Shown here one piece after another: positions 1 through 64,000 of a DNA stretch of 64,000 nucleotides. How positions within the stretch are numbered: position 1 is the stretch's first letter; the number at the start of each line of letters is the position of its first letter. The DNA comes from Bispira polyomma (lineage: Eukaryota). Both the position numbers and the translations under genes were made by a program. The DNA is taken from assembly GCA_965649765.1 (NCBI GenBank), contig OZ287749.1:65100001-65164000 (forward strand). The letters are read 5' to 3'. A model generated the notes under the pieces. The model was not told the DNA's origin, did no database searches, and saw only the letters and a list, made by a program, of their open reading frames with translations.

Positions 1-202
1 TACCCAAGAATCATTTATGATGCGACACATCTCATACATAGAATGAAGTTAGGTATGCATAACATTTTCTTACTTTTCTCTTTTTCTTCTTCTTTCGTAA
101 AATGACTTGACTATTATAACATTACAAAATAAATTTCTTGGTAAATTAATTGACTAGATATTTATAACAAGTTTCAATTCAGTAAAACCCACTACAACAT
201 TA

Positions 203-208
203 TTTATT
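203..208 (-). terminator. Candidate polyadenylation signal of the EH-like gene
   Basis: AATAAA on the minus strand about 260 nt after the stop codon. Confidence 0.45.
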
Positions 209-466
209 TAATATTATAAATTAACAACAAAGTCTCTTGTTTCAGGTTGACATTGTATACACATACATCATACATTAATGTATATATAATTATAATATGC
301 ATCAAGCCAAATACTATTCTTGAGACTTGCAAAAAAGCTGACCCCCAAAAAGAAAGAAACACTGTATATGGTCTGGTGTTTGGATTTCAGGTTTGTTTTG
401 TTTCGATCATGTTGTTTTTTACACTCAAACGGAGTAAGAGGAAGAGGTCATTGTTTGGTGGGGGTG

Positions 467-577
467 TCAGAAGTATGACATCAACCCTGGGCAGGTACTG
501 GACCAGAGCTTGTCCAGGGGCCTGCCACCAGCCAGGGCCCGAAGACAGACACTGTTAGCACACTCCAGTAACACCTC
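467..577 (-). CDS. EH-like precursor, coding exon 2 (36 aa plus TGA)
   Basis: GC-rich island in AT-rich DNA; polypyrimidine tract plus AG at 579-578; in frame with exon 1; supplies the last three Cys. Confidence 0.85.
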   Translation of the reverse strand, partial: EVLLECANSVCLRALAGGRPLDKLWSSTCPGLMSYF

Positions 578-3500
578 CTAAAAAGAGAGAAAATAAACAA
601 ATATATAGAAAGTTGAGAGTGCTATGTATATGCAATACAAAATGACAAACATATATATTACGACTTGTCACATACTCAGTATAGGGTGGGGGCCGCGGTG
701 GCCTAGTGGTTAGCAAGCATTGCGCTTCACAATCACTGGTCTCTCACCTCTGGGCGGCGTGAGTTCGAATCCCGCCGATGCCTATGTGGGAAAGGTGGTA
801 GTTCCTTACTGTGGGCCGCTGGTTTCTCTGCAGAACCTTGACTGACTGTATGCAGTGTTTCCTCCAGCGTTTCCAACTACCCGTCCCAATATAAGGTACT
901 AGAGTGAACGTTAAATATCCAAATTCAAATTCAACTCAGTATAGGTTAGGATGCACTTATTGAGGTGCACCTGTACTCTATTTGTCAAAGACAGAACACT
1001 AGCAAGGACACTAGTCTAATTAAACCTACTTTAAAATTACACAAACAAGTTATACTAAATGTATTTTCTTTGAAAATATAGAGGACATTTTTTAATGGCA
1101 AAGTACCTGCAGCGCATTTATCTACCTTTATCTGTTATTCAAAGCACTAATTAACCTAGTCTTCACTGCCATCAGCCATCAACTACCATTCCCACTGACT
1201 GAAGACATATGTTTGAGGATGACCATTTATCAAGATCCACAAAGCATCTTTAACCTGTCACTGGGGATAGGACTCAATGACATATATGACCGTTTTTTTA
1301 GTGGTCATTCGAGAGCCACTTTGTATCTGTATGTACCTGGTCACCTTCGGCTGGTATCGAACCCAGGTCATGTGGTGCTAAGTGAGGATGTTTAACCACT
1401 AGGCAACAGTGGCGGTGTCATATAAGTACAAATGTGTTTACATTCTACTACACCATTGTTTTATCTTGCGTTACAGTAACACCGCTTTACCACAGTTATT
1501 ATATTTGCTTGTGTGACTTTGTAAAAATATTCAGTTTCACTTGCTTAAATGCAGTACATTTTATAATACCTTGCATCCCTGCCATAGTCAAGTTTGAAAA
1601 AAAAAATTACACCATTTTGGGGAATAATTAAGGCGTGAATAGTATAAATACAAGGTACCAAAAAATAAGATATTTTTTTACAGACAAACATGTAATACTT
1701 AACAGCACAATACATTAGGACACTGACAGGTATAAAAAAATAAGGTTGATATGAGGCATTGCCAAAATTTTAAAGATTTTAGCCTTAGCTATCACACCCA
1801 GTAATTAGAATGGACTTGTTTTCTTCTTACAGGGATGTGCAGGACCTGAGATAGCCTAGAGCTGTGGTAGCAATGGTTTTAATTTCCATCATTAACAATT
1901 ATCACACTATGAAGACATGGAGTTTTTATATTGTCCCTTGGAAAAATTAACACAGTTTTACCAGGCAGGGTTGAACTGTTTTTCAATGTAATTTTCAATG
2001 TAAATTTTCTATCAAGCTGATAACTTGTGTAGTAGGTTTGTATTATTGAATAATATGTCCTAATTTGTTTTACACCCAGTTATATGTAAGCTATTTACTG
2101 TGACTTTAGGAAACCAGTTATATGTATCTTATAATGTGTCTTCTTGTATGGTATACAATCCTACCTGTACTAGTGACAACTTTCAAAGAGAGACCACTAC
2201 TAATTAAAGACCACTTTGAAACCTCCCTTGAATTTTGCTATGCAAGTAGGCTCTGTAGAAGACCAAAGACTGCCTAAATTATTCCCTACAGTTGATCTGT
2301 ATAGTGGAGACTGCTTAAAACAGGGGAGTAGCCAGGATTTTTTATCTGGTACTCACAAATCAAACCAATATATTATGTTCCTTTTTATCCTACCAAAAAT
2401 TCAATTCCTGAGGGGGGAGGGGGGGGGTGCATCAAGGTAATATTTTGGTTTAATGGGGGGTGGGGGGTACCAAAATTTTTTTTTTATTTTTTATTTTTAA
2501 ATTTTTTTTTCTTGTTATTAAATTGGTACGCCTGGGCGTACTGGCGTTAATGGTAGCTACACCCCTGTTAAAAATATTACAGACGTTCTGTTAAAATCAA
2601 TGTAAGGACACCGCAAAATCAGCTTTGCAGAAAGACCAACCACCAGATGAGACGGTTTTTCAAGCATTCCCTAGAAAGGGCTTTAAATACAAGTTTCCCT
2701 GTGTGTGTCAAAATACTAAACTATTCTTACTTATCTTAATCTTATTTACTGTATGCAGCACAATTATTGATCACTTGTTACCATATTCTCCAAAAATCTA
2801 AAATTCAGCTCATACTCAAGGCCAAATTTAAGGTCTCGATATCTCCGGCTTGAGTAAGGTGAACTAATAGATGATTGTATATTGGAAAGCAGTGCTATAG
2901 ATGATTCTAAAATAAATTGTAACTAGCGTAGGTTAATCCCCCATGGAGAGACTTCCACATAGCCTTTACGTAAGTTGAGTCTGAATTTGAACTTACTTTG
3001 GAGGATGCAGATCCTGTTTCTTTGATACTGACATAGATTATAGATTCATATATTTAATAGGAAAATGTATCTTCCACAACTTCGATTACATAAAGAAAGA
3101 TAAGTTATTTTTTATTATACAAATCAAACAAATATATTGGCAAGTCTTATGATCCGTATACATATATACATTCATCGTTCATTTTTCAAAAGGGAATACA
3201 AATCTGCAAGGGGTTTAATATCAGTTACTGGTGGCATGCATTCTTTGGAAATCTTTAGAAGATTATCATCAAGACAAGTACAGGCAGCAACAACAATAAA
3301 CAAAATCCCACATCCCCAGAGTTCCCACCAACAGTAAACAGTAGTACTGTAAAATCCAAGACCGCCTCTCTATATAGACGCATCACTTTTACAGTAAAAA
3401 AAACCTTTCTTACCAGAAATTAGCCCCTTTTGTCAGCCTTAGTGTATTTTATTGGAACTAAATGACCACAAGAATTGCCCCTACTTGAGTTACTGCATGA

Positions 3501-6500
3501 GGAGAGACCACCAAACCACCCACACAATAACAGAAATCTTTATTTGTTCTGTCTCATTTCCAAGTCACACACTTTCATGCCCTCTGGCTTCAGTGTCAAT
3601 AAGAACTTTAATGAAAAAGAGCAGTTTTTTTTTCTTTTTTCATTTCATTGGGTTTTTTCTCTTTCAGATGTCCTTATTGAAAATCTAAAACTGGTCAGGG
3701 AACAAAAAATGTACCAATTGCATTTAAGGCTTAAATGACATCCTGTGTATGCTATTCTCTCTGCTACGTTTTTATGTTTAAATATATATGTTTAAATAGT
3801 ATACTATGTCTACTTTTTATTGTTACAGGTCTTATAGGTATTATGGCATTTAATATTCCTGAATTTTTCCATATACTCAAGTGTTTTGGCATTAGGTAGA
3901 TTTTAGAAAACAAGTGTACAGTATACACAAAAGATTACTAATGTAAAGTAATGATATCATTAATGCAACTTTGAACAGTGATAGTTTTAAAGAATCTATT
4001 TTACACCATAGATTGTCTAAATATTGGTATATATTACAGAACACAGTGTTTAATTATTTTTACTGTCATGTGATGTCTTATACCATGCTATTATTACCTT
4101 TTTTAAAAATTATTTTATAAGATATGTATATGTATAACTCATGTACTGTATGAAATAAATAAATTTTACTTTACTCTAAAACCATTTACCACTACAACAT
4201 TTCAATGATCAAATACAATAAAACACATTTTATAATTATATTAAGGAAGTGATACTTTAAAAAGAAAATCCAAAGGCTGAAGAGTTGTTTTTGAATATTT
4301 TTTTTGGTGTATTTTGTATATTACTCTTAGCAAGCAATCGGTGATCTATAAAATCCTTTAAAGTGTTTTGAGACACCAAAAAAAAAAAAAAACACCACCA
4401 ATAAACAAAATACAAAAGAAGTCCTGTTACACCCACATCTAGTGAATGTTATAGGCAGAAATGACGCGGTAAATGAACCTCTTTGGCTTGCTTCAGTGAG
4501 TTTGATGTCTTGGGTACCACTCGAGTGGCATACTCAATTGTGTACTGCACTGAATTAACTGAACTCAAGGTCTCAACTCTACTGCTTGTCTTCTAAAGTA
4601 TATATGTCACAACTCCAGGAGAAATGCCAGTTTTTCTATTGCAGAAACTAAAGATGCTTTTAAGTGGCCATGAAATGCATTTTGCAATGGGTATTAGAGG
4701 AAACACAACTATCTTTCCCTTTCTGTTGTGATCTTCAGTTGGTCTTACCTTTGGGTTTGTTATAACAGTTAATTCTTATCTTGTAACAGCCTAAAATTTT
4801 CTTCATAAGAAAAACACTCTGGCAGATTACTCTTTAACAGATTTTTTTAGTGAAAGGATTTTGAATGTTTTATAACACCAAGTTTCACTTGTATAATAGA
4901 CTACATACCCAACCATTTATGTCTCTGAAATAATAGTATTTGGTTATGATTTCACTAATTTCATACATGAAAGATTTATTCAACCGGACTGGTTCCCAAT
5001 GATATTCTGAATCACCCTTAAGATCAGATGGTGAGTCTAGTTACATAGGCTACATAAAATATTTTAAGAGCAATTCCAACCTTGCAGTTGATGAATGGTT
5101 TACATTTACATCCAACATGATATTTCAATCAGAAATATCTCATTATAGATGTTACATCCTTGCAAGGAGCTCTTTAGAAAACATCTTTGAACACTTCTCA
5201 TTTTTAATCACAGACTTTGAATGGAGTCAGATATACATAGCCTGGTATAACTAGAGTGCTCCACATTTACTTGCAAGTTCTAGACTCTTGCAAAATAAAA
5301 ATAAATATTTGCTATTTCACTTCGGCCAGCTCAGCTAAAAAATTTTTATTTTTTTTTTTGAATTGGGATGTTTAACGTCCACTCTAGTACCTGTTTGGGT
5401 TTTATTGGGACGGGTAGTTAGAAACGCTGGATGAAACACTGTATACAGTTGATCAAGGTTTTGCTATGAAACCAGCAGCCCACAGTAAGGAACTACCACC
5501 TTTCTCACATAGGCATTGACGGGATATGAACTCACGCCAACCACAGGTGAAAGACCAGTGATTGTGAAGCGCAATGCTTGCTAACCACTAGGCCACCGCG
5601 GCCCCTCGGCCAGCTAAAAGGCCATATATGCCGTGAATTATGTTCCTTTATAAATATTGCTAGGATGGTTTCAATGAATATTGATGACAAGGCCTAAATG
5701 AACAGCGTCTTTATATTTTTGGAAAAAATATAATGTACAACTCAATAATAGGTATGAGTAGAGACTGTATATCACATTTATTGCTGCAGATATAGAAATT
5801 TCAATGTTTGAAAAAAAAAAAAAAAAATTTAAATCCAGACAGAAATGTATTTGCATGTTATATTTTTAGATGTTTTACTTACTGAACCTTAAATATTATC
5901 CTTTCAAACTAATTATCAAAAAATCCAAACAGATTGTCTATTTGCATAGAACCTCCTGTTATACGAGCTCCTAAATATTTAATTTTATGAACTCATTTTC
6001 AGTCTCTCAAGTTATTGTTTTTTAATTGTTTGTACTAAAATGTCTGTTCTACTGGATGAACCTTCTTTATCTAAACAAAATCATAACCCTACAGCATATT
6101 CGGATAATAGAGATTTGCCTGTATCGCCAAGAATGTTGTTTAGTTGCTGTATGTCGGCAGTTTTCAGTGCTTCAGCACTGGTTTTCTCCACCAACACTAA
6201 AACCTGGCTGTCGAGTATATGACCCAAAAATAATTTTAAATCCAAGAATTTTGTTATATTTTTTCCTTTAGAGAGCAGCTTTTTATCAAAGATTTTGGTC
6301 ACACTTATTTCTATTAATTTGACTTATATTAAATTATTCAAATTTGACCTTTCCTCCTTAAACACCGTTTTTGCAGCGTTACATGTTTGCAGCTAAAGCT
6401 CATAAAGTAAAGAAATACATATCAACTGAAATCTATTTACTAAGTTGTATGCTCATAGTTGTTTAAGGTTTCCTCTTTAACAGAGTGTATCTTTTTGGTT

Positions 6501-9500
6501 CAAAACGAATGCTGTTGATCTTGGGCTTACATATTAAATTAATCAAACTTAACCTTGGGGCTATAAAACCGTTTTTGCCACCTCTTCTACTGAAGCTCGT
6601 AAAATAATAGAAGCAGGTATGACCTAGAAGGGAGAGGAATATGCAGTCCTAATTGTATGCCATACTAAAGCAATTTAATAAATGAAGAAAGAGAGTGTTG
6701 AATTTCCCCAGTGACCAGTTTTTTAGAAGGTCTCCTTCTTTTGCCAGACTTTTCTATATGAGACAATTTGTATCTAGAAAGCCAAAAAACATGACAAGGC
6801 ATAAAGTAGGATTTGGATTTTAACGATGTTTTTTTAAATGTCTTTTATGCAAGTTACAGTTCAAAATAAAGTTTTCAGTTGATCTATATGAAAAGTGTAT
6901 TTTTCAGCCGCAAAGATAAAATTAAGAAACTCATAACAGAAAGTGATTCTACAAAACATATTACATCCTGTTTAAAACGTGAAAATAAAACCACTTTCCC
7001 CAATCATAAATTTTACTTTTAGTTTTTATCTAATTGGTAGTTAGGTAGATCATTTTTATGCCTTGTTAAATCAACCAAAATGTTGATGACCATTTAATTA
7101 ACACTGTCTATCACTATATACATAGCTAAGTTGGTATTGCAAAATTGTCAAAATGTAATGCAATTTCATTTGATATGACTTTCTCAGTACTTGGAGTGGG
7201 TGTTACACTATGGTTTTTTGGTCCCCCGGACTAGCTCCCTGACCCCTAAAAACGGGAAGGTGGGTTTCGCCAAAAAAAGTTCGATCAGAATGTCATTTCG
7301 TTTTGTCTGATAGGTCTTATCTCACTCCTAGCCTGTCCTAACACAGGTATACAGGTATGTTAAAAAATTAAGAATATAAAACCATTTTGTTAGATCCTAT
7401 TGGCGATACATTTTATCCTAGGGCGATACATCAGATCCTATTGCCAGTATGTTCAATCCTAACCTGAGTCGGGGAGGCCGGGGCAGTTTTAGTACGGACT
7501 TCAAGTTTGAAAAACGGGATGCAATCAGTTTGATCTGGAAGGTCTCCCCACACTTTCATTTTCCCCGCCAAAATATTGCATTTATTAATTTTTTTGCCCC
7601 GGTCGCCCCAATCTCAAAAACGGGCTTATCTTGCCGATCGTACTTGATAGTGGAACACCTACTTAAATAAGACCGTCTCATGCCTACCCTTACTGTTAAA
7701 GGACCTAAAACTAAGATATTTTCTTGATAGGCCGATCCAGGATTTTTAAAGTGCTAGCACTCTGATTTTTCGGATATATAACCTTTACTTATCACCTGTA
7801 TTATTGAATTACACGTGAGTGGTGTTTCCATCTACTACAATGATAATTATATTAAAAAACCTGCCAAAGTTCAATACTTTATGTTACAAATTTAATGAAA
7901 TGCAAAAGATTTAATAAATATGGAACAATTTAGTCCAGAAAGTTAACCAATACTTAGATAACAGTAAACAAAATATATTGGTAGGTATTCAAATGTAGAT
8001 CTGACACAACTGTGACAAACATAATTAAGTGAAAATTGTAATGACCTTATAAAATGCCATTTCAAGGAAGGCGGACATCTGAATTGACATAACATCTTGT
8101 TATATGGAACTCCTATATAATGATGCAGAATTATTTTGCCCAACCAATGCACCCGTCTAATGCTGTGTCGTTAATTCCTATTGCAAATAATATAACAGAC
8201 CCTTAAGTGTTTCAGCCCTGGATCAACCTTCATTTGTGTAAGTTGGTAATTGCTCATGGATGTGAGGTTTGGGGTGGTTACGAGCTAATGTGTAGGAGCA
8301 AGGGTTACCCAGCAAATAGATATATTGTGTTTTACGACAGTACAAGGGACTAATCTGATACGATTTTTTATGATCTCAAAGTTAGGCTTATAACTATATT
8401 AAGCTTTCCTTTTACCTTGTACAATAAACCCTAAAAATAAAAATGGGGAACCATTGTGATGTATTTTAAAAGTGTTATTCCCTATTGTTAGCCACTGTGG
8501 CCCAGTGGTTCGAAACGCCTACTTCAAAAAGACTGGTGTCCAATGTGAGTTGGAATCCTGTTCTTTGGTCATGTTTGGATTTTGAATTTTGAATTGGGAT
8601 ATTTAACGTCCACTCTAGTACCTGTTTAGGTTATATTGGGACGGGTAGTTGGAAACGCTGGAGGAAACACTGCATACAGTTGATCAAGGTTCTGCACTGA
8701 AACCAGCGGCCCACAGTAAGGAACTACCACCTTTCCCACATAGGCATCGACAGGATTCGTCGTTCATGTTTGAGAAAATTTGTCAGGTACTTGACATAGG
8801 CTGGTGGTTTAAAGTGACTTTAGAACTGGTTTTATCCATCATTAAATCTGGCCATAGTAATGTGACCTAAGCTATTGAAAACTTAACTAAATTCCCCGAA
8901 AAAATTAAGTAATAATCGATATAGTAAATTAGTATTGAATTTAATCTAAGAGCTGAGAATATTAAAGATCTGTTCTTATATAGACTCTGGTGATGTAATA
9001 AACAAAAAACTTAGTTAAAGTAGTGTTTTTATATAAATTGATAGCCATTTAGAATGACATTTAAACGTTCATATTTAGAGTGTTTTACACTCAAGCGATG
9101 CCATTTGTTTTCAAAATATTGTACTTATTTTTCTTCCCAGGGGACCTAAAAAATGCCAAACTAAAGCCTGTGTTAACAAAATCCAGGTACAACCAAAGCT
9201 CTACAGTTTCTTGTCGTGTGATAAATGATGTCATATGGTATTAAAGCCAAATGTAAATAAGAACAATTCCATGCATTAATATACAGCCAACAAAAAAGAA
9301 AGCAAAAAAAAAAGTTAAGGTGAAAAAACGAGTTGATACGAATGTGCTTTTAGTGTTTCCTGCAGCCTGTAATCCTTGTCTTATTGACTAGTAGGGAGAC
9401 TATTCCACTCAGCAGGTGCTCCAACTTTGAATGATTTGAACCAGCCAGTTTTTTGGGTAAGAAACCAGAAGGGGAGAGATGATTCCTCTTAAGTTATGTA

Positions 9501-12500
9501 ATATATAATACATCTCAAAAGCCACGGAGAAATGTCTGTATTAAGTGTAGGGGGACATTGATAAAAGGTCATCCTCAAGCCCCTGTCTTAGGTTAGAGAG
9601 AATGACAGTTACTGGTGCTGGTTGGCTGTAATTGGATAAGTCAAGAAAAGGTTACTTATCATTGTGAATACCAGATAAAGAATGATAAATGCATATAACA
9701 AAATGAATATAAATTTGAATACAATACAATATATTACTTAAGTCATCCTTTGAAACATAAACATAATTATATGACAATACTGTAAAACATCTGTAAGGTT
9801 ATTTTTTTGTCATTCTGAAGTCATGGCTGAATACTTTATTGAGATGGAGCTGCAAGTACGCTTCCACAAGTGAAACTTATTGGCTTTTTACAGGCAACCT
9901 AACCGATTAGAAGTCACTACGACTGATTACACAAGCAATCTTCGATGTTGTCACATTTAGCCGACATGTTCAGGTTATTGGTCTCAAGGCTTTTTAATTT
10001 GTCCTACATCTCAACCTCAATTCTAATTAATTCTAGAGATTATACAAACAGCTCATTTTTAGTATCATGTAATATTTTTCTGACAAAGTGAAAGGATTTT
10101 TGAATGCGTAATTTTTGTTGACTTGTATCTTAATACAATTTATCAATTACAACTATTATACACTATCACGTATAAAAACCAAATCATACCTATAAAAAGT
10201 AGAATGACTTTTTGAAGAAAGTTTTTTTTAGTCTTGTAAATTCTCTTGGATGTTTCTTTTGCTGTAAACGTTTGCTTATTAGATGGCAAAATTTCCCAAT
10301 TAAAACAGAAAACATGCTTGGAATTTCCAAAGGCCAAACAGTGTCATGCTCTGCAGTAGTGTAGTAATGGTAGATGTTATGCTAAGATGGGCACTATATC
10401 CTTTTATTGCTTTGAACCCCTTTTATCACAAAGTTCATTGGTAATTAAAAACTATGACTGTACAATATATAGCCTTGTTAATATGAAACAAATTTAATAC
10501 ACAGGGGTAAATTTTTTGAATTTTTGAATGGAATATATCTGAATCATCAATCTGCCTACAGATAACTTAGAACACTATTTATTTCATTTTATTTCCTCTC
10601 ATATTTCTGGAAAAATCTTGAGACCTGGATGGCTAAAAAATCCTGATACAAAATTCAGCTTTACAATATCTGGAGTATTACTTGGTATTCCTTTTTATAA
10701 CAATCAATACATGCTTAGATTGAACTATCTGATTTTACTACAGAAATGGTATGTAAAAAAACAAAAATCTCGAAATAAACCACTTTTATTTCTAGAATTT
10801 ACCATTATGCTTAGACAAAAACCACAGACAATGTCGCAGTTGCCCATCTGCAATAAAAATGGAAAATTTCACAATTTTTGAGATTCCTTGGGTCTACTTC
10901 TAGACATGAATTAGTTTTATAAGAATATTTATCTTTTTTGCACCTATTAATATTATAGCTTCAATAGATCAGATAGCATGTATCTATAATAATTTTTAAA
11001 AAAGGTTGCATCTGTACTGATATGTTTTCTGGTTAATAGGTCTTTGTTGGGTGGTTTTGTTTTAATTTAAATTGGGATCTTGTATTTTGTTTATGTCTTT
11101 AATGTAAATGTATTGTAAAATGTCATAATGTGGCAACAAAAACAACAAATTATTATTTCCTATAACAAAAACAAATGATGTTGGTATCTTACTGTATTAG
11201 CTTGTACAAAAATGCAAAAAGACAATTATTACTACATGTACAGAGTAGGGAATTTGTGTCTACTTGTTATTATAACTAGGTTAACGTTTCACCCACAAAG
11301 ATGTAACAGGGTTTAGACCCAAGAAGTTTATACACTCCTCCCAAAAGTTCACTCCACTCGCCTATTAATAGAAACAAAGATGTCTATGAAAAAACTCAAA
11401 TGAATCACAATGAGTAGGACATATGGACAATTTGTTGGCTATGCTATAACAGTCTTTTAAGCACTCCCCTAGCCTTTTTACAAGGGGTTATCTGTGCTGG
11501 ACTCTTGTAAAATTGAGTACAGACTATTGCTAAAAGCTCTGGTTCTTTGTCGTATTTATTGTGGTAACTAACATGGTGGCATGTTTCTCAAATTAACTAC
11601 CCAGTTCATTGAGCTAATGTCTTCATGCTCTCTGTGTAGTAGATAAGTGTTGAACGGACCTATAATAACTAAGGCAGCTGATTAGTTAATGTCTAATTCC
11701 CCCCAATTATAACACTAGAGCAATTTGTCGCAGTTTTAAACACTTTTTTTATGACTGTGTAGAAAAATTGGCATATATACAGAAATGAGAATGTTGCTTC
11801 TAGTTCAGGGTTTACTTTTGGTGTTTAACGTTACTTTTCACACATGTTAAATTAATGTTTTATCAATTTTCTTGACTCAGCTCATTTTGTTTGACCAATC
11901 ATATATGCCTTTGTCACTATGTCATTTTTTACCTCCACTAATGTTTTTGTAAATCAGGCACAGCCTGAGAGTGTTTTCATTCTGAAAAAAAGCCACCAGC
12001 TTTGAAATTAAAAAAAACAACTTTGAAAACAACGTTATCTAGCTAGCGTTTATTCGACAGAGGTAATTCCACCAAATAGGCCTTGGAGGGTTGAATAACC
12101 ATCCCAATCAGTTATTTTCTACTGAGATTACACACCAGTTACATTATACAGTAATTACTCCTACGTATGACCCCCCTGGTGTCAAATTAGATAACTAAGG
12201 TCACCCTGCTTAATCAGACAAAGGCATGCCCAACGTGACAATTTTAGTTTTTATCCACGCCCAGAAAATATCAAGCTAACGGGTCAATTTACTTACAATT
12301 TCCCAAGATTCCTTGTTCATATGAAAAATTTGTTATTTTGGGCTATGTTTCATGCTAAAATGCAAACTTCTATTTTACGGACCTTCTACTACCCAAACAA
12401 ATTCTCACTCTCCCAAGATGTCTATAAATTAGAGGTTCCACTGTACTTGCCGTAGATCGGTGTTTTACAGTGACTTCAACACTGGTTTTGCCCCCACCAC

Positions 12501-15500
12501 TAAACCCGGCGACTTTAAACCAATTTTAGATAGTTAAGCGAAAATCAATATTATAATAATAATAATAATAGAAACATTTTTATAGCGTTATAGCGCAAAA
12601 TTGATAAAAATCCTGTAATGAGCTGAATTAAAAAAAACATTGTCCATTATCAAGCAAAGGTTGTTACCAATTAAGCACCAACCAGGGAGTAACTAAGGTG
12701 GGGGATATGCCAGTCTGAACAAGTAAGGCTGGCTTCGAAAACCTGATATTGTCTGCTGTGATCTGACATTTTGTGGCAACCTGTTCCATTCTGCCGGTGC
12801 AGCGACAGCAAAGCTGCGCCTTCCAATTTGCCGTTTAGGGCGACGTGAAATCGAAAGTCTATTTCCACGAGTTAGGTTGCTGGACTTAATTAAAGAGGAT
12901 AGGTAGGGAGGTTGGGAATAGTTAACAGTCTTGAAAACCAGCAGGTTGTACTTGAAAAGGATACAATGTTCAATGGGAAGCAGTTGACTATTTAAAAGGT
13001 AGGGGGTGACATGACTAAATCTGTCAAGCCTGTAGACAATGTGACAGAGAGCATTTTGGACTGTCTGAAGTTTGACAATATTAGCCTTACTGACCCCATA
13101 TTGTAAAGACTTTCAGTAGTCCAAGCGACTACTGCCCATAGCATTTGCCACCAGAACTGCAGTATCAACGCTTAAAAATCTACGAATTCGTCGCAAGCCG
13201 CGTAGATGATAGTAACAGGCATGGCAAACCTTGGCAATATGATTGTTAAAAGAGTTGTCCATGTCGAAGATGACACCCAGGTTTTTTACCTCCACTGACG
13301 GAGTGATATTGTTTTGGAGGAGTGAAATAGGAAAGTTTGGTGTAAGTGACTCTGTGGCTTGTTACCAATAATAATAAACTCTGTTTTATCTGGGTTGAGT
13401 TTTAATTTTGCACAATCCATCCAATCCTGGACTGATTTCAAACAGTCAGTGAGCTCAGCAATACTTGAGTCAATGTTCCGAGAGTCCAGTGCTAGTATAT
13501 TTGCATGTAATCGGCATACAGGTGATGGGTACCATTAAACTTTAAAATGACTTGACTGAGGGGGTAGTGTAGAGGGTAAAAAGCAGAGGACCTAAGACAG
13601 AACCTCGAGGAACACCAAAGGGGAGAAAAAAGATCTCAGAAAAACTGTTACCAATTTTGATTTTTTGTTTTCAATCTAAAAGGTAGGATTTGATCCACAG
13701 TAATATAGTGCCATCAATTTTAAACCAGTCTATCAAACAGGCTTATAAAATGGAGTGATCGATGGTGTCAAAAACTGGAGAGAGGTCCAGTAATGTAAGT
13801 GCCACTGCCTTTCCCGAGTCCACTGATGTAGCAATGTCATTTTGAATCTTAAGTCTCTGTGGAGTGGGAGCTCCTGTACACAGATTGGTTAGCATTTGCA
13901 ATACCTTCTTGGGAGATGAATTCATTTAGCTGTTTAGCCACGACTTTCTCAATAAGTTTTGAAATAAAACTGAGGTTCAACACCAGTCTGTAGTTTTTTA
14001 GAATGTTTCTGTCGGCTGGTTTATGTATATAATATATTTTAGTCTCAAGATAGTTTTTGGTTAATCTTTGAATTATTGGTACACAAATTACATTGAAACA
14101 CTATAAATGAGTCAACTGACAAACATCTATTTCCACCTGAAACAATTTGGAAGGAAAGAAAAAGCCAAATTCCCATTTTACCCCATCCAAAGATGTCATG
14201 CTTTTGCCTATGTCCAGTGCTCTGTTTTCTATACCAAAATTACAGCAAATGCTTTCACTGATTTCGATAAACTGATTTGGCAGAGGCCCAATGGGAAATG
14301 GGCCGGGAGAAAGATTAAACACATTTTGGAGTGGACCTTGGTGGAATGTCAGAGCCAGGAATATTTGTCGCAACTTGGTGAAGGTAGTCACTTAGCTGGG
14401 CTCCCTTCTGGTGAAGTAAGACATCTTTCCAATGATTTCTATGGCTTGTATACTTATTTTTGGTTTTTAAACTTTCAATCCTACCTTAGCTGAAAATAAC
14501 GTATTTGTCCCACTGATGCAAATACAGAGTAATTGATAAGAAGCTATCTCTGACGTCACACATTACTCATATTAGTTATTTTATTTTAAACCTAAAAATA
14601 GAAAGGAAGTCAACCCTGCATACAGTGCTTCCTTCAAAAAACCATTTGGTGTAATTTAGACATGTTAAGCCCCAATCCAGTAAAAATGGACTCTTATTTA
14701 ATATACTTCATCAATCTACTTTCTCCTCATTTTCTGTTCATTATCCAAATTTGAGGACCATTTGATTCTATTCACAAAAAAATCAATGCTAGCTTTTGAG
14801 ATAAAAAACATTGTCACAGAGTGTGGTAAACATGTCAAAGGATCAAATTCCCTTGTGGACAAAGGTTGCTGAACTCTAATGGCCTGATGCTACCTAAGAG
14901 AAGTGTTTAAAGTTAACTAAATACAAATCTATGAACTTAGTGAAGAAAAACGAAGATATTTGAATAAGTTTATAAAAGTTTTTCTTTAGGTCCTGTCAGA
15001 AAGCATATTAAACTTGCAACTGAATTTAGTTGGGTTTTGTATCGCTTTCAACAGCTTTAAGTAACAACACGATAGCCAGATTTAACAGTGGAGAAAACCA
15101 TTGCTGAAGCACTGTAAATCACAGGCCTGCAGCAAGTACATGAGAAACTTTCCCACATGAAGGAACAGACAGGATTCTAACCCACATTACTTAGAGGCCA
15201 GTCATTATGAATCTAATGTCTCTAACCACCAGGCCACTGCATCATAATCACCAGACTCTTACCACTGTGGGTCAGAATCCCAGTTGTTCCTGTACGTAGG
15301 CAAGTTTGTCAGGTACTTTGCCCGTTAACCAGTTGTTTACAGTGTTTCAGCACTTGTTTCTTCCACTGTATATTTATTTTAATGTTAATGTGCTTAATTG
15401 ATGTAAGGCATCTTCTAAAGCACAGCATCTGAATCTCTAAACCAATCACGTGTCTTACAATATAGCCTGGGTCATCATCAGTAAGCAATGGTATGTTCAT

Positions 15501-15890
15501 ATCTGGCCCAAGGATGCTATCGCACCAAGGAACCTAGCAACATCGGCAGGAGTCCAACCGGGGACCTTGTGATCATCAGACCAACCCCCTAAGTACTAAA
15601 ACTACAGGAGGCCACAATATGCCCATCGTGATACGACCTAAGCTGTTAAGAGCCACATAAAACCCAACTAAATTTAAATGAAAAAAAAAGGATTTAGCAC
15701 TTACCTGTTTATAGCACATATTGCAGGCAAACAAGCAGGCATCAATAGGGTTCATGTCTTTGAAGGGTGCATATGGTTTGATGGGTCTGTAGTCTTTGAA
15801 AGATCTTTTGCTGTCTATCACCATAGCTGTACACACCCCCAGGACTGTCAAAGCCAGACACACAACCACACACTGCAACTGTCCTGCCAT
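467..15890 (-). CDS. Secreted cysteine-rich neuropeptide precursor, eclosion hormone-like (98 aa; join 15890-15705, 577-467)
   Basis: Spliced protein MAGQLQCVVVCLALTVLGVCTA-MVIDS-KR-SFKDYRPIKPYAPFKDMNPIDACLFACNMCYKQ|EVLLECANSVCLRALAGGRPLDKLWSSTCPGLMSYF*. Hydrophobic signal peptide, dibasic KR site, six Cys (C-x3-C-x2-C-x8-C-x4-C-x17-C) resembling the EH framework. Phase-0 donor CAG|GTAAGT matches phase-0 acceptor TTTTCTCTCTTTTTAG|GAG. Confidence 0.85.
686..933 (+). mobile_element. Young tRNA-derived SINE (family A, MetaSINE-like body)
   Basis: A box TGGCCTAGTGG, B box GAGTTCGAATCC, (AAATTC)n tail; TSD ACTCAGTATAGG at 674-685 and 934-945. Confidence 0.9.
2321..2567. mobile_element. hAT-like MITE nested in a decayed Tc1/pogo-type MITE (about 2154-2703)
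   Basis: TIRs CAGGGGAGTAGC and GCTACACCCCTG; TTAAAA on both flanks; host has GAGACCAC repeats. Confidence 0.6.
5341..5605 (-). mobile_element. SINE family A copy
   Basis: High identity to 686-933; flanking duplication TCGGCCAGCT at 5322-5331 and 5606-5615. Confidence 0.88.
8578..8763 (-). mobile_element. 5'-truncated SINE family A copy nested in an older SINE (about 8491-8885, +)
   Basis: Identity to the family A 3' part; TSD TCATGTTTG at 8569-8577 and 8764-8772; host SINE head and tail on either side. Confidence 0.82.
12552..14011 (-). mobile_element. L2-clade LINE, 5'-truncated and decayed
   Basis: NYR..NLSFISKLIEKVV, LLDLS..FDTIDHSIL, GVPRGSVLGPLLFTLY, HLYAD, VKNLGVIFD, SRLDY; GCGCTATA plus (TAT)n-type tail. 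Confidence 0.88.
15021..15240 (-). mobile_element. Older relative of SINE family A (further fragments near 6130-6225, 12450-12520, 37950-38100, 41520-41660)
   Basis: Degenerate A/B boxes and the shared GGTTTTCTCCAC...AAATCTGGC...GCTGTTGAAAGCG tail. Confidence 0.65.
15705..15890 (-). CDS. EH-like precursor, coding exon 1 (62 codons; exon begins at 15923 with 5' UTR)
   Basis: ATG at 15890; acceptor TTTTCTTTTCAG ending at 15924; donor GTAAGT at 15704. Confidence 0.9.
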
Positions 15891-15952
15891 TGTCTTTTTG
15901 TCAAGTTGGATGTAGAGATCAATCTGAAAAGAAAATAGAAATAAATCAATAA

Positions 15953-16186
15953 TTTGAATTTGGATATTTAATGTCCACTCTAGTACCTGTTTAGGTTATA
16001 TTGGGACGCTGGAGGAAAGACTGCATACAGTTGATCAAGGTTCTGCACTGAAACCAGCGGCCCACAGTAGGGAACTATCACCTTTCCCACATAGGCATCA
16101 ACGGGATTCGAACTCACACTGACCATAGGTGAGAGACCAGTGATTGTAAAGCGCAATGCTTGCTAACCACTAGGCCACCGCGGCCA
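15953..16186 (-). mobile_element. SINE family A copy in intron 1 of the EH-like gene
   Basis: High identity to family A; 16-bp TSD AGAAATAAATCAATAA at 15937-15952 and 16187-16202. Confidence 0.9.
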
Positions 16187-17625
16187 AGAAATAAATCAAT
16201 AAATAAGGAGATGTGGCAATTGAAGATGCCATATGTTGTTACTTTCGCAAAGGAGGTTATGTTTTTTTACATGTATTGTCCACATAGATAACACTGATTA
16301 TTTGTTCTTTTTAGTTATTTCTTGTTTCTAGTAATTGAAAACTTTATTGTAGTTATTGAAGAGTATATTATCTGCATAAGCATGAAGTTTTAGTCCTAAA
16401 ATAAGGTTAAGATAAATAATACCAAATCACAATTAGGGAAATTACCCCTTTTGGTTTTTCTTGTTTCAAAATACCAATGTGCAACAATAATCTATGTGAA
16501 AACCTATGCAATATTAGACATGCAAATTCAGAGAAATGTGATCCCCTGCTTCCCGTAAAAGAAGAATTTTTGACGCCTTACTTCCTTGATTTCATGGATT
16601 CCTCCGTGGCCTATGCTCTCATCATTTAACAAAATGTAAACCAATGCAATAGTAATCCTGATGAAACAAAAGTTGTCTTTTTAAAAAGTAAAAAGACATT
16701 GGCGCACAGTGTGATTAACACCCCTCAGTTTGGCACCGTAGAAAGCTTCCAACCAATCCAAAAATGCCTTACTTATTATTTCCAACATGGCAGTTGTGCC
16801 GACAATAGCCTGATAATATCAGGGTGAAAACAATATGAAATGAAATAGGACAAGTGTTATAGCGCACTTATACAACACAGGGCTGTTTTAAATGCGCTTC
16901 CCCATGGGCGGCCACTATTGGCGCCGAGGTGCTTGAGGATGATCATTTATCAACATCCCCAGTGATCTTTAACCTGTAACTGTATATATTTTAAGTGGTC
17001 ATCCGAGCCACTAGGCACATCCCAAACGATTGTATCCCACCAAATGAAACTTGCAGCTGGTACCGGAAATAGATCCGGTGACCTTCTGATCATCAGACGA
17101 ACGCCCTAACCACTAGAGTACGGGGATAAAACCCCAAAACCTCTTTCGCCTAAACTCTTTGTCTGCATGGTATCGATTACAGTTCTCTATAAACATTACA
17201 ACCAACCAACGATACTATTAGACGAACACTTATACTTATATAACTATAAGTTTGATTGTTGTGGATACATATTTAAAAGTGCTCAAATAATATTATTGAA
17301 AGTATATCACATTAAGCAGCATAGTAGCAGCACAGTAATTTTTTAACTTTCAATCTGTCAAATATTTAACTTTCAAATATTTGCCAGTCATTGCCTTTAA
17401 GTTTACCTAAATAAGACTATTGAAGTCTTCTTGCCTTGCAAATCCTTTTATCTTATCTTACTATAACAAAAGCGATATTCACAAATATTCTTAGAATTTT
17501 TAAGGTTTAGCCAATCAAATTGCATGAACAAATAATTTTAACCAATCAAATTTGTTGAAATAAAAGTCTAAGAACAAGAATCTTTGTGAATACCATTCTT
17601 TATGCAACCCTTGGCAAGGCCTTAC

Positions 17626-17698
17626 CTTTGTACTTCACACGCTGTTGTATGTCACAGAACTAATGGTATGTTGGTTAGAAACCTATGGCATTTATATA
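17626..17698 (-). promoter_or_regulatory. Probable TATA promoter and short non-coding first exon of the EH-like gene
   Basis: Minus strand TATATAAATG (17698-17689, fits TATAWAWR), Inr-like CCATTAGTTC 30-39 nt downstream, then donor AAG|GTAAGG at 17625. The coding exon has an acceptor, so an upstream exon is required. Confidence 0.55.
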
Positions 17699-18359
17699 GT
17701 ATAGGTGATGTGGCTTTATTTTTTTTAAATGTAAACATGTGTATTAAATTACAACTGTAATCAAAGAATTAAGGCATTTCTTAATTAAAAAGTGAAAGTT
17801 GTTAATTTGTGGCGTTTTTTTTTTCCTCTTCTAGAGAGACATGTGACACTCCTGCCCACGTATAGTCATTTATACCAAAGGAAATCAGTTATTTTTTTGA
17901 TAACTTAACAAATAAGAAGCATTACTACCACAACCTAGTTTTACCTCTTTCCAAAATGTTTGAATATTCTCATTTGGGTCTTAATGGCCAAAAACACCAC
18001 CATACTGAGTTACAGTAATGGATGTTTATTAATTAACTAGTGACATCTTATGACCCCCTAAATAATAACCCTCTAATGGTCTTGTCATGGTATTCCTTAA
18101 TAACAGGATTTGTATTTCTGGCATTAATATCAAGACTGATATAATTATTTTTATATATTTACTTGCTTAATGTTTCTAATAACAGTTTTTCAGTGAGTCG
18201 AGTTACAAATCATACTTTTAAATAAAATATATACATCTTTTTGATTATAGTTAGATCTGTTTATTTTTTAAAGTAAAAAAATTATTATGTGTATAGTTTT
18301 GACTCCCCAATCCAAGGAGGCATTCGTCTAATGTTTCTTTTCATTAAATTTTTTTAATT

Positions 18360-19045
18360 CTAAAAATGGCTCTGCCATCTTTAAAAAGGGTGCTGCCAAG
18401 TGCTGAAATAATATGTAAGGCCATCTTGGATTGGTTGAAAGCAACTAACTGGGTCAAACTGAGGGGTGCTATATTAATATTTGCAGGGGTTCCAAGCGGG
18501 CCTAAGTATATACTAGTTATATCAACCTCAGTGTATTCCATACTGTGCACCTATGTCTTTTTAAAAAGACAACTCTTGTTACTAATGTATCCATTTCTTG
18601 TTTGTTTTTTTTTTTACTGAAGGGACCAAGCTGAACCACTAGCTTCCAAAACTGACACTTCCAAAAACTGCCCAAAAGACTTACACTAAAAGCTGTTTAC
18701 CATTGGCCAGGGATTTGGTTTCCTTGATTAAGTTTTGTGTTCTTTTGGGTTTTATACCACTTTCAACATCCGTGGTGGCCAGATTTTTATCAGGTCCAGC
18801 CTGAGGTTGATTTTGTTTTGAAATGGGTGCGGCCATGTTGGAAATATGTAATGCCTTCATGGATTGGTTAGAAGCAATCAATCTGACAAAACTAAGAGGT
18901 GTCAGATTTATATTATCAGGCAATATTAGTCACAGCCGCCATGTTGGAATTAATATGTAAGGCCTTAATGGATTGGCTGGAAGCAATAGACCTGGCCAAA
19001 CTGAGGGGTGTCAGTCACACCGTGCATCGATGTCTTTTAACAAGT
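18360..19045 (+). repeat. Dispersed and tandem module GGATTGGTTGAAAGCAA...AAACTGAGGGGTGT (three units here; inverted copies at about 16700-16830 and 44150-44450)
   Basis: Units align by eye at about 18405-18480, 18830-18925 and 18935-19045. Confidence 0.7.
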
Positions 19046-22000
19046 CAACATTTGTTTGGCTAGTACCTGGCAAACTTTATCACATGAAGGAATCAATGGA
19101 ATGTAATCAAATAACTAAAACTACCAGGTATTACCTGTACCAGAATATTAAACCAAACTGTTGTCACCTGTCCCAAAAGCGAGTGTGATAACCACCAGTC
19201 AGCCCTGACACAGAATCAAATTCATTGATAAAATATAATACATTTGCATTGCACAATGAAAAAATTACTTAAAATATTGTCTTAATTTTATTCCACTATT
19301 GCAGCATTTATGTAACACCTTTTTGATGTATCATCCGCTAAGGCATTCATTCATTAAAAGGAAGAGTCCTGCAACATATACACTGGGTTGTCATCAGTAG
19401 GCAATGGTGTGTTCAGATATTGCCCACAGATGTTATCTCCCAAAAAACTTTGCAGGAGTCAAACCAATGACCTTCCGATCAGCACACCAAGTCCCACAAC
19501 CGAAAGTCGAACTGCTGACTGTCTGATCAATAGACCAACTTTCTAACCATTTAGGCCACTGGAGGCCAGATATAAAAACAACACGGCCTAAATGAAATCA
19601 TATTTTTTGTTTAAAATTAAACTTGATTCGTATTTGTATGAAATTTCAAACATATAACTACCTGCATATAAGACATAGTTCTTTGTGGTGCATGATGGAT
19701 ATGAATCAAATCGTGTTCATTAATAACAAAATGAAATATTTTTATGAATATGTGACCCTTGAGTAATTAGAATTGACATAGCAGGGGAGACTTTGAGAAA
19801 ACTAAACTATTTGCAACGACAGCTTTTAATAGCCAATAAACAAAGGCTGTACACGTCACATGTCAATCTAGTCTTTTTCTAATAAAACTGTTGCTGCAAT
19901 TAAACTTTTAACAATAACCAGCTATTTAAGAAATTGTGTTTTTGTAGGTTTAAAGTTACTAACAATGTCAGGGTTGGGTAATAAAGAGATCATTTAGTTA
20001 CAGTTCTTTTTAGGGAGATTTCCATAAGATCTTTTAACCCAGTTTGTTTCAGATTTTAGAACACAGTTCTATATGTTGTTCAAAATGTAACTCTTTTTGG
20101 TGAATTTCCATAACATCTGTCAACACAGTTTGTTTCAGTGGTTAATGCCAATATATGGTCCACTGCTATTAAAACAAGGAATTAGTTATTCCCAGACTCA
20201 GAACATAGTTCCATGTTGTTTAATATAGGTACTCGTTTTGTGAATTACTGGTCATTTGCTGGTTGCCTTGTACATTAGGAGATATGCTAGCTATGAATAT
20301 CTGGTCCTATAATTAGTAAACAATGGAATTTAAAAAAACAATGCTGAGGTTCTGGACCTAATGAGAGAATTTAGCAAGGGTTATAGTTTTAAGTGCATAG
20401 ACATTCGAGCAATAACATACACATTTCTCAGTAAGCTTTTTGCTAATGTAAGTATCAAAATTAATGCCAGGCTTACAATTAAAAAGAAAACATATCAGCC
20501 GATAATTTTCTTGTATGCAAAATCTTTTCAATACAGATGGTTATAATTTTTTAAGGAGCGTTCATTTTTAAAAAAATTGACATTTTTTTATACTTTAACT
20601 AGGTTGCTAGTTGTAATATCCAGGAAGTGGTTTTGAAAAAACACATCATCAGATTGGATAACCTGATTATTCCATACTGGCTTTGTTAGTGAAAGCAAAC
20701 CCCTGACTTAGGTCGCTTTGACTGTCTTAAATATCATTGCTAGTAATTTCATTATTGTTATATCTTATAGGAGAATCCATATCGAATTGGCAATAATGTG
20801 ATCAAGGAAAAATTCAATTTAAAACAAAACAAAACAGTTTCTAGTATTAAATAGAATGTTAAAGCCTAAAGCTGTCTCTTCAGGGAGTGTAGTTTACCAC
20901 CACAGGTTTTGGGTTACAAATTAGTAAATGGTTAACTATTTTTTATTTAAAACTTCATTTGCCATGGATTTTAATTTACTTTTTGATACACGAGAGGTAC
21001 TTCTTAAATATGTTTAAGAAGTCCCCCACTCTCTTTCTATGTTATTATTATTATTTCATTTATTGTTACCAGGTTATAACATGTATACAATATTTATATA
21101 AAAAGACTTCCAACAAAGTGGCGTTCATTGAACCAGCAGGCCAGTTTTGACCTACGAGACATTTAGGATATAGTCCTTGCAAATTCAGATTTAAAAGTTA
21201 ACCTATGATATTTTATACTAACAAGTTAGAGTGGATGAAGGACAAACTACTTTACTTTTCATATTTCGATGATTGCCTCACATTCCTAGAGTTCACAATA
21301 TATCGCCCAAAGCCTTTAATTATGCCAGTATGTGTCATTAAAAAAAATATAGTTATCTTTTGGACAGACATATTATGAATGCTAACTATAAGAGGCTTTG
21401 TTCTCTTACCCAACAGAATATTCAGCCATAACAAGAAACCCAAAACTAGCCCCAAACCTTACACTTCTGTGTTTACTTTGTTGTTGTACATTTGTTTGTT
21501 TCCAAGAGGCCACGTCTATTTATATCTCCTTAGTAGTTGCTCTATCATCTTATTGACAGTAACCATATAGCATGAGATATGTGCATTAAGGGTATCTTGT
21601 TTTTATCCCAGCCACTCTGTGCTGTACCACCATTTCCGGTCAGAAATGTAGTGGTTAGTAGTGGTCAATGGCAGAGTCATCTGATCTGACTCATAAAAGC
21701 CTAAAACCTCGGATTCATCTTCCCTTCTCATTTCTGCCAGTTTTAATGCATGCCTCTTGCCACGAGACACGTCACTTCCTGTCCTGAACGGAAGTGAGAA
21801 GATCGTGGCATAAACAATCAATAAAAGTGTTTGTGGGGGAGGAAGGAAGGGGGCTGGATGAGTTTGTGTGTCACAAAGACCTGCATCGTCTTACACATAT
21901 CCTGGGTCATTCAAGGAGACACAACTGCAATTATCTTAATAAATTAATGAGTTTCTGGTTTCCAAATCCAACAGCTTAATGATTGACTTGTTATAAAGAC

Positions 22001-23237
22001 TGTGACAATGATAATTTGATGAGACATATGATATTAGCGGCATAGAGTCTTGGCGATAATGAGGTTAGACAATATGGTCATACATAATTGACCAGTTGAA
22101 TAGGTAAACTAAAATCATACTTGTAAATTTCAGCAGCAATTCTCTACACTTTATCTGTTACCTGAGCTGGACAGGTGTGAAAACACATGTAAATAATCTT
22201 TGTATATTTTAATTTTAGAATCACCTGAATTTAAATGTATGTCATTGGTATTATCTTTCTGTCCACTTCAATTTAATCTGTCAAAAATATGAGACGTATA
22301 AATATGATCTAACCAATTTAGACAAAATATTCAAAGTCCAAACATTGTCAATGACTTCAGTGTTTTAAAACCTGTACATAATAAGTATTAATAGTTGTTC
22401 CTCAAAGTTTTTTAAGATATTGATTATTGCTTTTTTTCAACTTTTTAATAACTATCGACACAGGTTGATCATTTATATTATATAATCTTCATAAGTTAAG
22501 ATGACACTGTGTGTATTTTAGTATTTTCGCCTGTTTTTAAAGTCCATATTTTGGTTGTCAAACTGACTATATAGACATTTTATTTATGTGACAATATATC
22601 AGATTTGGTTTTCAAGAAACCCCCAACCCTCACGACTTATTTGTTACAATATTATATAAGAAGTAACATTTTACAGCATTGGTGGCTTTTAACCTTCAAA
22701 TGATCAGCAAACATCCAACCATCTATATGCAACTGTTTTACGTCAAAATGTTAAAAACTTGAAACTCTTATTACAACTGCCATTTATTATACTTAAGCGG
22801 CCGTATTTTGGAAAAATACCCTCAAGCTCAAACTTAGAGTCAACTTCGATTTTTTGCTCAGTTGCTATGGTGACACACTCAGAGATAAGATTAAATCTCA
22901 ACTTAGCCTGTATTCTCCAATATTTTGAGCTGAGATTTTTGTTAAACTCAAACTCAAAGTTGAGCAAGGCTGTACCTGACTCAACTGTATTAAGAATTTT
23001 ACTCGAATGAAATTAAATAAAAGTGATTGTGTGACGACATGTCCAACAGAACAGTAAGTTTAATTGGCCTGTTTGTTGTGGTGGAGTTGTGCCAACATTT
23101 CTAGACTTGCGTCTGAGCTGAGAAAAAAATTTTCAGCTGAGCTTGAGTAAAAATGCGTTCCAGAATATCAAATTGAGAAAAAAACTTAACTGAGCCTAAA
23201 TCTCAGATTTCAGCTTGACTTTGAGAGAACAGCCGAA

Positions 23238-23645
23238 GGTTTGGATATGTGTGTATGTGTCTTGCTACATGTATGTGTGTGTTTAGTTATTTGTATGTAT
23301 GTGTCTGGCTACATGCATGTGTGTGTTTGGATATTGTATGTATGTGTTGGGCTACGTGTATGTGTGTGTTTGGGTAAATGTATGTGTATGGCTACATGTA
23401 TGTGTGTGTGGCTACCTGTATGTGTGTGTTTGGCTACTTGTATGTATATGTTTGGCTACATGTATGTATGTGTCTGGTTACATGTATTGTGTATTTGGCT
23501 ACTTGTATATGTGTGTTTGGCTACCTGTATGTATGTGTTTGGCTACATGTTTGTGGGTGTTTGGCTACATGTATGTGTGTGTTTGGCTACCTGAATGTGT
23601 GTGTTTGGCTACATGCATGTGCATGTGTATGAGTGAGTGTGTGGC
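23238..23645 (+). repeat. Minisatellite, 20-bp unit TGTGTGTTTGGCTACATGTA, about 20 degenerate copies
   Basis: Direct periodicity. Confidence 0.95.
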
Positions 23646-24289
23646 TGATGATGGGTGGCATTTAATGCCCTCAGTAAGTGGACACTAGGGACAATACTAG
23701 AATGTCTAATTAGATCCCATTATAGCCCAACAACCACCGCCTTCTCGAGGGTCCAAGAAAATGGACTCTCCTATTTCTTCCTGTGTACAATAATGTAGGA
23801 TAAATAATTAACAGTGACAGGCGGATAAAGTGAAATCAAAAAGGAAATCCATTGATGCAGTTTGACCATTGGTCTTGACAATGTTTTCTTTTATTGACTG
23901 TATCATCTGTAATTTTAACCCTCAATTTTATTTTATTTTTTGTTAAACTAGCGAGCTTTAAGAAGTGACAATTGGGAGATTCGTTGAACATGTGAAATGT
24001 GTTATTAATTGTTAAACCCAGATTCACCAACAGTGCACACATATGCACTGCAATTGCAAATTATGGTTAAGTAGTAATAGAATTTATTTTTAGAGATTCT
24101 TTAGTCAAAGGCAAGACTATATGGTGAAAGATATATTGTGCTGAAAGATGTATATGAATAGACCAAACCCACAGTGAAAGATTTTTTGGGATACTCATGT
24201 TTGTAAACTGATTAAAATTAACATAAATAGATTAAAGCTCTAATACATTCTACAAAGATCATAATGCCCTGTTTCTACACATCATATTA

Positions 24290-24543
24290 TCTAATCAATT
24301 CCATAATGACGATGAATCTCCGTACTAGCGGATTCTAAGGCAGAACAACCAAAATCACCGTTCAGTTATAATATTGTGGTGGACCGAGAGGGAGTCGGTG
24401 ATGGTAAGACTGTGTCAAGTGGGATAAGTTTGGTGATCAAGATAGGTCTCGAGCTTGCTTCGGAAAGTCGAAAGAGTAGGTGAGCACCTAATATCTTGTG
24501 TTAGGTCTTTCCATAACTTGGGTGCAGCATATGAGAAATGCTG
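24290..24543 (-). mobile_element. L2-type LINE 3' end fragment
   Basis: FSYAAPKLWKDLTQDIRCSPTLSTFRSKLETYL C-terminal motif followed by 3' UTR. Confidence 0.75.
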
Positions 24544-27128
24544 ATTTAAACTTTTTTATTTGTGTATACATATAATCTTCACAAATTGATCCCAGACCCA
24601 TTTTTGTGGTTTATGGACGATCAGATTTGTCAGAAATATTTGCCTCTGTGTGACATAAGTTGGTATATTTGGTATTATGAAAATCGGATGAGACATGATC
24701 TTCCCTCATTAGCTGATTGGTTTGACCTCTTTTTTGGTATCGGGCAAAAAGCCTAACATTGCATAACTTATACCCCCATAAGGTCTACAGTTGCTGCCAC
24801 TTATATAGTTACCAAAATACAGTCTGGGTATAACGGTTACACTACTAAAAAGTCACTTTTTGTGGTGATAATACCGGCCTTCTTGGGCAGCCTTGCCCAA
24901 ATCAACTTATATTGCACAACTGCCCCATAAGGTCCACCGATGTGGCAAATACGAAGTCGCTGTGATTGTTCTTCTTTGTATGGTATAATTGTCTATGTGC
25001 CTTGTTCATGTGTTTTACTGAGATTTTATGAAAATAATAAAATGGTCGCTTATGGTTCCATAAATACAAATACAGATTCTAGATCAAATTATGGGATGAG
25101 AGAAAGGACTGATGGTAGCACAGAATGATAGACTGTGATCTTTCCTACGTTAACCCTTTAACTTCGGTGACTGGAGTGGGGGGGATAATAAAATCCCTGT
25201 AATGTGCTAGGAGTCCCAGGCTAGATTGATGCTATAGGGCAACATATTCCTACCACAATAAAGCACAGGTGTAAGATGTTCCATGCAACCTCCTATTGGA
25301 CACAGAGGAGTAGCTTAAGTTATTATTGCCTGGCTATAAGTGACTCCCTTGCTGACTGCTAACTCACTCTATGAATTAAGAAGCTCAGGGTTCTATATGT
25401 GATGTAGATTATGTGATTGCACCCTGTGTATTATCTGAACCACTTTGGTTAAAAAGTCAAAAATTTACTGGGAACATAGACAACTTATAAAACATAAGTT
25501 AAAATTTAGTGCTGCAACAAAATAGGGAAACAAACTCTCTGGGAATATTACAAGGGTGAATAGGGAAAAAAATGTACAGTTTGCAATTCTAAATATTTGT
25601 GCATGTTTTTGTGCAGGACATTTCTGAAAGACTCTTTTTTTGTTGTTTTTTGCGACAATAATGCATTTACCAAGTTGATTTTGTTGATAAAGATATTATC
25701 AACAGATGGTTGTAGTTTGCATAAAAATATAAGAATAAATATGTTAACAATGGATCTACAAAAAAAACTGTCTTTATTTTTGTTAAAAAATAATTACTAA
25801 AATATGTTAGATCCACAAAAGATGGTTCTATTTTGCGCAAAAATGATTCTTTTGCCACTTTTGAAAAAAACATTGAAAAAATAAACAAACAAACTGGATA
25901 GAATTATTATTATTGTAATGTTATTATCATTGTAATATCATTGTACTTTCTATCTCTGTTAAGACTAGAATAGAATATATAAATGACTCATAAAGTCTCA
26001 TATAATAGAATAATAAGAGGAATCCCATATATTTTGTTCTTCTATGTGTGTTTCCTATTATATTACAACATCAAACACTGATTCCTAATTGGTTACTATA
26101 TCATATATCCAGTCTAAAAAAGCGCCCATATCTTGGATCTAAGATTTCCCTTTTCTTCAAATAGGCTTCCTCTAGGCTCTTTCCTTTTAAAATAAACTCA
26201 ATTTCACACCTACGGGCCAGTGGAAATAAATCTCTATTTAAATCCCTGTATATATGTGGTGACTTTTATGACTCATCATTTTAAAGTAGCTTTCCCCACT
26301 ACTGTCTATGTCACACATTCAAGGTTTCAGACCGTGGAACGTCTACGGTATTAAATACGAGATAACCCGAGGCTATTCGCAAGACTACCTGGATATGTAT
26401 ACAGTAAAACGGTACATAATGACGTTGTACACAAACTTTGGTGACGTGTCAGGTTAACGTTAGAGTTTATGCCTCTCTGATGGCAAAATAGTTGCAAGCA
26501 GAAAAAGTGCTATGACTGAATGTGTGTGGTAGTGCACGGTGAGCTTTAAGGCGAGAACAAAGGATCTTACTCCTGAACAGCTTAATGTCTTAAACTAGCC
26601 TCGTTTCCACAACTGCAATTCTGTGTCACATTTGGGTCAGATTTTGTGACTTTTACTTTGTCCTTCATGACACCTACAGCCTGTTCTGTTATAGCACGAT
26701 ACCTTTTAATTAGATCTTATGTTCTCTATGGTAACATTGGATCAATACAATACTAAGTTTTAAATCTAAGCTAACCTTTGCTATTATGTCTTGTACTGAA
26801 TACCTTACAACAAATCATTGAAATCCATGGTATAGAATTGGATATTCCTATTCTAAGTTCTAACCTAATAAAAAAGCATTATCTGAACTCTTTGCCATAT
26901 CTTAACATCAAATCATGCCACTAAAAGACAAACTTTACAACCAGGCATCAAAATATTATGGAGTAAACACTCTTGGTAGTTTTATATGTTGGTGATGGGT
27001 TTTACCACATTTTAAACCTATCAGATTCGATCATACAAGGTTGACTCTGTTAGGAATATAATGCATTGCTTAGTGCTAGATTTTAGGCAAGGAAGGTTAG
27101 TAGTCAGGAAGATTTTTTTTGTCAATTA

Positions 27129-27716
27129 GGCTGTTCTACTGGTAGCGTTTCAGATGCTTATCCGTGAACTCCGCCAACCTGCGCATTAACAGAGATACTT
27201 AACTTTTATGGTACCAGTCGCACAGGAAAACTAATATCTACTATCGAAGACCAATAGAAATTGATGAAGGAAATATTCATGGTTTTACCACGTGCCCAGT
27301 GGGCGATGTAGCAATATTTTACATAAAAAACAACACTTTCAAAAATCCTAACCTATATGTTAAATTAAAGGTCCATATAATATACTTATTCAAGCAAACA
27401 GGTGTACATTTAAGGCATTTTTAAATTCTGTTGTCCTCATAATATAAAACGTAACACGTGGTGGTTGCTTAGTCGAAAATTGAAAACAACTAAATATCCT
27501 TATATGGAAGTTAATACTTCAGATTTCTCTCTACTGAAACCTATCAAAACCTAATATTTGTAAGGCAGTCACGTGATTTATTTAGAAAGTTAACCAGCGA
27601 GATATGTGTATAACTTTGGTACTTCTCTTTTTTTTAATATTGACCAGACGAACAGTGAGAGATACTTTCTTTCAGATTAAATAAGATAAGTATCTTTGCT
27701 ACCAGTCGAACGTGCC
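27129..27716. mobile_element. MITE-like element
   Basis: Imperfect TIRs GGCTGTTCTACTGGTAGC and GCTACCAGTCGAACGTGCC with TTA/TAA flanks. Confidence 0.55.
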
Positions 27717-28484
27717 TAATGATAACATTTGACCATTACTTTATAATGGGTTGATCCGGGAACTATATTTTAACCCAGTGTAGCCTTGGCAGAAGTATGC
27801 ACTCTACCAAGTGTCCTTCTAGTTGGAGTGATTTTAGTATTTCCAGCTTCCGGGTTACAGAGTATTTTAGGTAGAAACGAAAATAAATGGATAGGGCTGC
27901 AACTAAAATTCCTAAAAGTAGTAAAGATTTATAACTTTGGTGAATATTCACAGATATTGAAGAGGAATGACTACTTAATAATTTCAAATGCATTCCGAAA
28001 ACTAATTCACTAAGATAAATTTTCAGTAGCTATATTTGTTTATATGCCATTCTCTAATGTTCGGCCATCTTGGATTTGACAGGAAATCACTTAGTTTTAT
28101 ATTTTTCAAGATATCTAAAAAAACCTAATTCAAACCTGTTTTCATTTATATTGAAATGTCAGGCTAGGATTGATGTTTAATTTGATATATGATTTGTAGG
28201 TCCAGCACTTCGCCAGACTTCAGTATATCGCAAAAGGCTATACGATAACAAAATTAACAGTGGTCTAACTCTAGTTAAAACTATGTAAAGCTATTGGTAG
28301 ATTTGTTTGATAAGTATTTTCTCTTAGAGGTGCAAGGTTTTAAGTTTAATTTGTGATGGAAGCATGTGTGTCCCATTTCAAATCTAACTATTTAGGAATG
28401 CAATCCTTCTTTCTTCTTTTTCTCCATTTATTTCTTAAAAAAAATCTTTGTGGTAATCCTGAAAAAACATTTACTATCAAAATG

Positions 28485-28650
28485 TTTAGCCCACCTAACA
28501 CAATCTTACCACTACTGACTCTCTTCCTGGTAACGACCCTTTTTTCTGTTCACCATAACACGATTATTGAAGAATGATTTTGCTTGTTGCACTTTAGAAT
28601 CCACTAGTAAGTAAGAGTAAGCGCCATTATGGAGATAATTAGATTATCAT
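28485..28650 (+). mobile_element. Second copy of the same L2-type 3' UTR
   Basis: Aligns by eye with 24290-24430 (CCCAC.T.ACAC..TCTTACCA ... TTAGAATCC.CTAGTA ... CATTATGGA). Confidence 0.6.
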
Positions 28651-29948
28651 AACCCAGATTCCATTTCTTTATTTACTTAAGTATAACAATGGTACTGTTA
28701 ATTTATTTCACAGCTCTTAGTACATGCAATATCTGTGGAGACATAGTGTGCTAGAAACACTTTGCAATGAAGCTAATAGTCAAATGCTCCTCCGAATAAT
28801 ATCCACATGTTTTGTCACTTAGTGTTTTGCAAGACATCTTGGTATCACGCCTCGGGATTCAGGTTACAGAGAGTGTGGAAATGTAGCCTACACTTTGATC
28901 TACAGATTGTACATAATGATAAAAGGGATATATGGGAAAACTGTAATGTCATTTTCAATTACTTTTTTGTCTTGTAATCTAGAGTGATAAAATAATCATA
29001 GTAAACTGTCATATTTGATGTATGTATGAACATTTCTTACACTTTTTTGGTTTAGTTTAGGGAAAAGAAAAAAAATAAGAGAAAATGCACCTTGAAAGTA
29101 GGAGAGTGAGACATCTGTGCAGTAGACTATTAGTGACCATAATAGACCATGCACAAAAGTTCTTACAAAACTAGAAGGGCACATAGTAGAGTGTAGACCT
29201 CCGCTAAAAGGCCAAAGTGCACAAAGATAGAAAGAAATTCCTACCGAGCTACCATCACTCACAACCAAAAGCAGGTGTCCTTGTATAAGCAAAGCCTTTA
29301 TAAACAAACACCGCAGAACATCAGCTTTAAATCTTAAGTTGTATCAAGTATATCACACACAAATTCTATTATTATGTTTCACAAGTGTAAAGTCACTTAA
29401 AAGTTACCTTTATCTTTAAAAGCAATACAGATTCAAACAATATATGTTACTATTGAATACATAAAATAAATCACATCATTAATGCTGACCATTTACCAAT
29501 AGATTTACTGCTACAAGTTATTAAAATTGGAAGAAAAAGCAAACAGACAAACAAGAACATAAAAACAAAACGTCATCATTGAAGTATACCTGATTCAAAT
29601 ATTCTTTTTTACCTCAGTTAATCATAAAGTCTTTCAAAATAAACAAACTTTTTTTTATAAACAAACAACAACTATGATAATAACTACATGCAATCCAACT
29701 TAAACCACATCACAATATTATAAAGTACCTAATGTTTACTTACACACAAAATAAGGGTGAAGTTGTTGTTTTTTGTCTACTGTTAATCCTTGAGCACTAA
29801 TTTCACTTGGGTACAGTTGTTTTTTTTTTCTCTTTGAAATGTTCCTTCTTTCCCTGTTTGCGGTAAAGTAGCCCCTTCTGTGAAACAAGCAGTGACTTTA
29901 GCCAGTTAAATGCTTTGTGACAGACTGCAACCACGTGACCATTCGTGG

Positions 29949-29949
<1 letters not shown>

Positions 29950-29985
<36 letters not shown>
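29950..29985 (+). repeat. (CA)n microsatellite
   Basis: About 18 perfect units. Confidence 0.98.
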
Positions 29986-29989
<4 letters not shown>

Positions 29990-30289
29990 TCTGGTCTGTC
30001 TACGTTAGAAAAGACGGAGTCACACCCCACCCCCTCCACCCACCCCTGCCAATAACCCCCCACTCCCTCATATTTATGTAGCCACCTCCACAACATTGTG
30101 AACTAAATACCAGCCCTGTTTATTTGGAGGTTAAAACCATCACATGTACATATTTACAGATAAATCATAATAACCATTTCTTTCATCATACCCAATTGGA
30201 CTTATAAGTCACTGCAGTACCTTAATTTTAACAGACATGAATGGTTAAATAATCTAATGGTTTAAATGTTATTTAGCTTCTTGTAGCTG

Positions 30290-30870
30290 TAATACTTTTT
30301 TTTCTTTCTTGTATTCTGCAGAATTTCAACATATTGTGCCAGAGACTTTATATTACAATTCATTACCCTAATTAACCGTTCATTTACTAATATTATCTTT
30401 TAAAAATAGGTTTGGCTCATATGTGTATTTTTTACAAGAACAAAGAAAATGGTACTCATCCTCAATACATTCTGCATTACAAAAAATAGAAACTCTTTTC
30501 TCTAACCGTTTCCTGTCATAACGACCACTTTCTATACATAATGGTAAGATACCTGACCTCAGTTGAGATATAAACGACCTTTGTGATCGATTATGAAGGT
30601 TAACAACATAATTTTCTGTGGTAATATTATGTGTATATTTGACAAAATTTCTAAACTTAGGGTTAAAACAGACATTATTAGCCCATTCTTCATACATTAA
30701 ATTTAAAATATCAGGCCTTTATCATATCAAAAAATGACCTTCCAAAATACCTTCACATTTGTTAATTTGGTCTAAAATACTAAATAATTCTCCACAACAG
30801 TTGTAATCACTGATGTTTGTCCCCTGATGTTTTATCACTTTTGTAGTTAAACGATCAGGACTTATAGTTA
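30290..30870 (-). mobile_element. RTE-X-like LINE 3' fragment
   Basis: QLRSGILPLCIESGRY...RV..FC....IEDEYHFLCSC..Y C-terminal zinc-knuckle motif. Confidence 0.7.
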
Positions 30871-31116
30871 GTTATAAGTAGTTATCTTACGTTAGGGTAC
30901 GCAAAAACTACTGAAGTGATTTTGACAAAGTTTTTTGGAGGTCTAGGTAAAGCGCTGAGTACTTACTCTGTAATTTAATGAGTATTTACTCTGGACCTAA
31001 AAAACTGAGAAATTGTTATTTTTAATATACACACTGACCAAATATATAATAGATCAATAAATTGTTTAATCTTATACCTAGAAAAAATATCTCTCTCTTT
31101 CTCCATAATACCTCAG

Positions 31117-31460
31117 TGGTCTCTGTGGCTTAGTGGTTAGAGTGTAAGCCTTTAGATCTCAGTGATCTCAGTGCCTTGGTTTGATCCGCGCTGCAAGGCT
31201 GGATATTTTACCCTTGGACAAGGTGCTTCACACAAAAGTTGTTCCTCTCTACCCAGGTGTATAAATGGGTACCTGGCCACTAATGTGTGTTAATCTTTGT
31301 ACGCCCTATATGGCAGCATGACTAGTATACTTCCTGAGGGAGCTGAGACTGAACAATTGGTTGACAAGTAGAAGAACCCAGGCTGGGGGTGTAAACTGTA
31401 AAGTGACTGGCTGAGTGGCTGAGACCTCAATGTAGAGGTGATTTTAGACTATAATCCTAC
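31117..31460 (+). mobile_element. CORE-type SINE (second copy 38874-39046)
   Basis: tRNA head plus CCCTTGGACAAGGTGCTTCAC...CTCTCTACCCAGGTGTATAAATGGGTACC core. Confidence 0.8.
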
Positions 31461-31663
31461 ACACACTTACATTTGTATATTCAATAACTAGGTAGTTTTT
31501 TAAAGTAAAGTTTTAAAGTAAATTCCCCTTCGTGTCACTTTCCCTCTCAAGTTAACTCCTGCACCTCCCATATTTATGTAGACCCCTTCCTCACCATTGT
31601 AACATAAATGCCACCCCTGTATATTTCTAGGTTGATAAACCAATATATATACATATATCTTTA

Positions 31664-32350
31664 ATTACCTCCGCCAAGGAGGTAATATTTTAACCACTGT
31701 CTGTTGGTTTGTTTGTTGACAGGACTTAGCAAAAAAACTACTGAACAGATTTTTCCCAAACTTAGCCAGGGCTTCCTTTCAGCAGTCACCGACGTCGGCC
31801 GATGTAGCGCTTTCCTTTCATCAGATATGTAGTAAATATTTAAATATAAAATTAAAGAAAATTTTTTTTTCTACATTATGTTTAAAAATCAAACAGACCG
31901 ACCGATTTTTTTTTCGCTCCGTAACATTATAAAATATGTTGGCCCAACCGACGTCTGTTCTGATCTGATACAAATATGATGAAAGGAAGCACTTGGTTAT
32001 ATTATGTAGTTGGCGGATGTCGGCCGATTTCGGCCGAGAAAAACATGCTGAGAGGAAGCCCAGGCTTGGTGGAGGGCTAGGGCACGGGCTATAGGCAGAA
32101 ACTATTAAACGTCTTGGGCAGGTCTGGACAAAGCTAATTGAGTAGCGAGTATACTTACTTTTGTACCTGATACCTTAAAAAACTATTGGGAAATAGTTTG
32201 TTTTGGTGAAATACCTTATTTATTTACTTTGTGATATGCTATCAGATGGCCGACTTTTAGAAAGGGGTCTATGTCTGTAGCTAAGGCAGAGACCCTTTTG
32301 AATTTGTACCCCATGGTGGAGGTTTGGGCTCTACTGAATGCTTTTGGTGT
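31664..32350 (+). mobile_element. Non-autonomous Helentron/DINE-1-like element; relatives at about 49790-50130, 36364-36600, 30890-31030, 16239-16270, 27783-27824, 41752-41790
   Basis: 5' ATTACCTCCGCCAAGGAGG, GTTT microsatellite, CAAAAACTACTGAAC.GATTTT block, 3' subterminal inverted repeat TGGYGGAGGT plus short hairpin. Confidence 0.65.
31765..32065. mobile_element. MITE nested in the Helentron-like element; relatives at 40681-40828 and about 56040-56206
   Basis: TIRs GCCAGGGCTTCCTTTCAGCA and TGCTGAGAGGAAGCCCAGGC; internal palindrome TCGGCCGACGTCGGCCGA (perfect at 56161-56178). Confidence 0.75.
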
Positions 32351-32351
32351 T

Positions 32352-32740
32352 TTATAAACAATATTTTATTGGAACAGAAGAATCAGGCAAAACCCCAAAA
32401 GATTATTAGAAAGCCTTTTTTGCAGGAATAAATATATTAACAAAAGAAAAAAAAGAGAAAAAACATAGAATGATGTAAGGTGTGTGGGCACTGTAGCAAT
32501 CAAAAACTATGCAATCAATTTGTTTCCTTCGAAAATTCTTAAACTGCTCGCAATAGTGTCTGGTTTGGTTCAAATGTCAAGACAACGCTACTAAATAATA
32601 GAGTTTCAGTTGTAACAGCAGGAAGATGATATAACTTAGATAACATTTGCTGTTTCAGTAGAGCATAACTTATACAATCAAACAGGAAATGTGTGTACAG
32701 GATTTTCATCAGATAAGCCACAGTCACAAGTGCAATTGCT
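32352..32740 (-). mobile_element. CR1-like LINE 3' fragment (a tail-only copy at about 51970-52118)
   Basis: CDCG..DE...HFLFDC..Y...LLF....L....N..L..AV motif plus a 3' UTR with AATAAA; the UTR recurs in LRRC74 intron 7. Confidence 0.65.
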
Positions 32741-35700
32741 CAAGACATGTAAATATTTTGTGAGGTGTTCCTTAAAAGTGCTACGGTTCATGCGCATTCT
32801 AGCATGACTTGCATTCCACTACCGATCACCTTCAGCAAACATTTTTTTTCGGAATTTTAGTAGTTTTTCATGACCCTTGAATCGTCCCATGCGTAATATA
32901 TATATATTTTGAAGGAAAAGAGGGTTGTTGCATATTTCTCTTGGTGTTGTTTTTTTCAATTTCTGTTATTACTGATAAAAAAGGCTTCAGCTCCAAACTA
33001 TTAACTGGAGGTAAATGTTAACTGTTTAGGTTGATCCGCTCATTATAGATAGCCCCCGAAATGCAAAGATCAAATAAATAATGGATTTAATAAAGACTAA
33101 TAAACTATTTAATCTCATACCTAGAAATAAGTAGTAATCTCACACTCTCTTTATATATAGATCTAAATATAAATATATATAACTGGGTATTTTCAACATG
33201 AAAACTAAAGTTTATTTTTGTTAAAACAGTCCCATACCCCAATTAAGAGTATATATCTATAAATTGTATGGGTGGGCGGATGGCAAGTAGTAGCGGAGAA
33301 AATTACCCTAGCATCATTCTCACCACTTTATACAATACCCCCTACATTTCACAATACTTTAAGATACAAAAAAAGGTAAGAGGGTGGAGCTGTGTTTAAT
33401 TGCTGTGCCAATTAGTGAGTAGCCAATTGTAGTTATTGTCTGCATTAGTCATCATGCAAACTCTACTGATTAAGTATGGTGATTCACAGCTCATCATCAT
33501 CATCATTCTCACAAATATATATATTTAGATGTGTGACTTTAACAACCTGTTGTGGGCATGGTTCTATTTTTTGTTATTGTTTAAAAAAACTTCCAGTCTT
33601 GGGTAGTGAGGTCGTCACCAGTCAAAAAATGGCATCACAATATAAATCAGATTTTCATAATGATATCACGATAATATCACGATTTAAATATATGTACATA
33701 AAATCTTTGCCAAAATGTTGCAAGATTATTTACCAACTTTTTTTGTTACATTTTAGGGAAATACCGACATTTTTATGCTCTACTCGGTCACGTTTATTCT
33801 ATTTCATCTACACATTGCTCTAAAATTAATGAACTTATGCATTAATTTTTTTGAATCCATCCAAGTACCTAAAACAAAAACTGAATTGGAAGTTCCAAAA
33901 TGTTACAATTTCAAAACCGTAAAAATCACGATACCTAAACTAATACCTTTTCTCGATGTCGCGATATCGCAGTACACGAGCTAATTCAGCAGCAGCATGG
34001 CAGAATATTTTCACAAGAGAAAAGGATTAAAGATTCTGCTTAAAATAAATTTTTCTTTTTGATGTACCATCTAGATTTTTAAATGTTCGAAGATAATTTA
34101 TTCGGAACTAATAAGCAACTTCAATGACTCCAAAAGACAACAAACTGTTCAGCCACCCCTGACAAAGTGTATGAATAATTGAAACCGTCTCTATTGGCCA
34201 CTCGGGTAGTGTATATCTAATATTATTATTTTTCCATGTCACAATTGCAGAAATTCCATTTGGCCCCTTCAAACGTCTGCGAGAGAGAAAGATACGGAGA
34301 TACACCACCGTTAATAAAGTTACATGCATAAACGTATTACTACTGCAAGTGTCAAATTATTCCATTAGAAAAGATAGACTTGTGTAACTACAATAATGTG
34401 TGTATGCAGACAAATGATGTTCAATTAGTGTATGACTCCCACAGAGAGAGAATTTATTTTATTTAGGTTCTACCTGCACAAATGACGAGATCACATTACA
34501 ATAATAAAACAACCATTTCACACAGTAAACTTGACTCTAATCTTGACTTAATGGAGCATTACACATGTTTTATTGTATAATTTGCATACATTATTCATGG
34601 TATGTACTCTTTGTGTACATATAAAATACTTACACTGGAACATTACATTAAACATATGATAAAACATCACACGTTTTTTTTAAAAATACCCCCCAAAAAA
34701 TACCAAAATATATATATACATATATATGCATAACTTTTTAATGCATTAAAACTATAAACTTGACCTCAAAAGATTTTCGTTAGTTGTAAATAGATACTAA
34801 ATAGTTTGTAAATGGAGTACATTTTCTTTTTTCACATATGACGTTGGCTAGACTGATTTATCCAGCTGCCTAATAGTACTACTATTAGTTTGAATTAAAA
34901 GACCAAAATTTAATGAGCACAACTCCCTCTTGTGTGATGTCAATCAATTGCATACTTATATAACATGTAAGGCTAAGAAGCTCAGTAATTTGTCAAGAGG
35001 GCGAAAGTTTTAAGTTTTACGGTAATCAGTTGCTGACACCAGAGTGATTGACATCCTTGATACATGGCCCGTGTGAGACTTGACAGCTTTAAAAGCTCAC
35101 ATCGCCTGACAAAGCTTGGAATTTCCCTACAGCTTATCATGGTAACAAGCTAAAACAAAATGCAAATGGCATTTGGTCAACGTAAAAATTTAATGAGTGG
35201 TTTTCAGTTATCTGTCAGCATAATGTTACATTTGGTTGCTGTTTGAGTTATGCTATTTGATTTTGTATTTGAAATGACTTCATTCAAACTTGAAAATTTC
35301 AACGTTTAGATAAATATAAAACACAAGTATTTGTATGTGTATTTTGGCTAGAATTCTCGATATAATTGATATGTAAAATTGTTATTAAATATCAATGACA
35401 CAAGTGAGTCAATAAATGATCGATTACTGGATATATATAGTCAGTCAATCAGTTTATGACAGTCGAGGAAACAAGTTTGGCATTTTAGAATAGGTAATTT
35501 CAGTGAGGAATGATCAATTGAAAAGTTCAGGGCCCATATTGATTAATGGACTTAGCTAAGTCTTAAATCCAGCACAAAATTATAATAGATTTGAGCCTAA
35601 AGGGCTCTACAGATTTCCTACGACACTGCATACAAATAGAAACAAGACAATATATATTGATTAGTCAGACTGCTCCCAACACAACACTCCAGGACACTGC

Positions 35701-38700
35701 TATTGGCTGTAGATAAATCTCTAAAAAAACTATGTCGTGTACGGTTTGTAAAGCCCTTTTAGACTTTAAACAAACTGCAAACTGCAAAAACAAGCTATGC
35801 AGAATTGTGTGCCATGCTGGTCTTCGCTCACATACAACACCTCTGCCTTAAAAATTGCACTGGCTGTCTGTTGAGTTTTGTATTAAAATAGAGGTATTTG
35901 TCCTTATTTTAAAGACTGTCCTTGTGTCAATCCACCTCTGACTTTTTACCCCCAAAACTGGCTGGTTCAAAATCATTTAAAGCTGCAACACCTGCTGAGA
36001 ATGGAATAGTCTTCGCACTTAGACTAGGATTACAGGCTTCCGAGAAAACCCCCACCTCAAAATGCATCTGTATCATGTCAACTTGCTTTTCCGCCTTTAC
36101 TTTCGTCTGCTGGTTACGACTAAACTCTAATAACAAACCTTCCCTCCTATCGTATTTTTTTTTTTGCATATTGACTGGGATGTGCACTGATTATCCATTG
36201 TGGTTCTGTATAAGTAAAACATTAACATTTTGACATCTAGTGCCCTGTTTAGGCAACTGCAGATTGGTGTTCTAAAAGCAGCCAAATATGATTAGCATTA
36301 TAAATATATACGAAGAACAAATGGTCTATGACTTGTTTGGTATGGTACATATATTTTCTTATAATTACCTCTGATCAGCAGTTTATGTTTTCCTGTCTCG
36401 GACCCTTAGTTTGTTTGGTAAGTTTTTTTTGCCAGCAGGATTACATACATACTACTGAACGGATTGACATGCTAGTTTGCTTGCTTATTAATGGGTCCTG
36501 GGTCAAGGAAGAAGGCCAATTTCAGGATTATTTTGGTTTTCAAAATTTGGCACTATGGTACCTTGGCGAAAGTATGTACTCAGCTGAGTGCCCTTCTATT
36601 TTTGCACACATTCCCACTTGTCAATTAAAAGAGAAGACGATGACTGAAATGGGCAAACTGTCCCAATATTATATGGGTGTTAACGTCGCCTTCATCACAT
36701 TTTCAGCTATATCAAGATGGGCAGTTCACCAGAAGAGCAAATTGTAGAGAAAGGCAGTTGAACAATGTGTCTGTTTCTAACCGTGAGTTGTATAGCTGGC
36801 CACAGCTTTTACAGACACACAATGTGTATGATTGCTAGTCTTTAGTCAGTAAACACAGACCCTCATGTCTATAGGTCATGGCCTTTGTTTTATCTCTCAA
36901 ACAGTTACATAGCTGGATGAGCAGTGTAAATAATATTCAGAAAATCCTTTTTTTTACACATCAAGTTTATACTTAAGCTTAAGGTAATGACCACATTTAG
37001 ATATATGATGCAAGAAATGGTTTTTTTAATGAAAAAAACCTACATTTTTAGATTAAACTATATAATATTTGCTATATTTAAAATGCAAGTTGTTATAATA
37101 TGCACGTCTGAAGATGGATATTTTAGAGTCTCTGTGTTTTACAATTAGGTCAATAAACTGGGTCACTAAAATGCATATAGGATACAGATATCGAACATTG
37201 AGTTGCTCCTAATTAAGAGGACGTAAAATATAACTGTTGGTCTTAAACCATTAGTCAAATTCAGTTTTGGTGGTTTAAACAGATTTTCAGTAAATAATAT
37301 ATTTCTTAATGGCTATATTTTGGCAATATAGTTCAATTTTGGACCTAAAATGTAAAAACCTGCTGTATATATTATCCTGCCAAAAACATGTTCTACTGCT
37401 ACCACATAAAGTCTATTTGTTTGGCTTAGGGTCTATATAAACGTTTCCTTTGACATATACGTCAATGTTACGTGAGGAATTACGTGGATATAGAAATGTA
37501 TAAAAAAAATAAACTGCACTAATGAGGCCAGAGGTGCTTCTCTTTGTTCTTTCTCATATTACAGTAGAAACCTAGCTTCTTTATTCTATTTATGCACTAA
37601 AATATATTTTTTACATCACATTTAGAAAGAAATGAACAAAGGTCTAAAATATAGAAAGTAGTTTCAAAATTGAGAAATGATTCCTTTCTGTTTTAGGTAT
37701 TTCACCTGGGTTAGAACTGTATGTCCATAAAATAAAAGACCAAAACCAAAGAGCAATTATAGCAAAACTGTGTTCCCGAACTGTCCCACTCGAAATTGAG
37801 CAAGGCTGATGAAGAAACTTTAAACCCAAAGATAGAGTCTGTAAATTGTGTGACTAAGATATTGAAGATAAAATTCATTTTGTTTTGTTACTGTAAGTGC
37901 AATCACTTTTTTCTTTATTATTTTATGCATAAGGTTACAAAAGTTTAATTTACAATCACTGGTCTCTCACCAATGTTGGATTGAATCATGTTTATTCCTT
38001 TTTGTGGAAAATGCTGGTGGTTTACAGTACTTCAGCACTGGTTTCCTCCACTGTTAAATCTAGCAATCCCGATGTAAAAACTAAACTATCAATTCAAAAT
38101 TAAAATTTCACAATTGGAAGCTTTATTCAATGCCTAAACAGATGGATAGTAATTCTAGGCTTGTTGAAACTTGTGCATTATTTAAAGTATGTGGTAATGG
38201 TAACACAAACTTGTAATGCTCTTCATTGGTGTGAGCCATCTTTTAAAAGATCAAAAAGATTTAAGAAGACCAAAGTGAATGGTCGTAATCCATAGCCAGG
38301 TCATTCATATTTATACTCAACGCTTATATCTACAACCTTCATCTGGTATTCAGAGCACTGATTAACCCTTTCCTGACTGTAACAGTAAACATTATCAGTT
38401 ACTGTCCCTATAACCTTAACTGAAGAGACAGGCTTGAGGATGCCCATTTATCAACGTCCCCCAAGGATCTTTAGCCTGCCACTGGGGATAGAACCTAGTG
38501 ACAGAGGACCGCCATTTTAAGTGGTCATCTGAGTGACCAGGCTAACATGTGTACACATATTGCCCAAGGATGCTATCAAAACAATGAAACTAGTGGTCAG
38601 TACTGGAAGTAGAACCCTGGACCTTCTAATCATTGGAACAACTCCATAACGACTAGTCCACGGGGGACTGTTATCATCAAAGAGTTTAGTGTTAACCAAA

Positions 38701-41700
38701 TTATGTTATGTGGGGTAGTCCAGGTTGAAGAGTTATATGTGTTTTAGTTGTTTTTTCTCAACTATGATAAAGGGAGCATTGTAATCTGATTTCTATGAAT
38801 TTGAATTTAGTTCAGGTTTTACGTCACTTTCAACAGCTGAGGTCATATTACCTTGTGGTCTCTTGTCATATTAGTGGTCTCTGTGGCCTAGTGATTAGAG
38901 TGTCGGCCTGAGTGATCTTTTGAGTGATCTCAGAGCCCCGGTTCGATTCTCACTGCAGGCCTGGAGATTGTACCCTCAGACAAGGTGCTTCACACAAAAG
39001 TTGCCCCTCTCTACGCAGGTGTATAATTGGGTACCTGGCCGCTAATGAGCATTAGTGAGAGGCCAGTGATTGTAAAGCAGGTTAAGAAACACCTGCTTCA
39101 CAAAGTGGAGCATGCGTACTACCATGGAGAACCTATAAGATCTAACCCTTTTGCAAGGTCTTATTCTGGAGATACAATCCATGAGCATTGTGCATACAGT
39201 CTGTACTTCTCAATCCATTAAAATTGAGGTTTAAGAAGGTGGTTTCTGAAAAAAATATTGGACTCATACTTGACGTTTTTAGAGAAGGATGCTTCACTGA
39301 TTTATATTCAAATGTTACATTTAAATTGTTGGTCAATTAATAATTGTTTACACATAGGATGGATTTTGTAGTTTGACAGTCTATCTCAAGCAAAAACTAG
39401 ACAAATTTGAGATTTTAAGAGATTATACATGTAATTGTAAAATAACAAAGAGCAAGAAATGTATCTACTTCTATACATTTCTATTAAATTATTTTTAATA
39501 ATTAATCTTCAGTATTAAATGTTCATTACTAATAATTGAAGTTATTGCTTGATTTTATAGATGAACTGATATATTAAATCATGCGGATGAGCTTGTTTTA
39601 GGATCTTAAGTTGAATTGTAACCCATCATAAGATTGTGGACATCTTTTAAGTTAGGATCCAGGTAAAAACACCAAAGATACTTTTCAGGTAATGGAGCCC
39701 AAAGAACAAAGTGGCCACTGATCTCTGGTATTTGCCCACCAGGTATTCTTTGAAATAAACTCATGCTTAAATTGATACTCAAATATAGGCAATGTAAAAC
39801 CCCTTGTATATGAACACAGCATATACTTGTGACCATCCTTTTTAATAGAGCTTTCAACACTGAATTCAAATATGCAGTTAGATTTTAGATATGTGTACTG
39901 TATCCAGAGTTATATAGAGATACCAGATTTGAGTTGAGTATGAGTTTGAGCTGAGTATTTTTATTCTCTCGATAATACGTGCCCAGATGATTTTTTTTTC
40001 TTTTGACTCACTTTCAATTATCTACTTGGGTCTGGCTCTTGCTGAACCAAGTTTCTTTGAAAATAATTAACTACTTCTAGTAAATTACTAATCGTGAAGG
40101 AAGCAAAAATAGATGGTGCATCCTCTCTTCCACTTAATGGCAGTCAAAATTTGGGGTTCCTTCAATACATGGTATAATTGGCAACTGCAATGGTATACAA
40201 TTTGTCAATGGCTTGCCATTTGCCCTAATAAGCAGGTGCTGATTTAGGTCATTGTGCCGCCGGTAAAAATTACCCGCCGGTGAAAATGTCTATCATTACC
40301 TTAGCATGTTCCAAGTGAGCCCAAATTAACTCTTACTCACAGGAAATACGTCATTTTGTAATTTACAAAAGACGCATGCGCAAAGCTGGGTGGGACAGAA
40401 TTAATGTCATTTAAAAAAAGAATATGATATAATCATCCAAATTCTGTTGTTTTATTCAATTGAATTCTTATTTAAGCTTATTTTTGAATAAAAATTCTAG
40501 GGATGATTTTATTAAGTGTGTGTATGTATCTTACAAAGACATATAGCTAAAAATGGGACTATTTGCCCTCTTGACAATGGAGTTGGTCTCTTACCAGACA
40601 AAAAGTTTAAAAGGTCTTCGTCACTGGAAAATTATGCGCATTCAGTGCGATATCAAAACTTACTCTTTGATGAAGTGTTAGCCAGGGCTTCCTATCAGCA
40701 TGTTTTTTCTCGACCGACGTCGGCCGATTTTATCAGACATTATTTAATATTACCATTTTGTTCAAAACCGATTAACCAATTTAAAAAAAAAAAAAAAATG
40801 TTACATATTTGATGTAAGAAAGCCTAGGCTAAGTAAAGGACGCCTAACAAAACGTTTGTCTATTTTCAAACAGATACAAAAAAAAACTATCTATAGAAAA
40901 TCCCCCATGATGTCTGGAAAATGTGTCCCCATTTATGAAGTAACTTAAAGATTTAAAAGTTAACACTTTCACATAAAGGTTGTACATAACTGATTATTGC
41001 CACCCTGGGCATTGTGGGCACCAGGGCGCAATATGGGAATACCGACAATAATATCTGATTTTGTTCAATTTTTCAGTTAAATATTTGTATTGATAAAATT
41101 AGTTATTTACAATAAACGTTTTCAGTGTTATATCACTTATTACCAAAATTATCAACTCATCTGTCAAAATTATAAAGTTATTGTTGAAAAAAAATGTTGG
41201 TATGCCCATAATGCAGCAGGCATGACAATACTTTGAAGGGAAGCTTAAAAACCACTGGTGCTGTAAAATATTTCTTGTCCATCTTGTAACCAGTAAGTCC
41301 TGAAGGCTGGCCGTTACTGTACAGATTTGTATGGTTATAAGTAACCAAATGTAAGTTATGTCACATAATTAAGATATACATCTATCTATATCTAAAGTCA
41401 TCCTTAAGTCCAGTGTACATTTTTGCATACTATTTTTTATGCAAGACTACGCAATGCATGTATGGGTTTATATCACAGAGAAAGGCTCAGTCCTGTAGTG
41501 GTTCTTCCACTGGCCTTCCACTGTGGCTTTACGTGGGGACTGTTGGCCAGTTACTTACCAATGCCGGATGGTTTACAGTGCAGAACCTTGACCCACTAGG
41601 TACTGCTTTCCATCATGATATGACCTATACAATGTTATTTGTTTGTCATGAGGATTAACTACAAACAATGTACCTGGTTTGTATAGAAGGATGGAGTATG

Positions 41701-42361
41701 GGCATTTTGGAGCATTAGTAGTAGAAATATTGAGCCAGGAATTATTTGTTTACCCTTGAGGTATGTACTCTACATAGTGCCTTTCCCAGTTGAATTACTG
41801 TAAGGCTACATTTTTATTTTCCCTTTTTTCAGTCACAGATAGTATCCTAATCCGTTTGATTGGACAGCATTGGGGAATTGTCTGTAGGAGTTTTTGTTCA
41901 TTGTCTTTGACAAAATAGGGGTGAATTTTTACACATTAGTGGATGCTATTTAACTCGAGGAAACCCCATTGTTGCCGCTACGTGGCTTTAAAGGCAACTC
42001 TTTTCACAGTAAATTATTAGCGAATTGGTCTGATTTTTGACTTGATAAGCTCATTTTGTCCACTGATTCTACCTAGAGGACAAAATCTACATTCTGAGTA
42101 GACTTTTCACCACTCAATCTCTGCCTTCATCCTGTAATTAAGTAAAGCCCCCTTCTCACATGCTGTACTAATAATCCGCAATATAACAACACAATACAAC
42201 CAGAATTAATAAGAGGATTTATTAACGGTGTAGTCCTGGTAAGAAGGCAATATAAGAAAAAAGTCACAGGTATTATTTCTATATATAGAAAGGAAAATAA
42301 GGTGAAATGTATGAAACAGAAAATACCTCTGCAAAGTAACATTTCCTTAGAATAATCATTT

Positions 42362-42520
42362 AAGGGCTTTACAGATGGTCCACGACACGACGCGGCATGA
42401 CATATTTTTATAAATTTCTCCAAGGCCAAGTGAGACCAGTCTGAACAATCAATATATATTGTCTTTGTTTCAATTTTTATGACGTGTCATGACGTGTAAT
42501 GGGCAGTCTGTAAAGCCCTT
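42362..42520. mobile_element. MITE with AAGGGCTTTACAGA TIRs (PIF/Harbinger-like); copies 46787-46972 and 35600-35758
   Basis: 14-bp TIRs, TA/TAA flanks, shared internal GACAC repeats in three copies. Confidence 0.75.
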
Positions 42521-42680
42521 TACTCATACTTTATTGTACAAGGCTTAATTTAGTTTAAACCTCTCTGTATTTTAGCCACAACATGTAGACTATTTCAAGG
42601 AAGTAGTAAACCCCTTAAAGCTGTACCATGGCAGTCCAATACAAAGCAAAGTCTACTTCATAATAACCACTTACTCAGAC

Positions 42681-42686
42681 TTTATT
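42681..42686 (-). terminator. Candidate polyadenylation signal of the LRRC74-like gene
   Basis: AATAAA on minus about 320 nt after the stop; a second one near 42530-42535. Confidence 0.4.
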
Positions 42687-43001
42687 GTCATACAGCTTTT
42701 AATTGAGTTAGAAAACTCTGAGGAACCTATATATTTTTTCTCACATTGGAAAATAAGTATTCTAAAGAGGAGATAAACCCCATTTTAAAATTCACAAACA
42801 CACACTCACCAAGGGGCTGAATATTTAAGAGTGATGAAAATATTTAATATCTAGTTTTCAGAAGACGAAAAAAATCCCATATAGTCATTTAGAGCCTGTA
42901 AAAAGCCAAGTATTACCATATGCCTAAAAAAAGTCATTTTCCACCGACAGACCTGACATCTCTAAATACCACATAGTGTACGAAGTTCCTTTCTGTCAAG
43001 T

Positions 43002-43383
43002 TCACTGTTTTCTTCCTGGTACAGATTGTCGTCTGCTTATTACTTTGTGTAAAGCCACCGAACTGGCGGTACCTAGAACCCCACCCCTGATAACCCCACT
43101 TTTACCAGATGCCAAGACATCCCTCCTTGGTTGAGAACTGACTGGTGTTACCCTTGAATGTCTGGAGTAGTCCGCGCTGAAAAGCGGGATAGCCCTTGTT
43201 TGTGGGGATTCCCCCGCTGACCACCTCGACGAAAGCCTATTGGGGTGCATTATGGGCGGCAGTGTGTCTCCCTCGGCTATAATGCGCTTGTGTACGACAC
43301 TGATAGTGATCTGCTCCTTTTGTTTACGTCTTTGTTCGTCTCTGCTGGCCTTCACCTGTGCTCTGACCATCTCCATCAATCGG
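43002..43383 (-). CDS. LRRC74: LRRC74-like exon 13 (terminal; 126-aa tail)
   Basis: TTACAG acceptor, phase 2 (TA+C = Tyr), RLMEMVRAQVKASRDEQRRKQKEQ...RRQSVPGRKQ*. Confidence 0.85.
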
Positions 43384-46300
43384 CTGTAATGTGAAAACAA
43401 ACACTAACACAAACACAATAAAGGAACAAGGTTTAATTTAAGGAAGGTTTAATACATTCAATAAAGATGTTTTGTTTCCTCTTAAGTTACATACCTTGCT
43501 TACCTAAATATTAAGTCGAGGTCTAAGACCAACCAAGATAATTTTTATGAATATTCTACCATGTCGCTTAAACTTGATATCTAATGTCTGAATGGCCCAA
43601 GTTCCTTCACCAATCAAGCCCTAGATTGTCATTTGAAAAACAAAAAGTTGTTATTGGTGCATTAATTTACACAATAATCACCCTGTTGCCTATTGAGAGG
43701 CACTCGTTTGAGAATGCAGAAGACCTGGGTTTGATCACACAGTGAAGGAGTCCCAGGTGTGGGTAGATACACCTAGATAACCACTTGATTAATTTACCTG
43801 TCAGGGATACACTAAAGACCTCTGGACATATTGACAAATGGTCAATCTGAACCCTCTGTCTACAGTTAGGGGGGTGTCAGTTGTTTGCTGACCATACTTA
43901 TGCAGGTTAACTTAGCCTTTAAATCACATCAAATGAGTGGGAATAATACGGTGAGCATACATTTGAATACATAAAAAAAATTGAGTACAGGTTTAAATTC
44001 TTGTATTAGGATCTTTATTAGTGTTTTTACATATGTACTTACTAGTAAGTTATCTTTCCTGTATTGACCCCATCCAGGCTTTTCAGTAACTTTTCTATCT
44101 GATATTTCTCTAAGGGCACTTGAGCTGTCTGCAAAGATAGTGACGTAATACAGTAAACAAGAGTTGTCTTTTGAAAAAAAGACACACAGGCACACAGTGT
44201 AAGAAATATTAATCTGACACCCCCTCAATTTGATGACCAGGTCGATTGCTTTCAACCAATCCATGAAGGCCTTACATATTATCTTCCAATATTGCGGCAA
44301 TGTGACAAAGCACCTGATAATAATAATAAGCTGACACCGCTGAGTTTGGTCCGGTCTATTTCTTGCAACAAATCCATGAAGGCCTTTCATATTATTTTCC
44401 CATTTATTATATTCCAAGATGGTCATGCCCTTTTCAAAAAGTGAAAACAATCTCAGGATGTGCCTGATAAAAACTCATTAGAATACAAATTTTTCACTGG
44501 TAAGCAATATTAACTATTTAGATTGTGCACACCAATCAGGATGGGGGACAACTGAATTTGAATTTAAATTGCTAGGTATAAATTTCTCTGTTGACTTGGA
44601 AAGTATAAGTGATCTTAACTATAACCCTGTCATTGAAAGTCAAAGAAACCAAATAAGTCCTTGGAAGAAGCGATATCTTACACCTCTTGGCAAAATCACT
44701 GTAATAAAAACCCTCATTTTACCAAAATACAAATATTTGTTTCTTACATTACTAAGACCCAAAGATTCTGTGATTTAAAAAATTAACAACGTCCTGTACA
44801 AGTTTTTATAGTATGACAGACTCGACAAAGTAAGTAAAAAAACAGACTACCAAAAAACTATTAACAAGGTGATTTGAAAATGGTAGATTTGAGGGCATTC
44901 ATACTACGAAAAAAATAAAATGGATAAGAAGGCTAATCAAAGAAGATGATGCACAATGGACCAAGTTTGTAAATTATTGTGCTAAATCAAAAAAGAAACT
45001 TCTGCTTCTGGAAGGTCCGTGGTCAAATCAATAAAGAACCAAGTAAAAAACCTTTTCTGGCGCGACCTTTTGGAAGCATGAAGTGAGATATCACTAAATA
45101 TTTTAGTTAAATACCCAAAAGATCTTAATTTCTCTTCTCTATGGTATAATTCTTGTATTTCGCGCGAACCTATGTTCTACTCAAAATGGTTTGTAAAAGG
45201 CATTATCTGTCTATGGGATACACTTGATGAAAATGGGAATCCTTTTCCCTAAAAGGCAATTCAAGAAACTTTTCATATATCAGTTAATTTCTTAAACCAC
45301 CACAGGTTAAATACGTATATAAGAGAAGCCTTTACAAAAAAACTGTATTCCCAACCATCCATGAGGCCTTTTTGACCCTTTTAAATGCGATTATTGTGCA
45401 AATCTGACATAGGTAGTAGACACTTTTATAAAATCATGATGCTGATGCACGGTGATAACGATTATAGTGACCTTAGGTCAAAATGGAACAGTAATATCGA
45501 GAGGGGCGCAGGCCTCATTGACTGGGAAAGGGCTTGCAAAGTGTGTTTCAATTGTATTGAGGATAATTATATTGTTTGGTTCCAATATCATATTTTAAAC
45601 CATATATTGGGCACAAAATCTCTTTTAAACAAAATAAGCATAAACACTGATTCAACTTGTGGCCTTTGTAATGTGGAGGAAGAAACAATCTCACACCTGC
45701 TAATAAGTTGCCCAAAGAGTCAATGTTTATGGCAAGAATCAAAAAAATGGGTTAGTAAAAAAGTGGGAATAAATATAATTTTGTCTCGCTAAAATATTCG
45801 ATCCAGATATCACATGAAGGAATCTAAAACCATAGCAATTAACCTACTATATGCAAAAATTATATTTTCTAATGTTCTCGATGTTCAGTGACCCCCATCT
45901 TGACAGTAATTAGGGAAATATACTGCGAACAGGAGTATCTAGCAAAGCTAAACCAAAAAGATTAACTTTTCAATACAAAATGGAAGTTAATTAATGCTGT
46001 TATCCAGTCGGTTTGATGCCTTTGTCGTTATACTATTGCTGGATTTACTTATTTTGACGTAAAATTATACTGATACATTGTATGCTTTATGTATTCTCGT
46101 ATTGTAACATGGTAAACCATGTAAATATTCTTGTAACATTGTTATTTGTTTGTATCTTTAATGTATTCTCATATTGTAACATGTTAGACCATGTATATAT
46201 TTTTGTAATATTGTTATTAATGTAAATGACCCAGAGAAGTAATAAATATCATCAAAAAAAAAAAAAAACAAGCAAAAAGAAACACTATTTAGATTGTGAG

Positions 46301-49300
46301 CTTAGTCAGTGTAAATTAATTCTTAGTAAAAAATTAAATTTGTAATAATAGTTTAACCAAACAAATTGTTATTTAGTGGAAATTCATTCCAGTTAATGTT
46401 TTTTAAAAAATATTTCAGTAGTGAAATTTTTTTACAGCTAAAATTCCCAAATTATACACTAATCAACATGCCTCAATTGAAATGCAATAAAAATATACCC
46501 TTCTCAAAATCAACCTGTAACTATATATATTTCAAATTTAATATTTGTGTACACAAAATCTATATTTCTACTTCAATCAAATGTACACATATTTCCTTAA
46601 AACATTAGTAAAAAATTGGGTAATCCTTGGGGCTGAATCCTAATTTTAATTAATGCATTGAATTATTGACTTGAAAAGCCAAAAAATCTAATGTTCAAAT
46701 CCACAATTGTTCTAAAATGTTGTTAAACGTCGATTTATATGTACACCTATTTATTATAAACTATAAAGACACAACTTAAGCCATTAAAGGGCTTTACAGA
46801 CACTCCATGACATGACACTACATAAAAATAGAAACAAGACAACATAAATTGCTTATTCAGACTGATCCCAGAGCGACACTACACCACACTGCACGACACT
46901 GCAATTGGCCTTGGAGAAATCTCTAAAAAAACGTCGTGCCGTGTCATGTCGTATGCAGTTTTTAAAGCCCTTAACTCCTGTTTTTAGTGTTTGGACAAGA
47001 CCCACCTTTAGTCCCTGAACAAACTGTTCTCTGGAAATATACACATGGTTGATTTTGTTAAATCTGCGGAATATATCTAGGGGTCGGAGATTTTTCTGGC
47101 TCATGTACTCCACAAACAACTTTTCTGGATCTGCTCGGGCCACTGGAGAAAAAGTATATTTGCCTAGATTAGTTTATCACTATTAATAAAATTTTTTACA
47201 GTTATTGATTCATAGTTTATTTTATGTAGTACTTTTGGACCTTAAACCTTGCATGTGGAAAACAGAGAAGATATTTTGGTGATGGTAATATGGATTTTAA
47301 GCAAGCACAATTGATGCTGGTCATCTTTTGAGGTCCAACATCATTGACAATGAGGCGAAAGGGATACAAGACAGCATTATCCTACAAGACAGCATTTTCA
47401 GCAGGCAATCGTTAGTTCACATCTTGCTCAATGATGTCATCCAACATTGTGGTGTAACCAGGAGTCAAACAAGGGACATACCGATCACCAGAGCAACGCT
47501 GTTACCATGAGTCTAATCAGGGACATTTCTATCACCTGACCTGACCAACTCCCTGACTACTCAGGGCATTGTAAATTACAAAAGACCTTTATAAAAAAAC
47601 CTTTAAAATACAACTACAGTGTGTTTTAAGAAGGATATCTAAATATACAGTTTCCTCAGATTTCACCGGTTTAGAGATTAAGAGACAATGGTTTACATTG
47701 GAGTAATGTATACACTGCCTAGAAGACGCATGTATGTTCAAAATACTAAGTAACAAATGTGACGTAAAAGTTGATATTACTGAAAGAGTACTTAAAGTAA
47801 ACACTAGGAACTCAAACTAACTCGTCCTCTCTCCAAATAGGTCATAACTTCCTACAATATGTCCGTGGTTAAAGGTAAAAGACCGCCTTTGACCTAGATT
47901 TTCTGCAAGGTACAAAGCTCTCTGAGTAACTGATATTCCCTACAAAATAAAAATACATGTATATATAAACATTTTTGTGGACATATATAAATGTAGACAC
48001 AAAAGAAATAGGGGAACCTGAGACTTGAAGTGTGGGAAGGTGATATTAGGTGCTGTGTGTTAATTATAAGGAATCAAAACTGAAAAGTTTCTTTCTTTAT
48101 TTCTTTCTTTCATTCTTCCTTTTGTAAGAATGTTTTATACTGCAGAAAAGTTGAAGCTACTTGTAAAGTTACAGTTTATTTTTCCAAACAAATTTAGGTG
48201 TAACTCAATACTTGTCTGTAAGTGTGTACACGTGGAAATTGGAGCCAGTGCCACCACAGCCACCACCCTCCCTGTCCCTCCCATATACATCTTTTCATGA
48301 CATAAGTGGCTCCTCACGCCCCACTATAATTACACTCACTCAGCTTACAAATTGTCATCTACAGTAATTAGTTGTTCACGAATTTAATATGTAATGTTTT
48401 TTATACTCGTTTTTGGTCAATTTATTTATTAATTACAACCCACATAGAAATAGTTTTTAAACAAACAAAACAACTACAAGGGTTCTTCAGATAAAACATA
48501 ATATCCTCATGTAAAACCCTTTTTATTTGTTCATTTAATCTTATAAAAAACCCTCACCCTAGACTTTATTACAACTACCACTCTTAGCTGGACAATACCC
48601 CATATCAACTGAGAAGTAACTATACTTCTGTGGGACTGCCATAGGTTTTATTCATTTTTTAACATGACTGATTAATTAAATCACCGAATAAGCACTTAAA
48701 ATATTGGTCAGTGGGTCCGATTAAATTATTGAAATTTTTTTTCTATCTGTAATTCATACTCGTATTTCTACTTGTAAAAATTGGAGGGACATCAGTTCAG
48801 TTAATCCGAACCTAAGATATCAAATTCTTAAAAAAAAAAAAAAATGTTACTGAAATTTGATTCCAGCTAAAATGATATTTGCCTTTCTACTTCGATATTC
48901 TAAAAATTTGGGGACATCAGTTTGTTAATCCAGATTTTCGGATGAATGGACAGACGTCAGATAAACTGACTTCTTGTGTACTTACCTCCAGATTGAGTGA
49001 GGTCAGTCTACAGAGTTGTGCTGCTTCCAGTAAATCCACACATACAGTGGTACTCAATGGGTTGTGTCCTATCTGACAGTGGCCAATAGGAACAGAGATG
49101 ACATGAAAGAAAAGAAGTGGAATATGTGAGGACTAGAGTCATTGCAATTTCTTACAATATATGTCAGAGGCGGCTTTATGATATGATATAAATAGATATT
49201 CCGATAGCACAGTGAAATAGATTATGTAAATGAGGGTATTATGGGATAGTTTTTATGTTTTAATAAAATACCACTAAAACATTTACATAATAATGCACTA

Positions 49301-52300
49301 CGTATTGTTAAAAACTGCAATTTCAGTTTAAAAAAAAATAAAAAACAGTAGTTTTTAATTATTTCAAATAAAAGAACAGGACCACGGGGGAAAAAAAAGA
49401 CTTCTATGTTTTATTGATATGATTCTATTCTATTCTTGATTCACTAATGTCAGGGGTAGTATTCAGAAAGACGTATCAGGATCAGATAAAGATCAGATCA
49501 AATTTGAGAAAAAAAAAGGCTCAAGCAAACCCTAGGATCAAATTGGTATTCACAAAACAACGAATCACTGAATCAAAAAATATCAAATATTTAATCTGTT
49601 TTTTTTTTTTATATTCTGTTTCTTCCATCAAACATCTGTTGGTCATATTTGATCCGCCCTGATCCAAATTTAATCCACTATGTTGACGGGATCAAAGTTT
49701 ATCCGTAATTTATTCGTTAAAATCAGATTAAATCATTTTTATGAATACTGCCCCAGATTTGCAAAAAAAGAACAGCTACTATTAATATCCCTACAAAGGA
49801 GGTTTTGTTTCTGACCCTGTCTATTTATTTGTTTGTTTGTCAACAGGATTACTCAAAAACTACTGAACTGATTTTGACTAAACTTGTTCAAGGGCCAGCA
49901 GCTGAGGACACCACAAAACTCTAACGCAGATCCAGAGTGAATATTGAGTACTCACTGTTTACTGTGTATTTACATTATACCTAAAAACTACCCGATAATC
50001 TATCTTTTGGTCCAACAAGTTCATTAATATGGTATCATATGGCTGACTTTGAGAGGTTATGGTCTAAAGCTAAAACACAGCCCTTTTCTACTTTGCTACC
50101 CCATTACTGAGGTTTATACTCAAGTGAGTACCGGTGTAAAAGTAAATCTTCCCCCCCCACCGTAAAATTTCCTCCACCCCGGGGGAAGATTTTCTAGAAA
50201 ATATTCCCCCCTACCATGGAAATCTTCCCCCTCCCTTACCTTAATGGACAAGCATATATTGTTTCAAAATTCTTTTATTTTAACTTTAAAAACAATTTGC
50301 ACATACATCATGTTACAAATATGAAAAATTTTATACAATTACTAATTTATTTACAATTTCAGTAGTCTGATCTAGTGAACTCATTGGCATGTACCACACT
50401 GAAGATTCTGCTATAAACATGAAGTATGAATTTTGTCACCACAGGTTTTGCAGTTCTTCGTTGATCTTGTGTTTGGCTGTTTACATGCACAGAAATTTTT
50501 TATTGTAAATGTCTTTTTTCAAGAGTGCAAACTTTATCTAAAGTAATCGGAAAGTGTGACATGTGTCCTTTTTGGAGTGCTGGGTGACCCTTATATTTAT
50601 ACCCAAAATTAAGCTCTACTTTATCTTCCCAACAACGAATCACAAACTCGAACCTATTTTAATTACCTAGCTCCCAAACCAATCACCTGTTATCTTAGTT
50701 TATATGCTAAATGACACCTTGCCTGGATTTCCTCCCTTTTATGCCAGATATGTTCTCTTTTATTCAGTGTCTGGTCCTTTATCTCCATCCTAGTTACTTC
50801 CTGTCACATAACCCTAATTACATAACAGTACACACAGACATCTAGGTTCAAACAATACTCCCTGGTGACAATGAACCTTTTGAGTCCCAGATATATGTTT
50901 AAGCTAGAAAATATCCCTGTATTAATACTGCTGCCCTTTTTATCAATACAATAAATATTGTTCTTAAAATAGTAGATATGACGACCCTGTTTAGCCCAGT
51001 TGACCAAATAAAGATACAAGTCTTAATGAAGTATCAGTTCGCGTTGTGTTCAAGTAGGCAGGTCGCCAGATAACAGATTCGTATAGGCAAGGTCACCGAG
51101 TAAGCTGGGGCTATTGAAGCTTGAATCAATAAGCTCACAAGATGACTTTTACATAATTAAGAACAACAAAATTATCTTCAATATGTATATTATAAATCAA
51201 AAGTGTACATACAATTTATACAGTACAATAACTCGAAAACAACAATATAAATGCACCAGTTCTGTGCACTGATATAAATTTAAGACTGCTTTGTGGCAGT
51301 GATAAAATACTCAGAACAACACTATATATTCTACAATGTCAGCCTAATTAATTACAGTCTAAAAACAAGTTCAACAAGCTAGGCCTGACAAAACATACTG
51401 CCTGACAAAACATACTGCCTGACAAAACATACTGCCTGACAAATATTCAAGTTATACTATAATAAACACATGGACCGGCGATGCAAGGCAGCAAATTACA
51501 TGTTTCAGTCGAAGTTATTATTAATTACTATATCTCACAACTGAATAAAAATAATAAAAAATGAATAAAAATACATTGAATTGGGGAACATTGTGACATG
51601 GTGGTCATTGTGGTGTTATTTCCTAGAAAACAAAACAAAATCACAAATGGAATTGGAGGGGGGAAAATTTTCAGGTGGGGGGTATTATTTTCTAGAAAAA
51701 AGTGGCTATATCAACTTTAGTAAGCGATGCTACCCCTAGTTTCCACAACCTCTTCTTTTAGACATATCACAAGCAACCCCTTCATACCTTGAGTTCCTGT
51801 AGAATCAGGTTATGTTTCAGGCCAGCTGCAATCAACCTGCCACCTTTCCAGTCGATTCGGTTGTTACTTATATCTAGGCTTTCAAGAACCTGAATACAAT
51901 CAGGTTTAGATCAAATATATTCTGAATTCTCCAGATAATTTCATGATTTGATATATTTTTGCACTTCTTCATAAACAATATTTTATTACAACAAAACAAT
52001 CAGGCAAAATCAAAAAGATTATAATAAAGGCTTCTCGCAGGAAGAAATATATATACAAAAGAAAAAAAAGAGAAGAATAACATACAATGATGTATGAAAA
52101 TATGAGTAGGTGTGTGGTCATGATCATACCTTATTAGCTTTTAACATCTCTCTCACCGCTAGAGCTCCTTCATATCCAAACCCATTAAAGGCAAGGTTGA
52201 CTACCTTCAAACAGTGATTACCCTGGTAGAGTAAAATGGCAAAATAAATTCAGTTGAAAGGTATATCAGTATCTGGGAACACAATACTATACAACTGATA

Positions 52301-55300
52301 TTTATGATAACATTCTTTCTCTGCAAAAAACTAAAAAAAATATTAACGGCTGTGGTGTGATAGGAATTGACTAAATTAGATATGGAATTTTCTTCAGTTA
52401 TTCAATCAATCAATTCTGGTCGGAAAATAATATTTTTGTGTATGTAAAATAATGATTAAATATAAAAAAAGATAATTACAGACCATCGTAAGTTAATCGA
52501 CAATGGTTGCAAGATCAGTGAAGACCACAAGAGCATGACTAATGATAGAACAATCGCCGAACAGACAACTGTAGTATTTATAGTGGACCATGGGACACTT
52601 TGCGACTTGCAGGTGGTCTCTAGGCGATCAGATGGTCTTGCCTGACTGGGGCTTTATATACTAGAAAGAACTTGTACATAAAGAGACCACCCTTATGAGT
52701 TTATTTTGGGGTATTATATACATATTTAACTGATATGGTTAATTTTTCTTTGATCTCTGTTCATCTGCCATAGCTCCTTTATATCTTTATTTTAACTGGT
52801 ATTGTTAATTAACCATACATATGTACCTTGATCCCTTTGCATATGGCCACGGCTCCTTTTCTCCGGATCTTATTCCAGGACAGATCCAGAGTATGTAATG
52901 TGTCATTGTATGATATCACCCTACCCAGGATCTGCCCTCCAGTCTCTGAGATGTTGATGTCACTTAGATCCAGATGTTCCATGCTGGTGTTTCTCTATAT
53001 AAAATGTATACATCGTGGTTTGTCTGTTATATACTCCTTTTTACAATCAAAGAATTCAGCAAAGTACCATACCCCAGTGACAGAGCCTAATTAAACTTTG
53101 GGGATGTTGATATATAGTGCTAAGTTGCAGGTTAATAAACCTTGTTGGTGCTCATATATAATCATCCTAAAGCCCTTATCTATAATTAATGGACAGGAGC
53201 TACGCCTACAGAAAACTTGTAGGGTTGAATATATGATCATCTTGAAGCATATGTCTTTTGTTAAAGGGGCATGTGTTAAAGTGCAGGGGCCGAATTCACG
53301 AAGGGACTTAGTCGGGTCTTAGGCATAAATAAGTATACTTTTGTGCTAGACTTTAGCCTATGTCCTGCCTAAGTCCCTTCATGAACATGGCCCCTGAGCT
53401 AAAGAAAGCGTGGGATGTTTACATATGGTCTTTAGTTAAGGAGCATGTGCTTGTTGGCTGTAGTGCTACAGTAAAGAATAAAGGTTAATCAGGACTAATT
53501 CGACAACTACTGCATAGAATATAAAAGTGAATACCAATTACCAAATCTGTCTACCAGCTGTAGTAACATATTTTCTGGGTAAAAGTGTAGAAAGCTTATT
53601 GGTGATATTTGTCCATATAACCCGTGTTCTTTAGTTTTAAAACCAGCTATGTAAAGCACCACAGATAAAAAGTACTATAATTTACACCTGGTAACACTCA
53701 GATAAAGTGAACAGTTAAAATATATTAATCGAGTTGTAAAATATGTCACACATTCTTGTCAGGAAGTTTAGAGTGAATATACACACTAAACATTTTGCAC
53801 CATTTGTTTAGTATTTGTAGCATTTATTTTTTTTTTGGTTACACATAGCAAGTTAATTATATTCACTTTTACATTGTTGCTAAACTGTTTGAGTTTACTT
53901 GTGTAAATAAATTATTTCTGAAAAGACATAAGATTTTTAGACTCATAAGATAAACTCTACCTTAATTCCACAGGCAAGCAGCTCCACGTCACAATCCCCA
54001 AATTTGTTCCCTGTAAGTATAATTCAATATTTCATGTCTTAATCTTTGCATTTTAACATCATTACATCTGCCGCTTTCGTTAGTTTGCTACATACTATAG
54101 TTGCTTAAAATCCAATTACTGACAGAGTAATTCCTTGAAAGCCTTACTTTGATTCTGAGTTACTTTTGTATTTGTGCTTTATACTTGTCGGCTTGATACA
54201 ATGTCGAAGGACCGAATTATCTGTACTCGACAATGCTTCGATTTAATAATGGCTTATGGTCAGGGACAGAGTGCTTCAATTTAGCACTATAGCTATAAGT
54301 TATAATATTATGTACGGCTATAGGATTAATCAATCTGTAACCACAGACTAAATGGAAAGATGATATTTTTTCTGTAATAGGTGCTTTTACAGATTTACAT
54401 CTATTTGCTACTGTGAAGAACTGTGTCTGTCACCATGCACCATCTTTAAATCAAAGCATTGTCGAGAACAAAAAACTCTAAAATGTCAACTGTTACTCAA
54501 CTTTTCATCTTAACTAACAAGTACAAGTTACTGGAATACACTTAAAACACCATCTGGTATCGTCCTGAATTCTGTACCCTCACATTATTCGTCCACCATT
54601 TGAGATATGACCCAGTGTAACTGTTTTTAGAAGCTGTCACCCATGCCATTGTCTATCGTACTGATGTATGGTAACTCACAAAGTTTATATTCCCACTTAT
54701 TTTGTGCACCATAAGGTAATTTAGTAGCAGTAGTGGATAGTAAGTAGTAAAGTAGTATTCCTACCTGCAAGACTCAAATGTCTAAGCTGAGTATTTAAAA
54801 ACATGATTTCTTGGGCCACTTCCACATCACAGGTTGAAAGGTTGTTCCTGGCAAGATTCTATTCAAAGACAATAGAATAAATAAAAGTTGATTTGCTCTG
54901 TAGCAATATGCTGTATCAGTCAATTAATCTTGCCGTTTTACTTAATACTTTTCATATCGTGTGTAGAAAACCTTAATTCAACAGTTATTCATTTCCAGTA
55001 ACTGCATTATAATATTATGATTAAAATAATTTAATATAGAGAGAGACATTACTAATCACATATGAAGAGGACGGTGGTGTAAATTTGATAGGCTACAAAA
55101 TCAAAACATGGTGCTCCCATATGTTGGCCATACGACTTTAAGTAGAACTTGTGCCATTTCTTGCATGGCTATTATAGTCACTTAATTCGGTAAGATAGCA
55201 ATATGTGTCATTTTATATTCCCACTTATTTAGTGCACCATAAGGTAATTTAGTAGCAGTAGTGGATAGTAAGTAGTAAAGTAGTATTCCTACCTGCAAGA

Positions 55301-57505
55301 CTCAAATGTCTAAGTGACTTAAAAGATTTATCAATCAAAAAATTTCAGTGTAAGTTCAGGTATTTGGAAGCAGCTAGTGGAAGACAGTACTTAAAAAACA
55401 TCTGTTTTAAACAATAGGTAACACATCAACATCAGTTCAAAGAGACATAATGTGTTTCTGTTCCCTCATCAACCAATGGCAATAACTGACCACTGACCAG
55501 TTTCACAACAGCTTCATTTTCCCGAAGACTTCCAAACAAACACACTGCGCCCCCGGCACCAAGTCCATTTTCTTCAAAGTCCAATTCTGTGATAAAGTTG
55601 CAGATCTAAAAGATATATGCTCTTTGACTATCAAATCTGTAAACCTCTATATAATATTAGTTTCTCAGATCTGTATATTTATCTAACACAACATTTTTGT
55701 GCCAGACTACATCGGCTAAATTGCTGATGTTTGCAAACGGTTAGAATCTATGATTTTGAGCATGTAAACTATTAACTGACTTTCCATTTGTAACCCCTGG
55801 CAGGCATGGCTGCTGTATTTTATGTAATACTTGGAAACTATCAAAGACAAGGGTGCCCATTTTTACTTCCTTGTGTCTAAACTGTGACGTGGCTACAAAA
55901 GTAACGTCATTATGACGTTTCTGTGATGTATTATACGCAGTAGAAGGGGAATTTAAAAGGGGTAGCCGTCTATAAACTTAAATATCTGAGCTGTTTCTGA
56001 ACGGATTTTTGTTGGGGAAAAAAGACATCATGCCATTTTCAAAGTCAAAATCTGATTTTTGTTGGGGAAAAAAAAGACATCGTCGGCCGACGTCTGATCT
56101 GATCTTTTGCAAATATGCTGAAAGGAAGCACTTGGTAGTATTGTGTAAGGAGGGAAAGAATCGGCCGACGTCGGCCGAGAAAAAATGCTGAAAGGAAACG
56201 TAGGCTAACAATCCAGGCTCTCCCTGGTTAATATCATGTATTGTTTAGTGGCTATACAATTGATGAAATATTATTATATTTTTACAATTACAATAATATA
56301 TTATTACAACCTACTAGTGCAGAGAGTAAACCCAGAAAAGTCTAAATTAGATTAAATTACATTGTTATACTGACTTTCCATCAGTACCTACCTTTATCAC
56401 TTGAGCAATGGCTTTGATTTGTTCTGGACCAAAGAGTCTCAGGGACATAGAAGCATTCTGGTTCTTTAAACAATGGATCACCCTGGTTGAAGGGACAATA
56501 CCCAACTTGTCACAAGCCTCCAGATACACAGATACCTCGCTGGATACTGACTCTTTGTGCCTGGGAGATGTATTAGTAACATTATCTAAATAGATGATAG
56601 AACAATTTGACATTATTTAACATTAGACACCTCTCATTTCAAACTGCAGTTTTTATTGGTATTAGTTAAATAGCCTAACTATTGCAATTCCATACTCTTT
56701 GAACTTAATATGGGTCAAATTAAAAAAAAAACTAGGCCTGACACAACCATGGCACCACATCCTCTAAGGCTACATTGCATTGGACACCTGTTTGGTATCA
56801 AATTATTTTCAAAAACTCTTATGTAACCACATATAAAGCTGTTAATCTTTGCCAGCCTCCGTGTGTAGCTGCTGTGTTTCCTTTTCTTAGTCTCACCATG
56901 GGAAATAATCTGTCTAGATCTTGTCAACTGTGCCTTCTCTGTGCTTGCATCCTATGGTCTGGTAATAGTTTACCTATACACATATATGAGATCACCATTC
57001 TCTATTTCAGGCTTTAGAAGCAAACTAAAAAATCCACCTCTTAGACCCAAGCTACATAGTATTTTCTACTCTGCATGTTGCCTTCTTTGATTATGACCAG
57101 GCCTGTATTCACAAACATTCTTGGAATGCAATTCGGAGAATTTGTTTACTCTGCTTATCAGATTGTTTGACCAAAAAAAATTCCCAAAAGTCTATGAATA
57201 AAAGAATCTTCGTGAATGCTAGACCTGGCTGCTTATTGGGGTCATATTTTTGTTACCTTTATGTCAGGGTGTTGCCCTTTAGGAGATGCCTGGTATAGAC
57301 GTTAAAAAAAATTTAAATTAGCATTACCCCCATATGTGTAATAAAATACAATCATGATTGTTGAAAAATACATTTTAGGTGTTAAAGTTAAGTGACTTAA
57401 AAGACCACTGGAAGGTGACAAATAAACAAACCAATTATCTTCACCTAAGCACTCCGTTTCTAGGTCAGTATCGTACTCAGAATTACTTTCCGAGTTATCA
57501 TCCAT
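43002..57505 (-). CDS. LRRC74: Leucine-rich repeat-containing protein 74-like (559 aa, 13 coding exons)
   Basis: EYDTDLE and YLEAC..LG.VP N-terminal motifs, RNI-like LRRs (LDLSWNKIRRKGAVAICKGI, NLAFNGFGYEGALAV) and a C-terminal degenerate EF-hand region (VPLEKYQIEKLLKSLD) match my recollection of LRRC74A/B. All 12 introns are GT-AG with compatible phases; total 1680 nt with no internal stop. Confidence 0.88.
44043..44128 (-). CDS. LRRC74: LRRC74-like exon 12
   Basis: TAQVPLEKYQIEKLLKSLDGVNTGKITY; TTTGCAG and TA|GTAAGT, phase 2. Confidence 0.9.
44528..46283 (+). mobile_element. 5'-truncated L1/Tx1-clade LINE in LRRC74 intron 11
   Basis: KLLGI..., WKKRYLTPLGKITVIKTLILPK, zf-RVT-like FQYHILNHILGT...CGLCNVEEETISHLLISC; AATAAA plus poly(A); 15-bp TSD ACTATTTAGATTGTG at 44513-44527 and 46284-46298; many stops. 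Confidence 0.9.
47006..47142 (-). CDS. LRRC74: LRRC74-like exon 11
   Basis: MARADPEKLFVEYMSQKNLRPLDIFRRFNKINHVYISREQFVQGLK (EF-hand-like); CTCCAG and GTGGGT. Confidence 0.9.
47822..47939 (-). CDS. LRRC74: LRRC74-like exon 10
   Basis: GISVTQRALYLAENLGQRRSFTFNHGHIVGSYDLFGERT; TTTTGTAG and GTTAGT, phase 1. Confidence 0.85.
48986..49072 (-). CDS. LRRC74: LRRC74-like exon 9
   Basis: IGHNPLSTTVCVDLLEAAQLCRLTSLNLE; TCAG and GTAAGT. Confidence 0.9.
51383..51443 (+). repeat. 17-bp tandem repeat GCCTGACAAAACATACT, about 3.6 copies
   Basis: Perfect copies. Confidence 0.95.
51788..51889 (-). CDS. LRRC74: LRRC74-like exon 8
   Basis: VLESLDISNNRIDWKGGRLIAAGLKHNLILQELK; TTCAG and GTATGA. Confidence 0.92.
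52130..52222 (-). CDS. LRRC74: LRRC74-like exon 7
   Basis: GNHCLKVVNLAFNGFGYEGALAVREMLKANK; CCAG and GTATGA. Confidence 0.92.
52827..52994 (-). CDS. LRRC74: LRRC74-like exon 6
   Basis: RNTSMEHLDLSDINISETGGQILGRVISYNDTLHTLDLSWNKIRRKGAVAICKGIK; two 28-aa LRRs. Confidence 0.92.
53284..53396. mobile_element. Short MITE with CAGGGGCC..ATTCA TIRs; related TIRs at 49451-49756, 57098-57227, about 17471-17595 and about 22798-23236
   Basis: About 28-bp imperfect TIRs CAGGGGCCGAATTCACGAAGGGACTTAG and CTAAGTCCCTTCATGAACATGGCCCCTG. Confidence 0.7.
53961..54010 (-). CDS. LRRC74: LRRC74-like exon 5
   Basis: GNKFGDCDVELLACGIK; TTACAG and GTAGAG. Confidence 0.88.
54684..55314. repeat. 103-bp near-perfect duplication (54684-54786 and 55212-55314) including the exon 4 splice donor
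   Basis: One mismatch seen between the copies. Confidence 0.93.
54765..54858 (-). CDS. LRRC74: LRRC74-like exon 4
   Basis: NLARNNLSTCDVEVAQEIMFLNTQLRHLSLA-G; AG and GTAGGA. Confidence 0.88.
55498..55605 (-). CDS. LRRC74: LRRC74-like exon 3
   Basis: ICNFITELDFEENGLGAGGAVCLFGSLRENEAVVKL; AG and GTCAGT. Confidence 0.9.
56392..56585 (-). CDS. LRRC74: LRRC74-like exon 2
   Basis: TTTAG acceptor, ...VYLEACDKLGIVPS...KAIAQVIK, donor GTAGGT. Confidence 0.9.
57445..57505 (-). CDS. LRRC74: LRRC74-like exon 1 (MDDNSESNSEYDTDLETECL)
   Basis: AAAATGG start context (alternative in-frame ATG at 57520); phase-1 donor G|GTGAAG is weak. Confidence 0.7.
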
Positions 57506-58349
57506 TTTGAGGTGTGTCATGACACACACATTGATCACCAAAATAAAAATAAGTAATAACGCAACTTGTTTATTCTGATGGGTGATGTTGGCTTCTGCCC
57601 TATGTTTTTTTTCAGGTTTTTTTTACATTCACCAGTTGATATAATAAATATTAAGACATATATCCAATGTGGTGTAATATATAACACAACATACTTAAAG
57701 TTATTTACTTTATTCCTAGTGAAACTATATACACAGTTCATTTGTAATGTTGTAAAAGGTTGCCAGATGTAAGTTGCCCCACCTTTGTATTTACATGGGT
57801 TGTGTTCAAGACATATGGCTTATGATTAAAGTATTCTTTAAGAAACCATGAATTTTTGATGGTCGGAATGCATAATTAATTTTAACACAGGTATTGGGTT
57901 GGTGGTAAGAGATGCTAGTTGTCTACAACTTCAACATTCAGCTGTTAACACATAATCTTGAAAGTAAAATACTGACATACAAAGCTAGGCTTTATAGCAA
58001 AATGTAATCTGACAATTGTCATGTACAATCATAAATGCATTAATAAGAATATCATCCCCCCCCCCCCCCTCCCCCCCCAAAAAAAAAATAAATAAATAAA
58101 TAAAAAAATTTAAAAAAAATTGATAAATAAATAAAATAAATATAATAATAATATTCTTCGGTAATCTTAACACAACCCTCTATAATCCATTGCTGACTTT
58201 TCTTGTTTTAATTTGGTTTGTAGTGTGTGTGTTAATTAACTTGTAGTAGTAGAGCTACACCAGTGAATGCATATCACACTTTGTTGCCCCGGTGATCACT
58301 CATTGCATTAGAGAGATGAGCTCATTAAGTTTTCATGATGTACCAGAAG

Positions 58350-58650
58350 TGATCAATTCAATCTGCCATGTATTGGTCTGATGTTCAGAGGGTCTCTAGT
58401 TCTATTCCCGGTACCGGCCGCTAGTTTCATTTGGTGGGACAGCATCCTTAGGCAAGATGTGAACACAAGTTTGCCTAGTGGCCCGAGTAACCTAATAAAT
58501 TGGTGGTCCTCTGTCACTGAGTAATGTCTTCAGTGGCACATTAAAGATCATTGAGGGCGTTGATAGTGGCTACTCATGAGAAAGCACATATGAAAAGGCC
58601 CTGTGTTGTATATGTGCACTATAACAAATGTCCTACTGCATTTTTCATTT
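58350..58650 (+). mobile_element. tRNA-derived SINE family C (CORE/Deu-like middle, L2-like tail); copies on minus near 1195-1415, 15455-15600, 16845-17125, 19375-19565, 38430-38670, 47400-47520
   Basis: Shared blocks GCATCCTTGGGCAA.ATG, CTAGTGGC.CG..T.ACC, CAGTGGCA..TTAAAGATC and tail GTGTTGTATA.GTGC.CTATAACA. Confidence 0.65.
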
Positions 58651-59333
58651 TATAAATACATTCCCTCATAGAAAAGCCGAGGATCTGGGTTCAATCCAAG
58701 CATGTTGCGACCAGGTACAGATAGAAACATAGTGGCTTAGATGACCACCATCCTTGGGTCCCATCCCGAGTAACAAGCTAAAGAACCCTTGGGGACGGTT
58801 GATCAGTTCCTCGGTGTGTGGGCAAATGATAGATATTTAACCAACAACTCATAGTAAGAAAAGATTGCGGTTAAATACTTTATTATATATATATGATTTC
58901 TACTACTAACATATTTTTTATATACAGTTTCTTTGTAGAATACGTAATACTGTTGTGGGCATAAGGTCCCCTTAACTCAAGTGAGTTTAAGGCCTTACTT
59001 AGCTTACATTTAGGTGACCTTAGGTACAATGAGTTCAAGAGTATAAGTTTGCCAAAGTTGACTTTGAGTCCAAACTTAGAGGATTTGAGTTTAAGGTTAA
59101 GAGTTTAAGTTTGGTAGAAATTTTTATTTAAGTGCAAACTTAAGAGATTAAACTTTAAATTTATGCTAGTCTAAAGTTTGACTTAGGGTTATAAGTCGAA
59201 CTTTAGATACTTGAGTACAATATGTACTAATATAATGAAGGGGGGGACCTTATGCCCAAAAAAGGTATAATATTTAGTGTTATTTTGACAGATCTTAAGC
59301 CTAAATATTTAAGTTTGACCACCAAGCCCCAAA

Positions 59334-60317
59334 CTAGTAGGTGTTTTGTAGGACATCTTTAAAGGAATCTGCAACTTGAGTACCAGCATCAGCAGAGTCT
59401 GAGATGTAACGCCACACGCAATCCGACGTCCAGGTGCCATGTTTTTGAATATCCTGAATCTTGACATTATTGTTAAACGCAAAGGTGGCACCTGAACGTC
59501 GGAAGGCGTGAAAGGTCAAGCCAGAGCATTGAGTACCAAGTAAGGATAGTACATTTTTGAGGTGCCTTCGCACACGTGTGTCTGTCAGTGGAACCCACGA
59601 GCCTTGGAGTTTAAACTGAAATAATGGGAGATTTTTTCCTTTAGGTGAGATGGCTAACACAGCTTTCAAGGCCTGAACAGGACAAAGAATTGAATTTTGT
59701 ATACTTGGGATGGTTAGCAACCGAACTGCATCATTTCTCTGCAGCGTCTTAGACCATTTAACCATGATGACTGCATACCCTGGCTTAAACAAAACATCAG
59801 CTCTAGCTAATTGCTTAAGAGGAGAGTATGACCCCATTGAATGAGGACACAGATTGGATAAACGCAAAAATGTAAAAAAACTTGTCAAATAAACAGCCTT
59901 GAAAATTTGGCCCATGTAAGTACTATCACATTTACTAATGAGAGCCCTAAGCAAGTGCACATCAAAAATTGACTTCAATTTCGCTTGTAAAGGTCTATGC
60001 ATAGCCAAGGCTTTAGTGAAATAAGAAATACTCTGATCAGAAAATACTTGAACATCTATATGAAACATAACACATTTTGCCTTCACAGCCGAGATGTGAT
60101 TTACTACCTGAGAGGCCGAAACACCATTGAAATTTAGAAACTCTAAATATGCTAAAATTTGCAACAGTCACCTTGTGGGGAGGCCACGACATAAAGGCTC
60201 AAAAAGCTAGAGACTGACGGAACATTATGTCATATGCTTTATTAGTGGCAGGAGTAAGAGCTGAGTTCAGCCTATCACAAGCCAGTCTCATCAAAGCCAG
60301 ACCCACAGGGTGAGTGC
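59334..60317 (-). pseudogene. Tyrosine recombinase of the YR retrotransposon
   Basis: Catalytic R (FLRLSN), K (WSKT), HxxR (FHAFRRSGAT) and H/W...Y (HGTWTSDCVWRY). The 276-aa ORF 60164-59334 extends upstream to 60317 across one frameshift (about 60165) and one TGA (60201-60199). Confidence 0.93.
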
Positions 60318-60341
60318 CTGGAAAAGAAAAACTAAAACCTG

Positions 60342-62827
60342 CTATATAAGAGTGTTCACATGAAATAAATTTTCAGGGACAGGAAGCCATTGAATTGGTC
60401 CAGCCAGTTGATTTAATAATAGGTGGTTACTTTCTGTCTCGGCCCATCTGGAAAGTAAGTCAGCCACTTTATTTTCTCTACCTAGAATATGGACTACAAC
60501 AATTTCAATGTCAAACTTACTGGCTAACATGTATATGTTTCTGGTATAAGTGGCCAATATGGGGTCTCCAGTATGGCCTGTCTGTAAGACACTGACTACT
60601 GCCTGATTGTCACATCTTACTAAAATTTTCTGACCCTTCCATTTTTGGACCCATAACTTCATTGCTACCAAAATGTTCAACATTTCAAGAGAAGCTATAT
60701 TATACTCTGTCATACTTGTAGGAACTTTAATTTGGTATACTTGATTTCCATAAATCTCCCCCATGCCTGTGAGGCAGGCATCCAATTGTATCTCGCCTGA
60801 TATGGGTTTATGTAAGAAAAAGGAAACACCATTGAACTGCTCTGCAAAAGTTCTAAACCAATTTAAGTCACGTCTGAATGCATCACTTATTACAAATTTG
60901 TTTTTACTGTGATTGTCTCATAGCAGTTCCAACATTCTATTCAAGAAAACCCGAGCATATTTAATACATTTAGAGATATATAGCAAAAGGCCCAGTAAAG
61001 ACTGTAGTTCTCTCTTGGTACAATAGTTTTTTGAAGCCCAATCCCTGCACTTGCTCTGAATTTCTGCCATTTGTTCAGATGGGATAGAAGTTGTGCATTT
61101 GACTGTGTCGATTATTATGCCTAAGCAGACTACCTCAGTGCTGGGTGGAACCAATTTTTTCTGGCTAACTGTAAGACCCAGTTCAGCAAGCAATTCTTGC
61201 AGTCTTATGAACGTTTTCTGAATTTTACTGGGAAGTGATACACATAAAAAATCGTCGATATAATTGTGGATGTTATGATTTTTCTGAGTGCATTATGAAA
61301 AGCACTGCATCCGAAATTCGTTGAAAAATAGTACTGCCATTCAAATAACCAAACGGCAGCGATTTATCGACATAATAAGATTTCCACTTCAACCCTAAGA
61401 GGTCAATGTCGCCAGGGTCGATGGGGACGTGGCGAAACGCCCTACTCACGTCTATTTTAAATATCTGACAACCCTTACCCAATTTAGACTCTTCAGTAAT
61501 AAGATGATCAAAGGAAGGGTAAGACAGTAAAAAATTGACACCCAGATACGAAGTCGGAGAAGCACCTGCATTTACTGAAGCCCCCTGAGGCCAACTCAAA
61601 TCCACAATCACACGTCTGTTAATCGAGTTGGGTTTATGTCTGGTCATTAAAGGGGAACAATGCAAATTCTGAATTGGTGGAGTGTCAAAAGGACCAAGCA
61701 TTGCCCCAAAGCCACATTCTTCCTTCATATAGGCGTCTACATGTTGAGGAAATTCCTCTGCCGACTTATGGTTAGTTTCATTCGACTCGGTATGAATTTT
61801 TCGACACACATCAACAGGGAATCCGTATTTTATAAGGAGAGGCAGTTGCCAATCCCAGTAGGTTTGTAAATACTTTCCCCACGTTTCAGCTTTTAATTGA
61901 GAATGGACAGGAATCTGGAGGCCAGTATAATTATGCCTGCCATCATGGATAGTTTGTGCCCTCCCCCACCATGGTCAGCAATCTCACTGCCCAAAGCCGA
62001 GAGAGGAATAAATCCATAAGCATGACTACTCTGGTCCTGCCATTTTTTGTGTGTTTGATTCGAGGCCGCCTTCTTCAGCAACTCCCTTTTATTTTTCTTG
62101 TGCTTTAAAGCACACGAATACCTATCAGAGGTTTCAACATTTTCATTAACAAGTTCTGCGCAAGTATTTGTCTCTTGGTGCTTTGCAAAGCCCCCATTGT
62201 TACCCGGCGTGTTACTAGAGCGAACGACCCTCACAATGACTGCATTGTCCTCCACAGGTATCTGTGCCAACGCGGAAAACCGGTTGTTAAGCTGAAGGCC
62301 ACAGTTAGCTTCATTGACACGGCTCTTTTCACCCCCCTCTGAATCGATCTTCTAACACCTTTTGTCTCCACGCCCTGTTGCTTTGTGCATGGGGGTCGCT
62401 TCACAATAGGCGTCACCTTCTTAGCCACTTGAATGGAGGTGCCAATTACAGGTGTTAACTTTTCAAACCTTTGAATAGATGTGGCAGCAGAGGTGTCAAC
62501 ATTATTCTTGAGTTCAGCTCTGCCAACCTTTTGTGGTTGGCATAACCTACCCTTTTGTGTCACCTTTCCAGAGCTAAACCTGTCAACCCCACCCTTATGC
62601 CTCAGACTTTCTGTATGTCCAGTACTATATACAAACATTGATTTTCTGGTACTAGCAGTACTTTTTAAAGCATCACTATAACTAACATTAGGCCTTTTGA
62701 CCTTCATATATTTACACATTTTCTGATACACATTTTTTTCAAACAAATGAAAATCTTTGAAGCCTGTGCCATAGACAGTTCTATTTACAACCTTAAAATT
62801 TTTTACCTTTTTATCCACTGCATCCAA
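60342..62827 (-). pseudogene. pol (reverse transcriptase plus RNase H) of the YR retrotransposon
   Basis: RRVIVDLSWP, KIDVSRAFRH, LPFG, YIDD (61262-61251), CLGI; RNase H DAC...IASLEMLN...CDNQAVV...NKVADLLSRW. Several frameshifts and stops. Confidence 0.92.
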
Positions 62828-62838
62828 GCAGTGGCCCC

Positions 62839-63947
62839 TCAGTTTTTTGCCTCTTTTTTGCTACACATACTGGTCTTATGACTACCCCCACAAGTTTCAC
62901 AACTATGCCTATACATTTGCCCCCCTGTGTTATGTGAGCTAGAGAACTTGCAAGTTCCTTCTTGGAAGAACCTGCAAGGTGTCGACTTTTTCTGACTAGT
63001 TTTACTACTGCCAGTGCTAACAGCACGGCCATTTGCCTCATGAATAGATCTTGACACACCTACATGACGTTGGGCGAATCCGGTCGACCTTCTCGACATC
63101 CAACCACCCAAGCTTGTCCATTTCCATACTGGTTAGGACTACCACGTGGTAGGCCTTCGTCGCCTCCCACGAAAAGTCTTGGGTGTCCTCCATGAGGCCA
63201 CTCATGTAATCTAGCATAGCATTCTTAATTTCAGTCGACTTCTCCTCATGAGCGATCCGGGTGAAGCCACAAACCCATTGAACAAGGGTTAAGTCATCAT
63301 AGCTAGGGCGAGTCTTCGAACTGCCGGTCAGCACATAATTCTGGGGCCATTCGACCGCCTTTTTTACAATAACCTTGTTCCCCCCAGTTCTTTGAGACTT
63401 AATTTTACCTGAGGGATTTTCATTAAGAGACCGGAGGTCCTTTAACCTCTGTTCGACTTGCAACTGAATCTGGGCGTTCTGACTCAAAAATTCGACACTC
63501 AGAATGACAGTATCTGGGCCAGTAGGTGGGCTTTTACCTTCGTCAGCAGAGACTAGCTCTTTAGAAACACTAGGAGTGATGCTAGAAGGAACGATACTGG
63601 CCTTACTACTGGGCAACTCCCTTTGGTGGCCGTGGTTCGATTCCCCAACAGGGAGCCAAAAAAAACAAAAAAACCTTACTACTGGTGAGGTTGGCTGCTA
63701 ACGCTGCCTCTGTCTGCTGGACTCGCCGATCCATCCTCTCGACTACCTGGCTAAGCGATTGCAACTGCTGTAGTATAGCGCTAGATACAGCCTCGTTCGG
63801 ATGAACCAGCGAGTCCTCATGGGAGCCAGCGTCAACCTCCACTCCCTCACCTGAGATATCAGGCATATTAACCGAACAGTTTCTTCCAACAGGTCTCTCA
63901 TGCTTTTGCAAACATTTCGGACAAAACACAATCTTTTTACCTGGCAT
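62839..63947 (-). pseudogene. gag-like ORF of the YR retrotransposon (interrupted)
   Basis: N-terminal CPKC-x3-H-x7-C, central WPQNYV and QWVCGF motifs, C-terminal CRFFQEGTC...H-x-C-x2-C-x3-H-x4-C zinc finger. Broken by a 73-nt insertion plus TSD at 63601-63685 and a frameshift near 63075. Confidence 0.85.
63613..63673 (+). mobile_element. Short tRNA-derived retroposed insertion with A tail and 12-bp TSD
   Basis: GGTTCGATTCC B-box/T-loop, ACAGGGAG-CCA end, A-rich tail; TSD CCTTACTACTGG at 63601-63612 and 63674-63685. Confidence 0.85.
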
Positions 63948-64000
63948 GACTTGAGTGTATATTGAATTAAAATACTAAAACCATATAACAGTATAAAACA

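Follow-up and report, generated by a model that had tools for sequence, protein, structure and literature searches.

Splice signals conserved in matching phase point to a probable spliced Gag–recombinase fusion in a family of Ngaro-like retrotransposons

The family represented by a dead retrotransposon copy in the window (the whole 64,000-nt stretch of DNA that was analysed) probably makes its tyrosine recombinase (YR) from a spliced RNA, in which the gag core and pol are removed and the first 110–190 gag codons are joined in frame to the YR frame. We consider this likely because distant relatives retain matching splice signals in the same phase; the conservation of these signals supports the spliced Gag–YR fusion that had been proposed in the initial annotation of this DNA. 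From the same sequence comparisons we infer that the RNA is actually spliced, that the donor in the gag linker is paired with the YR acceptor and that pol is expressed by recoding.

One transcription unit would give three products. The unspliced RNA would be translated into Gag, a fraction of the ribosomes would continue into Gag-Pol, either by −1 frameshifting (the window element and L010) or by TGA-C readthrough (most other relatives), and the spliced RNA would encode the N-terminal part of Gag fused to the recombinase (Gag-N::YR), a protein of about 480 residues in the window element. The Gag piece would provide a start codon, which many YR frames do not have, and the Gag helix, which is kept in every family, probably allows the recombinase to assemble together with Gag on the element RNA or cDNA. 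We lean slightly towards a broader reading, in which this scheme of unspliced Gag, Gag-Pol by frameshift or TGA readthrough and YR as a spliced Gag-N::YR characterizes a broad and old Ngaro-type lineage, where the Gag helix would take the place of the arm domain found at the N terminus of phage integrases and would load the enzyme into the particle.

Table 1. Features of the element copy in the window
Feature	Positions	Strand	Remarks
3' non-coding region with 22-nt inverted pair (58950–58971 and 59243–59264)	58950–59264	.	
YR exon: core-binding and catalytic domain	59334–60317	−	Shows the Arg, His-x-x-Arg, His and Tyr motifs
Pyrimidine tract and phase-1 acceptor AG (60319–60318)	60318–60341	−	
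Predicted 3091-nt intron: gag core and all of pol	60318–63408	−	Predicted from the splice signals
pol: reverse transcriptase and RNase H behind a long N-terminal spacer; methyltransferase absent	60342–62860	−	Broken in this copy
Slippery-type heptamer A AAT TTA where pol and the YR frame overlap by 28 nt in −1	60366–60372	−	No downstream structure, z +0.47
7-bp hairpin, 7 nt past the slippery site at the gag end	62815–62834	−	z −1.87; 10 of 200 shuffles fold as well
gag, ATG 63947, stop TGA 62841–62839	62839–63947	−	Broken in this copy; matched by L016 Gag in tblastn (E 1e-24)
Slippery heptamer A AAA AAC at the gag end, pol in the −1 frame	62842–62848	−	
Phase-1 splice donor GT, TCAG/GTAAAA, in the linker that joins the conserved helix to the KSQR motif	63407–63408	−	
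Predicted first coding exon: 155 codons and one base, insertion excluded	63409–63947	−	Predicted; length by arithmetic
Second phase-1 donor GT	63536–63537	−	Score 4.1 versus 4.3; position not common to relatives
73-nt insertion in gag	63601–63685	+	Contigs of sequencing runs X1 and X2 join across the insertion

Conservation of the acceptor and donor sites

The acceptor AG was confirmed to lie 22 nt past the RNase H stop codon (TAG 60344–60342), and the annotated donor–acceptor distance is likewise correct; the equivalent intron would measure 2470–3108 nt in five related loci. Scored with approximate weight tables, as were all splice sites here, the window acceptor is by far the best of the 15 AGs that lie up to 240 nt ahead of the YR helix (13.2 versus 2.6). 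Among the AGs up to 240 nt away from the first YR helix, the top-scoring one is in phase 1 in 16 of 18 loci, and 15 of these 16 AGs have a positive score and an open frame, at a distance of 44–86 nt to the helix. The two exceptions, L015 and L018, contain the same AG as their sisters with a shift of 1–2 nt downstream. Five of 22 loci (L004, L009, L014, L019 and L022), in which the YR start is absent or shifted, were omitted from this count. The loci counted form eight groups at less than 45% YR identity, with YR mostly 25–45% identical between groups, and by our own arithmetic the phase would agree by chance with a probability of about 1.5e-4 at one third per group. A branch-like YTAAC motif is found 26–29 nt upstream in five of 12 loci.

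The proteins called from closer relatives show the same junction. At the predicted site [STPALVI]-Gly, the translation of NYA/G, is present in 21 of 24 YR proteins, compared with 119 of 988 control windows, and Phe and Tyr make up 41% of the residues before the junction and 2% after it; the 24 proteins are those of the 120 matches listed that were called far enough upstream, a choice that favours proteins without a nearer start. In L002 the Pfam SAM-like domain starts 12 residues into the exon.

On the donor side, the GT at 63408–63407 is in phase 1 of the gag frame at ENPSG/KIKS, and the figure of about 155 Gag residues before it holds once the insertion is discounted. Across the 36 codons that lead up to the conserved Ser, a range picked after the sites had been seen, the best donor is in phase 1 in all seven families, and six of 262 other windows reach equally high scores; against synonymous shuffles the combined P is 0.002, with weak values of 0.03–0.33 for single families. 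When the whole gag alignment was scanned with a sliding frame of 45 columns at a donor score of 4 or more, this linker was the only place with a strong phase-1 donor in six of the seven families, the best elsewhere being one of seven in phase 1 and at most one of seven in phases 0 and 2. The distance to the anchor is variable (3 to 34 codons), and the L004 donor scores just 1.5. The 'GK motif' proposed at the donor stands as a splice signal and fails as a peptide, the codon across the donor being Gly in six of seven families and Arg in L010 (C/GTAAGT), followed by Lys, Asn or Glu. Donor and acceptor are thus conserved in matching phase (seven of seven families and 16 of 18 loci, respectively), as in retroelements with a spliced subgenomic mRNA, and the conservation of donor, pyrimidine tract and phase 1 that the initial annotation had put forward as a check was borne out.

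The families compared have Gags that are 16–35% identical. The gag of the window copy encodes an N-terminal Cys/His knuckle, a helical region, the linker, the conserved core and C-terminal Cys/His motifs. The placing of the donor at the boundary behind a zinc-knuckle part needs amendment: the helix directly before the donor is universal across families, whereas the N-terminal zinc knuckle is absent from the L015 family and P0271. Gag searches returned few relatives (one in one search, seven in another), a Gag profile had no match among solved structures, and the Atlas gave unnamed clusters only for Gag and nothing above 0.8 for its N-terminal part. No Gag-N::YR protein was present among the 120 listed of 387 matches, all from one source whose calls look unspliced, or among 150 listed representatives. 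P0277 (505 aa) was considered as a Gag–YR fusion and rejected, as no YR motifs were seen in it by eye. Among 15 of 96 contigs listed none has a joint at 60317/63409, which is no measure of splicing as the kind of contig is unspecified, and among 40 of 507 differences listed none falls on the donor GT or the acceptor AG, which is weak evidence.

Other routes to the recombinase

The real acceptor may be joined to another upstream phase-1 donor, or to several, elsewhere in gag or behind a short first exon, so that a different part of Gag would be attached. Single families do contain further phase-1 donors with comparable or better scores (63537 in the window copy, a stronger one in the core of the L015 family and several in L002), but the linker donor is the only one common to the families in the gag alignment, and we regard this arrangement as unlikely. 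It is extremely improbable that T-rich spacers and Gly-Lys/Asn linkers gave rise to the signals by chance: many donor scores of single families are modest and within reach of synonymous shuffles, and the spacers are AT-rich in several loci, but the phase bias is seen at both ends over seven to eight distant groups, in C-rich and T-rich tracts alike, and GTAAGT is retained even where the residue becomes Arg.

A Pol–YR fusion made by −1 ribosomal frameshifting in a short overlap, a route suggested for Ngaro elements, would fit the window copy, where there is a 28-nt overlap in −1 between the YR frame and the RNase H end, with the heptamer A AAT TTA; −1 is also the commonest pol-to-YR offset (seven of 11 loci), and some close relatives have a YR frame that is open for 30–37 residues upstream of the helix. 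The window copy alone has this overlap together with an internal ATG and the second donor, and these features count against the splicing reading. However, the heptamer is followed by no stimulatory structure, the offset varies (0 in two loci and +1 in two), stops cut pol off from the YR frame in eight of 11 loci, with a gap of 19–764 nt, and the conserved tract, the phase of the AG and the gag donor would be left unexplained. Translation of YR from its own nearby ATG, behind an internal promoter or a spliced untranslated leader, would agree with the in-frame ATG at 60291 (the ninth full codon of the YR exon, as annotated) and with a Met between acceptor and helix in four of 12 loci and in a subgroup of the YR protein matches. 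Against it, six of the 12 non-redundant loci lack any Met upstream of the first YR helix, five of them with the first Met 17–92 residues into the conserved domain, and a leader would not need a fixed phase. Since six of 12 YR frames lack an early Met and eight of 11 are separated from pol by stops, a −1 frameshift from pol is not general here; we judge it very unlikely as the route to YR, and an independent start equally so. Splicing from the gag linker to the YR acceptor is the reading that we prefer.

The same donor was also considered for pol, and splicing of pol was rejected from the sequence of the gag–pol junctions, which carry recoding signals: TGA-C in five of eight distinct junctions, and A AAA AAC with a hairpin in two of eight.

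Relation to known retroelements and state of the copy

In retroviral and gypsy env and foamy-virus pol mRNAs, splicing skips gag-pol to give access to a downstream ORF, with at most a few gag codons retained, and retroviral pol is reached via frameshift or readthrough. In contrast, 110–190 gag codons would remain in the element described here, and the product would be a recombinase rather than an envelope protein. In plant Ty1/Copia elements (PMC5580714), conserved alternative splicing likewise sets protein ratios in a retrotransposon; there, however, the spliced subgenomic RNA yields the structural Gag, whereas here it would yield an integration enzyme fused to part of Gag.

The window element is a multi-copy YR retrotransposon with Ngaro-like gene content, in the order gag, RT/RNase H and YR on the minus strand. 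As in the order DIRS, a gag-like ORF and RT/RNase H are combined with a tyrosine recombinase, its catalytic motifs visible, in place of a DDE integrase; the Pfam matches to RVT_1, RVT_3 and Phage_integrase are weak in the broken window copy and above the cut-off in L002. Pol ends right behind RNase H, which leaves 24 nt to the YR exon, and no Pfam methyltransferase match was found in the window copy or L002. In the accessible portions of PMC9210276, PMC8547959, PMC3783388 and PMC3266345, Ngaro-like elements have this same order without a methyltransferase, and splicing does not appear there, whereas here the gag donor and YR acceptor point to Gag-N::YR. DIRS1-like and PAT-like elements share RT/RNase H and YR and, according to PMC3266345, PMC4157794 and PMC6681497, encode a methyltransferase after RNase H, which the window element lacks; the split direct repeats that accompany it define the PAT-like type, and the Gag of Pat1 has a zinc finger motif. 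Searches of viral, prokaryote and phage collections gave no relatives of the element.

How the recombinase of the order DIRS is translated has so far been answered by a guess in a review: a −1 frameshift from pol was proposed for Ngaro YR by Poulter and Butler (2015), as quoted in PMC13003380, whereas the required pol–YR overlap is mostly absent here. No spliced gag–YR RNA was found in the literature, in a search that did not reach Goodwin and Poulter (2004), Poulter and Butler (2015), Repbase entries or supplements. If the broader reading is true, the YR ORFs published for this lineage would represent incomplete proteins, and the YR frameshift model would not hold for it. With splicing as we read it, biochemical work would probably have to use the enzyme in a Gag-fused form of about 450–520 residues. 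Such a fusion would suggest how an integrase outside Pol reaches the cDNA, and the integration step would gain a splicing switch that the host could control. The exact junctions given here can be looked up in existing RNA-seq and ribosome-profiling data.

Ngaro-like elements are marked by split direct repeats in the arrangement A1-ORFs-B1A2B2, and DIRS1-like elements by inverted terminal repeats that come with an internal complementary region. No B1/B2 direct repeat was found at the 3' end of the window copy, only the 22-nt inverted pair, which could be such a complementary region; the 5' end of the element lies outside the window, which holds 54 nt upstream of the gag ATG. Direct repeats are present in four of ten self-compared relatives (L002, L008, L009 and L021), and an SGNH/GDSL ORF follows YR in L007 (Lipase_GDSL_2, E 5e-12; one of three such ORFs scanned), both in keeping with Ngaro-like elements. 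No ORF of 100 aa follows YR in the window that could be this optional SGNH hydrolase.

The window copy is itself unable to make the fusion, with a stop after RQSLAF (near 60201) and a frameshift near 60163 in the YR exon, stops and frame shifts in pol, and a gag broken by the insertion and by a second frame shift near 63040. These lesions look private, because sister contigs depart from the window sequence at several of them. The gag insertion had been called a tRNA insert; we rejected it as a tRNA gene (ARAGORN, 0 genes; Rfam, 0 matches), and we take the 3' end of the inserted piece to be tRNA-like. It consists of a 61-nt antisense piece with an A-rich tail (63613–63673) between two copies of a 12-bp duplication (63601–63612 and 63674–63685).

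Predicted splice signals and their conservation

The window contains a tyrosine recombinase (YR) retrotransposon with gag, pol (reverse transcriptase and RNase H) and YR in this order. This copy is dead, with lesions in all three genes: an insertion of 73 nt plus a frameshift in gag, stop codons and frameshifts in pol, and one of each in the YR exon. Its family is multi-copy: 1825, 1856 and 2649 contigs from three runs of one study match the element, covering 30 of 30 bins, and these contigs disagree with the window sequence at several lesions. The initial annotation proposed that a phase-1 donor in gag is spliced to an acceptor ahead of YR, removing pol; the sequence bears out the donor GT and the acceptor AG at their stated positions, the placement of the AG 22 nt past the end of pol, phase 1 both in gag and at the opening of the YR frame, and the 3091 nt between the two sites. 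The phase also proved to be conserved in relatives, as described below.

The donor was compared in seven families with gag DNA, which are 16–35% identical. In all seven, a phase-1 GT lies between a conserved helix and a K-S-G/Q motif and outscores phases 0 and 2, an equal score being reached in 6 of 262 other windows; the splice-site weight tables used were approximate. A synonymous-shuffle null gave single P values of 0.03–0.33 and a combined P of 0.002 for a scan window picked post hoc, and windows of 45 columns were therefore slid along the full gag alignment. The linker held a strong phase-1 donor (score ≥4) in six of the seven families, compared with at most one at other positions or phases; at a score of ≥1 the counts were seven in the linker and three elsewhere. 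The implied introns are 2470–3108 nt long, and the 111–187 gag codons retained end with the conserved helix in every case, whilst the N-terminal knuckle is absent from two of eight Gags.

For the acceptor, a YR profile search yielded 22 loci of 30–43% identity. Scoring covered 18 loci, the window among them, which cluster into eight groups at <45% identity; five others, whose YR start is absent or shifted, were excluded. All AGs were scored over the 240 nt leading up to the first conserved helix of YR. AGs in all three phases occur at each locus, and the top-scoring AG is in phase 1 in 16. One of these, in L007, is a poor site because the contig begins within the pyrimidine tract; the two misses share the AG of their sisters, with a shift of 1–2 nt downstream of it. 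YTAAC lies 26–29 nt upstream of the acceptor in five of 12 non-redundant loci, and the L002 exon would start 12 residues ahead of the Pfam SAM-like core-binding domain. Among the matches listed, 120 closer YR proteins are 47–60% identical; 49 fit the anchor pattern and 24 reach far enough upstream. Since NYA/G translates in frame to [STPALVI]-Gly, this pair is expected at the junction, and it was found in 21 of these 24 proteins compared with 119 of 988 control windows, preceded by an unconserved Phe/Tyr-rich stretch. On these comparisons, we regard the arrangement of predicted splice signals as a real, conserved feature. The long AT-rich spacers of L002 and L005 are as would be expected if this stretch were intronic.

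Features of the window element and of related loci (L numbers, found by the YR search); a slash marks the predicted splice point
Feature	Locus	Position	Strand	Detail
YR retrotransposon	window	63947-59334	minus	gag, pol, YR
Phase-1 donor	window	63408-63407	minus	TCAG/GTAAAA
Phase-1 donor	L002			GAAG/GTAAAA
Phase-1 donor	L004			AATG/GTAACG
Phase-1 donor	L015 family			TCTG/GTGAGT
Phase-1 donor	L010			ACAC/GTAAGT
Phase-1 donor	L016			TCAG/GTAATA
Phase-1 donor	L021			TCTG/GTAAGT
YR acceptor	window	60319-60318	minus	AG
Gag-pol slippery heptamer and hairpin	window	62815-62848	minus	A AAA AAC
Gag-pol slippery heptamer and hairpin	L010	about 1057-1115		A AAA AAC
Spacer before reverse transcriptase	window	61900-62860	minus	~300 codons
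Pol stop to YR acceptor	L002	3719-3974		255 nt
Pol stop to YR acceptor	L005	474-about 1260		~790 nt
Inverted pair	window	58950-58971 / 59243-59264		22 nt
Fourth ORF	L007	1042-1692		
Fourth ORF	L019	862-1527		
Fourth ORF	L021	4581-5222		
YR then gag	L001	1102-1737		
YR then gag	L004	632-1474		
tRNA-like fragment	window	within 63601-63685		61 nt
Tandem repeat	window	23230-23662		22-nt period, TG-rich
Tandem repeat	window	51383-51443		17 nt

Routes to pol and YR

TGA-C is a readthrough signal and a slippery heptamer a frameshift signal. An in-frame TGA followed by C is present at five of eight distinct gag-pol junctions and TGA-A at one, and at the other two (window and L010) pol lies in the -1 frame and A AAA AAC is followed by a hairpin; of 200 shuffles, 10 and 2, respectively, folded equally well. 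These signals suggest that pol is probably recoded and YR alone spliced; with slippery sites in two elements and TGA-C in other relatives, the lineage apparently alternates between frameshifting and readthrough. Between the window junction and the reverse transcriptase lies a spacer of low conservation, basic in part, that matched no Pfam family; L002 and L004 likewise have a long spacer here.

Routes to YR other than splicing appear to fail, because Met codons are missing, stops intervene and the frame offset varies. Of 12 non-redundant YR frames, six lack any Met ahead of the first helix, two have one solely within the tract and four, including the window, have one downstream of the AG; pol and YR are separated by stops in eight of 11 loci, with an offset of -1, 0 or +1. 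For the YR of Ngaro elements, Poulter and Butler (2015; cited in PMC13003380) suggested -1 frameshifting where two frames overlap briefly. The window alone permits this, with a 28-nt pol-YR overlap containing A AAT TTA, and no structure follows it; such frameshifting is a small rival for the window family and could also operate alongside splicing. Splicing onto the YR acceptor from some coding exon is, in our judgement, very probable. It is likely, if less firmly so, that a single transcript would yield Gag, Gag-Pol by recoding and, by splicing, Gag-N::YR, an in-frame fusion of the N-terminal part of Gag to YR, in which the retained Gag piece may tether the recombinase to Gag assemblies.

Goodwin and Poulter in 2004 reportedly mentioned spliceosomal introns in some YR elements. 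Within the portions of the literature searched, no report of a spliced gag-YR RNA was found, and an earlier mention is possible. Spliced retrotransposon RNA is described for Copia in PMC5580714; there it gives gag, whereas here it is predicted to give Gag-N::YR.

Classification and accompanying features

The gene order and missing methyltransferase of the window element fit those described for Ngaro-like elements in PMC3266345, PMC4157794 and PMC9210276; judged on these two characters, it is Ngaro-like in content and not a proven member. At its 3' end, an inverted pair flanking a 271-nt AT-rich stretch may represent an internal complementary region, a feature not usual in elements that lack a methyltransferase. 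A fourth ORF lies downstream of YR in L007, L019 and L021, with a GDSL/SGNH hydrolase Pfam match in L007 only. In L001 and L004 the gag of another copy follows 600–850 nt after YR, as a result of either tandem insertion or an assembly joined at a repeat that the copies share.

The antisense tRNA-like 3' fragment with an A-rich tail lies within a 12-bp duplication, is absent from sister contigs and probably arose by retroposition of a small RNA or of a SINE piece. Two tandem repeats and, in other parts of the window, several dispersed repeat families were also observed.
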